The notes beneath the pieces are model-generated. The model saw nothing but the letters and a program-made list of their open reading frames with translations. It was not told the DNA's origin and made no database searches. Positions 1 through 64,000 of a DNA stretch of 64,000 bases are shown here, piece by piece; the first letter of the stretch is position 1, and each line of letters starts with the position of its first letter. A program made the position numbers and the translations under genes. Source of the stretch: an uncultured bacterium (GTDB taxonomy: Bacteria > Planctomycetota > UBA1135 > GCA-002686595); NCBI GenBank assembly GCA_943787795.1, contig CALSNU010000006.1:256001-320000 (forward strand). Reading direction: 5' to 3'.

Positions 1-65
1 CCCGCCCAGCGTTCTGGCAGCAGAGAGACAAGGTCTGTAGGCGGCTTGTTGAGCTCATCCGACAT
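1..65 (-). CDS. possible 5' end of a gene running off the left edge (MSDELNKPPTDLVSLLPERWA...)
   Basis: ATG at 65-63 preceded by purine-rich AGGGG; frame open to position 1; too short to assign a function. Confidence 0.35.
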   Translation of the reverse strand, partial: MSDELNKPPTDLVSLLPERWA

Positions 66-325
66 GGCCCCTGAATCGTACGCCCTTGATGCCCCGACTT
101 CCCCATGGGTCCCCCGGAGCCGCGACTCCAGGGGATGATTCTGGGCGCCGCGCCCCCAACATTGCCCGCCATCGGATGGCTCTCTTCGGGGGAGCCTTGA
201 TCGCCGCGCCCCCAATCCGGCAAGTTGATGACCTCGCCTGCAAGGGCTGCTCCAGGTGGCCCCTCGCATGAGTGTCCCTGGAGTGAGACCGCCACCAGCA
301 AGGGACCTCGGACCCGAGCCCCACC

Positions 326-922
326 ATGGAACCCGTCCGCATGGATCCAGCCCGCCAAGACAGCAGCCCCCCGGCCGCAACGGAGCCGACCCACTCGTCC
401 TCCATGCGTGGCGTCCCCGCGGGGCTGCTGGTTGGCGCGATTGCCCTCCTGGTCATCCTCGTCTCCCTCCCACGATTCCACGCCCACGCACTGGACGCGA
501 ACCGAGCCGACGCCCGAATCACGCTCGACGTCCTTGGCTCCGAGGCCTTCAGTTCAGACTTGCCCGGAGAACTGGGCCTCGCGGACGGGCCCGGCGCCCT
601 GATTCAGCTGGTGGCGGCCACCCCCTCCCTCGACCACCGATTCCCGGACGCACGACCGTCCGAGGACGCGGGCCAGTTCCTTCATCACGGGTACCGTGTG
701 GATACGGGTTTTGTCCTGGAGGGCATCCAGTCATGGCCAGCCCTGGTGACCTGGCCTGACACCTACACCGAGTCCGGCGACGCGGCCTTCGCACTCACGC
801 GGGACGGCCGCCTGTTCGGGCACACCAATGGCGGCCTCTGGTCCGGCGGCGAGAGCGCGCTGCGGACCGTCGACCTCTCCGACGAGGGCTGGACCCTCCT
901 GCGCCCGGCCCGGGCCGACTGA
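326..922 (+). CDS. membrane-anchored hypothetical protein, DUF2950/pilin-like C-terminal region
   Basis: One hydrophobic N-terminal helix (GLLVGAIALLVILVSLP); HGYR...WPxxY.ESGxxAFxxxxxG pattern; start could be 326, 341 or 404. Confidence 0.6.
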   Translation: MEPVRMDPARQDSSPPAATEPTHSSSMRGVPAGLLVGAIALLVILVSLPRFHAHALDANRADARITLDVLGSEAFSSDLPGELGLADGPGALIQLVAATPSLDHRFPDARPSEDAGQFLHHGYRVDTGFVLEGIQSWPALVTWPDTYTESGDAAFALTRDGRLFGHTNGGLWSGGESALRTVDLSDEGWTLLRPARAD

Positions 923-1030
923 GTCCACCCGAGCTCAGGCCACTCGAGCTCAGTTCACTCGAGCTCAGGCCACTCGAGCTCAGCTCACTCGAGCTGAGTC
1001 CACTCCAGCTGGGTTCACACCAGCTGGGTC
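921..1030. repeat. 15-bp tandem repeat, 7 degenerate copies (consensus about CAGGCCACTCGAGCT)
   Basis: Units read at 921, 936, 951, 966, 981, 996 and 1011; the array begins within the TGA of the 326-922 gene. Confidence 0.9.
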
Positions 1031-1120
1031 CCCGCGACATGAGCCCCTCCCGACGGCGGCGGAGCTCACCGGCCCCCAAGGTCACTCAAGGCTCGACCTG
1101 GTGCGCGAGACCCAGCCAGA

Positions 1121-1246
1121 GGGGCTCAGCGCGCGAGGCTCAGCGCGCGGGGCTCAGCGCGCGGGGCTCAGCGCGCGGGGCTCAGCGCGCGGGGCTCAGC
1201 CCGGGGGGGTCAGTCCGGGGGGCTCAGTCCGGGGGGGCTCAGCGCG
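1121..1246. repeat. 14-bp tandem repeat GGGGCTCAGCGCGC, about 9 copies degenerating rightwards
   Basis: Read directly; the last copy contains the stop codon of the 1239-4490 gene. Confidence 0.9.
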
Positions 1247-4200
1247 GAGCCCTGGTTTCCAGGTGGTCGACGAACTCGTTGAAGCCGCGGGCACGGAGCC
1301 CCACATATAGACCCTCAAGCCGACGCTGCGGCGCACCCAGGGCCCAACAACCACCGGTCAAGCACGTGGTGTCGGCCTGGTCCTGACGCTGCAGGAGCGA
1401 GGCCGCGTCCTTCAAGACCTGGTCGGGATCCATGGGGCCCGCGTAGACGCAGGTCAGGTCCCCCTCCGCATCGAGCAGAAAGCCGAGCGGCAGCGGCATC
1501 TGCTCGAAGGGGGCCATCGTCCTGCCCAGGATGAGGTCCAACAGCAGCCGCTCTGTCTTCCCAGCTCTCCCGGACCGTTCGCCGAGACCGAGAGCCACCG
1601 ACGCCGCTCGTGCCGCGTCCGTTGCTCGAACGCCATCCAGCGCGAGCGCGAAGACCGGCAGGCCAGCCTTCTGGAGCGAGGCGAGGTAATGCTGCGACGC
1701 GGGAACCGCGCTGGACCAGAAGACCAGGAACAGCCCTCTGTCTCTGCAGAGCTCGTCCGCCCGTCGAGTCGGCCCTTCGAACGACGGTAGCCTCCACGCG
1801 CCCAAAGGGAACTCGGCGTGCATCGGCACCCGAGTCCTCGGCGGGCCAGCTGCACCGCCTCGAATCACCGGCGCCACCGGCGACGTCAGCGCGGGCAGGG
1901 AGCTCCCCTGTCGATACCGCCTCTTGACCACTCCCGCCCCCCTCTCGAGGCGCCACGAGGACCCGGCCAGCGGCTCCCCCGCCGCCGACTTGAAGGTCTC
2001 TTCGACACCATCGGGCCACTGCACGGCGACCTCCGAGGCGGCGGGCGGGATCTCGCCCTCACCAAGGCCGAAGAAGGCCTCGGGCGGCGAAGAGCCAAGG
2101 AAGCCGTCCCCCGCCACGATGCGGCAGCTGCGGGGAACTCCGCCAACCACCAGCGACACCAGCGCACCGATCCCGTCGCGATTCAGCCCCGATTGCTGGA
2201 GCCTGAACGAGACCGAGCTGCCCTCTGAAGCCCGCCCCTGGAAGACCCGCAGAATGGGCGCGGTTCGGTTTCGGAAGACGAGGTCGAGACGACCGTCGTG
2301 ATCCAGATCACCGACCGCCAGTGACCGCCCGTCATCCGGCATGCCCAGGCCACTGGCGAGCGAGACGTCCTCGAAGCGAAGCCCACCTCGATTCAAGTAG
2401 GCGAAGGTGCGCTCCCGCGCGTTCCAGTCCTGCCTGCCGAACTGAGAGAGCTGCGAGATCACGGACCACGCGCCGAGGTACGCGTCCAGACGTGCGGGGT
2501 CGGGGTCGCCGGCGAGCGGAGTCGACCCCACGACACGGCGCCAGAAGAAGCTCTGCAGATCCGGTCCCCGCCGGCCGCTCAAGAATCCGTTGGGCACGAC
2601 GATGTCGGGCAGCCCGTCTCGATTCCAATCCACGAAGCGCGATCCCCAGGCCCACCCGCCCGGCGCCGCCCCGGTCATCATCGTGAGGTCCTGGAACTGA
2701 CCACCACCCAGCCCACGGAAGATCGAGTTCCCCCTGGCATGCCGAACGAACTCCTCCCGCACCTCGACGGACGTCCCGGGAAGGAATCGAGGGTCGCGGG
2801 TCACCCGGCCGCCGGCCGCCGAGAACATGTTGCTCACGATGAGGTCCCGGATCCCGTCCAGGTCCGCGTCCGCGAGGCTCAGGCCCATGCCGGCCGCCTT
2901 GTCCGTGAGCGGCCCATCCGGCGCGGGTTGAAAGCGACCGCCCTCCGCGAGGTACAGGTTGTTGCGGCCGAAGTCGTTCGCCACGTAGAGGTCCAGGTCG
3001 CCATCTCCGTCGACGTCGTCGAAGACCGAGACCATGCTGAACCGGTCATTATCGACATCGAGCCCGACCGCCCGGTTATCGGAGCGGAAGCCTCGCCGCT
3101 GCGCCGCCTCCGGGTCCGCCGTCAGGTTGCGCCAGAACACGTTGGGCGCACCATTCACCGCGTCGTGGTACGGGGTTGGCGCGGCCGGCCCCTCGCCACC
3201 CGCGCGGAAGTAGCGCGTGTCATAGAGGTCGAGGTCTCCATCGGCGTCGACGTCAGCCGCCGAGATTGAATACACCCGCGCGGCCCCCCCATTGGAGAGG
3301 GCGCTCCGCTCGGTGAAGCGGCCCGCCCCGTCATTCCACGCCACCACCACGTCGGGACCGAGTCCGAGCACCACGTCACGCGAGCCGTCCCCGTCGAGAT
3401 CCGCGATCAGGACCCCGCCAGTCCCCTCGAGCCAATCCAAGCCGCGCCCGGCGCCTTCCTCGCTGAAGGCGCCGCCAGTATTCATCCAGACCAGGTTCGG
3501 CTGGCCCGCAGCCCTCGCCACCACAACGTCATCCCAACCGTCCCCGTCGAGGTCGCCCACCGCGACGCCGTGCATGGCCGTCAAGATGTCGCCGATCGGT
3601 GCGAGGGAGTCTGTTCGTCCGGCGGCTTGAAGCGCGCCGAGGCCCAGACTCCTCGGGTCGTCCACCTCGCGGGTTGCTGCCCCGGCCAGGACGGTGCCGG
3701 TCACGTCGCGAAAGGGAGGATCGAGGGTCGATCGGCTCGTGCGCTCAACCGTGATGGAGGAGATTCTTGCGCGCTTCCCGAGCTGCCAGGTCACATCCAT
3801 GAAGACGTCCCGCTGCTCCCGCGCCCCTGCCGATCCCTCGTCAGGATCGGTTCCCGTGCGCAGATGCACCCGCGTTCGCCCGATCGGATCCGCTCCCGCC
3901 TCGGGCCGCGGCGCGACCACGTCGGTCACGGTCGCCTCGACCACCAGGTCCCCGGCGGCTCCTGGGATCAGCAGGCGCCCTTGGATCCAATCCAGCAGCG
4001 CCCCCCCGTCCAGCGGCGCCACGCCACCGTCTGACGAGGGGATCGTCCCTGAGAGATCACGCGTCACCAACCTTCGCAGTGCGGCGGAGTCGCCGCCCCG
4101 GGCCAGGTGACCAGCGACGTCCTTGAGCAGCCGCTCCGCCGAGCTCGCGAGGAGTTCACCCGGCCAGGGGTCGGCCTGCAGGCCGGGGTTGATGGCCGAC

Positions 4201-4490
4201 GCAATCTGGTCGAAGTCGCCCCTCCGGGCCGGCCCCTGGGCCCGGATGATCTGAGGATCGCCGACGCCCGCCGCGGGCCCCTGCCCGGGCCCCCGATCGG
4301 GCTCCTGGCCGGACTCCTGGCCGGGCGACTGGGCCGTGCCAAGCGCCAGCCGCCCGGCGCCCTCGGACGAGGCACCGCTCGAACTCCCCGTCGCCCCGCC
4401 GCTCGCAGAGGTTGCCGGAGGACCCTCATCGGCGCATGAGCCAGCGAGGCAGAGGAGGGCCAGGGAGGCGCCTATGCGGTGCAACAACAT
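1239..4490 (-). CDS. CRTAC1-family / ASPIC-UnbV lipoprotein with FG-GAP repeats and C-terminal thioredoxin-like region
   Basis: Lipobox LAGSC; multiple DxDGDGxxD repeats (GDLDGDGWDD, ADLDGDGSRD, DVDADGDLDLY, DVDGDGDLDLYVANDFG); NRDGIGA..V and V.WPDG ASPIC motifs. Confidence 0.85.
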   Translation of the reverse strand: MLLHRIGASLALLCLAGSCADEGPPATSASGGATGSSSGASSEGAGRLALGTAQSPGQESGQEPDRGPGQGPAAGVGDPQIIRAQGPARRGDFDQIASAINPGLQADPWPGELLASSAERLLKDVAGHLARGGDSAALRRLVTRDLSGTIPSSDGGVAPLDGGALLDWIQGRLLIPGAAGDLVVEATVTDVVAPRPEAGADPIGRTRVHLRTGTDPDEGSAGAREQRDVFMDVTWQLGKRARISSITVERTSRSTLDPPFRDVTGTVLAGAATREVDDPRSLGLGALQAAGRTDSLAPIGDILTAMHGVAVGDLDGDGWDDVVVARAAGQPNLVWMNTGGAFSEEGAGRGLDWLEGTGGVLIADLDGDGSRDVVLGLGPDVVVAWNDGAGRFTERSALSNGGAARVYSISAADVDADGDLDLYDTRYFRAGGEGPAAPTPYHDAVNGAPNVFWRNLTADPEAAQRRGFRSDNRAVGLDVDNDRFSMVSVFDDVDGDGDLDLYVANDFGRNNLYLAEGGRFQPAPDGPLTDKAAGMGLSLADADLDGIRDLIVSNMFSAAGGRVTRDPRFLPGTSVEVREEFVRHARGNSIFRGLGGGQFQDLTMMTGAAPGGWAWGSRFVDWNRDGLPDIVVPNGFLSGRRGPDLQSFFWRRVVGSTPLAGDPDPARLDAYLGAWSVISQLSQFGRQDWNARERTFAYLNRGGLRFEDVSLASGLGMPDDGRSLAVGDLDHDGRLDLVFRNRTAPILRVFQGRASEGSSVSFRLQQSGLNRDGIGALVSLVVGGVPRSCRIVAGDGFLGSSPPEAFFGLGEGEIPPAASEVAVQWPDGVEETFKSAAGEPLAGSSWRLERGAGVVKRRYRQGSSLPALTSPVAPVIRGGAAGPPRTRVPMHAEFPLGAWRLPSFEGPTRRADELCRDRGLFLVFWSSAVPASQHYLASLQKAGLPVFALALDGVRATDAARAASVALGLGERSGRAGKTERLLLDLILGRTMAPFEQMPLPLGFLLDAEGDLTCVYAGPMDPDQVLKDAASLLQRQDQADTTCLTGGCWALGAPQRRLEGLYVGLRARGFNEFVDHLETRAPR

Positions 4491-4549
4491 CCCCCGGAGT
4501 CTAGCGCGCCAGACCGCCAGACCCAGGCACCAGACCGCATCGGCGGGAC

Positions 4550-6322
4550 TCAGGCGATCGAGGGACCGAACCAGATCCAGAGCAGGCAGTGGAGACCGGT
4601 CCGCAGCACCCGGTCGGACTCGGAGCGGTAGACCCGCTTCATGACCGGGAGCAAGACCTCTGCGTGACCCATTCGCACGGCCCGATCGGAGGCGTAGAGC
4701 CGCTCATACGGCGACCGTGAAGGATCGTCCAGCACGTCGACCAGCGCCTCAAGCGACTCCAATTCCATGTCCTGCCAGATGAAGGAGATCAGGTCGAGAC
4801 GCTTCATCGCGTCCTCCTCCACCAGGAGCCGGTCCCGCAGGACCTCACGGGACGCTGACCCCGCGTTGAACGCCTGACCCACGCACCATCGGAACCCGGA
4901 GACCCCCCGGATGGGGTTCTCGCCCACAAGGTCCCCCGCGCGCAGGAGAAACTCGCCGCTCTCCCTGCCGGGAATGGCGCCCATCGCTTGAAGGGCCGAC
5001 GTCAAGATCTCGCCCCTGCGGGCGCCAGCCAGCTCCGCCTCGTACACGGCGGCCACGAGGTTGCGGGCCTGGTCATTGGCGGCCGTCCAGCCGTCCATCT
5101 GGTCCCGCATGGCGCGCATACCCAGCCCGCGGTCCACGACGGTGCCCCCGAGGAGCCCCATCAGGAACGCGCGCCCTTCCTCGTCGCGCCGGGCCAGCAG
5201 CCCCTTGAGGGCCACTTCACGGACCTTGGCCTCCTCATCCATGAGGGCGCGCTGGGCCCACTGCACCACGTCCGCCAGCTGGTCCAGGGAGCGCTCCGCC
5301 GCGAACTCCGCGTCGAAGTCCAGAATGCGCTCCAGGGTCTGGGAACGCTCACCGCCATCCACGGAGGTCGCGGCGAGGACGTAGGTGTCGTCGACCAAGC
5401 CAGCCCGCAGAAGGGCCTCGGAGGCGTGATGCCTCGGCATTCGCTGGTCGTGGGCGAGCAGGTCCATCAAGCGCTGTCGCGAGTCTCCGAGCCCAAGCCT
5501 CGCCGCCGGCGCGATGAGATACGCCTCATGCCGAAGCAGGAGGCCGTCCGTCTCCTCGGTGAGCCCCAGGAGCATCGCGGCGACCCCGGGATCCTCGACG
5601 GCGGCCACCAGAGGCGCAGCGGCATCGATCACCGTGGACTCGATGTAGTCGCCCACCCGCTCCGCCCGTGCCACCCACTCCGGGAGCGCCGAGGCGAGGC
5701 GATTCACGTCACAGGCCGCCATGGCGGAGAGCACGCGCTGCACGTGCACCTCCAAACGGAACCCCGACAAGGAAGCGGCGAGCGGGTCGAACAGCTCCGG
5801 AGCGGGGTGCTTCAGGAGCACCAGGACGGCGTCGCCGCGCTGGGACTCCTTGGAGCTACGCAGGGCCTCCAGAGCGATCGGTACGCCCCAGTCATCCTCC
5901 GCGAGCGCGCAGACCGCGAGGACGTTCCGCGCCACGCCCTCGCGCCACTGATCCTTGGTTGCTGATTGGAACAGTCGCCTGAGCGGTTCCGCCGCCTCGT
6001 CCCCAAGGCTCGCCAGGACCGCCGTGGCGCGACGCTTTGGCTCCAGGAGTCCGGTATCGAGCTTCGAGGTCAGCACCTCAGGCAGATCGCTGGTGTCGGC
6101 CTCGAAGGGGGCACCAAAGGCGCACTCCGCGAGGAGCGGGGCGATGCGCTCGTCGGCCTCGTATTGGGCCTCGACGCTCCACCCGCTGTCCTCCGTCGGT
6201 CGCTCCGAGCCCCTCCAGGCGAAGAACGCGATGACCCCGACCAGGACCAGCGCTGCGATCACACCGACCCGCCCTGAGGACCCCGGCCTCTGCAGGCGCG
6301 CGCTATCGGCCCTGGGATTCAT
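4550..6322 (-). CDS. membrane-anchored HEAT/ARM-repeat-like hypothetical protein
   Basis: N-terminal TM helix (VGVIAALVLVGVIAFFAW); helical repeats (KRRATAVLASLG, VREVALKGL); start re-picked to ATG 6322, overlapping the end of the TolC gene. Confidence 0.65.
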   Translation of the reverse strand: MNPRADSARLQRPGSSGRVGVIAALVLVGVIAFFAWRGSERPTEDSGWSVEAQYEADERIAPLLAECAFGAPFEADTSDLPEVLTSKLDTGLLEPKRRATAVLASLGDEAAEPLRRLFQSATKDQWREGVARNVLAVCALAEDDWGVPIALEALRSSKESQRGDAVLVLLKHPAPELFDPLAASLSGFRLEVHVQRVLSAMAACDVNRLASALPEWVARAERVGDYIESTVIDAAAPLVAAVEDPGVAAMLLGLTEETDGLLLRHEAYLIAPAARLGLGDSRQRLMDLLAHDQRMPRHHASEALLRAGLVDDTYVLAATSVDGGERSQTLERILDFDAEFAAERSLDQLADVVQWAQRALMDEEAKVREVALKGLLARRDEEGRAFLMGLLGGTVVDRGLGMRAMRDQMDGWTAANDQARNLVAAVYEAELAGARRGEILTSALQAMGAIPGRESGEFLLRAGDLVGENPIRGVSGFRWCVGQAFNAGSASREVLRDRLLVEEDAMKRLDLISFIWQDMELESLEALVDVLDDPSRSPYERLYASDRAVRMGHAEVLLPVMKRVYRSESDRVLRTGLHCLLWIWFGPSIA

Positions 6323-7949
6323 CGCCCGCAAGCTCCTGGCGCAGGATGTCCGTCTCTTCACCGAGCGTGCCGCGCGCACGATCGAACGCCACCAGGCTCT
6401 TGGCGTACTCCGCGCGCGCCGCGCTACGGTTCGACGCCGCCTCGATCAGCGTCTGCTGGAATTGGAGAACCTCGAAGGTCGTCGTGAGGTCGGCCTCGAA
6501 GCGCTGCTGCTCGGCCTCCAGCTGTCGCTTGGCAAGCTCGAAGCTCTGCTCCGAGGCCCGCACCGCCTGAGCCCGATAGCGAACATCCCGGAGGGTTCGA
6601 CGGATCTCGGCCAGCGCGTTCACCTCGGCTTCTTCGAGGGTGATCTGGCTCCCGCGGACCCGCTCTCGGGCCGCCCGCTCCGCGTTGGACGCTGTGCGGT
6701 TCTGCAACGGCATGTTGTAGTCCAGCCGCGCGGCGTACCGCGGGAAGTCGAACTCCAAAGTCTCGCTGAGGGCATCCGTGAAATCAGCGTTGAAGGAGCC
6801 TGAGGAGGCGTCCAATCGCAGGTCAAGACCGTAGAGCCGCTCCGACTCTGCCCGGGTGAGCCGGATCCGAGCAGCGTCGACGTCCAGCCTGGAGGTCCGG
6901 AGGTCCGGGCGCTTGCCGAGGGCCACCTGAAACGCGTCCTGCCAGTCCGGCAAGGCCAGATCCTCAGGCGCAGCCACGGGCAATGGGGTCGTGGCCTGAA
7001 TCCGCTCGCCCCAGAGCGAGGATGCCTCGTCCCGCACGATCAGGCGCTTCAGGTCATCGCCCCTCTGGGCGAGGTTGTTCTGGGTCTGCAGCAAGGTCTC
7101 TGTCCGGGTTGCGACTTCGGTCTGAGCCTGAAGCACATCAACCTCCGTGCCATCGCCCGCCCTGAGCCGCGCTTCCTCCCGCTGAATCTGCTCCTCTCCG
7201 AGCTTCAGGGCAGCCTCCGCCACCTCGAGCTGCTGGCCCGCGGCCACGAGCTCCCAATAGGCCACCTCCACGTCGTGGATCAAGCTCTGCCGGGCCTGAC
7301 GGCGCTCCTCGACTCTCCGGCGCTCCGTGAGTTCGGCTTCCCTCTGGTTGGAGGTCGCGTACTCCTCCCCGGCACCGCGCATCAGGGGCTGGACGTACGA
7401 GACGGCCAGGTTGCTGCTGTACAGCTCCGGAGCGTTGGCGAACGAGTTGTCGGTGACGTTCAAGCCCGAATCGAAGTGGAATCCAAAGCTCCCGCCGGTC
7501 CCAAGGGGGCGGCTGAGGTCCAGGTTCAACCGGGAGTCCTGGCTGGACACCACGTCGCCGCCGAACAGCGACGAGCTACCCACCGAGTCGGAGTCCGCAA
7601 ACTGACCGTTCGCGTCAAAGACCCAGTCGAAGGCTCCCCACGTCGAGAGAGCTTCGAAGCGCGCCACCTCGGCCTCCACCTCGGCTCGCTCCAGGCCGAG
7701 GTTGTCCGTGAGTCCAAGGCCGAGGGCCTCCTCCAGGGAGATCGACCGCTCATAGTCGCCGTCGAGGTCGCCAACCGCCCGCTGGCTCGAGAGGCTCGGG
7801 GGCGCGGCTTCTTCAACCGACGCCTGCTCCGCGTTGGGGTCGTCGGGATCGGCGGGGTCGAGAGGGACCTGCGGCGCCGAGATCGCAGGCGCAGCTCCCA
7901 GCAAGATCGCGGCCACCTGGCCCAGTCGTCGTTGGCTCGTTCGCATCAT
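6303..7949 (-). CDS. TolC-family outer membrane efflux protein
   Basis: Signal peptide; two OEP-like halves (SLEEALGLGLTDN, VEVAYWELV, EVDVLQAQ, RPDLR, EQQRF...TFEVLQFQ). Confidence 0.88.
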   Translation of the reverse strand: MMRTSQRRLGQVAAILLGAAPAISAPQVPLDPADPDDPNAEQASVEEAAPPSLSSQRAVGDLDGDYERSISLEEALGLGLTDNLGLERAEVEAEVARFEALSTWGAFDWVFDANGQFADSDSVGSSSLFGGDVVSSQDSRLNLDLSRPLGTGGSFGFHFDSGLNVTDNSFANAPELYSSNLAVSYVQPLMRGAGEEYATSNQREAELTERRRVEERRQARQSLIHDVEVAYWELVAAGQQLEVAEAALKLGEEQIQREEARLRAGDGTEVDVLQAQTEVATRTETLLQTQNNLAQRGDDLKRLIVRDEASSLWGERIQATTPLPVAAPEDLALPDWQDAFQVALGKRPDLRTSRLDVDAARIRLTRAESERLYGLDLRLDASSGSFNADFTDALSETLEFDFPRYAARLDYNMPLQNRTASNAERAARERVRGSQITLEEAEVNALAEIRRTLRDVRYRAQAVRASEQSFELAKRQLEAEQQRFEADLTTTFEVLQFQQTLIEAASNRSAARAEYAKSLVAFDRARGTLGEETDILRQELAGDESQGR

Positions 7950-8018
7950 CTGCGCACACGATAAGCGCTGGGGGCCACGAGGCGTCAGGCCAGCGGGCAG
8001 TTCACACCAGGCAAACGC

Positions 8019-9227
8019 CTACAGTTCCTGAACGACCTGGTTCCAGCGTCGAACGAAGGCATCCCCGGGGGCGACCCCAAGGGCCTCCTCCGCGATCATT
8101 CGAAGCCAGTCGTCTGCCCTCAGCTGCGGCAGGCGCGCGTCCGGGGCTGGCGCCGCGAGCCCCAGCTCGAAGGCCCGCCGGAGGGTCCTTGAGGCCAAGA
8201 GGGCCAGGGGCCCTGGAGGCGCGCTGTCCACCGCCGCCTTTGCCACCACCAGCGTCTCTCCCACCTGCTCGAGCGCATCTTCAAGCCCGCTCCACGCTCC
8301 ACCCTGCTGAACCTCGTCCAGCAGCCACTCCGCACGGAGGATGGAGACAATGAGCGTTTCAATGCCCTCGAGGCCCTCGCTTCCCTGGTCGGTGGCCGCC
8401 GAGTCAAGCCCGGTGAACCTCAGCAACGCCGCGCCTGTTGGTGTCGAAGGCGCGGGCACATCTGCCTCCAACGCGGCCTTGACCTGTCCGAGTCGAGCCC
8501 GAGCGCCTTCGAAGTCTGCGTCGGCCTGCAGCCAGGCCTCGGCGTCATCCAGGTCCCACCAGTTGGAGCCGCCCACCACGACGAGAGGCTCCTCCTCCGC
8601 GGGGAACTCCTCATCCAGGGCCACCTCGGGTGCCGGATCGAGGGTGAAGCGCACGCCGCCCGGACCCGGCTCGGCGAGCAGGTGCCACGCCACGATGGGG
8701 ACGATGGTCACCTGGACCACCAGCGCCGCGACAGCGACCCGCAACAGCACCGAGTCGCGCAGGCGGTCCGCGCAGAACTCGAGCAGCACTCCCAGGTCAC
8801 CGCGGCGACGCAGATCCTCTCGCGTCGTCCTGGAGAGGACCCTCCGAACCACACGGCGAGCCTGTAGCTCTGAGCCCAGGGGCTGCCCCTGCCTCAGAGC
8901 ATCAGCGCACAGCGCCTTCAGCCCCTCCAACTCGGAGACCTCTTCGAGCTCTCGCGGGTCAACGAATCCGTCCAGGTCCGCGGCCCGCCCCGAACCGGAA
9001 CCACCGGCCTCGGAACCGCCGGCCTCGGAGCCCGACGCGCCTGCCATTGACGAGCCTGCCATTGACGAGCCTGTCATCGACGCGCCTGTCATCGACGCGC
9101 CCTTCCCTGACGCCGCAACGTCCGACCGCTCCCCCTCGAGGCCAGCTCCCCGCCCCTGGCCAAAGGCCCGGTCGATCGCGCGCTCCGTGGCCTCGGATTC
9201 TAGGCCCCTCTGATCTCCAGCGCTCAT
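8019..9227 (-). CDS. putative membrane-bound anti-sigma factor / hypothetical protein
   Basis: ATGA-coupled directly downstream of an ECF sigma; single central TM helix (LLRVAVAALVVQVTIVPIVAW). Confidence 0.55.
   Translation of the reverse strand: MSAGDQRGLESEATERAIDRAFGQGRGAGLEGERSDVAASGKGASMTGASMTGSSMAGSSMAGASGSEAGGSEAGGSGSGRAADLDGFVDPRELEEVSELEGLKALCADALRQGQPLGSELQARRVVRRVLSRTTREDLRRRGDLGVLLEFCADRLRDSVLLRVAVAALVVQVTIVPIVAWHLLAEPGPGGVRFTLDPAPEVALDEEFPAEEEPLVVVGGSNWWDLDDAEAWLQADADFEGARARLGQVKAALEADVPAPSTPTGAALLRFTGLDSAATDQGSEGLEGIETLIVSILRAEWLLDEVQQGGAWSGLEDALEQVGETLVVAKAAVDSAPPGPLALLASRTLRRAFELGLAAPAPDARLPQLRADDWLRMIAEEALGVAPGDAFVRRWNQVVQEL
9034..9101. repeat. in-frame 15-bp tandem repeat, 4.5 copies, encoding G(A/S)SM(T/A)
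   Basis: GACG(C/A)GCCTG(C/T)CAT(T/C) units at 9034, 9049, 9064 and 9079. Confidence 0.9.
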
Positions 9228-9871
9228 GCCTGCATCCCTCCGCTTGCGGAGCCACCGCGGGCGCGCAGGGCCTCCTCGACCCGCTCGCGCTCCTCGAGCG
9301 CCTCACGTACCCGGGCCACAGCGCTGTGCATTCTGGACTTCACCGTTCCAAGCGGGATCTCAAGCGCCTCGGCGATCGCCTGGTACGGGAGCTCCTCGAC
9401 CACAGCCAGGTCAAAGACCGCCCGGTGCCCCTCAGACAGCGACGCCACGGCGTCACGCACCACCTGGGCGCTCTCTCGCTGGAGCATCCCCTCGTCAGGC
9501 GCAGCGGGTCGACGATCCAGACGATGATCGGTGTGGACCTGGGCATCCGCGAGGTCTCCCGCAGGACCAGGCCCAGCGCCCCGCGTACGGCGCAGCCGAT
9601 CAATCCACACGTTCCTGGCCACGCGGAATGCGTAGCCAGAGAACTGCCCACGCACGTCATAGGACGTGGCGGCGGAGCTGGCGGCGGAGCGGAACAACTT
9701 GAGGAAGGTCTCCTGTGCGAGATCCTCGGCCTCGGCGCGCGAGGCGCCCAGGCGGACAAAGTAGGAAAGGAACGTGCGGGTTTCGGATCGAACGAAGTCC
9801 TCGAACGGGGCAGGCCTCCCGGCCCGAAGCGCCGCGAGGGGGTCCTGCGTGCCGTCCCAGGAGTCCTTCAC
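9224..9871 (-). CDS. ECF-type RNA polymerase sigma-70 factor
   Basis: Region 2 EAEDLAQETFLKL, ARNVWIDRLRR; region 4 LPYQAIAEALEIPLGTVKSRMHSA. Confidence 0.93.
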   Translation of the reverse strand: MKDSWDGTQDPLAALRAGRPAPFEDFVRSETRTFLSYFVRLGASRAEAEDLAQETFLKLFRSAASSAATSYDVRGQFSGYAFRVARNVWIDRLRRTRGAGPGPAGDLADAQVHTDHRLDRRPAAPDEGMLQRESAQVVRDAVASLSEGHRAVFDLAVVEELPYQAIAEALEIPLGTVKSRMHSAVARVREALEERERVEEALRARGGSASGGMQA

Positions 9872-10533
9872 GGCCCCTCAACGCCCGGGAGTGATCCCGG
9901 TTCACCACCTTCCTCGGAAACCCGCGCGGCCCCACCCCCAGCGGCCTCTTCGATGAGCTCGTCCGAGGGCCTGAGGGCTTCGATCAAGGCGTCAATCCTG
10001 GCCCCGAGCCCCCCATGGGGCCCCTCAGCCCCTCCTGACACGACGCCCTGCGCGCTCGATGGGGTCGCCTCGCCCGTTCGGCTCAGGGAGACCCAACGGG
10101 TCTGTGGCGTGTCGTGCCTCAGCTGGATGGCCAGCCTCGGGCTGGGGAGCCACCCCTCGATACGACCGGCCCACTCCACCACCGAGACCCCGTCGTCCCC
10201 GAGAAACTCGTCGGCCCCGTCCGCCAAGAGCGCCTTCTCGCGTCCCTCCATCCAGGCGTCGAAGTGGAACAGCGGAAGCCGCCCCCCGTCGTGCTGCTGC
10301 ATCAGGGTGTACGTCGGGCTCGCGACCCCGTCCTCGATTCCCAGCCCCCGGGCGAAGCCTCGAACAAAGGTCGTCTTACCCGCCCCCAGATCACCGTCGA
10401 GGGTCAGCACCAGGCCTCCCCAGGCCAGCTCCCCGAGCACCCGTCCAAGCTCCTCCGTCGCCTCGGCGGTGAGGCTCCTGAATCGTCGCGCCATGGCGCC
10501 ATCCTGACCTTCAGCCACGCGGAGCTCCACCAT
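9868..10533 (-). CDS. tsaE: tRNA threonylcarbamoyladenosine biosynthesis ATPase TsaE (YjeE)
   Basis: LDGDLGAGKTTFVRG, VASPTYTL, LFHFDAW, VVEW motifs; GGAGG upstream of ATG 10533. Confidence 0.93.
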   Translation of the reverse strand: MVELRVAEGQDGAMARRFRSLTAEATEELGRVLGELAWGGLVLTLDGDLGAGKTTFVRGFARGLGIEDGVASPTYTLMQQHDGGRLPLFHFDAWMEGREKALLADGADEFLGDDGVSVVEWAGRIEGWLPSPRLAIQLRHDTPQTRWVSLSRTGEATPSSAQGVVSGGAEGPHGGLGARIDALIEALRPSDELIEEAAGGGAARVSEEGGEPGSLPGVEGP

Positions 10534-11431
10534 GGATCCAACCTCCCTCCCCCGGACGCCACGGGGAGCGCCCTTCCGGGGAGCTGATCCAGAGCCCGCT
10601 CCCCTCGGTCACCACCCCGATCCGGCTCCACGGGGCGACCCCATCGGTCCCCAGCTTTTCCTCGGGAAGACAGGCCAGCAGCTCATGGTCCTCGCCGTCG
10701 TGGAACGCGTGAGCGAGCGCCGGGCGCCCGTCCACCGCGGCTGCGCGCTCGGCGTCCGGGTGAACGGGCACCGCCGACGCCTCCACCTCGATCGCGACCC
10801 CCGAGGCCCGAGCCATCCGGAAGAGATCCAGGGCGAGTCCGTCGCTGACGTCCATCATCGCCGTCGCGCCCGCGCGGACCAGGGCCCGGCCCTCGGGCAG
10901 CCGGGGCACTGGCCGCAGGTGCCGACCTGAGGCGAGGCTCCCTCCGAGCGGCCCCGTCACGACCACCGCCTGCCCGCGGAGCGCCCGGTCCCGACCCACG
11001 GGCAGGCCACCCCCCTCGAGGTATCCCAGGGCGCTCACCGTCAGGCCCGCCGGCCCGGGCGCCTGGGACAGGTCTCCTGCCACGAGCTCCGCGCCATGGG
11101 CTACGGCCGCGGCACGGGCACCGAGAATGACCTGCCGCAGGTCCTCCTCGGACCAGCTAGCCGGCGCCCGGACCGCGAGGGTGACCGCGCTCGGGACGGC
11201 CGCCGTCGCGGCGAGGTCAGAGAGGGTGCGGAGCACCGCCTTGGCACCTGCCGCTTGTCGGTCCACCTCAGGCGTGAAGTGGGTCCCCTCCACGCACTGA
11301 TCAGCGCAGATCACCGGCCTCCCCCCGAGCTCGGGCAAGACGGCCGCATCGTGTCCCCGGGAACCCGAGAGGCCCTGTGGCCAGGGCTGCTCCGCGAGCC
11401 AACGGTGCAGGTTGTCTTCGCTCCAGCTCAT
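10511..11431 (-). CDS. thiL: thiamine-monophosphate kinase
   Basis: GHDAAV, D..VEGTHF, LSDLAA, VTGPLGGS, MMDVSDGL, GEDHELL. Confidence 0.92.
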   Translation of the reverse strand: MSWSEDNLHRWLAEQPWPQGLSGSRGHDAAVLPELGGRPVICADQCVEGTHFTPEVDRQAAGAKAVLRTLSDLAATAAVPSAVTLAVRAPASWSEEDLRQVILGARAAAVAHGAELVAGDLSQAPGPAGLTVSALGYLEGGGLPVGRDRALRGQAVVVTGPLGGSLASGRHLRPVPRLPEGRALVRAGATAMMDVSDGLALDLFRMARASGVAIEVEASAVPVHPDAERAAAVDGRPALAHAFHDGEDHELLACLPEEKLGTDGVAPWSRIGVVTEGSGLWISSPEGRSPWRPGEGGWIHGGAPRG

Positions 11432-11440
11432 GCGTGCACC

Positions 11441-11821
11441 TCAATACACCCAGGCAAGGAGCACACGGCCCGTGACCGCTCGCCGATCCACCCAACCCTC
11501 CTGGGCCGAGTCGAATCCCTCGCACGCAGCGCAGTCGGAGCTGCACCAGATCCGCGCGCCGTCATCGCGACTCGCGGAGACGACAACGAGGTGTAGGTTC
11601 CCATCGGCGCCTCGAACCAGCACCGAATCCCCCGGCGCCACCTGCGCTGGTCGCAGATCCACCACCAGCCGATCTCCAGCCTCGAATCGCGCCACCGGGC
11701 AGCAGCGATCGGTCGGCACCGTGACCACCTCAAATCGGTAGCCAAGGTAGCCCACCCCAGCCAACGCGAGGACCATCGTCCAGCGGCGGAAGCGCCTCAG
11801 CCATCGACGCTGCGGGCTCAC
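11441..11821 (-). CDS. S24/S26 peptidase-fold (signal peptidase/SodX-like) protein lacking the Ser/Lys dyad, Cys-rich
   Basis: N-terminal TM helix; GD.LVV...PGD.VLV...W..SD....DS...G.V....V.GRV pattern; GTGA overlap with the thiE-like gene. Confidence 0.6.
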   Translation of the reverse strand: MSPQRRWLRRFRRWTMVLALAGVGYLGYRFEVVTVPTDRCCPVARFEAGDRLVVDLRPAQVAPGDSVLVRGADGNLHLVVVSASRDDGARIWCSSDCAACEGFDSAQEGWVDRRAVTGRVLLAWVY

Positions 11822-12570
11822 CGCTTCGCCTCATCGCTGGGCATGAACGTCGCCGCTGCAGCGGCCACCAGGTCATCCACCCTCTGGGGCAGGCCAGGGC
11901 TAGCCGCCCTCTCCTCCTCGGCGCGCACAGCGTCCGGCCCTGCCGCGTTGACCCCGGCCAGCTGACCCCAGACCGCGCCGATGGCAGCCGCGCCCGCGGC
12001 GCCTGTCCCGCGAAGGCGCGGGAGGGACGCCGGGTTCACGCCGCCGAGCGCCCACACCGGCAGCGGGCAGGCCGCGCAGAACTCCCGGAGCCCTTCCGGT
12101 CCGAGGATCCCAACCTCCACGTCCTTGGAGTGCGGCGCGAAGACCGGGGCGTGCATGGCGTAGTCCGCGCCCTCCCATCGATCTGGCCCGTCCCCCTGAT
12201 GGGTGGAGACTCCAAGGGTCACCTTGTCGCCGAGAACGCGGCGAGCCTCCGCCGCTGAGAGTGAGCCCCCCGCGAGGTGCACACCGTCTGCCGCCGTGGC
12301 GCCCGCGAGGTGAACGCGGTCGTGGATCCCCAGCCAGGCCCCCGGGGCCTCACGGTCCAGCAGCGCCCGCGCCTCAAGCGCCAACTCAAGGAACGGGCCG
12401 TCCTCAAGGAAAGGCTCGCGGAGCACCAAGCCGGACCCGCCGGCGCGGACGACCTCTCGGAGCCTGACCGGGAACGACGCGAGCTCATCCCCAGCGGCGC
12501 TCCCTGGCGCGCCCCGGGTGAGGGTGCCAGGCGAGAGGACCAGCATGCTCGGGGGCAACCTCCGATGCAT
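11818..12570 (-). CDS. thiE: thiamine-phosphate synthase ThiE/TenI family protein
   Basis: LREP, IHDRVHLA, ADGVHL, GVSTH, APVF..HSK, WALGGV; start re-picked to ATG 12570 (TGATG overlap with the upstream gene). Confidence 0.8.
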   Translation of the reverse strand: MHRRLPPSMLVLSPGTLTRGAPGSAAGDELASFPVRLREVVRAGGSGLVLREPFLEDGPFLELALEARALLDREAPGAWLGIHDRVHLAGATAADGVHLAGGSLSAAEARRVLGDKVTLGVSTHQGDGPDRWEGADYAMHAPVFAPHSKDVEVGILGPEGLREFCAACPLPVWALGGVNPASLPRLRGTGAAGAAAIGAVWGQLAGVNAAGPDAVRAEEERAASPGLPQRVDDLVAAAAATFMPSDEAKR

Positions 12571-14681
12571 CACTCCTCCAGCTCGATCAGGTACCCGAGG
12601 TCCCGGAACAGCGTCCGGTAACGGGCCAAGCTGGTCTTGCTCTTCAGCTGCACCGCGTTGCCATCGAGCTTGCCCTTGATGAACGGGCGCACCCCGGCGT
12701 CTCGCGCGAAGCGGCCCAGGATCCCCGAGTCTTGCGCCCTGATCACATGGTCCGCGCCGAGGAGCAGCAGCCCGGACTTCGACGCCCAATCACGGATCGA
12801 CTGGAGGACGTTTCGGGGCACCGGGGTACGCGCGTTGAAGGTCAGGATCTCCTTCATCTTGGTGAGCGTCATGCCCTCCACGAGCCCTCGATGGACGCTC
12901 TTCTCGTTGATCCTGAACTGCTTCAGCGCGCCGTCCTTCGTGCGCTCGGTGAACCGGTCCAGGTCGTGGGTCAAGACCGCGTCGTCCCCGTCAGAGAACA
13001 GGACGATCTCGAAGTCAGGCGTCACCACGAGGCGGCCGATCCCGAAGGTCTCCTCCTCGGGGGTGTCCACGCCGAGCACCCGCGCCCCGCTGCGGGTGAG
13101 CCGCATCGCCACCGGGTGCCCCTTGTCGTCGTAGCCGAGGTCAACGAGCCCCAGGAGGTACAGGCGCTTGCGAACCCACCCAACGAGGTTCCAGGCGAGC
13201 CGCTGGAGATCCTCCGTGGCCCCGGCGCCTGCAGCGCCCCTGGCGGCGATCATCTCATCCACCTCGAGCACAGCGAGCTGAGAGAGGTACGCGTTGCGAG
13301 CCAGGAACGGGAGGTACATCACGTCGTACCAGACCCCCACCTCCAGGCGCTTCATCAGCGTCGAGAGGATGCGGCGCATGGCCGGGTGGTGGATCGACTC
13401 ATGAGCCTCATCGAGCTCGAACGTGATGTACTCGAAGAGCCCGGCCAGCTTGGTGTCGAGGTCCTGGGACTCCCAGTCCCGGCCGGCGGCCGTGAGCTTG
13501 AAGGTCCGCTCGCCCGTCACCTCAATCAGCCCCACAGAGCGCGAGAACCTGAAGATGAACTGCAGCACCTCGCCGCGCTCCAGCTCTCGCCCCGGGTTCG
13601 GGATGAGCTCGGTGAGGATCCGCTTCTCGGTCGTCTTGAAGATCTCTCCCTTGACCGTGAAGCGCACCGCGTGATCGATGATGTAGGCGAGGAAGCGCGA
13701 GATGTTCGCCATCAGGTCCACGCCGAGCGCCGCCTCGTCGTGGGGCGCGTCCGGGTCGGAGGGCACGGCCACGCGCTTGAACCATGCCAGCGTGACCTCG
13801 TTGAACACGATCAACGTGTCATCCTCGTGCTGGATCCCATAGCGCTCCAGCTCCAACCTTGCGGTGGTGCCGACCAAGGACTCCTCCAGAATCTTCGCCC
13901 AGCGGCGCTGGTTCCAGTGGGGCAGGTCCGTCTCCATGCGCTCGAAGAAGCGCCTGGGGAGCATGCCGCCAAACTCGAGGACTGTCTTCCCGACGAGGTC
14001 CCGGAGCCCCTCCGGCAGACGCTCCACCCGGGCGACCGAGGCCGGCTCCTTGGCGTACATCTTGAACATCTCACGGAGCCGCGAGGGCGACATGGGACGC
14101 TCCACCTCGGGCCCCGCATACCGCTCGTCAAGGTGCCCCTTGAGCGTGATGGTGACCGCGTTGGCCCTGGCCTTCTCCGCGATCTCCTGGAGCAGGAGCG
14201 CGTCTGCAAGCTCTCCGGGGAGGGCGAAGTACTCCCCTTCTGGGTTCCCCTCGCGGAAGACCATCGCGGCGCGCTCGAGATCGCCGAGGACCTCCGCCTC
14301 CGAGGCCCCGCCGAGGATGGAGAGCACGGTCTTGCGCTCCATCCGGTGCCGTGGCGCCAAGAGCAAGGCCTCCACCACGGCCTGGTGGGTCTCTCCCATG
14401 GCCAGCTTGCGCTCGACGGCGCGCTCGGGCTCGCACATCCAGCCCTCGAGGGTGGTCCGCAGCTCCCCGACTCTTGCCGGCGATTCGCTGAACTCGCCGC
14501 CGGACCAGAACTCGAAGGGCTCCCGCAACTGGGCCTTCTTCAGCCGCTTGAGCGCCGCGCTGACGGAGAGATCTCCGCGCACGGAGCGGCGGGGGACCGT
14601 CCCACTGGAGGTCCTGTTCTGGCTGCGCACAGAACGCTTGGTCACACCAGAGGAGTCGGGTTCAGGGGATCGCGCCGTCAC
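12570..14681 (-). CDS. XPB-associated protein with C-terminal XPB/Ssl2 N-terminal-like (Helicase_C_3, p52/Tfb2-like) domain
   Basis: C-terminal LVVTPDFEI...L.RF.E......FRINEKSV..G...G......IL......VPRNV...IRDW aligns by eye with the N-terminus of the adjacent XPB; no Walker A; GTGA overlap with XPB. Confidence 0.8.
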   Translation of the reverse strand: MTARSPEPDSSGVTKRSVRSQNRTSSGTVPRRSVRGDLSVSAALKRLKKAQLREPFEFWSGGEFSESPARVGELRTTLEGWMCEPERAVERKLAMGETHQAVVEALLLAPRHRMERKTVLSILGGASEAEVLGDLERAAMVFREGNPEGEYFALPGELADALLLQEIAEKARANAVTITLKGHLDERYAGPEVERPMSPSRLREMFKMYAKEPASVARVERLPEGLRDLVGKTVLEFGGMLPRRFFERMETDLPHWNQRRWAKILEESLVGTTARLELERYGIQHEDDTLIVFNEVTLAWFKRVAVPSDPDAPHDEAALGVDLMANISRFLAYIIDHAVRFTVKGEIFKTTEKRILTELIPNPGRELERGEVLQFIFRFSRSVGLIEVTGERTFKLTAAGRDWESQDLDTKLAGLFEYITFELDEAHESIHHPAMRRILSTLMKRLEVGVWYDVMYLPFLARNAYLSQLAVLEVDEMIAARGAAGAGATEDLQRLAWNLVGWVRKRLYLLGLVDLGYDDKGHPVAMRLTRSGARVLGVDTPEEETFGIGRLVVTPDFEIVLFSDGDDAVLTHDLDRFTERTKDGALKQFRINEKSVHRGLVEGMTLTKMKEILTFNARTPVPRNVLQSIRDWASKSGLLLLGADHVIRAQDSGILGRFARDAGVRPFIKGKLDGNAVQLKSKTSLARYRTLFRDLGYLIELEE

Positions 14682-16552
14682 TCTACGTCGCCCTCGGGAA
14701 GGCTGGCTGGAGTCTGGGTGCCGGACTCCGCGGCGCCAGGAGCCGCATCGTCCGGATCCACGCCCTCAGCGTGGATGATTTCGTACGAGTACCCCTGCTC
14801 CGTCAGGAACAGCTGCCGCTTCTCGGAGAAGTCCTGATCCCGGGAGCCCAGGGTCACCACCGAGTAGAAGGTGGCGCCGCTCCCGTCCGATTTGGGTCGG
14901 AGGACTCGACCGAGGCGCTGAGCCTCTTCCTGCCGGGATCCAAAGGTCCCGGAGACCTGGATCGCCACCGAGGCGTCCGGGAGATCCACGGCGAAGTTGC
15001 CCACCTTCGAAAGCACGAGGAGCTGAAGCTCCCCGTCGCGGAAGGCGGTGTACAGGCGCTCGCGCTCGGCGTTGGGCGTGCGGCCGGTCAAGAGCGGCGC
15101 GTCGAGCTCCTGCGCGAGGGCACGGAGCTGGTCCAGGTACTGACCGATCACGAGCACCCGCTCGCCATCGTGCTGCTCGACCAGCGACCGGACCACCGGA
15201 AGCTTGGCAGGGTTCTCCGAGGCCCTGCGGAACTGTTGCCGGGGGGGCGCCGCCGCGTACGAGCGGCGGTCCGCGTCGGAGAACGCCACCCGAACCTCGA
15301 CGCAACGGGCCTCGGCGATGAACCCCTGCCCCTCGAGCACCTTCCAGGGCACGTCGTAACGCTTGGGTCCGATGAGGCAGAAGACCTCCTCCTCCTTGTT
15401 GTCCTCTCGGACCAGGGTCGCGGTCAGGCCCAATCGACGGCGGGCTTGGAGCTCGGCAGTGACGCGGAAGATCGGCGCAGGCAGCAGGTGGACCTCGTCG
15501 TAGACAACGAGCCCCCAGTTCTCTGACCGGAAGACCTCGAAGTGCTCGAACTCACCGGACTTCGATCTCCGCCAGGTCATCATCTGATACGTACTGATGG
15601 TGACCGGGCGTAGGTCCTTGGTCTCGCCGGTGTACTCCCCGACGTCTTCCGGCCGCAGTTCGGTCTTGTCCAGCAGCTCCTCCTTCCACTGACGAACGGC
15701 CACCGTGTTGGTGGTCAGGATCAGCGTCTTCGCTCCCACGAGGCTCATGACGGCCATTCCCGTGACCGTCTTTCCGGCGCCGCAGGGAAGGACCACCACC
15801 CCGCTCCCGCCCATCACCGTGCCCCCAGCGTGGAACGCCTCGGCGGCCCCGCGCTGATAATCACGGAGGCCAAAGGGCTTGCCCGAGAGCGTCACCTCCT
15901 TGAACTGAATCTCGAGGGGGTCCCCCTCCAGATAGCCCCCACGATCATCGACCGGGTAGCCGATGCGAATGAGCTTCTGCTTGAGGTCCCCGCGCTCGAT
16001 ACCCGACACGAACGCGCGCGGACCCTCGGGGCTCTCGACCACATTGCAAAGCGCTCGGAGGGCCTTGTGCGCCAGCACCTCTTCCAGGAGCCCCGCCTCG
16101 CCCCCGAGGAGCTCGAACTCGCCAGGGCCGTCTGTCGCACGCTCGATCCGCAGCAGGCCGTAGCGCCCGATCCAGCCGCGGATCTCGTCCACCACGCTCC
16201 CCGGCACGGGGACGCAGGCGTACCGAAAGAGCACCTCCTCGATCTCCGCGGCGCTGATCCCCACGGCCGCAGCGTTCCACACCGAAACGGGCGTCACGCG
16301 GTAGGTGTGGAGGTAGTCCGGGCTCTTCTCGAGTTCCGCGAACACGCTCAGCTCGTCTCGGGCAGCCGTGAAGAGCGGGTGCTCCTCGGTGACAGGGTTC
16401 CCGTCAGCGTCCCGCTCGGGGCGACCGTCGGCGTCGACCCGCGCCCGCACCGTGTGCAGCATCAGCGTCCGGTCGCCCTGGACGATGAGCGGATTGGTGG
16501 GCAGCGGCGCCTGGAGCGGCGCCCCGCCGTCTGCGAATCGAGCCTCCGTCAC
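14678..16552 (-). CDS. DNA repair helicase XPB/Rad25/Ssl2 (SF2)
   Basis: NPLIVQGD, ELEKSPDYLHTYR, LRDYQ, VLPCGAGKT, YDEVH, GLTATLVRED (RED motif), GSRQEEAQRLGRVLR. Confidence 0.95.
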   Translation of the reverse strand: MTEARFADGGAPLQAPLPTNPLIVQGDRTLMLHTVRARVDADGRPERDADGNPVTEEHPLFTAARDELSVFAELEKSPDYLHTYRVTPVSVWNAAAVGISAAEIEEVLFRYACVPVPGSVVDEIRGWIGRYGLLRIERATDGPGEFELLGGEAGLLEEVLAHKALRALCNVVESPEGPRAFVSGIERGDLKQKLIRIGYPVDDRGGYLEGDPLEIQFKEVTLSGKPFGLRDYQRGAAEAFHAGGTVMGGSGVVVLPCGAGKTVTGMAVMSLVGAKTLILTTNTVAVRQWKEELLDKTELRPEDVGEYTGETKDLRPVTISTYQMMTWRRSKSGEFEHFEVFRSENWGLVVYDEVHLLPAPIFRVTAELQARRRLGLTATLVREDNKEEEVFCLIGPKRYDVPWKVLEGQGFIAEARCVEVRVAFSDADRRSYAAAPPRQQFRRASENPAKLPVVRSLVEQHDGERVLVIGQYLDQLRALAQELDAPLLTGRTPNAERERLYTAFRDGELQLLVLSKVGNFAVDLPDASVAIQVSGTFGSRQEEAQRLGRVLRPKSDGSGATFYSVVTLGSRDQDFSEKRQLFLTEQGYSYEIIHAEGVDPDDAAPGAAESGTQTPASLPEGDVE

Positions 16553-19500
16553 CGGGCCTGCCCCCTCTTCTTCTTCGGCGGCGTCCCCGCCGTCTGCTGC
16601 CCCGCCGCTCGCTGCCCCGCGGGCGCGGTCTTCACGCTGGCCTTGACCTTCGTCTTGCGAGGTTGAGATCGCTTCTTGCCGGATGCGCCCTTGGCCACGC
16701 GGCGTCTTCCGGAGCCAGCCCCCGCGGCCCGCACCAGCCAGCGACCCGTCACCGAGGCCTTGTCTCCCGCGAGCTCCGCGGGGGTCCCTGAGGCAATGAT
16801 CTGACCGCCGGCCTCACCGCCCTCCGGGCCCAGTTCCACCAGTCGGTCGCAGATCTCCAGGAGCTCGGTGTGATGCTCGATGACGACCACGGCGTTGCCC
16901 CTTCGAACGAGCCGTCCAAGACAGCGCGCGAGGTGTTCGACATCCGTGGCGGCCAAGCCCGTGCTCGGCTCGTCGAGCACCAGCACGCTGCGCTGCGCGA
17001 CCCCGGAGGGAGAGTCCGCCCGCCACAGCTCCGAGGCGAGCTTGATGCGCTGGGCCTCGCCCCCGGAGAGGGTGGTCGAGGATTGGCCGAGCGACATGTA
17101 CCCCAGGCCGACGTCATGCAGCGTGGCGAGGATCCGCCGCGGCGCGGGGGCGGCCCCGAAGAATTCGAGGGCCTCGTCCACGCTCATGGCGAGCACATCC
17201 GCGATGGACTTGCCGCGGTAGCGCACCTCGAGGACCTCGGGCTGATAGCGAGACCCATCGCACTCTTCACAGGTGAGCCAGAGGTCCGAGAGGAACTGCA
17301 TCTCCACCAGGGTGGACCCGCGCCCGTCGCATCCAGCGCAGCGCCCCTTGGTGGAATTGAACGAGAAGTTCGAGGGCGTGAAGCCCTTCATCCGAGACTC
17401 GGGCGTCTTGGCGAACAGCTCCCGCAGATGCGGCATCAGCTCGACGTAGGTCGCCGGAACGCTGTGGGGCGTTCGCCCGATGGGCGTGGCGTCGACCACC
17501 GCGAGCCGCGTCCCTTCGGGCACCTTCGCGCTCTTCCACCGACCCGCAGCCGACTCCCCGCGTATCGCCGGGACGAGGGCATCCAGGACGAGGGTGCTCT
17601 TACCGCTCCCCGAAGGCCCACAGACCCCGAGCAGTTCCCCGAAGCGAACCTCCAGGTCCACCCCTCTCAGATTGTGCTCGCGGGCCCCCTTCAGCTGAAC
17701 CGTGGCGTCGCCTGACCCGAAGGCGTCCACGAGCGCCTGCTGGCGCGCCGCCTCCAGCTCAGCGTCCTCGCCCGCAGCGTCCACGGCGAGAATCGCCGCG
17801 AGATCGACCTCGCCCCGCAGGTACCGTCCGGTCCCAGAGGTCGGGTGAGCCCGGATCTCCTCCGGCCCACCTGCGGCCACCACCTCGCCGCCGAGGACTC
17901 CCGCCCCCGGTCCCATGTCAACAATGTGGTCGGCCCGCCCCATCAGCTCGGCGTCGTGCTCCACCACCAGCACCGTGTTCCCCGCGTCGCGCAGGTCTTC
18001 CAACGCGCCGGCCAGCTGGTCGATATCCCGCGGGTGGAGGCCCACCGTCGGCTCATCGAGGACGTAGCACACCCCCACGAGCTCCGACCCGAGGCTCGCT
18101 GAGAGCCGGACGCGCCGCGCCTCTCCACCGGAGAGCGTCGAGGTTGAACGATCCAGGGACAGGTAACCCAGTCCGACGCGCTCCAGGAGCGCGAGCCGGG
18201 AGCGCAGCTCGCTGAGGACCTGGTCCATGGCGGACGCCACGTTCTTGCGGAGCTTCAGCGCGCCCAGCCAGAGAAGGGCCTCCTCGACGGTCATGCCGAG
18301 CACCTGCGGGATTCGCTTTCGGCCCACGAGCACGCTCCGGAAGGCTGGCGCCAGCCGCTCCCCGTGGCAGACCGGACAGGTCTGCCGGGTCATCACGCGC
18401 TCCAGAATCCCGGCCCACTCGGGGTCGTCCGTCTTGGCGTGCCAGGCGTCGATGTGTCCGCAGAGACCGCTCCACTCCGACGTGTACTCCTGGTCGAAGT
18501 CGAAGTTGCGCATCTGCTTGGAGACGTGCACCTCGTAGCTCCCCCGCGCCCCAGCGCCACGCAGCAGGAGCGCTTGGTGCTTGGCGCTGAGCTTCTCCAG
18601 GGGCTTGTCGAGGTTCACCCGATGCGACCGGGCGACGGTCCGAAGCAAGGTCTCGTAGTAGCCCTTGCCCTTGACCAGGTACCGGCCCAGCTTGCCACCT
18701 ATGGCCCCGTCGGTGAGAGGGCGCGTGGGGTCCGTGATGAGCTTCTCGGGGTCCGCCCGGAAGATCGACCCCAGACCGTCGCAGCTCTGGCAGGCCCCGA
18801 CGTGAGTGTTGAACGAGAAGTGACGTGGCTCGAGCTTGGCCCCGAGCTGGAAGCCGCAGGTGGTGCAGGCGCCGTGGGTGCTGTATTCGATCCGCGCTCC
18901 GCCCTTGACCAGCACGGACACACGGCCGTGGGACGCCGCTGCCGCCTGCTCCACGGCGTCCGCGATTCGAGCCCGTGCCGCGGTCGAGAAGCTCACGCGA
19001 TCGACCACGAGGTCCACCGCCTCGGCGTCATCAAAGGGGAGCGCCTCAGCGTCCAGGCGGTACTCCTCACCGTCGATCATCACCCTGACAAACCCGGCCG
19101 CCGTCCAGTTGGGCAGCAGGGCTCGCAGGCGCTCGGGCACGGACTCTGCGCTGTTGCCCAGCTTCACGGCGTGGCCGAGGACCGGCGCGAGGATCCATCC
19201 CTTGGGCTTCCCGTCCAGTTCGCCCGTGGTCTTGAGGATCTCACGCGTGACCTTGCCAGGGTCCGCAGGACGCAGGGGCTCGCCGTGCTCGGGGCACCGG
19301 GCTTCGCCAGCCCGGGCATAGAGCACCCGCAGTTGATCGTGGATCTCCGTCGTCGTGGCCACCGTGGACCGCGGATGCCCCCGCACCGTGGAGGCCTCCA
19401 CCGCGACAGAGGGGCCGAGGCCCTCGATACGCTCCACCGGCGGCTTGTCCTTGGTCCCCAGGAACTGTCGCGCGTAGGTGGAGAGGGACTCCACGAAGCG

Positions 19501-22500
19501 GCGCCGCCCCTCGGTGTAGATCGTGTCCAGCGCGAGGGAGGACTTCCCTGAGCCGGAAGGCCCTGTGATCACCGTGAGTGACCCGCGCGGAATAGCGACG
19601 TCCACGCCCTTCAGGTTGTGGGTCCTGGCGCCCTGGACGAGCAGCTCCGTCGGCTGGCGCACCCCGCGCGAGCGCGGCAGCGGGCGGGTCTTCAGGCGCC
19701 GACGGTCCGTGAGCTCACGCAGCGCCTCGCCCGTGGGCGTGTCCTGCACAGCGAGCTCCTCCGGGCTCCCGCATCCGAGCACCCGGCCGCCACCCTCGCC
19801 GCCCTCCGGGCCGAGATCCACCAGGTGATCCGCGGCCTGGATCAGCTCCAGGTTGTGCTCGATCACGAGCACCGTGTGCCCCTTGTCCACCAGGCGCTGC
19901 AAGGCGCCGACCAGCCGCCCGACGTCCTCCATGTGAAGCCCGGTCGTGGGCTCATCCAGGAGGAAGAGCGTGTGCCCGTTCGGCCGCCGCGACAGGTGTG
20001 TCACGAGCTTGATGCGCTGCGCCTCCCCACCCGAGAGCGTCGGCGAGGGCTGGCCGAGGGTCAGGTAGCCGAGCCCCACATCCATCATCAGGCCGAGGGG
20101 CCGGCGCAGCAGAGGGTGGTCCTCGAACAGCTCGTGTGCCTCCTCCACCGTCATGGCGAGCACGTCGGCGATCGACCGCTCGCGGTAGCGAACGTCGAGG
20201 GTCTCCTCCTGGAAGCGCCGCCCGCCGCACTCCTCACAGGGCACGGTGACCGGGCTCAGGAACTGCAGCTCCATCACCTTCACGCCCGCCCCGAGGCACT
20301 CCTCGCAGCGGCCGCCGGCCACGTTGAAGCTGAAGCGTGACTTGGTGTACCCCCGCATCTTCGCCTCCGCGAGGCTCGCGAAGAGCTCGCGGATCGGCCC
20401 CAGAATCTTGGTGTAGGTGGCCGGGTTCGATCGCGGCGTTCGCCCGATCGGCGACGCGGTGATCGAGATCATCTCATCGATGTGCTCGAGGCCGAACACG
20501 GCGTCATGGGGCCCGGGATCCGGCGTCTCCCGCTCGAGGTGCCGGAGCACGGCACGCTTGAGGGTACGCTCCACCAGCGTCGACTTGCCCGACCCCGAGA
20601 CGCCGGTCACGGCGGTCAATGTGCCCAGGGGAATGCGAGCGTCGACCCCCTTGAGGTTGAACGCGGAGGCGCCGCGGATCTCGAGGAACTCGCCGCTGCC
20701 GGAGCGCCGCTCCTCGGGCGCAGGGATCACAATCTCCCCGCGCAGCAGCCGGCCTGTCGGCGTGTCAACGCCGGACCTCGCGACCTCGGAGGGCGGTCCT
20801 GAGGCGACGATCTCCCCGCCGCGGCTGCCCGCCGAAGGTCCCACGTCGATGAGCCAATCTGCGCTCCTGAGGGTGGACTCGTCGTGCTCGACGATCACGA
20901 CGCTGTTCCCAGCGTCACGCAGGTTCGCGAGCGCCCCCAGCAGCCGGTCATGGTCCCTCGCGTGGAGGCCAATCGAGGGCTCATCCAGCACGTAGAGCAC
21001 CCCCTGGAGCCCCGCGCCAAGCTGCGCGGCGAGGCGGATTCGTTGCGCCTCCCCTCCGGAGAGCGTGTCCGCACCCCGGTCGAGCGTCAGGTACCCAAGC
21101 CCCACATCCACGAGGAACCGCACCCGCCGCTCGATCTCGAGCAGTAGGTCACGGGCGATGCGCCCCTGGCGCTGAGTCGTCTCCGCCGAGCCCAGGCGCT
21201 CCACGAGCTCTGAGACCGGTCCTGACGTCAGATCCGCGAAGCGCAGCCCGCCGAAGCGGACGTGCCGGGCGAAGAGGTTGATCCGTGAGCCGTCGCACTC
21301 CGTGCAGACCTGCTCGGACAGGAAGCGCTCCACCATCTTTCGGCGCGAGCCCTTCGCCAGGGCGCGCCGGAGGTTCCCCAGGACGCCGTGGAACACTCGG
21401 TTCCAGCTGCCCTTGCCACGCGAACGCTGACCGTTCCACTTGAACGCGTCCCGATAGCGCTTCTCCCCCGTGCCCTCGAGCACCGCCCTTCGCGCTCCTC
21501 GAGACATCTCGGCCCAGGGCGTGTCCAGGTCGAAGCCCGCCGACTCACCCACCCGCTCCAGGAACTCGAAGTCCACGTTTGGGAAGAGCAGCCCGTTCCC
21601 TGCGGCCTTGGTGACCGCGAGGGCTCCCTCTCGCAGGGTGAGTGCCGGGTCGCGGATCACCGCCGCCTCGGACGGCGCCTTCAGCACGCCGAGCCCACCG
21701 CACGCGCCGCATGCCCCGTGCGGTGAGTTGAAGGAGAACAGTCGGGGCTCAAGCTCAGGGAGCTCACGACCGGTCTCCGGGCAGACCCGCTGGGTGGACC
21801 AGGTGCGCTCTCCCTCCTCACCGATCGCAACCACCTCGCCGCCACCCAGGTCCAGCGCTTGCTCAACGGCGTCCCGCAGGCGACCGGGCTCGCCTGCGTC
21901 GGGCTTGAGCCGGTCCACAATGACCTCGACCGTGTGACGCTTGTAGCGCTCGAGCTCCGGCGCGTCCTCCAGTCGAACGATCTCTCCGTCCACCCGCGCG
22001 CGCACGAAGCCGCGGCGCTGGAGGTCCTGGAAGAGCGCGCGGAACGAACCTTTGCGGTCCTTGATCAGGGGCGCCGCCACGACGAGCTTGCGCCCTGCGT
22101 GGGCGGCGAGCAGCTCCTGGACCACCGCCTCTGGTGTCCGGGACTCCACCGGCAGATCGCACCAGGGGCTGTGCGCGACTCCGGCCCGTGCGTAGAGGAC
22201 TCGGAGGTGATCCACGACCTCCGTCAGCGTCCCGACGGTGGAGCGATTGCCACGGGCGATGCTCTTCTGATCCACGGCGATGGCCGGGGAGAGCCCCTCG
22301 ATCGAGTCCACGTCCGGCTTCTGCAAGCCGCCGAGGAACTGGCGGGCATAGGCGGAGAGCGTCTCGAGGAAGCGCCGCTGCCCCTCGCGGAAGAGCGTGT
22401 CGAAGGCGAGGGAGGACTTGCCGGAACCGGACACGCCGGTCACGGCGACGAGGGCCCCCCGAGGCAGCGTCACGTCCACCGAGCGCAGGTTGTTCTGCCT

Positions 22501-22569
22501 CGCGCCCCGGATCACGATCTCGCCCGCGTCGGACCCGGAAGTCGTGGGAGCTGCGGGTCGAGAAGGCAT
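16549..22569 (-). CDS. uvrA: excinuclease ABC subunit A, tandem-duplicated (about 2000 aa, four ABC ATPase domains)
   Basis: Four Walker A motifs ([36 protein letters not shown]); four LSGGEA(Q/R)R signatures; two EG(Q/R)RRF(L/V)E.LS.YARQFLG motifs; CxxC Zn modules; start re-picked to ATG 22569. Confidence 0.96.
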
Positions 22570-22690
22570 CGGGTCGTGGGCGTGCTGGGTGGAAGCGCGA
22601 GGCAGCGCGCAGGTCGTAAGGGCGCGCCCCGCCGACTTGTCGACGAGGGAGGGGCCCCGGAGACTTGCCTCGGGCGTACTGAAGCCGATC

Positions 22691-22699
22691 AGGATACCA
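22691..22699 (-). promoter_or_regulatory. putative extended -10 (TGGTATCCT) for the uvrA operon
   Basis: TGnTAnnnT on the minus strand about 120 nt upstream of the ATG, downstream of the ahpC terminator. Confidence 0.35.
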
Positions 22700-22806
22700 G
22701 CCGGCGTCGTGGGCACCAGCCGCCCGAGGCCGGCGAAATGCCGCAGCAGCCCCCTCAGCCGACCCTGCAGCCGACCCTGCCCGACTCAGCCCCACCCCGC
22801 AGGGAA

Positions 22807-22853
22807 CAAAATGGACGGGTCCCGGCCCCTTCTTGGGAACCCGGACCCGTCCA
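22807..22853 (-). terminator. intrinsic terminator downstream of ahpC
   Basis: Inverted repeat TGGACGGGTCC/GGACCCGTCCA followed on the minus strand by TTTTG. Confidence 0.7.
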
Positions 22854-22899
22854 CCGGGTCAAATCGGCCCCTGGTGGGTCCGATGGGCCTCTCCTTCGC

Positions 22900-23499
22900 T
22901 CAGAGGGAGGAGGCGTGCTCCTGGAGGTAAGACTTGACGCCTTCGGGGGTCGCCTGCATGCCGGCCTTACCGGGCTGCCAGTTGGCGGGGCAGACCTCGC
23001 CGTTCTCCTCGTGGAACTGAAGCGCGTCCACCATGCGGACGAGCTCGTCCATGCTGCGGCCGAGGGGCAGGTTGTTGTGGGTGGCGCTCTGGACGACCCC
23101 GTCCTTGTCGATCAGGAAGGTCGCGCGGTAGCTGAAGCCAGAGGCCTCGTGCACGACGTCGTAGGCATCGGAGACCTTCTTGGCGTCGTCCGCGATGAGG
23201 GCGTACTGGAGCGCACCGATACCGCCGTCGTCGATGGCGGTCTCGCGCCACTTCGCGTGGGTCTCGGCGTCGTCCATGCTGACGCCGAGGATGACCGTGT
23301 TCTTGTCCGCGAGCTCGGCGCACTTGTGATCAAGGGCGATGAGCTCCGAGGGGCAGACGAAGGTGAAGTCCTTCGGATAGAAGACCAGCGCGACGTACTT
23401 GCCGGCGTAGTCGGAGAGGCTGATCTCCTTGGTGGTGCCGTCGGGCATGACGGCGGGCGCGGTGAACGCAGGAGCTTTCTGGTTGATGAGCGAAGCCAT
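22900..23499 (-). CDS. ahpC: 2-Cys peroxiredoxin (AhpC/TSA)
   Basis: FYPKDFTFVCPSE, RATFLID, GRSMDE, GEVCPANW. Confidence 0.96.
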   Translation of the reverse strand: MASLINQKAPAFTAPAVMPDGTTKEISLSDYAGKYVALVFYPKDFTFVCPSELIALDHKCAELADKNTVILGVSMDDAETHAKWRETAIDDGGIGALQYALIADDAKKVSDAYDVVHEASGFSYRATFLIDKDGVVQSATHNNLPLGRSMDELVRMVDALQFHEENGEVCPANWQPGKAGMQATPEGVKSYLQEHASSL

Positions 23500-23675
23500 G
23501 ACTTGTGTCTGGGTTGGAGCGAAGGGCCTCCTCCGGACAGGGCGCCGAAGGGTCCCCGCGGAAGGACGAGGCGAAGTATTCTGCGGCAGGAGGACCCCGG
23601 CTCAAGGCTCAGGGACCGGGAATGTCCCCGGCGAGAGCCGCTGGTTATCGCTGTCATGGGCGCGAGGCCCGGTCC

Positions 23676-24611
23676 TCAGCCCTCCAGGCGGGACCCCATC
23701 GGCTCCCACAGCCCCGGCGCGCAGGCGAGGATCTCCCCTCCCCGAAGCCAGCGCTCACCGCCGCTGAAGTCCCGCACCACGCCCCCGGCCTCCCGGACCA
23801 GCAGCGCGCCCGCGGCCACGTCAAAGGGCGAGAGGTGCAGCTCCCAGAACCCATCCAGCCGTCCCGCCGCGACGTACGCCAGGTCAAGCGCGGCCGAGCC
23901 CAGCCGCCGCAGCCCACGGACGTCGTAGAAGAAGCGGCCGAAGTTCTCGAGATTCGAATTGGCGAGCTCGCCGCGGCGGTACGGGAACCCCGTGGCCAGG
24001 ATGGCCTCGGAGAGGTCCGTCGTGGCGCTGACCGAGAGGCGCGCGGGCCCTCCGGCCCCCTCTAGCAGCCACGCGCCCGCGCCCTGTGCCGCAACAAAGG
24101 TCTCCCCAAGCCGCGGCGCATGCACGACCCCAAAGATCGGGACCGCCCCGCGATAGAGCGCGAGGGAGACGCTGAACATCGGGATGCCGTGGACGAAGTT
24201 CACCGTGCCGTCCAGGGGATCCAGAAACCATCGGAGCCCCTCAGACGCCTCGTCGGAGGTCTCCTCCTCCGCCTCGATCGCGGCCCCGTCGTCCAGGGCT
24301 CGAAGACGCTCCACCACCAGGCGCTCCGCGCCGAGGTCCGCGGCCGTCACAAGATCTCTCCTGGACGACTTCCTCCCCACCTCAGCCCCGGGGATCTGAC
24401 CGAGCAGGTCCAGGTGGAGCTCCCCGGCGGCGAGCACGGCGGCCACCGCCGCCTCGACGGACTGCCGAGAAATGGGAGCAGCAGCGGAGCCCGCCGAGTC
24501 GCAAGGGGCCGCAGCTGAACCCGCTGAAGCACCCCCCTGGGAGGTCTGCTCCGTCCCCTCGGGGCCGCCCAGGGCGGCCCAGGCTGCCCGCGGGAGGTCG
24601 CCGCCGCGCAT
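23676..24611 (-). CDS. suhB: inositol monophosphatase family protein
   Basis: DLVTAAD, AEEE, LDPLDGTVNF, RRLGSAALDLAYVAAGR, PFDVAAG; start re-picked to ATG 24611 (TGATG overlap with dacB). Confidence 0.92.
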   Translation of the reverse strand: MRGGDLPRAAWAALGGPEGTEQTSQGGASAGSAAAPCDSAGSAAAPISRQSVEAAVAAVLAAGELHLDLLGQIPGAEVGRKSSRRDLVTAADLGAERLVVERLRALDDGAAIEAEEETSDEASEGLRWFLDPLDGTVNFVHGIPMFSVSLALYRGAVPIFGVVHAPRLGETFVAAQGAGAWLLEGAGGPARLSVSATTDLSEAILATGFPYRRGELANSNLENFGRFFYDVRGLRRLGSAALDLAYVAAGRLDGFWELHLSPFDVAAGALLVREAGGVVRDFSGGERWLRGGEILACAPGLWEPMGSRLEG

Positions 24612-26389
24612 CACTTCCTCTCTCCCCCGCCCTTCCAGCCGGCGAACGCGACACAGATATCGTCCTGCATGGGCTTCCACGCCGCGGTGTTCACGCCGTC
24701 CACGAGGGGATAGCCCACGAGAATCGAGAAGACCACCTCGGCGCCCCCCACGGTCTCCGCCACGCCGGAGAGCCCACTGGCCCCCTTCACCCAGCCGGTC
24801 TTGGCCCGCACCCGCCCCTCCGCGACCGTCCCGCGCATGCGGCTGACCAGCTTCCCAGAGCGGCCGGCCACTGGCAGCGAGTTGAGGATCGCTCCGCGCA
24901 TCTCTCCCCCCTGGTGGATCACCGCCGCCACCAGCGCCGACAGCTGCTGGGTCGTGGCACGGTTCGCCTTGGACAGTCCCGAACCGTCCACCTGCACCAG
25001 CGGCCGCACGTTGAGCCCCAGCCGCTGCAGCGCCTCGCGCACCGCCTTCGCCCCAGCCTCCCGGGTACCTGCGCCGCTCACGGACGCCCCGGTCGCGAGG
25101 AAGAGCTGATCGGCCACGGCATTGTTCGAGTCGAGCAGGATGGCCTCCATGACCGACGAGATCGGCGTTCGTATGGTGTGCACGAGCCGAGCGCCCTCAA
25201 CGGACACTCCCTCCGCTCGCCGGAACCCGCCCGAGACCTCGATCCCGCGGCGGGCGAGGCCTCCCACCAGCGCGTGGCCGAAGAGCTCCACCGGGTCGGG
25301 GTGACTGAATTCGGCCGTGTACGGTCGCGCGTCGGCGCGGATCTTGCCCCTCACGGTGACACCGCTCGCGTTGGCTCCGACGTTGACGACCACGCGCTTC
25401 CCAGAGGTCTGAACGGTCCCCTTGCGCGTCAGGCCGTGATCGCGGGGCCTGAGCACAACGCTGGCCCGCTCTCCCTCACTGGTGGGGGTCACCGTCGCAC
25501 GAAAGCACCCGCCGTTGGCCGTGAAGCCTGCCGCGAGGGCGCAATAATCTCGCCAGTACTGCTCCTTCGCAGGCCACCTGGGGCCCGGACCAGGCTTCAG
25601 CCAGCCGCCCTCGTCCAGCACAAGCGCCCCGGCCACGCGCTGGATCCCTGCCCCGATCAGCGCTTCCGCGAGGGGGTCCAGCCATGGGTCGAGCGCCCCG
25701 TCCCCGTCCCGTCGGTGAAGGGGATCGCCCCCCGCCACTACCACGAGGTCCCCCTCCAGCACGCCGCCCCCGATCTCCCCGACCGCAAGAAATGGGGTCA
25801 CGAACGCGCCATCGGCGCCAAGCACCGCGAGCCCAGCCGCGGCGGTCATGAGCTTGAGGTTGGAGGCCGGGACCAGCGGGTGCTCGGCGAGTCGCTGCAC
25901 GAGGATCCTGCCCGTACTCGCGTCGATCGCCATGACCGACACCGTCGTATTCGCCCCGTGCACCTTGCCCTTGGTGGCCTTTCGCGCCCGGTCGAGGGCC
26001 TTGGCAACAGCACTCTCCACCGCGCGAGTCAGCCCATCATCAAGCGCAACGGCGTCGTCTCCAGCTTGGTCCCCAGCTTGACCGCCGCCGGCTTCGTCCG
26101 CCGTGGGCGACTCCGCGAAGCGCCCGACGGCCTCACCGCCCAGCTCCGGGGCAGGCGTCCGCGAGGGGTCGGCGCTGCTCCCCGTTCCTGGGGTCCCGGC
26201 TTCCCGGCTCGGGCCCTCCGCGTCCAGGGGCGGTCGCGGAGTGAGCGTGTCGAAGGAGACCGGATCCAGGTCGCCCAGATTCCCCCCTCCGGTGGCGGCA
26301 GGGTCCGGAGTCGGTGCAGTACCGGGCGACTGGTCTGCGCAACCACAGAGGGCCAGCGACGCAGCGAGGAACAGGTCATGAAGGCGCAT
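24611..26389 (-). CDS. dacB: D-alanyl-D-alanine carboxypeptidase/endopeptidase PBP4 (peptidase S13), lipoprotein
   Basis: SxxK (PASNLK), SxN (DSNN), KTG, DGSGLS; lipobox LCGC after ATG 26389. Confidence 0.92.
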   Translation of the reverse strand: MRLHDLFLAASLALCGCADQSPGTAPTPDPAATGGGNLGDLDPVSFDTLTPRPPLDAEGPSREAGTPGTGSSADPSRTPAPELGGEAVGRFAESPTADEAGGGQAGDQAGDDAVALDDGLTRAVESAVAKALDRARKATKGKVHGANTTVSVMAIDASTGRILVQRLAEHPLVPASNLKLMTAAAGLAVLGADGAFVTPFLAVGEIGGGVLEGDLVVVAGGDPLHRRDGDGALDPWLDPLAEALIGAGIQRVAGALVLDEGGWLKPGPGPRWPAKEQYWRDYCALAAGFTANGGCFRATVTPTSEGERASVVLRPRDHGLTRKGTVQTSGKRVVVNVGANASGVTVRGKIRADARPYTAEFSHPDPVELFGHALVGGLARRGIEVSGGFRRAEGVSVEGARLVHTIRTPISSVMEAILLDSNNAVADQLFLATGASVSGAGTREAGAKAVREALQRLGLNVRPLVQVDGSGLSKANRATTQQLSALVAAVIHQGGEMRGAILNSLPVAGRSGKLVSRMRGTVAEGRVRAKTGWVKGASGLSGVAETVGGAEVVFSILVGYPLVDGVNTAAWKPMQDDICVAFAGWKGGGERK

Positions 26390-26642
26390 CGGGCGCGCAG
26401 TGTGCCGAACCTCGCCCCGGGAGTCGCCCATCAAGCGCCGTGGGGCATCAGCTCGGACCAATCTCCCGATGGGCTGGGAGCCTCAGCGGCATCGTTTCAG
26501 CCACCTGGTCACGGCCAAGTGATCCAGCCACGTCGCCCCAGCGACAGAGACTCCAGCCGCAGAGGCTCAATCCTCCAGGCCCGTCGCCGGCAGGGGCCCG
26601 CGACGGCTGGGGAGGTGACCTTCAAAGGAAGCCCCGCAGCCA

Positions 26643-28319
26643 TCAGAGCTGGGCGCCATCGACCAGCTCAAGCGCCGTCACCAACGCCTCCAGCTGAAGC
26701 GCCTCGCGCCTCGCCGAGGGCCCCAGGCCCGCCTGGTCAGGCGGTGCCAGCTGGATCAAATGGTCCGGCTCCAGACCCCGGGCCTGAAAGTGCTCGCAGG
26801 GCTCGAGCATGCCGCCAGCGCCCCCGACCTTGAAGAGCGACCCGTCCGGCCCGCGGAGGGCCGTGACCGCCAGCTCCGCGCCCACGGTCCGCTCCCCCAC
26901 GAGCCGCGCCCCCCCGATGGCCCTCATCGAACAGGCGAGGATCTCACCGGAGCTGGCGGTGCCTTGATCCACGAGCACGAGCAAGTTGCGGGGGAGCACA
27001 CAGGGAACCTCGACGCGCACCTGCTGCGCCGACCATCGCTCCAGGATCGGAATGAACCCCCAGCGGGTTCCCTCGCGCACGGCCCGAACCTCATGGGGGA
27101 TCAACGGGAACTCCTCCGGCAAGAAGAAGCTGAGCATCGTCCCCAGATCCAACCACCTGCCCCCGTGATTCTGGGTCAGGTCCACCACCCAGTCCTCGTA
27201 GGGCCCGAGCTCCTCCATCACGGCCCGCAGCCGCTCGAGCAGCTGCTCGTCCCGCTCGGCCGGGACGGCTCCACCGGGCCAGTCGGTTCGCTCGAAGTCC
27301 CCCATCCGCAGGTACCCGACCCGACGCCCGCCAGGTGAGGTCAGGACCTTCGCCTCGAGACCGTACTCGCGCGCCAGCGCCCCCTCGACGCCCCCGACGG
27401 GCGCGGCGGACCTCAGGATCTGCCGTCGCCGGAGGCGCTGCGCCTCGGCCTCGACGTTGACGGACCAGGCGCGGCGCGGCAAGGGCACCTCCGGGTCGAG
27501 GATCCGGGCCAGCCGCCGCGGTCCAAACGGTCCCTCGTACTCGTCCTTGTCGGGCTCCCATACTCTCCCCGCGTTCCGAAACAACCCGAGGGTGACGCCC
27601 TCGCCGTCCAGCGTCCCCGACACCTGGACGCATGACCCCAGCGCCCCATCAAGCAGCAGCATGGCGCCGTGGGGGGACCTCACCGAGACACCTTCCACCG
27701 TATCGAGGGTCATCCAGCGCATGGGAGCACCGGAACCGGCTCGAGAGGTGGCGCTCCGGGCCAGCAGGCGAGCGCTCGCTGCTCGCTCCCCCGCCGCCAC
27801 CTTGTCCCCGATCCCGTCCAGCCACCCATCGAGCGCCTCCGCGAGTCCTGCCGGGGTCCGAACGGACTCGGCGGGGAGCGCCAGCCAGACCTCCCCATCG
27901 GCGACCGTCACCGCGCAGCGCTCTGGCGTCGCCAACGGTCCGCTCCAGAATCGCTCCGAGGCGACAAGGGAGGCGTGCGGGTCGTCAAGGTCCGCGGCCA
28001 TGCGGCGGAGCACTCCATAGAAGTCCTCGGGACTGGACGCGGCGATGGCCTCCGCGCGATGGTCCTCTCGCAGCGCCGTCAGGGTCGTCTCCGACGACGA
28101 CATGCCCCCGAACTCATCCTCGATGAAGTCGAGATAGGCGTCCACGGTGGCCGAGCGAAGACGGTCATCGAGGACGCCCTCGTCCAGGGATCGACAGGAG
28201 CCAAGGACGAGCAGGGTGAGCAGGAGACTCAACCCGGCGCAGGCGACGGGTCGCCTGCGTTCAAGGGGCGGCGCCGACGGCGCCCTGCCAGGCGCGTCAG
28301 CCCGGTCAGCCCGCGGCAT
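26643..28319 (-). CDS. S41-family (tail-specific/CtpA-like) peptidase, probable lipoprotein
   Basis: LDDPHA, VGYLR, DLTQNHGG, TASSGE, VGERTVG, GLEPD; lipobox LGSC; start re-picked to ATG 28319. Confidence 0.8.
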   Translation of the reverse strand: MPRADRADAPGRAPSAPPLERRRPVACAGLSLLLTLLVLGSCRSLDEGVLDDRLRSATVDAYLDFIEDEFGGMSSSETTLTALREDHRAEAIAASSPEDFYGVLRRMAADLDDPHASLVASERFWSGPLATPERCAVTVADGEVWLALPAESVRTPAGLAEALDGWLDGIGDKVAAGERAASARLLARSATSRAGSGAPMRWMTLDTVEGVSVRSPHGAMLLLDGALGSCVQVSGTLDGEGVTLGLFRNAGRVWEPDKDEYEGPFGPRRLARILDPEVPLPRRAWSVNVEAEAQRLRRRQILRSAAPVGGVEGALAREYGLEAKVLTSPGGRRVGYLRMGDFERTDWPGGAVPAERDEQLLERLRAVMEELGPYEDWVVDLTQNHGGRWLDLGTMLSFFLPEEFPLIPHEVRAVREGTRWGFIPILERWSAQQVRVEVPCVLPRNLLVLVDQGTASSGEILACSMRAIGGARLVGERTVGAELAVTALRGPDGSLFKVGGAGGMLEPCEHFQARGLEPDHLIQLAPPDQAGLGPSARREALQLEALVTALELVDGAQL

Positions 28320-29334
28320 AGCCGGCCGGGTGCTCCGAATGGAAGGCCCACGCGTCCCGGATGACATCGCGGACGTCTCCCCTCGCGGGGCGCCAGCCGA
28401 GGACATCGAACGCCCGCGACCCGCCCGCGACCAGCATGGCTGGATCCCCCTCACGCCGCGCCACGATCTCCGCCGGGATCTCGTGGCCCGTGATCTCGCG
28501 CGCGGCCTCGATGATCTCCATCACGGTGAAGCCGTTGCCCGTGCCGAGGTGACACTCGAGATCACCCCGTCCAGCCTGCAGGTGAGACAGCGCCCGCAGG
28601 TGCGCGTCCCCGAGGTCGTCCACGTGGATGTAGTCCCGGATGCAGGTGCCGTCGCGGGTCTCGTAGTCGTCTCCGAAGACCATGATCTTCTCCCGCTGGC
28701 CGAGCGCGACCTCGAGGACCAGGGGAATCAGGTGCGTCTCAGGGCTATGGTCCTCCCCGATCCCGCCTGCGGTTGCTGCCCCCGCCGCATTGAAGTAGCG
28801 CAGGGCGGCATAGCGCATGCCGTAGGCCCGGGAGTAGTCCCGCATCATGTGCTCCATGTGGAGCTTGGTGCGGCCGTAGGGGTTGATCGGGTCCTGGGGG
28901 TGATCGTCCGGGATGGGCACCTCCCGGGGCTCGCCGTAGGTGGCGCAGGTGGAAGAGAAGACGATGTCGGTCACGCCTGCTGACCGCATCTCCTCGAGCA
29001 GGTTCCAGGTGTAGTGCACGTTCTCCCGGTAGTAGATCGCCGGGTCCGTCACCGACTCCCCCACGTAGCACTTGGCGGCGAAGTGGATCACCGCCGAGGG
29101 CCGGTGGGCCTCGAGCGCTGCGGCGATCGCCTCACGGTCCCCGAGGCTGCCCACCACCAGAGGCGCGCTGATGGCCTCCGCGTGCCCGGTCGAGAGGTCA
29201 TCGAAGACCGAGACCTCCACCCCGCGCCGCTGAAGCAACGCGACGCAGTGACTGCCGATGTAGCCAGCGCCTCCGACGACGAGGACAGGGCCCTTGGGCT
29301 GGGTGAGATCGACGGCGCTGGTTTCGGGAGTCAT
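28306..29334 (-). CDS. galE: UDP-glucose 4-epimerase
   Basis: GGAGYIGSH, HFAA...VGES, FSSTCATYG, PYGRTK, LRYFNAAGA, DGTCIRDYIHV. Confidence 0.96.
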   Translation of the reverse strand: MTPETSAVDLTQPKGPVLVVGGAGYIGSHCVALLQRRGVEVSVFDDLSTGHAEAISAPLVVGSLGDREAIAAALEAHRPSAVIHFAAKCYVGESVTDPAIYYRENVHYTWNLLEEMRSAGVTDIVFSSTCATYGEPREVPIPDDHPQDPINPYGRTKLHMEHMMRDYSRAYGMRYAALRYFNAAGAATAGGIGEDHSPETHLIPLVLEVALGQREKIMVFGDDYETRDGTCIRDYIHVDDLGDAHLRALSHLQAGRGDLECHLGTGNGFTVMEIIEAAREITGHEIPAEIVARREGDPAMLVAGGSRAFDVLGWRPARGDVRDVIRDAWAFHSEHPAGYAAG

Positions 29335-30761
29335 GACGAACAGAGCCTACCCCCCGCGACGGCCAGATCCTTCCAGAACCCAGGCCATGACTTGCGGACG
29401 CAGCCCGGTTCGAGGCACACGATTCGCGCCTCAAAGAGGGAGAGGAGGGCCCCGAAGAACACCATCCTGTGATCGCCCTCGGGGTTCAGTTGAAGCGCCT
29501 CCCTCCGCCCTCCAGGCGCGGGCGGCTCATCGCTGATCGTGAGCGACGCGCTTCCCTGCTCGACCCCGAGCCCGAGCGCACGCAGCCCGGTCGCGAGGAC
29601 CGAGATCCGGTCACACTCCTTACCCGGGAGGGTCTCGAGTCCAGTCAACGCAGAGCCGCCGAGACCGCGAAGGGCCACAAAGGCCGCGACCGCCGCGAGC
29701 ACGGGTGCGAGGTCGGGGAACGGCCCGCAGTCGATCCGCGCCCCGCGACTCGGTGTCCCCGTCGCCACCAGGCGATCGCGCCCGCTGCCCTCGACGGAGC
29801 ACCCGAACGCCTGGAGACAGGGGACGATGGCCACATCCGGCTGCAGCGAGCCCGTCCCGATCCCATCAACCCAGGTCCTCTCCCCACCCGTGAGCACGCC
29901 AGCGGCGAGGGCCACCGCAGCCGCGCTCGCGTCCGGCTCACAGGCGAAGGGCGACGCGGGCGCGGTCAGGGGCCCGCGGATGGTGAAGAGTGTCCCGGCC
30001 TCCCCAGCGGTGTCCGAAGCCAGCGCCTCGGCCCGAACGGAGCCCCCGAACCGGCCCAGGACCCCGACCGTCATGTCCACGTAACCACGGCTGGGGATCG
30101 GCCCAAGCACCCGCAGCCGGCGCTCGCCCGCGTGGGACGCCATGGCCAGCAGGAGCCCGCTGACCTCCTGGCTGGAGACAGGGTGACGCAGCTCCACGGA
30201 GTCCCGCGGCGTCGCGGCGGTGAAGAGGGCCGGCCAGCGATCCGGGGCGCCCGCGGGCTCGACCCCCGCACCCGCCCCGCGCAGGGCTTCAAACAGCGGC
30301 CCGCTCGACCGCGAGCTCAGGGTCCCCGCGGGCACGACCTCGGAGCCGCTGCCCTCGGGACGCGCCAGGGCTCCGAGGGCCGAGAACAGTCGAGCGCAGG
30401 TCCCTGACTCTCCGGGCTCCAACCGGGCCCATGGCCTGGCGGCGCCCTCCGGCGAGGGCGGATCGCCCACGATCTGGCCCTCACCACCGCTTCGCAGCAG
30501 CGCCGCTGCCAGGGGATCGTCCGGTCGTTGTCCTCCGGGGAAGCGCGCGCCAAGGGCCCTCGCGCAGCGCAGGGCCCCGACCACATCGTCCGACGACGGC
30601 AGGCCTCCGAGCCGGGTGAGGCCCCTTGCCACCGAGGCCGCTGCGAGGATCCTCTGCGCCATCGACTTCGAGCCGGGCACCCGCACGGGCCCCGCGATGA
30701 CAGACCCCTCGAGGAAGCCCGCAGCGCGGGCGAGGAGCGGGTCAGTGCGGTCAGGGTTCAA
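29331..30761 (-). CDS. aroA: 3-phosphoshikimate 1-carboxyvinyltransferase (EPSP synthase)
   Basis: PGSKSMAQR, GESGTCAR, VSSQ, EPDASAA, PDL, KECDR, DHRM, KSWP; start uncertain (TTG 30761 chosen; the longer ORF overlaps purC antisense). Confidence 0.88.
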   Translation of the reverse strand: MNPDRTDPLLARAAGFLEGSVIAGPVRVPGSKSMAQRILAAASVARGLTRLGGLPSSDDVVGALRCARALGARFPGGQRPDDPLAAALLRSGGEGQIVGDPPSPEGAARPWARLEPGESGTCARLFSALGALARPEGSGSEVVPAGTLSSRSSGPLFEALRGAGAGVEPAGAPDRWPALFTAATPRDSVELRHPVSSQEVSGLLLAMASHAGERRLRVLGPIPSRGYVDMTVGVLGRFGGSVRAEALASDTAGEAGTLFTIRGPLTAPASPFACEPDASAAAVALAAGVLTGGERTWVDGIGTGSLQPDVAIVPCLQAFGCSVEGSGRDRLVATGTPSRGARIDCGPFPDLAPVLAAVAAFVALRGLGGSALTGLETLPGKECDRISVLATGLRALGLGVEQGSASLTISDEPPAPGGRREALQLNPEGDHRMVFFGALLSLFEARIVCLEPGCVRKSWPGFWKDLAVAGGRLCSS

Positions 30762-30851
30762 GGTGCGATAGAGGGGGGCCTGAGTGCCCAAGGCTAACGT
30801 TCCCGGACCCGGGATTCGCGGTCCGGCTCCGCCTTGCCTATCGTTCTCCCC

Positions 30852-31754
30852 ATGACTGACGTCTATCTGGGCCGTGAGGACCGGCCAACGGGCCTCGAGC
30901 AGATCGCCTCGGGCAAGGTGCGAGACATCTACGGCCTCGATCCTGACCATCTGCTCTTCGTGACCACGGACCGCGTCTCCGCCTTTGATGTGGTGATGGA
31001 CGAGGGCGTCCCCATGAAGGGCAAGGTGCTCACCGCCATCGCGGCCCACTGGTTCGAGCGGACCCGTGACCTGACGCCAAACCACCTCGTGAGCACCTGC
31101 GTGGATGACGCCGAGGGGCTCGACGAGTCCTGGAAGGAGCGGCTGCGCGGTCGCGTCATGATCGTGCGCCGCGCCAAGCCAGACCCCATCGAGTGGGTCG
31201 TGCGTGGGCATATCGCGGGGTCGGGCTGGAAGGAGTACCGGCAGTCCCAGACGATCTGTGGCATCCCGCTGCCTGCCGGCCTCTCCCTTGCCGAGGAGCT
31301 GCCAGAGCCGATCGTGACCCCCACCACGAAGCACGAGGCCCACGACCGACCGCTGACCCCCGACCAGGCCCGGGACCTCGTGGGTGAGGATCGATGGGAG
31401 CACGGCAAGGCCCTCTGCCTCGCGCTCTTCGAGCGGGGCCGCCAGCAGCTCGCGCCGCTCGGCCTCCGCCTCGCGGACACCAAGTTCGAGCTTGGCGTTC
31501 GGGACGATGAGCCCCTCTTGATCGACGAGGCCCTGACCCCTGACTCCTCACGCATGTGGGACGAGGGCGACTACCGGGTGGGGATCAGCCCGCCCAGCTT
31601 CGACAAGCAGATCCTTCGGGACTGGCTCGAGACCCTCGACTGGGACAAGGAGTACCCCGCGCCACCGCTCGACCCCACCATCGTGGCGCGCGTAACGGCC
31701 CGCTACCTCGAGGTGTGCGAGCGAATCACCGGAGAAGAGCTCGTCCCCGCCTGA
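30852..31754 (+). CDS. purC: phosphoribosylaminoimidazole-succinocarboxamide (SAICAR) synthase
   Basis: SGKVRDIY, TDRVSAFD, EWVVRGHIAGSGW, LADTKFELG, DEALTPDSSR, SFDKQ. Confidence 0.96.
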   Translation: MTDVYLGREDRPTGLEQIASGKVRDIYGLDPDHLLFVTTDRVSAFDVVMDEGVPMKGKVLTAIAAHWFERTRDLTPNHLVSTCVDDAEGLDESWKERLRGRVMIVRRAKPDPIEWVVRGHIAGSGWKEYRQSQTICGIPLPAGLSLAEELPEPIVTPTTKHEAHDRPLTPDQARDLVGEDRWEHGKALCLALFERGRQQLAPLGLRLADTKFELGVRDDEPLLIDEALTPDSSRMWDEGDYRVGISPPSFDKQILRDWLETLDWDKEYPAPPLDPTIVARVTARYLEVCERITGEELVPA

Positions 31755-31780
31755 GAAGCCACCGCGGCGGCTCGGAGGCC

Positions 31781-31850
31781 CAGCAGAGAGTTCAGCAGAG
31801 CGTTCATCAGAGAGTTCAGCAGGGCTTTCAGCAGGGATCCCAGCAGGAGA
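31781..31850. repeat. 12-bp tandem repeat (CAGCAGAGAGTT-like), about 6 degenerate copies
   Basis: Read directly in the purC-mtnA spacer. Confidence 0.85.
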
Positions 31851-32006
31851 CCGGCTCGAAGACCCGTCCGAAGGCCGCCCGCTGCCGGGTGCCCCATTCG
31901 CCCGTGGCCACCTGTGCCCACCCATGGCCACCCGCAAGCCGAGCGAGGTCAAGACCGGGCCCCCCCCTCCGGGGCAGGGGCCCGTCCAACGGGATAGGCT
32001 CTGTCT

Positions 32007-33080
32007 ATGAACGCCAAGATCGAACTCCCCTTCGAGACCCTCTCGTGGATCGGCAACCTGGACGGTCACGTCCAGATGCTCGAGCAGACCCGGCTCCCGC
32101 TCGAGGAGGTGCAGCTCGAGGTCAGGACGGTCTCGGAGATGGTGGACGCCATCTACCGGCTCGCCGTTCGAGGGGCCCCTGCCATCGGCGTCGCCGCTGG
32201 CTACGGGATGGTGCTGGGCATCCGCTCCGCTGGTCCGGGCGAGGTCCTCGAGGTCGCCCGCGCGACCAAGAGCACCCTCGACGCCTCGAGGCCGACCGCG
32301 GTCAACCTCAGCTGGGCCACCGCTCGGATTCTCAGGCACCTCGAGGGCCTGGAGGGCGCCGATGACGCGGCCCTCAAGCAGGCCACGCTCGACGAGGCCC
32401 GCGCCATCCAGGAGGGTGACGAGGACACCTGCCGGCGGATGGGCGAGCACGGCGCGACCCTGATCCAGGACGGCTGGACACTGCTCACCCACTGCAACGC
32501 AGGGGCCCTCGCGACGGCCGGAATGGGGACGGCCCTCGCGCCGATCTACACCGCCCATGCGCAAGGCAAGCGGGTGGCCGTCTTTGCCGACGAGACGCGC
32601 CCGCTCCTTCAAGGGGCGCGGATCACGTCCTGGGAGCTCATGAAGGCCGGGGTCGAGGTCCGGCTGATCACCGACGGCATGGCCGCGCGAGTGATGGGCG
32701 AAGGGAAGATTGACGCGGTCTTCGTCGGCTCCGACCGGATCGCCCGCAACGGGGATGTGTGCAACAAGATCGGCACCTACGGGGTGGCGATCTCGGCCCA
32801 CCACCACAACGTCCCCTTCCACGTGGTCGCGCCACTCTCCACCGTCGACCCCTCGCTCGCCAGCGGCGACCTGATTCCCATCGAGGAGCGGCCCGCCGAG
32901 GAGATCACGGAGGGGTTCGGCAACCGCACCGCCCCAAGGGACGTCCAGGTCTACGCGCCCGCGTTCGACGTGACCCCGGCCGCGCTGGTGACCTCCATCA
33001 TCACCGAGGTCGGCATCGTCGAAGCACCGGACACCGCGAAGATGGAGCGCGCGCTCAGGGAGGGCGGCGTTTCCTTCTGA
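32007..33080 (+). CDS. mtnA: S-methyl-5-thioribose-1-phosphate isomerase
   Basis: [59 protein letters not shown]. Confidence 0.96.
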
Positions 33081-33259
33081 GGCATCAGCAGGCCCGCAGC
33101 GAGAGCGACGCAGGCCCTGGACGCAGCCGCCTCACCCTCACGCCAGACCTCCTCAAGCGGACGGGCCGGGAAGTTCGAAAGGAGTCACGGGAGCGCCCGA
33201 GCAGCGGCGCCCGTCCCCGTGCCCTCGATCCAGCCCCGTGCCCTCGATCCAGCCCGCCT

Positions 33260-33469
33260 ATGAGCCCCAAGAAAGACGACCCCGCCGGCGACACGCCCAC
33301 CAAGGCCACGAAGCCCGCGACCAGCAAGCCGGATCAGATGGAGCCCGAGGTCCTGGAGTTCATCCAGGCCATCGACGACTACAAGCGCATCCACGGTCGC
33401 CCGTTTCCCTCCTGGACCGAGGTCCTCGAGATCATCCGGAACCTCGGCTACGAGCGCTCCGAAGCGTGA
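33260..33469 (+). CDS. small hypothetical protein (69 aa, [32 protein letters not shown])
   Basis: Typical GC3-rich codon usage and a globular helical core; visible in the ORF track only as the tail of a longer ORF. Confidence 0.75.
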
Positions 33470-33476
33470 GCGCCGC

Positions 33477-34730
33477 CTAGGCGTAGATCGGCCTGCGGGA
33501 GGTCAGCTCCGCCACCGCGCCCGCGACTCGCTTGATCGTCGCCTCATCCTCGGGTGCCCTCAGGATCTCCCCGATCCAGCCAGCGAGGTGACCCATGTCC
33601 GTCACATCAAGCCCCCGGGTGGTGATCGCGGCGGTCCCCAGCCGCACCCCGGAGGCCTCCATGGGAGGACGCTCGTCAAACGGGATGAGGTTCTTGTTGC
33701 AGGTGATGTCGACGCGGTGGAGCGCGTCCTCCGCCGCGGCACCGGAGAGCCCAACGCTGCCGACGTCCACGAGCATCACATGGTTATCGGTGCCCCCCGA
33801 GACGATCCGGATCCCCGCCTCCACGAGCCCGTCCGCGAGGGCCGAGGCGTTCGCCACCACCTGCGCGGCGTAGGCCTTGAAGGAGTCCTGCTGGGCCTCC
33901 CGGAAGGCGATGGCCTTGGCCGCGATCACGTGCATGAGCGGCCCCCCCTGCCCGCCAGGGAAGAGCGCGCTGTTGATCTTCACGATGCGCTCCTTGGGGC
34001 ACAGGATCATGCCCCCGCGCGGCCCGCGCAGCGTTTTGTGGGTGGTGAGGGTGACCACGTCCGCGTGGGGGACGGGGCTCGCGTGCGCGCCCCCCGCCAC
34101 GAGCCCGGCGATGTGCGCCATGTCCACCATGAACAGCGCGTCCACCTCGCGGGCGATGTCGGCGAAGGCGGCGAAGTCGATGGGGCGCGAGTACGCCGAC
34201 GCGCCGGCGATGACGAGCTTCGGCCGGAGCGCGAGCGCCTGCTCCCGAATCTTGTCCAGGTCGAGCCGCTCGGTGTCCGGCTCCACCCCGTAGCTGTGGA
34301 AGTCGTAGAAGACGCCGCTGAAGTTCTTGGTGTGCCCGTGCGAGAGGTGCCCGCCGTGATCCAGTGACATGGCGAGGACCTTGTCACCAGGGTCCAGCAT
34401 GGACATGAACGCCGCCATGTTGGCCTGGGTGCCGCTGTGTGGCTGCACGTTGGCGCGCTCCGAGCCGAAGAGTTCTCGGGCACGGTTGCGGGCCAGGTCC
34501 TCGACCTCGTCGACAAACTCGCAGCCGCCGTAGTAACGCCGGCCGGGATAGCCCTCCGCGTACTTGTTGGTCAGCGCGGTCCCCATGGCGGCCATCACCT
34601 CCTCCGAGGCGTGGTTCTCGGAGGCGATCAGCTCCAGCTGCTGCTCCTGACGATCTTCCTCCCGGGCGATGGAGGCCCACACGGCGTCGTCGGTCTTCGT
34701 GGTGTTCGGGGCGGGGCTTTGGAGAGTCAT
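33477..34730 (-). CDS. glyA: serine hydroxymethyltransferase
   Basis: LELIASEN, NKYAEGYPGRRYYGGC, NVQPHSG, GGHLSHG, TTHKTLRGPRGG; start re-picked to ATG 34730. Confidence 0.97.
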   Translation of the reverse strand: MTLQSPAPNTTKTDDAVWASIAREEDRQEQQLELIASENHASEEVMAAMGTALTNKYAEGYPGRRYYGGCEFVDEVEDLARNRARELFGSERANVQPHSGTQANMAAFMSMLDPGDKVLAMSLDHGGHLSHGHTKNFSGVFYDFHSYGVEPDTERLDLDKIREQALALRPKLVIAGASAYSRPIDFAAFADIAREVDALFMVDMAHIAGLVAGGAHASPVPHADVVTLTTHKTLRGPRGGMILCPKERIVKINSALFPGGQGGPLMHVIAAKAIAFREAQQDSFKAYAAQVVANASALADGLVEAGIRIVSGGTDNHVMLVDVGSVGLSGAAAEDALHRVDITCNKNLIPFDERPPMEASGVRLGTAAITTRGLDVTDMGHLAGWIGEILRAPEDEATIKRVAGAVAELTSRRPIYA

Positions 34731-34903
34731 CGGCGCAGGAGTGGGTTGAGGGCGAGCGCGCAGCATAGGCCCGGCTGGCAGGCGATTCCTCCCCGATCTC
34801 GGCGATGCGACCGACACGGGGCGTGCATCCTCAAATTGCGCAGGGCGCTCGGTCGCAGGGCGACCGAGCGCCCTGCGTGAGCACCGAGGGCCGCGCAGCG
34901 ACC

Positions 34904-36193
34904 TCAGCCGCCGAGGGGTTCTCCCTGCGCGTCGTACTCGTCCAGGGGATCCACCACGGCCACCCCGTCCTGGGCCGCGGGCTGCGGCGCGGTGTCAGCC
35001 GCCCAGGCCGCGGCCTGAGCCACGCCCGCCTCATCCAAGCCGTTGGCCCTGCGGTCCGCTGTGTAAACACCCGAGAGGTCGGCCACCAGCTGCCCCGCTT
35101 GGTCCCAGAAGGCCCAAGGGCCCTCCCGGAGGCCGTTCATGGAGACGCCGATTTGCTTGCGCCGGCCATTCGGCCACCACTCCTGCTGCAGACCGTTGGA
35201 GACCTGGCCCTCAACCACGCTGATCACCTTCGGTGATCCGTCCTCGAACCACTGCCGCAGGACTCCCGTGCGCTGGCCAGACTCGTGAGAGACCATCATG
35301 AACAGCTGGCCGTTGGGGTGCCACTCGCGGACCACCCCAGTGACCTTGCCCGCCTCCCAGCTCGTGATCAGATGGCGGCTCCCATCGTTGTGCCAGTGCC
35401 GCCCCTCCCCGACCTGGGCGCCGTTCTCCCAGATCTTCTCGTACATAGGCTGCCCGCTGGGCCACCAAGCACGCTCCGTGCCGTGTTGCTTACCCGCCAC
35501 GAAGGGAAGGACATGGGCATCGGAGCCATCCTCGTGCCACCCCGTCATGGAGAGGACCTCGCCGTCGTCTGAGTGCTCCCCCGATCGAAGCAGCTGACCG
35601 CTCGGGCTGAACCCCTGATGGAGCCCAACCGGCTTGCCGCCGACGTATTCGCCCGTGACATAGACCTCACCGTTTGCATGCCAGCGCACGTGGAGGCCGA
35701 CCGCCTCACCGTCCACGAACGAACCCTTGAAGGACTCCTTGCCGCCCTCGTGCCACTCCGCCCAGTCTCCGACCTTTTCGCCGCCCTGGTACTGGCCCTG
35801 CAGCTTCTTGTCGCCGTTGGGGAACCAGGCCTGGGTCGGGCCGGTCAGCGCGCCGTCTGAGTACTGGTACCGGGCGGCCTCGAGGTCGTTGTTGTGGTAC
35901 TCGACCCACTCCCCGATCTCCCGGCCCTGGGCGTCGTACTGGCCCTTCTTCTGGACCTTCCCGGAGGCGTCCCACCAGGTCCGCGGCCCCACAAACTGGC
36001 CGTAGAGGGTGGTGCCTTCGGATTTCTTGGCCCGCTTCAGCTGCGGATTGTGCCACTCGACCACGACGGTGGCCTCGGAAGTGCTGACCTCCTCACCCCC
36101 TGAACAGGCGCCCAGGAGGGCCCCCGTGAGGGCAATGCCGGCCCATACGCCGGTGCGGAGGGGTGAGATCGAGGCGAGTGCGGAACGCTTCAT
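34904..36193 (-). CDS. MORN-variant repeat (YwqK-like) lipoprotein
   Basis: Lipobox LGAC; many G...(W/Y)(H/Y)xNG repeats of about 24 aa. Confidence 0.85.
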   Translation of the reverse strand: MKRSALASISPLRTGVWAGIALTGALLGACSGGEEVSTSEATVVVEWHNPQLKRAKKSEGTTLYGQFVGPRTWWDASGKVQKKGQYDAQGREIGEWVEYHNNDLEAARYQYSDGALTGPTQAWFPNGDKKLQGQYQGGEKVGDWAEWHEGGKESFKGSFVDGEAVGLHVRWHANGEVYVTGEYVGGKPVGLHQGFSPSGQLLRSGEHSDDGEVLSMTGWHEDGSDAHVLPFVAGKQHGTERAWWPSGQPMYEKIWENGAQVGEGRHWHNDGSRHLITSWEAGKVTGVVREWHPNGQLFMMVSHESGQRTGVLRQWFEDGSPKVISVVEGQVSNGLQQEWWPNGRRKQIGVSMNGLREGPWAFWDQAGQLVADLSGVYTADRRANGLDEAGVAQAAAWAADTAPQPAAQDGVAVVDPLDEYDAQGEPLGG

Positions 36194-36450
36194 GCCCGAA
36201 TTCTAGCCCGCCGGAGGGCTCGTCAGAAGCAGTTGCCCCCAGTGTCCCGACATCGACCAGGATCCGGCGCCCGACGCTTCGCCACCAATACCCCTCGCCT
36301 CCCTGAGCTCGCCCGGCCGAAGTCGCCATGCAGCCGCAGAGACCACTCCGCCTCAGTGGCCCTCCCGCCGCTGGGGGCCGCCGGCTGCTTCGTGCTCACC
36401 CGGAAGGGTCCATCGCGTACGGAGCCGGTGGGGCTATGCTCCCACGAGTC

Positions 36451-38028
36451 ATGATCCAGCCCCAAACCCAAGGTCAAATGGCCCCTGACGCCCACCCTTC
36501 ACGCACCCCGTCGATCACCACCGCGGCCGTCCTCCTCGGGCTCCTTGGCCTCGCCAGCTGCGGCGAGCCCCAGCCGGCGCCGCGTCCCAACGTGATCCTG
36601 ATCACCCTCGACACGGTCCGGGCGGACTTCCTGTCGTGCTACGGGTCCACCAGCGGGGCGACGCCGGCGGTCGACCAGCTCGCCGCGGCGGGGACGCTCT
36701 TCGAGGACGCTGCCAGCTCTTCGGGGCTCACCCCGGCGTCACACGCCACGATCCTCACCGGCAACTTTCAGTACAACCATGGCCTCAGGGTCCTCGCGGC
36801 GGAGAGCGGGTTCAAGCTCGACCCCGACAACGAGACCCTGACCACGGCCTTCAAGGCCGCCGGCTACCGGACGGCCGCGATCCACAGCGCGTTCCCGGTC
36901 TCGGCCTTCTTCGGCTTCGACGAGGGCTTCGACGAGTTCGAGTCCTTTGACGCGACCCTCAAGAAGAAGAAGAACGACACCAAGGTGGGCTGGGACGTTC
37001 GGAGCTATCAACGGCGATCCGACGAGACGACCCGCATGGCCACGGAGTGGCTGAAGGGGGCCGCCGGAGGCGACCAGCCGTTCTTCCTATGGCTCCACTA
37101 CTGGGACCCCCATGACCCGGTGAAGCTCCCCGACGCGGAGGACTTCGAGCGGCTCCGCTATGACCCAGGTACGGGCGAGCTTCAGGACCAGCAAACCCTG
37201 GAGTACGCCGTGGAGGTTCGTTATCAGGACGGGAACCTCAAGACGCTGCTGGACGTCATCGACGAGACCGGCCTCGCGGACGACACCCTCGTCGCCCTGA
37301 CCGCCGATCACGGCCAGGGGCTCACCGATGGCATGCGCAAGCATCGCTGGGGCATGCACCGCATGCTGTACCGCGAGCAGACGCACGTCCCTTTCATTGT
37401 CCGCGGCCCGGGCGTTCCGGCAGGCGCAAGAGTTGCGGACCAGGTCAGGACCGCGGACCTGGCTCCGACGCTGCTCGACTACGCCGGCCTGAGCCCGTTC
37501 ACCGATCCGGTGGACGGCGTCAGCCTCCGGCCCTGGATCGAGGGCGAAGGCGCAGGCGACCTCACCGCCTATGGGGAGCAGATCAACGGCTACGACCACA
37601 ACGCAGGGATGCGCAAGTTCCGCCCCGACGCCGCGTTCCTCTATATGGTCTCCGACGGGGAGTGGAAGCTCATCTACAAGCCCCACATGCCGTCCGCCAG
37701 CGAGCTGTTCCACGTGGGCATCGACCCCCTCGAGGAACGCAACGTGATCGCCACCAACCCCGAGATCGTGAAGGTCCTGCTCGCGGATCTTGCGGAGCGA
37801 AACCCATGGGTGACCGCGCCGTTCCCTGTCACGGCCACCGGCGCCGGCGGGGCCATCGCAGGCCCGGACCTGAGCGTGCTCGGATACTCCGCCGCGGAGG
37901 TGGAGGGCAGCGGTGACTGGTGGTGGACCTGCCCTGAGCACACCGACGTCCACGCAGAGCGCAGGGGCCGCTGCGAGGTCGACGGCTGCGAGCGAATCAT
38001 GATCTCCATGGGTCGCTGGTCGGATTAG
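36451..38028 (+). CDS. sulfatase-like hydrolase (alkaline phosphatase superfamily) lipoprotein with C-terminal CPxH/Cys motif
   Basis: PNVILITLDTVRAD, TPASHATILTG, WLHYWDPH, TADHGQG; lipobox LASC; start 36451 or 36478. Confidence 0.85.
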   Translation: MIQPQTQGQMAPDAHPSRTPSITTAAVLLGLLGLASCGEPQPAPRPNVILITLDTVRADFLSCYGSTSGATPAVDQLAAAGTLFEDAASSSGLTPASHATILTGNFQYNHGLRVLAAESGFKLDPDNETLTTAFKAAGYRTAAIHSAFPVSAFFGFDEGFDEFESFDATLKKKKNDTKVGWDVRSYQRRSDETTRMATEWLKGAAGGDQPFFLWLHYWDPHDPVKLPDAEDFERLRYDPGTGELQDQQTLEYAVEVRYQDGNLKTLLDVIDETGLADDTLVALTADHGQGLTDGMRKHRWGMHRMLYREQTHVPFIVRGPGVPAGARVADQVRTADLAPTLLDYAGLSPFTDPVDGVSLRPWIEGEGAGDLTAYGEQINGYDHNAGMRKFRPDAAFLYMVSDGEWKLIYKPHMPSASELFHVGIDPLEERNVIATNPEIVKVLLADLAERNPWVTAPFPVTATGAGGAIAGPDLSVLGYSAAEVEGSGDWWWTCPEHTDVHAERRGRCEVDGCERIMISMGRWSD

Positions 38029-38119
38029 CCCCCAGGAGATCCAAGGCGCCAGCCGCTTCGTCGCCCTCCCTCGCTTCAGCCCGCCCTCACCAACCAACAC
38101 GCCGCCTCCCACGCACGCC

Positions 38120-38983
38120 ATGAAGCCCCTGCTCAAGTTCCTCCTCAAGCCCCTCGTCATCGTGGGCCTCGGGGTGATCGCCCTGATCGCTGCCGGTATC
38201 GTCACCGTCCCACCCGCAGCCAAGGCAGCGGTCGAGAAGGGCTCAGCGTTCGCCTTCGGCGTCCCTGCCACCCTGGGGTCCATCAAGGCCTCACCCGGCC
38301 TGACCACGACGACGCTCGGCTTCTCCGACTACGAGATCCAGAGCCCGGAGGGCTTCGAGGCGCCGCTGCTCACGTTCGGACGCTTCGAGGTCGGCGTCGG
38401 GACACGCTCCCTGGTCGGCCCGGTCAAGGACCTGGGCGTCCTCGAGATCCAGGACGTCGAGCTGACGATCCTCCAGAACGGACTACGGAGCAACCTCGCC
38501 CCCGTGATCGAGCAGGTCCGCAGCCTCGCGCAGAGGTCCAACGAGGCCGCGCAAAGCAAAGGCGCGTCGGATTCAACGGCCGAGGCTGAGGTGGCCGGAG
38601 GCCCCGGGCCGCGCATCCGCGTGGGACGGGTCAAGATCAGCGGGATTCGAGCGCGCCTCAAGGTGGACGGGATTCCAGGGGTGAAGCCGGTGGACGAAGC
38701 CGTGGAGCTCCCGGCGCTCGAGCGCGACTGGACCGACGCGTCGGGTGAGGACGGGTTCACGGTGGCCGACCTGGGAGCGCGCCTCCTGGAGGACATCGAG
38801 ATCAGCGCCCTCGACGGCCTACGGGGCCAGGTCCCCGATGAGGTCATCGAGCTCGTGGAGAAGGGCCTCCAGGGTGGCATGGACCAGATCTTGGACCAGG
38901 CGACAAAGTCCCTGGAAGGGGAGCTTGGAGAGCAGGCTGGCGAGCTACTCGATCTGGGCAAGGGCCTGCTCGGCGGGCGCTAG
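38120..38983 (+). CDS. AsmA-like membrane-anchored protein
   Basis: N-terminal TM anchor followed by a beta-rich segment (I.SPEGF..P.L.FG...V). Confidence 0.6.
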   Translation: MKPLLKFLLKPLVIVGLGVIALIAAGIVTVPPAAKAAVEKGSAFAFGVPATLGSIKASPGLTTTTLGFSDYEIQSPEGFEAPLLTFGRFEVGVGTRSLVGPVKDLGVLEIQDVELTILQNGLRSNLAPVIEQVRSLAQRSNEAAQSKGASDSTAEAEVAGGPGPRIRVGRVKISGIRARLKVDGIPGVKPVDEAVELPALERDWTDASGEDGFTVADLGARLLEDIEISALDGLRGQVPDEVIELVEKGLQGGMDQILDQATKSLEGELGEQAGELLDLGKGLLGGR

Positions 38984-41900
38984 ACCGCGCCCGGTAGCGG
39001 CGCCGGCTCAGGATCACCATCAGCGCCGTAGTCGCCAAGCAACCAAACCTGCCGCCGGTAGTTCCGGATGTCCAGCAGGGTCAACGACTGCGTGGCACGC
39101 AGCGCGACCACCTGCTCGGTCGTGCGCGATGGGTGCCGGAGCGCCGACGCGAGCCGCTCCTCGGCCGCCAGGCGATCGGGGCTCCCGGTCCCCGAGAGCG
39201 CGCTCACAAGGCAAGCTCGGGCCCCGTCGACGTCCGCCGCCACCACCCGCCACGCCGTCCGGCGAAGCCGTCTCCGCGCCTGACGTCGCCGCCAAGCGAG
39301 GTCCGAGGCCTCCGGCGACGCCCCGTCAGCCGGTGAGCGGTCCAGCCGCTCCCCGGGGCCCTGGGGCAGCGCGCCCCCCGCCAGCGCAGCCCTCGTCACA
39401 CGCTGCTCTCCCCCGCTCGTCCACCAGCGCCGGAACGCCAGCCGGAGTCGGAGGCGAGGTCGAGCCGAGGGACGCTTGGCCCCGTGCAGCAGCGCGTCCA
39501 CCACCGTGTCCACCAGCACCTCCTCTCCGAACAGCGCGGAGCGAACTCCATCCGCATCCGAGAGCACGTACAGGTAGAGGCACCGCAGGCTCTCGGCGTC
39601 CACCGTGGGATCCACCCCCAGCCGCGCAGCGAGCCTGTCCTTGAGCCCACCAAGCAGCGACGCCGCGAGACGGGCGACGTCCCGGCCGGCCCGTCGGCGC
39701 AGGCTCCGCAGCAGCCGAATCGACGTCGGGTCGGCCCCCAGGAACCGGGCGTCGGCGAGCGCCGCGGAGGGCTGCGCGCGCCAGGGAACGCCCGCCCCCG
39801 CCAGGCCCGCGCTCGATTCCGCTGCGCCCATGGAATCCGACGATGCTGCCGGGAGCGTCACCCCGTGGTACTCCGGGTCGAGGATCGCCCGCAGCTCCAT
39901 CGCTGCAACGGCCGCGGGGCCCCGCATACGCTGGATTTTCCGCGCTGCCACGTCGAAGCCAGCCTCGTGATCGGGGCCAGACTCAAGGGCCACGCCTGGA
40001 CGGCGGATCACTCGCACGGCCTTGATCAGGCGCCCGAAGCCTGCAGCGAGGAGCCGCGACATGACCAGCCCGAGGCGCAGAGGGAGCACCACGACCCTCC
40101 CACCCTGCAGCCAGTCCTCGTAGAGGCTGCGGAGGTTCAGGACCCGGGACTCCAGCGGCAGCAGATGAAGGGGGTAGGTCCCGAACACAGAGCGCACGAG
40201 CGCCCTGCGATCGCGCCGCATCTTGTCGGCAACCGCCGTGCCGAAGCGCCGCTCGATCTCCCCGTCACGGCCAGCGTGAGCGTCCAGGAAATGCAGCACG
40301 GTGAAGGCCGTCGTCAGCTCCCCCGCACGAAGCTCCAGCCGGCGCTTTCCGCCTCCCTCGTCTCCGTCGCCTCCGCCGTGGAGCGCGTCGCCATCGGCGC
40401 CTCCTCGCCCCTCTGCCTCATCCCCCTGGGCCGCGCCGTCAAGCCATCGGCGGTGCGCGGCTCGCTCCCCTTCGCTGGCCCGCTCCAGGTCAGACTCAGG
40501 AATCGCGTGAGCGTTGTACTCGACGATCAAGCGCGCCGCGCGAGTCTCCAGTGACCGGCTGATGGCATGGAACCAGAGGTAGGGACCCCGAACCAACGTC
40601 CGTCGGCGCTCGAGGTCAAGGCTCTGCATCCATCGCAGGCGGGAGGCCGTGACGCGGCCAGAGGCGCCCGCGAACCGGCGCACGGCGAGGTTCCCGAGGA
40701 GCTGGCTGGTCGCCCGGGTATCGGTGTGGGCGAGCAACGCCCCATCCAGCTGATCCCGATAGAGGAGCAGGGCGCGAGCCACGTGATCGAAGCCATCCCC
40801 GCCCGAGCGGAGCGGTTCCCCGCTCTGGAGAAACTCCTTCAACCCGGAGTGAAACCGCCGCCCGTCCGCCTCAACCAGCGCGTCGCTCTCACCCCGAAGC
40901 GCACGCTCGGGCCGAAAGACCCGATCCCGAAGGAAGCTGGCGTCCTCGTCATGGCGCCGGGCCTTGAGGCTGTCCATCAGGTAGAGGAACTGCGCTCGTG
41001 CCACCTTCTCGTGAAAGGTCGTCGTGTCCCGCGCCATTCTCTGGAGCCATGACCCGATCGCGAGGAGCACGAGGCAGCTGCCCCCGAGCACATAGAAAGC
41101 GGTCCCGACCACCCCGGAGATGAGGCGAATTACCGCGAAGCTCTTCAGCTCAGCGTCGCCTTCGGGGTCCAGCGCCATGAGCGCCAGCTGCACGCCGAGG
41201 AAGGGGATCCCGAACAGCAGGAGGCGGACGGCGGGGCGTGAGGTGCGCGCCACGAGGGCAGACCCGATCCGCCCGACCACCTCACCTGGCGTGAGGGTGC
41301 CGTGGAGGTCGGCCCACCACAGGACCCGGCGGAGCGCTCGATGGAGCCCCGCCGCCAGGACGTGCACACTGCGGGAGACATGCTCGGCCGCTGCGGCGCC
41401 GAGCGCGTCGGGGGCCGCCCAGGAGCCGAGCCCCGGCAGCCACCTGAGGGGCGACAGGGCCACCAATCGGGCCGCCCGCGCGAGCCGCTCCACCGTGCTC
41501 GAACCGAGCTGCTCCACCAGCTCCTCCCCGCTGACCTCGGACAGCTGACGCAGGAGATCTTCCGCCAGCGGGAGTCGGTGACGACGGCGTCCCGGGTCCC
41601 CTGACGGGGCCGCCGCGGTGCGCTCGAGTGCTCCCTCAAGGACCTCAGCCCTCGCCGCCTCGAGCACCTCTCGTGCCGCAAGGTCTCCGGACGTATGGGC
41701 CTCGTGAAACCACGCGTCCAGCGAGCGTCGCAGGGATGAGAGCCCGCGGCGCAGCGCGGCGTCGCGACGCCAGACCTCGCGCTGCTCTGCCGGCGTCGGA
41801 AAGAGGATGACCTCCATCTCCAGCGCCGCGGCATGGCGTCGAACCACGCGGTCCAAACCACGGAGGAGGAACCCGAGCGCCCGCACGAACCAGATGACGG

Positions 41901-43290
41901 GCCGCAACGCACGCAGGTAGGCACCCAGCCTCGCCAGTCGCAGCAGCCGCAACAGACGACTGGCCTGACCGGCCTCGCCCACCAGGCCGTCCAGACCGCT
42001 GATCAGTCCAAACGGAAGCGCCGGGAGGAAGTCGGTCCAGATATGCCGGCGTAGCCAGAGGCGGCGCCGGCTCACGAAGGCCAGCTTCACGCCGAAGTCC
42101 ACCAGCAAGAAGCCGCAGATGAGCGTGTCGACCGCGGTCATGGCAACGTCAGGGAGGCCCAGGTCGACGACCCCAACTGCCCGGGCCACCTCGAGCACCA
42201 GAAGCACCAGGACCCCGAGGATCGAGGCCACGACCATCCGCTCCCAGAGCGCCACGCGGCCCTCTCCAAAGCGGGTCTCAAGCTTCAGCTGCAAGCGCTG
42301 CTCCACGAGCTCGCGCTCGACCCGGCGCAGCCTCCGAGCGAGCCTCGCGCGGTCCCGACCGGGTTCAGCCTCGAGCTCCGCAAGGTGCCAGAGCAAGGCG
42401 TCCTCAGCCTCCCTCAAGACGCCGACGCACTCCGCAGAGGTGGCCTCGCCGGTGAGCAGAATGGCGTCGTCCGCGTGATCGACCATGCGCCCGGCCATCG
42501 CGGTTCGCAGGTCAGCATCCAGCCGGCCCGCAGCGGCGTGGCTCGCCAGCGACCGACGCAGTTCGGCACGCGTGATGCTCACCTCGTCTGGCGCCTGACC
42601 CTCCTCGAATGTCTGGCGCTCCGGGTCGTTCGTCCAGGCCCCTGAGTCACCGGCCTGGGCCCCCGAGGCGTCAATCTGGGTCTCCGAGAGCTCGCCCTGC
42701 CGAACGCGGGCGTCTGCGGACCGGCGCGGATCCGAGGGAGACCCCGATGCCGCCTGCCCGACCCGAACGCCAGCGAGCAGGAACTCCTCGACTCGCATCA
42801 ACGCCGCGAAGACCTTCTCAGGCTCCAGCAGGGCCTCGGCCCGGCGCGCCGCCAACCAGCGGGATCGGTTGACGGTCAGAGCGCTGCCAAGTCTCCCCGA
42901 GGCCCCGGAGGACCCGCTGCGCTCCAGGTGCCCCCGCCAAGAGAGGGTGACCGACCGGGCATGCCGGGCGGAGTCCGCGCCGCCGAGGGAGCCGCTCGAG
43001 GCCTCCTCAAGGCCGAAGAGCCGCGCCTCAAGCCCCGCCAGCGACGAGGCCCGCAGTTGACCGTCGAGCGAACCCCAGTCCGCCCTGAGCGCGGCCGCAT
43101 CTCCCTGCAGGGACTCCCAAGCCGTGACCACATCCACGGACCTGGGGCCATCGCGGGGCAACCCGTCAGGCTCCCCTGTGCGCCTGCCGCGGCCGTCTTC
43201 CAGGCCCCCGAATTCGGCGCCGGGCCCCTCCTCGGACAGGGGCCACGCCGCGCTGGGCGGATCTGGATCGTTCGGAGGATGGGAGGTCAC
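38980..43290 (-). CDS. large membrane protein with ion-transport voltage-sensor-like (S1-S4) module
   Basis: Four helices at about 41860-42250 including RLLRLLRLARL...LRALR; two further TM helices; start uncertain (GTG 43290 lies 19 nt downstream of TAGACT). Confidence 0.7.
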   Translation of the reverse strand: MTSHPPNDPDPPSAAWPLSEEGPGAEFGGLEDGRGRRTGEPDGLPRDGPRSVDVVTAWESLQGDAAALRADWGSLDGQLRASSLAGLEARLFGLEEASSGSLGGADSARHARSVTLSWRGHLERSGSSGASGRLGSALTVNRSRWLAARRAEALLEPEKVFAALMRVEEFLLAGVRVGQAASGSPSDPRRSADARVRQGELSETQIDASGAQAGDSGAWTNDPERQTFEEGQAPDEVSITRAELRRSLASHAAAGRLDADLRTAMAGRMVDHADDAILLTGEATSAECVGVLREAEDALLWHLAELEAEPGRDRARLARRLRRVERELVEQRLQLKLETRFGEGRVALWERMVVASILGVLVLLVLEVARAVGVVDLGLPDVAMTAVDTLICGFLLVDFGVKLAFVSRRRLWLRRHIWTDFLPALPFGLISGLDGLVGEAGQASRLLRLLRLARLGAYLRALRPVIWFVRALGFLLRGLDRVVRRHAAALEMEVILFPTPAEQREVWRRDAALRRGLSSLRRSLDAWFHEAHTSGDLAAREVLEAARAEVLEGALERTAAAPSGDPGRRRHRLPLAEDLLRQLSEVSGEELVEQLGSSTVERLARAARLVALSPLRWLPGLGSWAAPDALGAAAAEHVSRSVHVLAAGLHRALRRVLWWADLHGTLTPGEVVGRIGSALVARTSRPAVRLLLFGIPFLGVQLALMALDPEGDAELKSFAVIRLISGVVGTAFYVLGGSCLVLLAIGSWLQRMARDTTTFHEKVARAQFLYLMDSLKARRHDEDASFLRDRVFRPERALRGESDALVEADGRRFHSGLKEFLQSGEPLRSGGDGFDHVARALLLYRDQLDGALLAHTDTRATSQLLGNLAVRRFAGASGRVTASRLRWMQSLDLERRRTLVRGPYLWFHAISRSLETRAARLIVEYNAHAIPESDLERASEGERAAHRRWLDGAAQGDEAEGRGGADGDALHGGGDGDEGGGKRRLELRAGELTTAFTVLHFLDAHAGRDGEIERRFGTAVADKMRRDRRALVRSVFGTYPLHLLPLESRVLNLRSLYEDWLQGGRVVVLPLRLGLVMSRLLAAGFGRLIKAVRVIRRPGVALESGPDHEAGFDVAARKIQRMRGPAAVAAMELRAILDPEYHGVTLPAASSDSMGAAESSAGLAGAGVPWRAQPSAALADARFLGADPTSIRLLRSLRRRAGRDVARLAASLLGGLKDRLAARLGVDPTVDAESLRCLYLYVLSDADGVRSALFGEEVLVDTVVDALLHGAKRPSARPRLRLRLAFRRWWTSGGEQRVTRAALAGGALPQGPGERLDRSPADGASPEASDLAWRRRQARRRLRRTAWRVVAADVDGARACLVSALSGTGSPDRLAAEERLASALRHPSRTTEQVVALRATQSLTLLDIRNYRRQVWLLGDYGADGDPEPAPLPGAV

Positions 43291-43607
43291 GGCGTTCGGG
43301 GCGGCGCGCAGTCTACTGACCCTGGCCAAAGGCCCGGAGCCATCGACGAGGATCCCACAGGTTCCCCCGGTCACCGATCCAGGATGAACCCACCTCCGCT
43401 GAGACCCCCGCTGAGACATCCGCCGAGTCCGGGCTGAGTCGGCGCTGGCCCCCGCCGAGCTCCCATGCGGCCGTCTGACGTGCCGGCGCCCCCTCTCGCT
43501 GAAGTTGAGCGCTCGGATGAAATACGGGGGATCGTTCGCCAGTAAGGCGTTGGTACCATCGGCCCAGCGGGGTCCGTCCGATCCCCGAAACACGCGCGAC
43601 CACTGCC

Positions 43608-44381
43608 ATGACCGAAGACACGCCCCCCAATCTGGAGCCCCCCTCGACCGCCAACGACGCCGGCTCGGCCCCCGCCAAGATCGAGAAGGAGTCCATCTGG
43701 GAGGTCTACTACCCCTTCAACGCGGACAAGGACAAGGACGCGGTTCCGGTCGCCTCCTTCCCGATGATCATCTACTTCTGGCCCACCCTGCTCGCCTTCT
43801 TGCTCTGCGGCGTGATCCAGTCCTTCGGCGACGAGGCGACGCAGTCCGTGACGCTCGGCTGGTGGGCCACCGGGGCCCTGACCTTCAACCTCATGGTGAT
43901 CGTCACCGACCTCGACCAGAAGAAGTTCGCCATCGTCCTGCTCCTGGTACTGCTCGCCTGCGCGGGGCTCTACGTCGGCAGACTCAAGGGGTGGGCCGTC
44001 CTGGGTGACGCAGGCCACTGGATCGCCGCGCTCCAGGTGAGCTACAGCACCGCCGCCTACCTCGTCGTCGGCTGCTCGCTGCTGTTCTTCTTCTTGCTGG
44101 GCATGCTCCAGCCGCGGCTCAACTACTGGCGCCTCGAGCCGAACGAGTTCGTCCACTACGTCCAGCCCTGGGGCAGAGACCAGAGCATCCCGCGCCTGGG
44201 GAGCACCGTGACCCGCGAGGTCCCGGACGTCCTCGAGCTGCTCCTCACCTTCGGCGGCGGCACGCTCGCGATCAAGCGAGAGGGGCAGGTGGTGGCGCGA
44301 ATCCAGCACGTGCCCTTCCTGGGCAAGCGCATGAAGTCCATCGAGCGCCTCCTCGGCGTCACGCGCGTCCAGCACACCTGA
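43608..44381 (+). CDS. multi-pass membrane protein with possible C-terminal bacterial PH-like domain
   Basis: About 4 TM helices, then NYW.LEPNE...DVLELLL.FGGGTL.I pattern; strong codon bias. Confidence 0.65.
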   Translation: MTEDTPPNLEPPSTANDAGSAPAKIEKESIWEVYYPFNADKDKDAVPVASFPMIIYFWPTLLAFLLCGVIQSFGDEATQSVTLGWWATGALTFNLMVIVTDLDQKKFAIVLLLVLLACAGLYVGRLKGWAVLGDAGHWIAALQVSYSTAAYLVVGCSLLFFFLLGMLQPRLNYWRLEPNEFVHYVQPWGRDQSIPRLGSTVTREVPDVLELLLTFGGGTLAIKREGQVVARIQHVPFLGKRMKSIERLLGVTRVQHT

Positions 44382-44405
44382 GCCGGCTGCTCTCCCCGTA
44401 TCCAC

Positions 44406-45704
44406 ATGTCGATCATCGAATTCCCCGAGCGCGTCGCGCTCGACATGGCGTCTTACATCGACGCCTCTCCGTCGCCTTACCACGCCTGCGACACCTCGGC
44501 CGAGCGCCTGGTCGCAGGGGGCTTCACCGAGATCAATGAGCTCGAGACGTGGACCGAGGTCCCAGAGCGCGGGTTCGTACGCCGGGGCGGATCCCTGTTT
44601 GCGTGGTACTTCCCAGCCGAGCTGGATCCCGCCACCGGTTTCCGCATCGCGGGCGCCCACACGGACAGCCCCAACCTGCGGATCAAGCCCCGCCCCGACA
44701 CAGGCGCGGCGGGCTTCCGCCAGCTGGGCGTCGAGGTCTACGGCGGGGTCCTGCTGAACTCCTGGCTGGACCGCGACCTGGGGATCAGCGGTCGTGCCTT
44801 CGTCTCCGATGGACCGCACCTGGTCGAGCGCCACTTCAAGGTCGACCGGCCGATCCTGCGGGTCCCGCAGCTCGCCATCCACCTGGATCGAGCGATCGGA
44901 GAGAAGGGGTTGAAGCTCGACAAGCAACAGCACATGGCGCCGGTCATGGCCGTTGGCGACAGCAAGGAGGGCGCCTTCGCCGAATTCCTCGCCCAGGAAC
45001 TCGGGATCGCCCCTGGGGCGATCAAGAGCTACGACGCGATGGTCCACGACCTCACCCCCTCCGGGCTCCTCGGCGCCGAGAAGGACATGCTCGCGGCCCC
45101 TCGGCTGGACAACCTCTGCAGCTCCTATTGCGCCCTTACGGCGCTGATCGAGACGGCGGCCAAGGGACCCTCGCACCCGCTGGCGGTCACGCTCTTTGAT
45201 CATGAGGAGGTCGGCAGCGCCAGTCGGGGCGGCGCCGACGGTCCGCTCCTCGGCGACGTCACAGAGCGGCTGATCCTGGCCCGTGGAGGAGACCGCGACT
45301 CCTATCTCCGCAGCATCCAGGACTCCATCTGCGTCTCGGCCGACATGGCCCACGCGGTCCACCCCAACTACGTGGACCGGCACGAGCCCGATCACCACAT
45401 CCACCTGAACGGCGGCCCTGTGATCAAGGTCAACGCCAACCAGCGCTACGCCACCGAGGCCGAGACCGAGGCGCTCTTCCAGATGGCCTGCGAGCGCGCT
45501 GGGGTCCCGTTCCAGAAGTGGGTGATGAAGACCAACATGGCCTGCGGGTCGACCATCGGCCCGCTCACGGCAGCGAAGCATGGCATGCGCACCGTGGACG
45601 TTGGATGCGCTCAGCTCTCCATGCACAGTGCCCGTGAGCTCTGCGGCGTGAAGGACCCGGCCTGGATGGTCTCGGCGCTCGGCGAGATGTTCCTCATGAA
45701 CTGA
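44406..45704 (+). CDS. M18-family aspartyl aminopeptidase
   Basis: SPSPYHA, GAHTDSP, EVYGG...SWLDRDL, RLDNL, DHEEVGS, SADMAHAVHPNY, CGSTIGP, MHSARE. Confidence 0.95.
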   Translation: MSIIEFPERVALDMASYIDASPSPYHACDTSAERLVAGGFTEINELETWTEVPERGFVRRGGSLFAWYFPAELDPATGFRIAGAHTDSPNLRIKPRPDTGAAGFRQLGVEVYGGVLLNSWLDRDLGISGRAFVSDGPHLVERHFKVDRPILRVPQLAIHLDRAIGEKGLKLDKQQHMAPVMAVGDSKEGAFAEFLAQELGIAPGAIKSYDAMVHDLTPSGLLGAEKDMLAAPRLDNLCSSYCALTALIETAAKGPSHPLAVTLFDHEEVGSASRGGADGPLLGDVTERLILARGGDRDSYLRSIQDSICVSADMAHAVHPNYVDRHEPDHHIHLNGGPVIKVNANQRYATEAETEALFQMACERAGVPFQKWVMKTNMACGSTIGPLTAAKHGMRTVDVGCAQLSMHSARELCGVKDPAWMVSALGEMFLMN

Positions 45705-46638
45705 GGGCGCCGAGCAGCTCCGGCGCTCCCCTGGCGAACTGGAAGGTCAGCCGAGCGTTGATGTCCGTCGCCACCTGGAGGCTCACCGCCCCGTCGGCTC
45801 CCCTCCAGCGGAAGGCGTCCACACCGAAGGGGCCCGAGTACCCAAGATCCACCAGCGCCTCGCCCACCTGCGCGCCAGAGCGGACCAGACGAACGTACCC
45901 CGCCTCACTGAGCGGCGGCACCACTCGGAGTTGTTCTCCAGGCTCATCGCCGGGCTCATCTTCGTGCGCCGGGCCCCGCCACCGCAGGGGCTCGCCGCAG
46001 CGGACCCCGCCGCCCTCATCAACGAACCCGTGGACGGAGTACTCGTCCACGATGTCAACCAGCGGCTGGACCTCCACCGGGCCCTCAGCGAGGGCCGCCC
46101 GGCTCCAGCGCTCCGCCGGCTCCCCCCATGCCTCGGCGATCAACCGCCCGCTCCCCGCGCTGCAAAGAGAGCGGCGCAGGACCCAGGCGGCTCGGCCATG
46201 AACTCCGCCGCCACTTCGTGGTAGCCCTGCCCGCTCCACCGCCGCCCTCAGCGCGCCTTGAGACGTGACGACGAGCGCCCCGGGGAGCGGGTCCAGCGCC
46301 GCGAAGGTCTCACGCGAGTTGGCTGCGATCAGCGCCTCCACGGACGGTCCGGGGAGCTCAAGCCCCACGCGCGCCATGGCCGCCCTGGCCCGGGGCGTTG
46401 GACACCAGGCTCGCGGCGTCGCGCCGCGGGGAAGCGCGCCTTGAGACTCCTGCACCCCATCCACGACCACGTCGCCTGGGCCCAGGACCCCACCCTCCTT
46501 CACGGGGCGACCGAGGTGCTCGATGGCCTCGGCCATTCGGCGCCGAGCCGCCGCACCAGGCGCTCGCGCCGCGACGCCGGCTCGATGGGCCGCGAGCTCC
46601 CGCTCGGCGTCCAGGTTGAAGATCCAGGCGATTGTCAC
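45694..46638 (-). CDS. ATP-grasp-like hypothetical protein
   Basis: AWCPTP, ANSR, WVLR....AGSGR, VEVQP......EYS.HG, GYSGPFGVDAF, DINAR.T; GTG 46638 overlaps the DUF455 stop (GTGA). Confidence 0.65.
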   Translation of the reverse strand: MTIAWIFNLDAERELAAHRAGVAARAPGAAARRRMAEAIEHLGRPVKEGGVLGPGDVVVDGVQESQGALPRGATPRAWCPTPRARAAMARVGLELPGPSVEALIAANSRETFAALDPLPGALVVTSQGALRAAVERAGLPRSGGGVHGRAAWVLRRSLCSAGSGRLIAEAWGEPAERWSRAALAEGPVEVQPLVDIVDEYSVHGFVDEGGGVRCGEPLRWRGPAHEDEPGDEPGEQLRVVPPLSEAGYVRLVRSGAQVGEALVDLGYSGPFGVDAFRWRGADGAVSLQVATDINARLTFQFARGAPELLGALSS

Positions 46639-47447
46639 CGACGCGACGGCGTTCGGGTGTCCCCGGCCGCCTCGAGCCGGTCGAGGAAGACCTCGGACAG
46701 CCCAGCGCGGCGCCGTCGATCGCGGTCTAGCGGGTCCCCTTTGAGCACCGCAGGGGTGAGCGGCGGCGGTAGCTCCGCGACCCATCGGTCGTAGTCAGGG
46801 CCCGCCCCCGGTGCCGCGTCGGACCACGCGGAGAACCAGCGCGCCGCGAAGTGCACATGAGCAACCTCTTCCCTCCCCACGCGTGCCACGAGTTCTGCGC
46901 TCTGCACATCGCCCGCCTGGCGCAGCAGGTCCTCGAATCGATGGGCATGCTCCAGGTTGCCGCCCTCGAAGCCAAGCCCCATGAGCGCGACGTACTGCAG
47001 GGGGGTCCGGCAGCCAAGCGTCCGCTCCCAGAACCAATCGCGGACGGCGTGGGTGCCATAGGGCGCGCCGAGTTCCTCCAGCCGAGCCGCGTAGCAGGCC
47101 GCGTGCCGTACCTCGTCCAGCATCACGGAGAACAGCTCCTCGCGGAAGGCGTCCGGCGCTCCCGGGAACGCGAGGATGGCCCAGCCGCAGAGCTCGGCCG
47201 CCTGGATCTCGTGGTGTGTGAAGACATGCAGCAGTCGCGCCACCGCGGAGGCCTCCCGAAGCGCTCCTGGCCGAGGGATTCGATCGGCGCGCGGGCTCAC
47301 CCGGAGCCTCGGATCTCGACCGGGACCAGCGAGCCGAACGGCCTCAGGAGGCGCGGGCCCCGCCATGAGCGACGCGGCCGGAAGCTGGAGCTTGAGGCGC
47401 AGGTCATGGCCCTCGATGTAGGAGCGAATCCACGCCTCTCGGGTCAC
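46635..47447 (-). CDS. DUF455-family ferritin-like diiron protein
   Basis: LLH.F.HHEIQA.EL, DEVRH, FEGGNLEH, EEVAHV..A.RWF; start could be 47447 (GTG) or 47555 (TTG). Confidence 0.85.
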   Translation of the reverse strand: MTREAWIRSYIEGHDLRLKLQLPAASLMAGPAPPEAVRLAGPGRDPRLRVSPRADRIPRPGALREASAVARLLHVFTHHEIQAAELCGWAILAFPGAPDAFREELFSVMLDEVRHAACYAARLEELGAPYGTHAVRDWFWERTLGCRTPLQYVALMGLGFEGGNLEHAHRFEDLLRQAGDVQSAELVARVGREEVAHVHFAARWFSAWSDAAPGAGPDYDRWVAELPPPLTPAVLKGDPLDRDRRRRAGLSEVFLDRLEAAGDTRTPSRR

Positions 47448-47544
47448 GCCGGCCGCCGCTCGGCCACGAGCGGCCTCGACATCTCTCCCCCCAGGCCCAA
47501 CTCCCGGCCCCCCCCCGTGTCCAGGCTCAGCCGCCTTCGTGGGC

Positions 47545-47979
47545 TCAGGAGCCAACGGTCACCCTCGCGCCCTTGCTCTCGAGGAAGCGGGCGACTCGCT
47601 CGGAGAGCTCGCCCTGCACCACGACCTCCCCGCCCTTGACCCTCGCACCCGTCCCGAGGCGCTGACCCAGCGCCCTGGCAAGGTCGCCAAGGTCGCGGAC
47701 GTCCACGCCCGCGAGGGACGAAACGATGGTCACCACCTTCCCACCGCGCCCCTTACGCTCCTTCCGCACGAGCCAGTGCGCGCCGGCCTCCATCGCCCGG
47801 TCCGGAGACACCTCGACCGGCTCTTCTCGAGCCGTGGCCGCCTCGCCGCCCTCTCCAGGCACGCCCGGGCCCCCCTTCGACCCAGGAACACCTGGGGCGC
47901 CCCGACGGAGCGCGGCAAAGGGGTTGTGAGTGAGACCCTGCTCACTCTCCCCTCCCAGTTCGACCTTCCGCTTGCTCAT
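47545..47979 (-). CDS. yciH: translation initiation factor SUI1/eIF1 homolog (YciH)
   Basis: ERKGRGGKVVT, LA..L...LGTGA.V....V.VQG. Confidence 0.88.
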   Translation of the reverse strand: MSKRKVELGGESEQGLTHNPFAALRRGAPGVPGSKGGPGVPGEGGEAATAREEPVEVSPDRAMEAGAHWLVRKERKGRGGKVVTIVSSLAGVDVRDLGDLARALGQRLGTGARVKGGEVVVQGELSERVARFLESKGARVTVGS

Positions 47980-48211
47980 GATCAACCTCCTGAACCGCGC
48001 CCACGGTGCCCACCATGGCGCGCCAGCGCCAGCCCTGACTCAAGCTGAGATTTCCTTATGGAAGCGATCGCCCATCACGGTCCCGATCTCGGCTGCTCAG
48101 GGTATGCCTAAGGTGAGGCGGCCCGTACAAACGCCGCCCAACAACTTCTTTGACCGAGAGCAGCCGCATCTGCATCGGCGAATCAACCGCCCCCCCCACT
48201 GACCCACTGGC

Positions 48212-49228
48212 ATGACTCTCCATCTGCCCTGCGCCGCCCTCAAGGCACTCACCACGGCCTCCGTCGCCATCCTCGCAACCACCGCCTCGGCAACTGCTCA
48301 GGGGGTGTTCATGCAGCAATCCAACGACGTCGTGGCCATCCAGATGGAGTCGGCTTTGCCGCCCTCGTCATGGTCCCCGAGCACCGTCACTCCCGGCTTC
48401 ACTGGCCAGAGCTACTTCAGGTGGGACGGGCCCAACTTCTTCTCAACCCCAGGCAACGGCGTCTTTGGATTCGACTTCGAGGTCTCCACTTCGGGGTCGC
48501 ACAGCGTATCGATCTACAACCGCCACGAAGACCCCGATCCGACCGAGGAGAATGACACGTGGGTCCGGATGGATGGCGGAAGCTGGGTCAAGGCGTTCTC
48601 CAACAGGCCTACCAGCGTCGGTAGCTGGACCTGGGAGACCAGGAGTGAAGCGGCCGGCGGCGCTTCGCTTACCTACACCCTGACGCCCGGTCCCCACCGC
48701 ATTGAATTCTCGGGCCGATCGAACGGCTTCAAGATGGACCGTGTGCACATTTACCCCACAGGAGCCAACGGGGAGAACGCAGCCCTCCCCGAGTCGCCGA
48801 GGCGCTTTGGTGACGCGTACTGCACGACCGTCCCCAACAGCACCGGGCTGGCGTCCTCCCTCGAAGCCATCGGCTCGCCGATCGCATCGCAGAACGACGT
48901 CATCCTCTACGGCGCGGACCTTCCAATTGGGGCCCTTGGATACATGGCCGTGGCTCGCACGCAGAGTTTCTTCCCCAACCCCGGTGGAAGCGCGGGCAAC
49001 GTCTGCCTCGGCGCCAACATCGGGCGCTATATCGGCGACGTTCTTGTGGCCGATGGCTCTGGACAGGTCTCCATGGCGCTGGACCTCACATCGATTCCGC
49101 AACCCACCGGATCCCAGCCGACCCTTGCAGGGGAGACCTGGAACTTCCAGTTCTGGCACCGGGACTCCGCGCCCGGCGGGGGCGCGACGTCCAACTTCAG
49201 CCGCGGGCTCGAAGTGACCTTCGAGTGA
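48212..49228 (+). CDS. secreted protein: carbohydrate-binding-like beta-sandwich plus conserved-looking C-terminal domain
   Basis: Signal peptide ending ATA-Q; G.H.IEFSGRS.GF.MDR; C-terminal YC...PNSTG...CLG..IGR...WNFQFWHRD...SNFS.GL. Confidence 0.75.
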   Translation: MTLHLPCAALKALTTASVAILATTASATAQGVFMQQSNDVVAIQMESALPPSSWSPSTVTPGFTGQSYFRWDGPNFFSTPGNGVFGFDFEVSTSGSHSVSIYNRHEDPDPTEENDTWVRMDGGSWVKAFSNRPTSVGSWTWETRSEAAGGASLTYTLTPGPHRIEFSGRSNGFKMDRVHIYPTGANGENAALPESPRRFGDAYCTTVPNSTGLASSLEAIGSPIASQNDVILYGADLPIGALGYMAVARTQSFFPNPGGSAGNVCLGANIGRYIGDVLVADGSGQVSMALDLTSIPQPTGSQPTLAGETWNFQFWHRDSAPGGGATSNFSRGLEVTFE

Positions 49229-49261
49229 ATCCCCGCCAGGGGCGCACGACGCCTGCCGGCC

Positions 49262-49304
49262 AACAAGCGAGCTCAGACCCCTCCAGGCCTGGGCTCGCTC
49301 GTTT
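49262..49304 (+). terminator. putative intrinsic terminator
   Basis: GCGAGCTCAG / CTGGGCTCGC stem (one G-U pair) followed by TCGTTT. Confidence 0.5.
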
Positions 49305-49344
49305 ACCCTGAGCGCGGCGTCCGCGTGAGTCGGAGGCCATAGCG

Positions 49345-49968
49345 ATGGCAGAAGTCACTCAGTTACTACAGGCCATGAGGGCCGGAGACGACGCCAGCGA
49401 TGAGCTGATCGAGGCCGTCTACGCCGAACTCCGGCGTCTCGCGGCCACCAAGCTGGCCCGTGAGCGCGGGCAGACCCTCCAGGCGACAGCTCTGGTGCAT
49501 GAGGCGTGGATGCGAATCGCAGGGCCCGCCGAAGGGGAGGGAGCGCCCCAGCTACGCTTCGAGAATCGGGCCCACTTTCTTGGCGCCGCCGCCGAGGCCA
49601 TGCGGAGGATCCTCATCGAGCGAGCCCGCAGGCGCCAGAGCCTGCGTCACGGCGGCGGCCACGGACACGTGGACCTCGAGCCCGACGCCCTCGTCGAGCT
49701 GCCTCCGAGCACAGACTTGCTGGCCCTCGACGAGGCCCTCCAGAAGCTCACCGCCATGGACGCGTCCCACGGTCGGCTGGTCGAGCTACGCTTCTTTGCC
49801 GGCCTCTCGATCGTCGAGGCCGCCGAGGTGCTCGGGATCTCCAGGGCGACGGCGGACCGCAACTGGGCCTTCGCGCGCTCCTGGCTCTATAACGAACTCC
49901 GGAGTGACTCCTCGGCCCCAGGGGCACGCGGTGTGACGGGCCACCAAGAGCCCGAAGTGGACCGTTGA
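49345..49968 (+). CDS. ECF sigma factor, TIGR02999 (kinase-associated) type
   Basis: EVTQLL, VYAELRRLA, TLQATALVHEAW, RAHF..AAAEAMRRILIE.AR, VELRFFAGL, W.FARSWL. Confidence 0.93.
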   Translation: MAEVTQLLQAMRAGDDASDELIEAVYAELRRLAATKLARERGQTLQATALVHEAWMRIAGPAEGEGAPQLRFENRAHFLGAAAEAMRRILIERARRRQSLRHGGGHGHVDLEPDALVELPPSTDLLALDEALQKLTAMDASHGRLVELRFFAGLSIVEAAEVLGISRATADRNWAFARSWLYNELRSDSSAPGARGVTGHQEPEVDR

Positions 49969-52886
49969 GCGACCCCCCCGACCTTGAGCCAGACCCGTCG
50001 AGCGGCGACCGCGCTTCGACCGGCCCAGCTGGCGGACAGTCCTCCCCTGGGGATCCTGTTGCTGGAGGGGCTGCGGATAAGGGCGCTGCCGCGAAGAGCT
50101 CCAAGGTCGGCGTCCCGGCCCTTCCTGGCACCCGGCTCCAGCTCCTCGAGCGCCTCTTCGCCGGCGCCCTCCAGCGCCCAGCGGGTAGAAACCGACAGAG
50201 GTGGCTCAGAAACTCCGCAGGGGGTGACGAGGAGCTAGCCTCCGAGGTGGCCGACCTGCTGGACGCCCATGAGGCGTCCAGTGGCTTCCTCGAGACTGGC
50301 GCCGTCGTGGACAGTAGGGGCGCCGACGACGTTGAGGAGGTCAAGACCGGCTCGCTGATCGGCCCCTACACCCTCGTCGAAGAGCTCGGCGAAGGCGGCT
50401 TCGGCGTCGTCTTTCGCGCGACGCAGCAGGCGCCCCTGCGGCGAGAGGTGGCCCTGAAGGTCATCAAGCTGGGCATGGACACGCGGCAGGTGATCGCCCG
50501 CTTTGAGGCGGAGCGCCACGCCCTCTCGCTGCTCGACCACCCCTCGATCGCCAGGGCGCTCGACGCCGGCGCGACGGAGCGCGGCCGCCCGTTCTTCGTG
50601 ATGGACCTCGTGCCCGGCCAACCCATCACGACGTACTGCGACAATCACCGCCTGACCGTCCGCGAGCGACTGGAGGTGTTCCTGGACCTGTGCGGGGCGA
50701 TCCAGCACGCCCACCAGCGGGGGGTGATCCACCGAGACATCAAGCCCAGTAACGTGCTGGTGACCGAAGCCGAGGGGCTCCCGATCCCCAAGGTGATCGA
50801 CTTCGGCATCGCCAAGGCGACCAGCACCGAGCGAGGCGCTGGAACGCTCTTCACGGAGATGGGCCAGGTGATCGGCACGCCCGTCTACATGAGCCCGGAA
50901 CAAGCCTCCGGCAGCGCCGACATCGACACGCGCACCGACGTCTACAGCCTCGGCGTGGTCCTGCACGAGATGCTGTCCGGGGAGCCGCCCTTCTCCGCCG
51001 AGGCGCTCCGTGAGCACGCGAGCAGCGGAGACATCGCAGGGTTCCTCACCAAGAGCACGCCAACGCCAATGGCGACCCGCGTTGGAGCAGACCAACCGGA
51101 CTCCAAGAAGATCGCGCAGATGCGCAGGAGCACCCCCGGAGAACTGAGGCGACTCCTGCATGGGGACCTCGAGAACATCCTGCACTGCGCGCTCTCGCCC
51201 GAACGGGACCGCCGATACGAGTCCGCGGCCGCCTTCTCCAGGGACGTCCGTCGCGTGCTCACCAACCGCCCGATCGAGGCGGCTCCCCCCTCTGCCATCT
51301 ACCTGGGCACCAAGTTCCTGCGGCGTCACAGGGTGGCGGCCGTGGCGACCGCGGCAGTGATCGCCGCGCTGATCACCGGCCTGACCGTGGCCTTCCAGGC
51401 GCTCAGCGCGCGCCAGGAGCAGGCCGGGGTCCTGCGCGAGATCTTCTCCGCCACGCGGTACGCCGACGGGCCCGCCCGCGACCAGTCCCGGCCGCAAACG
51501 ATGCAGCCCGCCGAGCTGGACCGCATGGTCATCCGCGCCTTTGGGGTGACGGATGCCATCCGAGTGGATGCGCTCGGCACCCTCGCGGACCGCCTGATCA
51601 GCGCCGGGCAGCTCCAGGCCGCCCTCGAAGCGCAGGCCGCAGCCCTCGCAGCGGCATGGGAGATTCACGGCCCTGCCTCGGCTCAGGCTGCCCGGCAGCA
51701 GGCCGCGCTTGGCCTCCTTCAGGCCCGACGTGGAGATCGCCTGATGGCGAGGATCGAGCTGGAAGCGGCCCTGAACCTGGACCGCGTCACCCCTGGCCCC
51801 ACGGCCGTCATCGTGCATCAGGCCCGGCTCGAGCTCGCCAAGCTCCTCAACGAGTCCGGGGACAAGAGCGGCGCGATCGAGTTACTTGAGGAGGCAGACC
51901 GGATCGCCTCGACCCTGGAGGAAGGCGACGGGAGCCTGCGCACCGAGGCGCTGGAGGCGCTCCTCCCGCTGGTACAGGGCAGCGACAATCCGGTCGCGAC
52001 TCGCCGCGTCCACGAACGCCTGCTGGAGCAGTACGCCCTCCGGTACCCGGAAGAGAGCGCCTTCCTGGTCCGTCGACAGGTGGAGTACGCGGCCTGGCTC
52101 GCCAGCGTCGGGCTGGCAGAGGAGGCGTCGCTCCCCCTCGATGTGGCCCTGGACGCGCTGGATCGCACGGCGGCTCCTCCGCTCGACTTGCTCTACGAGA
52201 CGCTCGCCACCCTGAACCGCGTCTACGCACAGGCCCCGTCCCTCACCACGGACCTGGCCGCCCGAGCGAGCCTCGAGCGGGAGATCGACGTGGCTCGAAG
52301 GCGATTCTCCCCCGAGGCCACGGAGTACCTCGACACCCTCGCTCGGTGCGCGGCCGACTTCCAGAGGCGCGGCAACCTCGGGCGGTCCACCGAGCTGTTG
52401 AACGAGCGCTTTGAGCGCTTCGAGACCGCCACCCTCGAGACGGAGCAGACGGAGGCCACACGGCTCGCTCGCACTGCGCTCGCCGAGCAGCTCCTCGATC
52501 GGGCGGACACCATTCGCCGCCAGGGCGAGCTGACCCGTGACACGTACCGCGCTGCCCACCGGGCCGCGGAGCTCGCCGCCCCCTACTTCCCGGGCAACCG
52601 GAATCTGCTCGAGACCCGCCTCGTTCTCGCCACACGCATTGGAGAGTTCGCTCAGCTGTTCTCGCTGCTCGAGGAGTTCGAGCGCTCCAGCGGCGTCCAG
52701 GGATTGCACCCGCTCACGCTCGCCATGCAGGCGATCGCGTTCCACCAGACGCCCGCCACCCAGCGGATCGCACGACAGAGGCTCAGCGAAGCGCAGGAGC
52801 TCGCACGCCGGCCCGAGTTCATCGCGCTTCCAGGCCTACAGGAGGCGCTGGACTGGGCCGCCGAGGCGATCTACGGCGGAGGCTAA
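49965..52886 (+). CDS. Hanks-type Ser/Thr protein kinase with TM helix and TPR-like C-terminus
   Basis: LGEGGFGVV, VALK, HRDIKPSN, IDFGIAK, GTPVYMSPEQ, DVYSLG; TTGA overlap with the ECF gene. Confidence 0.94.
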   Translation: MSDPPDLEPDPSSGDRASTGPAGGQSSPGDPVAGGAADKGAAAKSSKVGVPALPGTRLQLLERLFAGALQRPAGRNRQRWLRNSAGGDEELASEVADLLDAHEASSGFLETGAVVDSRGADDVEEVKTGSLIGPYTLVEELGEGGFGVVFRATQQAPLRREVALKVIKLGMDTRQVIARFEAERHALSLLDHPSIARALDAGATERGRPFFVMDLVPGQPITTYCDNHRLTVRERLEVFLDLCGAIQHAHQRGVIHRDIKPSNVLVTEAEGLPIPKVIDFGIAKATSTERGAGTLFTEMGQVIGTPVYMSPEQASGSADIDTRTDVYSLGVVLHEMLSGEPPFSAEALREHASSGDIAGFLTKSTPTPMATRVGADQPDSKKIAQMRRSTPGELRRLLHGDLENILHCALSPERDRRYESAAAFSRDVRRVLTNRPIEAAPPSAIYLGTKFLRRHRVAAVATAAVIAALITGLTVAFQALSARQEQAGVLREIFSATRYADGPARDQSRPQTMQPAELDRMVIRAFGVTDAIRVDALGTLADRLISAGQLQAALEAQAAALAAAWEIHGPASAQAARQQAALGLLQARRGDRLMARIELEAALNLDRVTPGPTAVIVHQARLELAKLLNESGDKSGAIELLEEADRIASTLEEGDGSLRTEALEALLPLVQGSDNPVATRRVHERLLEQYALRYPEESAFLVRRQVEYAAWLASVGLAEEASLPLDVALDALDRTAAPPLDLLYETLATLNRVYAQAPSLTTDLAARASLEREIDVARRRFSPEATEYLDTLARCAADFQRRGNLGRSTELLNERFERFETATLETEQTEATRLARTALAEQLLDRADTIRRQGELTRDTYRAAHRAAELAAPYFPGNRNLLETRLVLATRIGEFAQLFSLLEEFERSSGVQGLHPLTLAMQAIAFHQTPATQRIARQRLSEAQELARRPEFIALPGLQEALDWAAEAIYGGG

Positions 52887-54610
52887 CGGCGTCCCGCCGC
52901 GTCACCGGAGACGGTGAAACCCTGCTCCACGAATCGCGGGGCCAGGTCCTGACGAACCAGCAGGTTCACAAAGCCGCCGGGGACGGCAAAGCTGGCGCCG
53001 AAATAAGCCGCCGCAACGCGCGCGGCCGTATCGCGATCAAGGTACGGCGGCCCCCCAAAATTCGGCGCCACCGTGGGCGAGGCCAGCGCCGGCAGCAAGT
53101 CAACCTCTGTAATGGACAGGGGCCGCACGCCCACTGGGTCGAGGTGCAGCGCTCCCGCTCGCCGTCGAAGCGCCTCCTCGACCGCGTCCCTTCCGAACTT
53201 GACCTGCCCCGGAGCGGGAAGCCGAGCGATGCTCCGGTCCGTCAGCCCGGTCAGATCCAAGACAGAGGCGTCTGGACAGAACCACCGCAGCCTCTGGAGG
53301 TGCCGGTGTCCGAAGGCCTCCCCGTCAAGGGCGAGAGTCGCCGCGCGCAGGGCCGGGCGCTCCGGAGCGAAGACCTCCATCCCTGCGGGCCCCGAGCGCG
53401 CCGCCGACAGCCGCATACGAACCGTTTCTGCCGAGACCGACCCTCCGATCAACGCCCACGACTGGAGCGCCAGCGCCGCCGCCCCGAGCCCGAGGAGCAC
53501 CTGGGCGAAGCGCGCAGGCCGCCCGAAGCCGCGAGGCGCGGCGAAGCCCAGCCAAAGGGGAACACCGATCGGAAGCGCCAGCCTCGCCCCCTCATAGCTG
53601 TCGCCCCCCGAAGCCACCAACGCTGCGAGCGACAACCCCGCAAGCCACAACGCCACGCGCTGGATGTGAGCCCCTTCAAGATGCCCCTCGCGCCGCGCCG
53701 CGCCGAATCGAAGAGCGGCGATCACGGCCAGCGTCACCAACGCGAGGCCGCCCGAGCCTGCGACCAGCTGCGCCGCGTACTCGGCACCATCCATCCACTC
53801 CTGCACGAGGCTGTCCGAGCGCTTGGCGTGATAGGTGTTCGGGAGCCACGCCCCGTAGACCGTCCGCCTGAAGGCGGTCACCGGGACGACGATGAGCAGC
53901 GCGCTCACCGCCAGAGTCCAGCGACGCCCCCTCAGGGGCTCGCGTAAGCTCGTCCCCGAGCGCCCCTCGCCGGCAACGTGTCCGGAGGTGAGGCCCTCCT
54001 CAAGCGGGCCCGCAGGGCTTGGCCTCGCCAGCCAAGCGGCGGCCAAGCCGAGCGCCATCCCCTCAGGCCGAATCCAAGCGAGCAGCGCACCCCACCCGAG
54101 CGCCCCGCGAAAACGACGTCTCATCGCGGCGGTGGCGGCCAGCATCCAAACCAGCCCAAAGAGCGGCCCCTCCAGTCGGTAGGCTGCGCCTTCGAGGAGT
54201 CCGGGGACCGAGATCAGTCCGAAGGCAGCGATGGTGCACCGAACCCCGCCCCCGCCAAGCGCGGCGAGCAGGGCAACGCTGGCGCCCACGAAGATCGCCA
54301 GCTCGGCCAGGGCAAGCCAGCCAGCCGCCCGCAACGGATCCGCCCCCGGCCAGACAACGAGAAGCGCCATCTTCCCCAGCAGGTCCGCCGGGCTGGTCCA
54401 CGACTCCACGGTCGGGCCCTCGGCGCCCAGATCGGAAGTCGAGACCAATCTCCGGGCTTCAGCGAGCACCACGAACACGTCGTCGAGGCTGCCTGCGGGG
54501 GGCGCGAGGGCCAGAGCGCAGCAACCGAAGGCGGTCACGGCAAGTCCCAGCCCCAACCCCAACCCCAACCCGATCTGGGGCCCTCGCCCGCGCTCTGCTA
54601 CGCCCTTCAT
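52883..54610 (-). CDS. polytopic GT-C-type glycosyltransferase-like membrane protein (AftB-like)
   Basis: DDVF, VES.TSP, LEGPL, RPEG, PNTYHAK, GGD, DLTGLTD..IA motifs; many TM helices. Confidence 0.65.
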   Translation of the reverse strand: MKGVAERGRGPQIGLGLGLGLGLAVTAFGCCALALAPPAGSLDDVFVVLAEARRLVSTSDLGAEGPTVESWTSPADLLGKMALLVVWPGADPLRAAGWLALAELAIFVGASVALLAALGGGGVRCTIAAFGLISVPGLLEGAAYRLEGPLFGLVWMLAATAAMRRRFRGALGWGALLAWIRPEGMALGLAAAWLARPSPAGPLEEGLTSGHVAGEGRSGTSLREPLRGRRWTLAVSALLIVVPVTAFRRTVYGAWLPNTYHAKRSDSLVQEWMDGAEYAAQLVAGSGGLALVTLAVIAALRFGAARREGHLEGAHIQRVALWLAGLSLAALVASGGDSYEGARLALPIGVPLWLGFAAPRGFGRPARFAQVLLGLGAAALALQSWALIGGSVSAETVRMRLSAARSGPAGMEVFAPERPALRAATLALDGEAFGHRHLQRLRWFCPDASVLDLTGLTDRSIARLPAPGQVKFGRDAVEEALRRRAGALHLDPVGVRPLSITEVDLLPALASPTVAPNFGGPPYLDRDTAARVAAAYFGASFAVPGGFVNLLVRQDLAPRFVEQGFTVSGDAAGRR

Positions 54611-54843
54611 CCGGGGGACATTCTGCGCTCCGGGCAGGGCGGGACCCAGCACCAGGCTCGATGTGAAGGCTGACTGGGCGAGGCCGGACGCTGCCCATCG
54701 TGCGAATCCGCACAGGTCCTCTGGCCGGGCGGGCCAAGAACCGCCCCTTCCGTCGGGGAGTCAGGCCCCTCGGCGTTGCCTCTGCAGCCCCATCCACCTA
54801 CTCTTCTACCTGTCACCGGCCGCGTCACGGCCCCAGTTCACTG

Positions 54844-54859
54844 TGGAACGGGGTTTGCG
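54844..54859 (+). promoter_or_regulatory. putative sigma-54 (-24/-12) promoter
   Basis: TGGAACGGGGTTTGCG = GG-N10-GC with TTGC, about 110 nt upstream of ATG 54972. Confidence 0.55.
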
Positions 54860-54971
54860 ACTGTTTGACATCTGCATCTGAGCTGTCGGCCCCGCCCAGG
54901 GACCTGGCCTCGGCCCCTCCATGGCCCCCATGGAGGCTCAGGCGCCACCTTCAATCCGATCTCGATCTTCG

Positions 54972-57900
54972 ATGACTGCACGGACCATCCTCCCCCGACC
55001 CCAGCCTGCGACCCCTCTCCGCCTCACCCAGGCGCTGGCTACCGTCGCTGTACTGGCCTTCGCGGGCTGTAACTCCACGTCCTCACCCGACCAGCAGACC
55101 ACCCCGGCCGGGTCACTCGAGACCAAGCCGAACGGTGACCTTTACCTGGTGGATAACAACTTCGGCGGCGTGGCCACCGAGGTTCGCATCGCGCGCCAGT
55201 TCTACGGGCGACTGGTCAACATCGTTGCGTTCGAGGACGCCGGGCTGACCCAGCGCACGACCGTCTTCGAGCAGTTCGTCGTGAATCCGAAGTCGCAGAG
55301 CAGCTGGGCGCTGCCGGACTTTGAACTCGAGACGAACCAGGTCACGGGTGTGCAGACCCTGGTGATCTATCGGGACTTCTCGGACGAGACGCAGAACGGT
55401 GGACGAGACCAGTTCCTCTCCCTGCTGGCCCAGGCAGAGAGCGGCGTTCGACCGATCGCCGACAACGGCTTCGTCGGCGCCGGCACCTACTCCATGGTGC
55501 CCCGCAACGCGGCCATTGTCGTGGTGTTTGACGACCTCATCGATCCGGCCACGATCAACTCGTCGTCGGTCCGCCTGTTGGTCGGCGAGCCCACCATCAT
55601 CCCCTTCGAGGCGCGCTTCCTCGCTGACCCCAATCACGGCGGGCTCGCGGACTTCAACGGCGAGCCGGGCACGGAGTTCTACTCAACGCGACTGATCGTT
55701 GACGCCGCCGTCAGCGAGGTGGAGTCCTTCAACAGCGACCCGCCGGTGTCCGTGAACACCATCGGGTACCCGGCAAGTAACGAGGCTAACCTCTCCAACG
55801 TGGAGCTCAGGTTCCCCACCGTCTCGCTCGCCGGCCAGCAGCAGCCACTGCTCCAGAACCCCACGGCGCACCCCCTCACGGTCCTCTCCAACGGCACCTT
55901 CGACTTCGGCTCGCCCGGCCGAGAGCTCGTCCGCGCCTTCCGCTCCGGCGGAGAGACCGCCGTGACGAACGACCCCTCCAACGGCTTCCTCCCGGACGAG
56001 ACCTCGCCGACCCTCCTCGGCAGTCTCTCGGCGGTCCTGCTGGACTCGCCCGCCACCGCACCGGGTGTCGACCCGCTCGTCTTCAACCTGCCTCGCCTGC
56101 TGTTCACCTCGTCTGCCTGCGCCCAGGCGCCGGCACCTGGAGACCTGATCAATCAGGGCCCCTACTTCGCCGAGGTCCTCAACAGCACCTCCGTCTCGCC
56201 GACGGGCCTGGCCCAGAACGTCCTCGTTCGCCTGGTGGCCTTCCCCCCCGGGTTCGACCCCGCGCAGTTCACGACGATCCTCGGTCCCGTCCAGTACGTC
56301 GTCCCGTTCATTCCGGCCGAAGACAGCTCGCGCTCCCAGTGCTTCATCAGCGTCTCGCCGGCCGCCCCCGACGCGAACGCTCCGATCAGCAACGTGGCGC
56401 CCGGCGCGACCTTCCGGTTCCGCTTCAGCGAGGCGATTGACCCGAACCTGTTCGAGCCCTACGAGTCGTTCCGGCTGCTCCGAAACCAACCCGACCCTCT
56501 CTCCACCGCGCCCATTCCGGCCGGCGACTTCATCCCCGGCGTGGTCCGCAACAGCACCTCGCTCCAGGAGTTCCGCTTCGAGCCGGAGCTGCCCCTCTCC
56601 CACAGCCAGGGCAGCGGCGAGACCTACTTCCTCGACTTCCCTGGCGGAGATCGAACCCCCAAGGACCTCGCGGGCAACCCGGTGGTCGGCCTGCTTTCCC
56701 CCCTTGAAGTCACCGTCGACGCCACTGCGCCCGACGCCCCGACCGGCGGACGCGTGATCCGCTTTGAGTCCGCCGACGAGGAGGCCCCCTTCGGCGACGC
56801 CAGCTCCGCCAACGTGATCGACACGTTCGCAAAGCCCGAGTGGTGGGGCCAGATCGTCTACGACCTCGAGCGAGGCCGCGTCCGCGGGCGCCCCGTCGTC
56901 CGCACCCAGGTGGTCTGCAGCCAGAACAACGAGGTCGTCGCGGCGATGCAGCCGGGCGTGGGAACCACCCTTCCGCTCAGCCCGTACGGCGCCCGCACCC
57001 AGATCCTTTGGCGCTATATCGACTTCGGCGATGACCTCCCCCTCACCCGGGACAACGACGTCGCCCAGGACCTGAACTACGCACAGATCAACCTCGACAT
57101 CGAGGGCGTCTCCCTCAGCCCCCTAGGCGGCAACCCGGTCTTCGAGAGCTACCCGGAGTTCCAGATGTCGATGGCCCACGCGGAGAACCTCCCCGACGAG
57201 CTCATCAACCCGCTCACCGGCGCGCTGGTCCTCCCGAACTCGGGGATTGGCAACACCTTCGAGACCAACATCGTCGACCCCGGCAACGATCCGCTGAAGG
57301 TGGTTCACCCCCGGGCGAATGGCTACACGATCAACCCCGGTGACCAGACCCTCGCTCCGGACGGCACCTCCCTGATCCCCACCCCCATGAACCAGGGGGT
57401 CCCGGCGAACCAGAAGGAGTACTACACCTGGCGCGACACGGCGATCCGGACCCGCGGTGGCTTCAATGGAGGCGGCGCGCCCGTCGCACGTCAGGCTCAG
57501 ATCACGGGCATCGGCCCGGTGGCCGAGCTCATCACCATGATGGGCCCGGACTGCAACCAGCCTGGAGACGCTAACCCGTTCTACCTCCTCGAAGAGGTGC
57601 GCACCGCAGGCCTCCCGCTGCTGGTCGAGTTCCGCTGCTACCCGACAGGCAACGCGTCCACGAGCAACATCTTCGCGCACCAGTTGGCGCACACCTCGAC
57701 CCTCCCGGGCTTCCGCGCCTACTCCGCGGGCGGCCGCGACGAGACGGGTGCGCTGAACCTCGTGAACCCGGACTCCGAGAACCTGGCCAACGGCGGCTTC
57801 GACCCCACGTCCATGCCCGCTGGTGCCCCGCTCCCCGGCGTGGACAACGCCCTTTACTTCGGTGCTCTGGACCTAGTGGTCCGCGTCAGCCGCGCTCACT

Positions 57901-58364
57901 CCTTGTTCTACGAGGCGATCGACCCCCTCGGCGTCGGCGCCTTCTCCGCGCCGACCTTCGTGGAGCCCGTCATCTTCCCCGAGCTTCAGCCCCAGGGAAC
58001 CAGCGTTGAATTCGCCTACCGCGGTGCGGTCACCATCATCGCCATCGCCGACGAGGACGCGAGCCGACAGGACGCCTACGGCGACTTCTACCAGACCAAG
58101 CCCATCAACTACACGCCGACACCGATGGAGGACCCCACCATCGAGCTGCGCGGCAATGCGTCCTGCTGGGATGGGTCCTTCAGCTACCAGGTCGCCGACC
58201 AGAACGGCCTGACCGGCTTCCTCAACAACGACGACACCTGGAAGACGGACGTGAATGACGTGACCGGCGCCCGCTTCCTGCAGGTGCGCATGTCCTTCAT
58301 CAGCAACGCCGGAACCGGCCTCGTCCCCGAGGTCGCTGCCCTGGGACTCTCCTGGCTCGAGTGA
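54972..58364 (+). CDS. large surface lipoprotein with Ig-like (Big_5/SbsA-like) domains
   Basis: Lipobox FAGC; IVVVFDDLIDPATIN and FRFSEAIDP...F.P..PL...DLAGNP motifs; Asn/Thr/Pro/Gly-rich. Confidence 0.8.
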   Translation: MTARTILPRPQPATPLRLTQALATVAVLAFAGCNSTSSPDQQTTPAGSLETKPNGDLYLVDNNFGGVATEVRIARQFYGRLVNIVAFEDAGLTQRTTVFEQFVVNPKSQSSWALPDFELETNQVTGVQTLVIYRDFSDETQNGGRDQFLSLLAQAESGVRPIADNGFVGAGTYSMVPRNAAIVVVFDDLIDPATINSSSVRLLVGEPTIIPFEARFLADPNHGGLADFNGEPGTEFYSTRLIVDAAVSEVESFNSDPPVSVNTIGYPASNEANLSNVELRFPTVSLAGQQQPLLQNPTAHPLTVLSNGTFDFGSPGRELVRAFRSGGETAVTNDPSNGFLPDETSPTLLGSLSAVLLDSPATAPGVDPLVFNLPRLLFTSSACAQAPAPGDLINQGPYFAEVLNSTSVSPTGLAQNVLVRLVAFPPGFDPAQFTTILGPVQYVVPFIPAEDSSRSQCFISVSPAAPDANAPISNVAPGATFRFRFSEAIDPNLFEPYESFRLLRNQPDPLSTAPIPAGDFIPGVVRNSTSLQEFRFEPELPLSHSQGSGETYFLDFPGGDRTPKDLAGNPVVGLLSPLEVTVDATAPDAPTGGRVIRFESADEEAPFGDASSANVIDTFAKPEWWGQIVYDLERGRVRGRPVVRTQVVCSQNNEVVAAMQPGVGTTLPLSPYGARTQILWRYIDFGDDLPLTRDNDVAQDLNYAQINLDIEGVSLSPLGGNPVFESYPEFQMSMAHAENLPDELINPLTGALVLPNSGIGNTFETNIVDPGNDPLKVVHPRANGYTINPGDQTLAPDGTSLIPTPMNQGVPANQKEYYTWRDTAIRTRGGFNGGGAPVARQAQITGIGPVAELITMMGPDCNQPGDANPFYLLEEVRTAGLPLLVEFRCYPTGNASTSNIFAHQLAHTSTLPGFRAYSAGGRDETGALNLVNPDSENLANGGFDPTSMPAGAPLPGVDNALYFGALDLVVRVSRAHSLFYEAIDPLGVGAFSAPTFVEPVIFPELQPQGTSVEFAYRGAVTIIAIADEDASRQDAYGDFYQTKPINYTPTPMEDPTIELRGNASCWDGSFSYQVADQNGLTGFLNNDDTWKTDVNDVTGARFLQVRMSFISNAGTGLVPEVAALGLSWLE

Positions 58365-58416
58365 GCCCGCACCCGCCCTGAGCGGGCCCTGTCCCGCCCT
58401 GAGGCGGGAACACCAA

Positions 58417-58469
58417 GAACGAGGCCCCGCGTCGCACCCCAGTGGTGCGGCCCGGGGCCTCGTTCGTTA
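58417..58469 (+). terminator. strong hairpin after the surface lipoprotein gene
   Basis: 13-bp perfect stem GAACGAGGCCCCG/CGGGGCCTCGTTC plus an inner stem. Confidence 0.7.
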
Positions 58470-58475
58470 GGCCAT

Positions 58476-58504
58476 TTGAATCTGCCGCCTCGGCAACCCA
58501 TTAT
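58476..58504 (+). promoter_or_regulatory. putative sigma-70 promoter TTGAAT-N17-CATTAT
   Basis: Near-consensus -35/-10 with 17-bp spacing in a GC-rich context. Confidence 0.55.
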
Positions 58505-58603
58505 GAATCGATGAGGCCCCGGGACGCCCGGGCCATCACTGGAGCCCTACCCCCGCATCGTCACCGCGGGGCCGGGATGGTTTTTGAACTGGAGGTGATC
58601 AGA

Positions 58604-58639
58604 ATGATGAGTGACGCTACCAAGGGAGCTCGCCGCTAG
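58604..58639 (+). CDS. putative 11-aa small ORF (MMSDATKGARR) within a candidate small RNA
   Basis: Extended SD GGAGGTGATC at 58591-58600, upstream promoter and downstream hairpin. Confidence 0.45.
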   Translation: MMSDATKGARR

Positions 58640-58680
58640 GCGTATGCCCGACGGGTGCGTACCCGCGTGCGTGTTCCCGA

Positions 58681-58717
58681 ATCAACAAAGAGCCCGGCCG
58701 TCTAGACGGCCGGGCTC
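58681..58717 (-). terminator. intrinsic terminator, possibly bidirectional
   Basis: Perfect 28-bp palindrome GAGCCCGGCCGTCTAGACGGCCGGGCTC (58690-58717); TTTGTTGAT follows on the minus strand. Confidence 0.75.
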
Positions 58718-58774
58718 ACTTCATTGGGAGGGAGAGCGGCCGGTCAGGGCCGCGCCTCTCCTGACGGTCCGCGC

Positions 58775-59704
58775 TCAGCGCTGGGCGTACCCGGCCGGCG
58801 CGAGTTCGTAGCCCACCTGCTGATCAGCGAGGCTCTGCGGCGCGAACTCCGCAGGGGCAGGCTGCTGCCGGACCTCACTGCGAATCTGCGAGGCAGCGAT
58901 CTCCAGGTAGTCCTGAGCCCTGGCCCCCGCCGCCAGCTGATCGAGCTCGGCCTCCTGCTCGGCGCGCTTGCGCTCCAGGGTCCCGGTGATGTGCTCGAAG
59001 CTCACGGCGTCGTAGCGACCGGCCTCATCCAGGGTCTGCTGTCGCTGACCGAGCATCTCGATCAGGCGCTCGTTCCGGGCGATGGACTCGACCTCGTTGT
59101 TGAGCTGCACCAGCTGCGCCTGGAACTGAGCGTGCTCACCTTCGAGCTCGTCCAGGAGCTCGACGAAGCGCTCCTCCTGGGTCCGCAGGTACTTCAGGTT
59201 GTGAGACGCGTCGGCAGACCGAGCCTCATGGGCGCTGCGGGTCCGCTCGATCTCGCGCATCTTCGCGTTGGCCCGGCGGAGGCTGATGACCTCATCCCCG
59301 AACTGCACCGCCGCGAGCTGGGCCCTGGGTGCCCCTGAAGCCGCCGCTTCATGGACCGCCGGAACCAGCAGGGCGAGATCGCGGTCGACCAGCGCGACGA
59401 CGCGTTGGGACACCGCGCGCTCCCGCTCGAGCCGCGCCACCTCCTCCTGGAGGGTGTGGAGATCACCGCGCACGGCGCGGATACGCTCGGGGTACTCCTT
59501 GGCCACCTCAGCGATCTGGCGGCGCATGGCCACGGGATCGTCGATGTTGTGGTCAAAGTGCAACTGAAGCTGACCTTGCACCTGATCGGCCATGGCGCCG
59601 ACGCGCTCGGGGCCAACCAGCATGGCGGTCCCGCCGACGACGGCCGCAGCGAGCGCGGTGCCGATGACGGCGGTGCGGAAGAGGGTCTTGAACAGGAATC
59701 GCAT
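58775..59704 (-). CDS. coiled-coil protein, PspA/IM30-like, with N-terminal hydrophobic segment
   Basis: IDDPVAMRRQI...LERE pattern resembling PspA EDP..L..; long heptad helices; start re-picked to ATG 59704. Confidence 0.6.
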   Translation of the reverse strand: MRFLFKTLFRTAVIGTALAAAVVGGTAMLVGPERVGAMADQVQGQLQLHFDHNIDDPVAMRRQIAEVAKEYPERIRAVRGDLHTLQEEVARLERERAVSQRVVALVDRDLALLVPAVHEAAASGAPRAQLAAVQFGDEVISLRRANAKMREIERTRSAHEARSADASHNLKYLRTQEERFVELLDELEGEHAQFQAQLVQLNNEVESIARNERLIEMLGQRQQTLDEAGRYDAVSFEHITGTLERKRAEQEAELDQLAAGARAQDYLEIAASQIRSEVRQQPAPAEFAPQSLADQQVGYELAPAGYAQR

Positions 59705-59953
59705 GAGAAGCAGGTTCGGTTGAGGGTCATAGCGCCGCCTGGCGCAGGAGGGGCAGGGGGCACGGGTGCGGCGCCTGCACCACCTTCTTGGCCATTCCGT
59801 GGCTGGCCTTTCACGATTCCCCCGGTCCGGCCCGTTTTTCTGTTCGGAGGCCCTGTGATGGAATGGAATGGACCTGGGAACGTACAGATCACGTCCCGAC
59901 CCCCCTGCCGTCCCCCCCCCTTCCTCGCGACGCTTCCCTACCACCCCGTCCCC

Positions 59954-60712
59954 TTGCACGACCTCACCACAGGATTCATCGGCCGACTTCGGTCACGGGA
60001 CGGAGACGCCTGGTTCGAGCTATGGGAGATCTTCGGTCCGGTCCTGCGCGCCCAGCTCGCCAGGTGGGGCCGCGGCCGCATCGGGTTCGAGACGGTGCAG
60101 GACCTCTCCCAGGACACGATGGTCGCCCTCTCCCGGGCCATTGACCAGCACGACCCCACGCGCGGCGCCCGATTCTCCACCTGGCTGCTGGCGATTGCCA
60201 AGTACACCCTGAGCGACGAGATGGACCGCCGCGGAGCCCTGAAGCGTGGGTCTGGGATCCGCCCCCTCGCCCTCGATGCCGAGGGGATGCGCGAGCCGGA
60301 CTCCGGGGACCTCCAGCCCGACGCCGCCTACGAGCTTGAGGTCTTCGATGCCAAGGTCGAGGCCGCGCTTCGTCGCCTCGAACGGGACTGCGACCTGATG
60401 GACTTCGAGACCTTCAGGATGCGGACCCTCGAGGGCCGCAGCGGGAAGGACGTGGCCGTGGCCCTGGGCACCAGCGAGCCCACCGTCAGCCGCCGGCTAG
60501 CCCGATCAAGAACTCGACTCCAGGACCTGCTGGCCGAGGTCTTTGCCACCTTCTCGTTCACCGAGGAGGAGATCGCAGAGCTAGAGCGAAACGGGATCGA
60601 GCGCTCTCCCAACAAGACGGAGGACGCGTCCTTTGACGAGTCCATCGCCGAGATCTACGCCCGCATCATGGCCCGTCGATCGACCCATGAAGCCCGTGGG
60701 GAGGATCGCTGA
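59954..60712 (+). CDS. ECF sigma factor (kinase-associated type) with C-terminal extension
   Basis: DAWFELW..FGP, TVQDLSQDT, RFSTWLLAIAK, SGKDVAVALGTSEPTVSRRLAR; TTG start chosen. Confidence 0.85.
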   Translation: MHDLTTGFIGRLRSRDGDAWFELWEIFGPVLRAQLARWGRGRIGFETVQDLSQDTMVALSRAIDQHDPTRGARFSTWLLAIAKYTLSDEMDRRGALKRGSGIRPLALDAEGMREPDSGDLQPDAAYELEVFDAKVEAALRRLERDCDLMDFETFRMRTLEGRSGKDVAVALGTSEPTVSRRLARSRTRLQDLLAEVFATFSFTEEEIAELERNGIERSPNKTEDASFDESIAEIYARIMARRSTHEARGEDR

Positions 60713-60744
60713 GGCGCACCCGAGGCCCTCCGACACGCCCCAAC

Positions 60745-63026
60745 ATGTCATTCTCCGTCCTGATCCTCTTCGCCCTGGCCATTGGCGTCGCGCTGATCCT
60801 CCCCGTGGTGGGGGTCTGGCTGGCGATCCAGCTGGTGCGGGGAATGACCTGGCTCGCCAGCAGCGTCGCTCTGGCCATTGGCATGGTGTTCCGCTTTGTC
60901 GGCGCCGTCATCACGGACTCGGCCCCGAGCCGTCGGACACCTGGTGACGGGCGTCTTCACGCTGCCCCTCATGCTGGCCAACGTTGCGCTCCTTCGCTTC
61001 CGCGCCGTCGGGCACTACTTCCGCGCCCTTGAGGACGCCTTCTACGGTCTCATCATCTGCGTGTACCGCGTGGCGATCGGACACCCGCTGCGGCTCATCG
61101 GGCTCGGGGCGCTGACCGAGAGCATCGAGGTCTCGGCCCCCACGCTCTTCGCGGAGGAGCCCCGGACGGCACCCGCCGTCCCGAAGGTCCGGAGCAAGGG
61201 CGTCTCGAACGATCCCGCGCGGTTCGACGGATACAAGATCGAGGAAGAGCTCCGCGCCGGCGGCTCGGGCGCGAGGCTCTTCCTCGCTCACCCGACCCGT
61301 GCCAAGGTGAACGAGCTGGCCGCCCGCGGCGTCGAGATCCCCGGGCAGGTTGTGATCAAGGCCTTCGATCGACGCTTCGGCTCGACGGTGCCCCAGATTG
61401 TCCGTGAGAGCCGCGCCCTCGAGGCCGCCCGGGGCCTGGGCCTCGTGGTCGAGCACTTGACGACCGAGGACGCATTCCACTACGTCATGCCGTTCGTCCC
61501 CGGGCATGACCTTGACGTGGAGACCAAGCGGCTGCACGAACACTCCACGGACGAGGGGCTCGGCCGCGACGAGCTCGACCTCGTCCTCGGTTATGCCCGG
61601 GACCTCTGCCATCACCTCACGCGCTTCCACGATGGCGGCCTCTGGCACAAGGACGTGAAGCCCTCGAACCTGCTGGTGTCAGAGGGCCGACTGAGGGTCG
61701 TCGACTTCGGACTCGTGACACCACTGGAGTCCGCGCTCACCCTCACCACCCACGGGACGGAGTTCTTCCGTGACCCCGAGCTCGTCCGCCTCGCCCTTGC
61801 GGGCAAGCGCGTCCAGGACGTGGACGGCGTCAAGTTCGACCTCTACAGCGCCGGCGCGGTCCTGTACTCCATGGTGGAGAACAGCTTCCCCGCCCACGGC
61901 TCTCTCTCGTCGATCAGCAAGGCTGCCCCGGAGGGACTGCGCTGGATCGTGCGTCGCTCAATGGCTGACGTGGACAAGCGCTACGCCACCGCCCACGAGA
62001 TGCTGCTCGATGTCGAGGCGCTGCAGACATCTCAAGATCCCTACAAGATGCCCCTCGGCGCGCTCCCTTCGGTCTCCGGAGACACGCCGTCACCGGCGGC
62101 GGCGTCCGCTCCTGACCAGGGCGCTGACGCGGGCGGGCCTGCCCGCCCAGCGCGCCGCGATGGAGCCCGCCGGATCGGATGTCCGCCGCTTCAAGGCCCT
62201 TGGTTTCACGGCGGAGATCACCGGCCTCGGCGCGGCCTCACGGAAGCTCACAGGAGTGCGCGAGACGCTCGCCGAGAAGCGCGCGAGCCTCGCGTCCAAG
62301 CGCCAGTCTGCCCACGACCAACGCCGTGAGGAGGCGCAGGCCAGGGCCGAGGCACGGTCCGAAGCCCGCGACGCCAGACGTCTCCGCCGCCGCGGCGCCT
62401 TGCGCGGCTTCGCCACGATCGCCGTGATGGCCGCGATCGTCGCGGGCCTGATGACGGCGAGTGACTCGGGCCCCCGCTGGGGAGGGGTCGCCGCTGACCA
62501 TGAAGGCCTCGCGGATGCCGTCGACGCCGCCGCGAGTGACGCCGCGCAGGTGAGCGTGGGCCGCGCCGGGTCCATGATGACGCTCCCAGAAGAGCACCGG
62601 GTCACGGCCGGATCCCGCATCCTGCTCTTCACGGATCCCGACGACCTCTCGCTCACCTCCCCCGCCATGGCCTACGCGGAGTCCCTGGAGGCCGACGACA
62701 TCATCCCCCTGGGGACGAGCGTCGAGGATGCCGAGGGGATCGCGCTGCTGTCCAACGCGCGGTACACCATGGAGACTGCAGGCCCAAGCGCGCGGGTGCA
62801 GCGCAACGCCCTGCAGAACCTGATCGTGGAGACCCAAGGACTGGACGGCATCCACTGCCTCGAGCGTGATGAGCAAGGCCGGCTGACGGTCCTTCTCCTG
62901 AATGGAGACCACGCGCTGTCCGCCCTTCTGCTGCCCGATCCCCAGCCTGCGCCCGCCCCCCTCCCGGGGCCCGAGACGCCGCCGGCTCCCGTCGCAGCGA
63001 AGATTGGCGTCACGGTGCCGCGCTGA
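60745..63026 (+). pseudogene. membrane Ser/Thr kinase split over three frames (two +1 frameshifts; pseudogene or sequencing error)
   Basis: Frame 1 has TM helices up to about 60925; frame 2 the kinase (GGSGA, VIK, HKDVKPSN, DFGL, HGTEFFRDPE); frame 3 a coiled coil, TM helix and extracytoplasmic domain from about 62140. Confidence 0.75.
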
Positions 63027-63070
63027 TCGCGCAGCGGTGCCTGTGTCGCGAGGAGACCACCTCGCAGCCC

Positions 63071-63129
63071 GGCGGAGCTGAGGACGCGGCGGACCTGAGG
63101 ACGCGGCGGACCTGAGGACGCGGCGGAGC
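63071..63129. repeat. 17-bp tandem repeat GGCGGA(C/G)CTGAGGACGC, 3.5 copies
   Basis: Read directly in the spacer between convergent genes. Confidence 0.9.
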
Positions 63130-63452
63130 ATGGGCCCAATGAAGGGGCCCCGCGCACGTGCGCAGGGCCCACGGGCTGTCCCGCTCACCAGAGGTGAGAG
63201 CGGCCCCTGCTGAAGGCCGCGACTCCAGGACGACCAAAGGCTCTCTCCAGCCATGGTCGACGTTGTCCGAGGACAACCGTGGAGCCGCTGTCGCTACGCG
63301 AGAGGGCTCCTGGCTTCCTTCCTAAAAGGTCATCGGGGAGGTCGGCGGCCGGCTGGACCAGCCCTCCTCAAAAATCTCCGACGACCCCACGGCAGCCTCG
63401 CAAGGGGTTCCGAGGCGGCGGAACGCCAACCGGGGGACGACCGGCTCCCCGG

Positions 63453-64000
63453 TCAGCGCCCGGCGGCCCCGGCGGGCACGGCGGGCACGCGGGCAATACG
63501 CGGCGGGGCCCCGTCCTGAGGGGTCAGCAGCAGGCCAAGGAGCGCGCCGTCCGTCCTCGAGAAGACCTGACCCCCGTGCCACCCCTCGGTGACAGGGGGC
63601 CCCCCGGCGACGACCATGGCCCCTCCGGGCCCCTCGTTGATCCGCGACGCGCCAATGGCAAGCGGAGAAGACCCTGGGGCCCCGAATACCAGGAGGTCTT
63701 CCGGCCCGGTGACCTCGCGCGAGAACACCACGGCCTTGGCGGCGAGGAGGCCCCAGTTGTCGCCGAAGGCCGCGGGCGCGATGCGGCGCAGGCCAGGGCC
63801 CAGGTCCATCACCAGCCCCTGCCCCTCGAGCTCGGCGAGACCGAAGCGCTGCCCAGCCACCTCGAGAATGGCGCTCTCGGGTGTCGCCCCGTCGGGGACG
63901 GTCAGGAGATCTCGTGGTCCGATGAGCCCCGCCTGGGTCGCGCAGAACCAACCGTCGCGGGCCTCGGTGGTCCGGAGGATCCGCCCCTCCTTCCACTTCA
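63453..64000 (-). CDS. 3' part of a hypothetical protein (degenerate trypsin-like C-terminus), truncated by the window edge
   Basis: Frame open from 64000 to TGA 63453; ends WHGG.V.SR.DG.LLGLL. Confidence 0.55.
   Translation of the reverse strand, partial: KWKEGRILRTTEARDGWFCATQAGLIGPRDLLTVPDGATPESAILEVAGQRFGLAELEGQGLVMDLGPGLRRIAPAAFGDNWGLLAAKAVVFSREVTGPEDLLVFGAPGSSPLAIGASRINEGPGGAMVVAGGPPVTEGWHGGQVFSRTDGALLGLLLTPQDGAPPRIARVPAVPAGAAGR

Follow-up and report, generated by a model that had tools for sequence, protein, structure and literature searches.

A double-length UvrA gene stands beside genes for an XPB-family helicase and its predicted p52-like partner in Planctomycetota

A gene for a tandem, double-length UvrA adjoins genes for an XPB-family helicase and a 703-aa partner in the window, a 64-kb stretch of a planctomycete genome. 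The gene order and both GTGA stop/start overlaps that an earlier note had described were confirmed in the sequence, all on the minus strand (Table 1). Structural models predict that the 703-aa protein is a bacterial counterpart of p52, the XPB partner of eukaryotic TFIIH, while canonical uvrB and uvrC were found elsewhere in the genome. We judge the chances to be about even that the locus encodes two separable, co-expressed machines: a UvrA pseudo-dimer that would load ordinary UvrB, and an XPB-p52-like pair that would act as an accessory motor for opening DNA instead of taking the place of UvrB.

Table 1. Features of the uvrA-xpb-partner locus (window coordinates)
Feature	Position	Strand	Remarks
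uvrA (tandem, double-length)	16549..22569	-	2006 aa from ATG 22569
UvrB-binding domain, module 1	21805..22152	-	aa 140-255; R176/R206/D219 and R216/E222 equivalents retained
Insertion (DNA-binding) domain, module 1	21337..21663	-	
UvrB-binding domain, module 2	18892..19278	-	aa 1098-1226; more diverged, same residues retained
Insertion domain, module 2	18433..18747	-	
GTGA stop/start overlap, uvrA-xpb	16549..16552	-	
xpb, predicted helicase/translocase	14678..16552	-	624 aa
GTGA stop/start overlap, xpb-partner	14678..14681	-	
Predicted p52/Tfb2-like XPB partner	12570..14681	-	703 aa
Partner winged-helix region	13068..14564	-	about aa 40-538; matches p52 N-terminal half, domain by domain (VIA)
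Partner clutch domain	12777..13046	-	about aa 546-635; predicted XPB-binding surface
Partner C-terminal domain	12573..12770	-	
Downstream block thiE-like, thiL-like, tsaE	9868..12570	-	unrelated genes of conserved block; synteny control
thiE-like	11818-12570	-	
thiL-like	10511-11431	-	
tsaE	9868-10533	-	
Extended -10-like element TGGTATCCT	22691..22699	-	3' of GTG start; promoter scan gave no call
GC-rich hairpin, then short U run, after peroxiredoxin gene	22811..22855	-	z -3.3; terminator scan gave no call

Gene organization and regulation

The uvrA ORF would span 16549-22716 if the GTG at 22716 were used, but we favour the ATG start because the extended -10-like element sits downstream of that GTG. 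The hairpin after the peroxiredoxin gene is a likely terminator, in which case uvrA would open its transcription unit; the promoter and terminator scan itself called 0 sites. No palindromic LexA-type box common to the upstream regions of uvrA, lexA, recA, uvrB, and uvrC was seen. Four metatranscriptomes from one study yielded scattered low-depth contigs across 15 kb and were uninformative on transcription, strand, or the presence of a single transcript.

Most of the linked relatives listed likewise have an (A/G/T)TGA stop/start overlap between uvrA and xpb, which places this arrangement beyond chance. A TGATG overlap also joins the partner gene to the unrelated thiE, hence such overlaps are not specific to a complex. 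No nuclease gene was found among the window neighbours scanned.

The tandem UvrA and the UvrB/UvrC complement

Four ATPase domains in one UvrA chain, as first noticed, were borne out by four Walker A, four LSGGE, and four Walker B motifs, and TIGR00630 matched the chain twice. Judged by its motifs, the protein comprises two complete class I modules, each with two intact ABC sites, a UvrB-binding domain with its interface residues, and an insertion domain. Module 2 is about 30-57% identical to module 1, depending on the region, and in module 1 cysteines are missing from the first zinc site (HSPWC). R176, R206, and D219, which we take to be UvrB-interface residues, were retained (D or E at 219) in both modules of 23/23 xpb-linked UvrAs having an insertion domain. 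In the same proteins R216 occurred in all 23 and E/D222 in 17; R216 and E222 form part of the UvrB interface of UvrA (PMC3025350). The tandem copy is the only UvrA with UvrB-binding domains found in this genome, which carries a second double UvrA (contig C2) without them.

Compared with bacterial UvrABC systems that use class I UvrA, the ATPase, insertion, zinc, and UvrB-binding modules are all represented and the genome likewise holds uvrB, uvrC, mfd, lexA, and recA; here, however, the protomers are fused and diverged, one zinc site has lost its cysteines, and uvrA is coupled to xpb instead of uvrB or uvrC. The double-length UvrA family PRK00635/NF001885 (1809 positions), presumably the chlamydial type, also has two UvrA modules per chain. 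The window protein scored 1235.7 against that family, below the 3054 cut-off, and differs in its two intact UvrB-binding domains and its link to xpb.

The absence of uvrB and uvrC from the window, reported in the earlier note, held only locally. The sole matches over cut-off in the genome lie on contig C3 (uvrB, 1000.5 bits at C3:382569; uvrC, 455.6 bits at C3:386532), and the proposal of excision repair without UvrB and UvrC fails on this point. Domain 2 of this UvrB aligns to a solved UvrB (3uwx_B, E 7.6e-43). Hence intact UvrB-binding domains and a canonical UvrB encoded elsewhere, the combination named beforehand as evidence against the proposal, were both found in silico. uvrB was present in 60/61 relatives and uvrC in all five genomes searched of family f9, a group with shortened UvrAs described below. 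mfd was detected in 80/80 genomes (79 over cut-off), including 16/16 of f9, and the idea of XPB as an Mfd replacement was rejected on these grounds. The mfd of this genome is frameshifted, likely through sequencing error because the gene is unbroken in all 7 same-genus genomes searched. A 1427-aa frame around uvrB overlaps two opposite-strand genes and was dismissed as an alternative frame in GC-rich DNA.

XPB and its predicted p52-like partner

XPB scored 792.6 against NF045503, over the curated cut-off of 610, and has an N-terminal Helicase_C_3 domain, Walker A LPCGAGKT (255), DEVH (352), RED (381), and motif VI (545). It is therefore assigned to the XPB family, with predicted helicase/translocase activity.

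The partner model (pLDDT 88.4) returned TFIIH chains of 289-452 residues as its top 17 Foldseek matches (best E 7.6e-10, about 540 columns), which we read as p52/Tfb2, 6trs being titled p52. A 404-aa partner model gave the same outcome with collinear alignments, and a VIA search with the partner placed XPB and p52 within the top 4 of 48,161 chains. As in p52/Tfb2, tandem winged-helix domains precede the clutch; on the full-length partner model, from which the domain-level rmsd values come, the winged-helix region matched 6tru (Z 10.8, rmsd 12.7, 235 aligned) and 6gym (Z 8.7, rmsd 3.6, 152 aligned). Winged helices are common, and the overall match to the p52 fold is loose (TM 0.2-0.3, rmsd 12-22 Å, 10-15% identity). 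The clutch has the XPB N-terminal fold: Helicase_C_3 was found in 69/69 partners, profile matches were to XPB and Tfb2 chains, and VIA agrees. Together with the C-terminal domain it aligns (model 545-701) to XPB 70-293, covering the N-terminal domain and DRD region (8ebt_A, Z 14.9, rmsd 9.4, 156 aligned), and by VIA the partner C-terminus is closer to XPB than to the p8-binding domain of p52. Pfam Tfb2 (PF03849) did not match the window partner and matched 6/69 partners weakly (best E 6.5e-4), while the ESM Atlas returned only unnamed or Helicase_C_3/TP_0021_N clusters. Of the other TFIIH subunits, p8/Tfb5 and XPD/DinG (DEAD_2) were searched for, and neither was matched in the 85%-complete genome.

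The predicted XPB-partner complex reached an ipSAE of 0.65 vs 0.00 for the best of 3 controls, a score to which likeness to solved TFIIH may contribute; the ipSAE mark used is reached by 116/157 solved pairs and 2/215 mismatched pairs. Runs had at least 94% of contacts in common, with partner pLDDT of at least 79. XPB residues 23-81 and 569-592 contact partner residues 546-631, so that the clutch is predicted to pack on the XPB N-terminal domain and second RecA lobe, with the contact geometry of TFIIH (PMC6422496). The TFIIH-like core suggested in the earlier note is thus supported at the level of prediction, by fold matches and complex score alike.

The pair shares with eukaryotic XPB-p52 (Ssl2-Tfb2; PDB 6NMI, 8EBS, 6TRS; PMC6422496) the XPB N-terminal domain and RED motif, the order of partner winged helices and XPB-like clutch, and the predicted clutch contact to the XPB N-terminal domain and RecA2. 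It differs in being encoded by two bacterial genes in an operon, in the longer partner with its extra N-terminal helical/winged-helix part, XPB-like C-terminal end, and divergent overall domain packing, and in the lack of a detected p8 or XPD/DinG. To our knowledge, bacterial XPB has had no partner or role so far, and we found no description of a bacterial XPB-p52-like pair in open-licence full-text literature. The neighbour of Mycobacterium tuberculosis XPB, Rv0862c, is presumably a Helicase_C_3 protein. The actinobacterial enzyme belongs to the same NCBIfam (NF045503) but was studied without a partner, and according to the 2012 study of it no bacterial homologue of p52 had been identified by then (PMC3353954).

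Distribution and separability of the linked genes

Synteny of uvrA and xpb proved to extend beyond this genome, across the family, the order, and several planctomycete classes. uvrA directly precedes xpb in 33/36 family relatives and 16/24 other members of the order; among 40 loci of other planctomycete classes, 12, from 8 families, have it directly upstream and another 4 have it at a distance of 3-8 kb, while thiL/tsaE are retained at 6 of the 40. Within the order thiL/tsaE are linked through most members, and within the class about as tightly as uvrA. Outside the phylum, uvrA was found at 0/53 xpb loci; a clutch-type partner lay beside xpb without uvrA in 22 of these loci, from several phyla. 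The XPB tree implies at least 7 changes in the uvrA-xpb link.

UvrA and the XPB-partner pair are two separable modules. The two modules are unlinked in genomes G042 and G049. Tandem UvrA occurs without xpb in G052, G101, and G116; in G052 (96% complete) the tandem UvrA is intact, and neither xpb nor the partner was matched. Five planctomycetes with xpb (G144, G155, G177, G213, and G125) showed only single-length UvrA. Open frames of 2300-2600 aa around xpb in G034, G035, G037, and G050 were considered as UvrA-XPB fusions and rejected; UvrA and XPB occupy different frames, which makes the long stretches alternative frames of GC-rich DNA.

Both insertion domains have been lost in 20/43 xpb-linked UvrAs scored, in about 4 separate events. 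Of these 20 shortened proteins, 19 have the UvrB-binding triad intact in module 1 and 17 have it intact in module 2; E/D222 is present in 6/20 in each module. Their orthology rests on gene position because long branches defeated the UvrA trees. Families f2, f5, f8, and f26 keep the shortened UvrA coupled to xpb despite a complete UvrA elsewhere. That insertion loss specifically marks the xpb link was made less likely by insertion-less UvrA modules away from xpb in 7/30 control genomes (2 of the 7 without an xpb match), though among unlinked or class II-type UvrAs of the same order it was seen in 0/20.

The f9 xpb-linked UvrA lacks both insertion domains and half of its ATPase sites, those of one module. 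It is the only UvrA in 15/16 f9 genomes.

Discussion

In the mechanism that we favour, the single-chain UvrA pseudo-dimer probably loads ordinary UvrB from the contig C3 gene; this UvrB would verify lesions, and UvrC would cut. XPB and its partner would form a TFIIH-like pair that likely aids repair as an accessory motor, opening DNA. By analogy with TFIIH, the clutch would stimulate the XPB ATPase, the winged helices would anchor the pair on DNA or another factor, and XPB would translocate on duplex DNA and melt it locally. Gene order suggests that UvrA and the motor are produced jointly through translational coupling, so that the two would be at work on damaged DNA within the same cell; no direct UvrA-XPB contact is needed. 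The repair role proposed for the pair is drawn from XPB homology and the uvrA neighbourhood, and within the class thiL and tsaE show linkage of similar tightness.

Alternatively, uvrA and the xpb-partner pair may simply sit side by side in an ancient run of housekeeping genes, uvrA-xpb-partner-thiE-thiL-tsaE, with the motor serving an unrelated role, for example DNA opening in transcription or in the restart of replication. We regard this as possible but doubtful. The overlap with thiE, the linkage of thiL/tsaE through most of the order, the repeated changes of the uvrA-xpb link, its absence outside the phylum, and the xpb-bearing planctomycetes with only single-length UvrA are what it would lead one to expect, yet in other classes uvrA stays with xpb more often than thiL/tsaE do, and four families keep a shortened UvrA coupled to xpb although a complete one is present.

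A further possibility is an Mfd-like role, in which the motor would find lesions or stalled RNA polymerase and bring in co-translated UvrA with UvrB; UvrA's own lesion sensing would then be dispensable. In Escherichia coli, the insertion domain and proximal ATPase matter less in coupled than in global repair (PMC3025350), and the loss of insertion domains with the triad kept, together with f9's dependence on a shortened UvrA, is in agreement with this. Nevertheless, such recruitment seems improbable, as Mfd occurs in every genome searched and could by itself explain the pattern, insertion-less modules also arise away from xpb, and E/D222 is kept in few shortened UvrAs. The proposal of the earlier note, that tandem UvrA passes lesions directly to an XPB-partner complex replacing UvrB as DNA opener, draws on the translational coupling, the linkage across several classes, and the predicted TFIIH-like core. 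We consider it very unlikely: XPB in place of UvrB is argued against by uvrB, uvrC, and mfd in this genome, by near-universal uvrB in relatives and by uvrC in f9, by UvrB interfaces intact on both sides, by the persistence of tandem UvrA without xpb, and by the lack of a nuclease gene among the neighbours scanned.

The uvrA link is a first functional lead for bacterial XPB, and the widespread predicted XPB-p52-like heterodimer names its likely missing activator. Bacterial XPB thereby becomes testable as a two-protein motor, which bears on the origin of the TFIIH core. Family f9, in which the sole UvrA has lost its lesion-sensing domains, offers a natural test of recruiter-dependent repair. It is a long shot that a TFIIH-like pathway feeds into UvrABC in planctomycetes, in which the motor would recruit co-translated UvrA with UvrB to lesions and f9 excision repair would depend wholly on such recruiters; if true, the TFIIH motor could be modelled with the two proteins of the bacterial pair.

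Gene order in the window

The three genes and the GTGA overlaps that join them, one between uvrA and xpb and one between xpb and the partner gene, are present with the coordinates and junctions that the earlier note had claimed, and the gene content of the operon is a direct observation. The run continues past the partner through thiE (TGATG overlap), thiL, and tsaE. A hairpin 3' of the upstream peroxiredoxin gene (z -3.3), together with a -10-like element, suggests that uvrA would be the first gene of the unit, starting at its ATG; the promoter and terminator scan called neither. At the end of the same run, a gene for an ECF-type sigma factor is followed by one encoding a possible anti-sigma factor of 402 aa, which Pfam does not match.

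Locations of the features described (G, genome, G000 being the source genome; C, contig; L, extracted locus; f, family of relatives; bare numbers, window)
Feature	Location	Strand	Remarks
uvrA	16549-22569	minus	2006 aa from ATG; open to GTG 22716
xpb	14678-16552	minus	
Partner gene	12570-14681	minus	703 aa
-10-like element	22691-22699		
First zinc-site motif, UvrA module 1	22134-22173	minus	HSPWC in place of CxxC
ECF-type sigma factor	8019-9871	minus	sigma factor gene overlaps tsaE; range for the sigma factor and the 402-aa protein together
Second double-length UvrA	G000:C2:93350-98062 (L009:7309-12273)		
mfd, source genome	G000:C4:543452-546770 (L170)		
Second xpb copy	L169 (G043:C9:8000-26000)		
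Split uvrA, G114	L115:3370-8217		in-frame stop
Split uvrA, G058	L022:4080-10706		in-frame stop
Split partner gene, G040	L013:4118-6952		frameshift
f9 UvrA	L028:8898-12905, L030:767-4798, L151-L162		tandem, roughly 1330 aa
Second tandem-UvrA clade	L033-L044		f2, f4, f5, f8

Tandem UvrA and the remaining excision-repair genes

Double-length UvrA forms the curated family NF001885. The window protein carries four full sets of ABC motifs, is matched twice by TIGR00630, and has two insertion and two UvrB-binding domains, solved UvrA aligning with both of the latter. Both keep R176, R206, and D219 (Geobacillus numbering, obtained by aligning to 2r6f on the assumption that its tag is 20 residues long), residues of the UvrB interface. 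R216 and E222, placed on the UvrB surface in PMC3025350, are likewise kept in both domains; class I and class II UvrA are defined in PMC3167621. The zinc-site motif of module 2 reads CPEHG.

The absence of uvrB and uvrC that the earlier note had remarked on in the window does not extend to the genome, where both lie 2 kb apart on contig C3 (1000.5 and 455.6 bits), and domain 2 of this UvrB aligns closely with solved UvrB. The genome search for a single-length uvrA proposed in that note returned none in the source genome (84.9% complete), only a second double-length UvrA on contig C2, of class II type, which has its two insertion domains but lacks UvrB-binding domains, so that the window protein would be the only UvrB-loading UvrA found. 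uvrB occurs in 60/61 relatives, and mfd in all 80 genomes searched out of an intended 102. The source genome mfd contains several frameshifts within about 1 kb, probably sequencing errors; the gene is whole in same-genus genomes.

Distribution of the uvrA-xpb-partner linkage

The proposed gene-neighbourhood survey, tallied from the coordinates of match listings, found the linkage well beyond the source genome. Of 36 family relatives, 33 have uvrA ahead of xpb (two others undecidable from the listing, one without an xpb match), as do 16 of 24 other order members, the remaining eight comprising two unlinked, one (G052) without xpb or partner, and five at contig edges. Across the phylum, 52 of 121 genomes gave an xpb match. 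Among 40 loci with longer flanks, drawn from 47 other-class genomes with xpb, uvrA lies directly upstream of xpb in 12 (8 families) and 3-8 kb away in 4 more; 29 have a full-length partner, 8 match over the clutch only, and 3 have no partner, and thiL/tsaE are still present in 6. Outside the phylum, uvrA was found at 0/53 xpb loci (41 with 4 kb or more upstream), whereas a clutch-type partner was found at 22/53, mostly in Bacillota but also in Thermodesulfobacteriota, Latescibacterota, and two spirochaetes. The uvrA link changes at least seven times on the 69-row XPB tree. It is therefore XPB plus its partner that stays together as a unit. Among planctomycetes, linkage to uvrA goes far back and persists a little beyond that of the thi genes, but is not obligatory.

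At one locus (L169), a second xpb copy precedes two successive clutch-domain proteins (919- and 855-aa frames), and G050, G100, and G210 also hold two xpb copies. The splits in two xpb-linked uvrA genes and one partner gene (table) reflect error or decay.

XPB and its predicted p52-like partner

XPB exceeds the NF045503 threshold and its motifs are intact. The sole Pfam match of the partner is a C-terminal Helicase_C_3; Pfam Tfb2 gave no match to it and weak matches in 6/69 partners. Named homologues are mostly from Planctomycetota, and at an E-value cut-off of 1e-30 the partner profile recovered 368 cluster representatives. With a structure model built from 79 sequences (pLDDT 88.4), the top 17 Foldseek matches were TFIIH chains (best E 7.6e-10, over some 540 columns, yet TM about 0.2 and rmsd about 22 Å), taken as p52/Tfb2 from chain length and the 6trs title; a 404-aa C-terminal model gave the same outcome (TM about 0.3, rmsd about 13). 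A VIA comparison against 48,161 chains ranked XPB first (Z 14.9, rmsd 9.4, over model 545-701), followed by p52 (Z 11.1, 10.8, and 8.7, the last with rmsd 3.6 over 152 residues), with generic winged helices below (Z about 8 or less). The partner is thus predicted to be p52-like in domains and domain order but not in packing. In ESM Atlas, its N-terminal part resembles clusters with PF27388 TP_0021_N, common in spirochaetes and perhaps a diverged partner family of spirochaete XPB. Neither p8 nor XPD/DinG was matched in the 84.9% complete source genome.

Pairing of the two proteins is predicted. Complex prediction from XPB 17-596 and partner 300-703 with 69-row alignments scored 0.65 vs 0.00 for the best control, with at least 94% of contacts agreeing between runs and partner pLDDT at least 79; 116/157 solved pairs and 2/215 mismatched pairs passed the score mark. 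The predicted interface sets XPB 23-81 and 569-592 against partner 546-631. According to PMC6422496, which cites earlier work on clutch/XPB likeness, the clutch of p52 pairs pseudo-symmetrically with the N-terminal domain of XPB, and this pair restrains RecA2 as well. Because a solved complex of similar kind exists, the predicted contact may derive from it. PMC3353954 states that no homologue of p52 had been identified among bacteria, the portions consulted of PMC13024598 and PMC6222260 mention none, and searches of open-licence papers turned up no description of a bacterial p52-like partner or of a uvrA-xpb operon.

Shortened UvrA and the proposed role of the module

Both insertion domains are missing in 20 of 43 xpb-linked UvrAs scored (f2, f5, f9, and f26), as are the module 2 ATPase motifs in f2 and f9. 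These 20 keep the R176/R206/D219 triad in 19 and 17 cases (two modules) and E/D222 in only 6 per module. The shortened state changes four times on the XPB tree, a count in which labelled row L150 was too short for testing and two other rows were checked afterwards. Genomes of f2, f5, and f26 encode a complete UvrA elsewhere; in f9, the shortened protein, which retains both UvrB-binding domains, is the only UvrA match in 15/16 genomes, alongside uvrB (3/3 tested), uvrC (5/5), and mfd (16/16). A second tandem-UvrA clade, split into two genes in f2, has lost the triad from its second module, which suggests a putative asymmetric dimer loading one UvrB.

We infer a repair role for the XPB-p52-like pair. 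UvrA would load UvrB, UvrC would cut, and the co-expressed pair would act as an accessory ATP-driven motor opening damaged DNA, a reading to which we give even odds. That the synteny is a passenger one is a lesser but real prospect. The XPB-partner might instead recruit UvrA and UvrB to lesions; PMC3025350 reports that Mfd-coupled repair depends less on the insertion domain than global repair does, so an insertion-less UvrA would suit such a recruiter. However, Mfd itself is present in the f9 genomes, and insertion-less modules, judged from split matches, also lie away from xpb in 7/30 control genomes (2 of the 7 without xpb), which leaves recruitment improbable. Replacement of UvrB by the XPB-partner is very improbable indeed. 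The feature itself is both real and conserved: a predicted bacterial XPB-p52 module that would be co-expressed with a tandem UvrA, which probably acts in the normal way.
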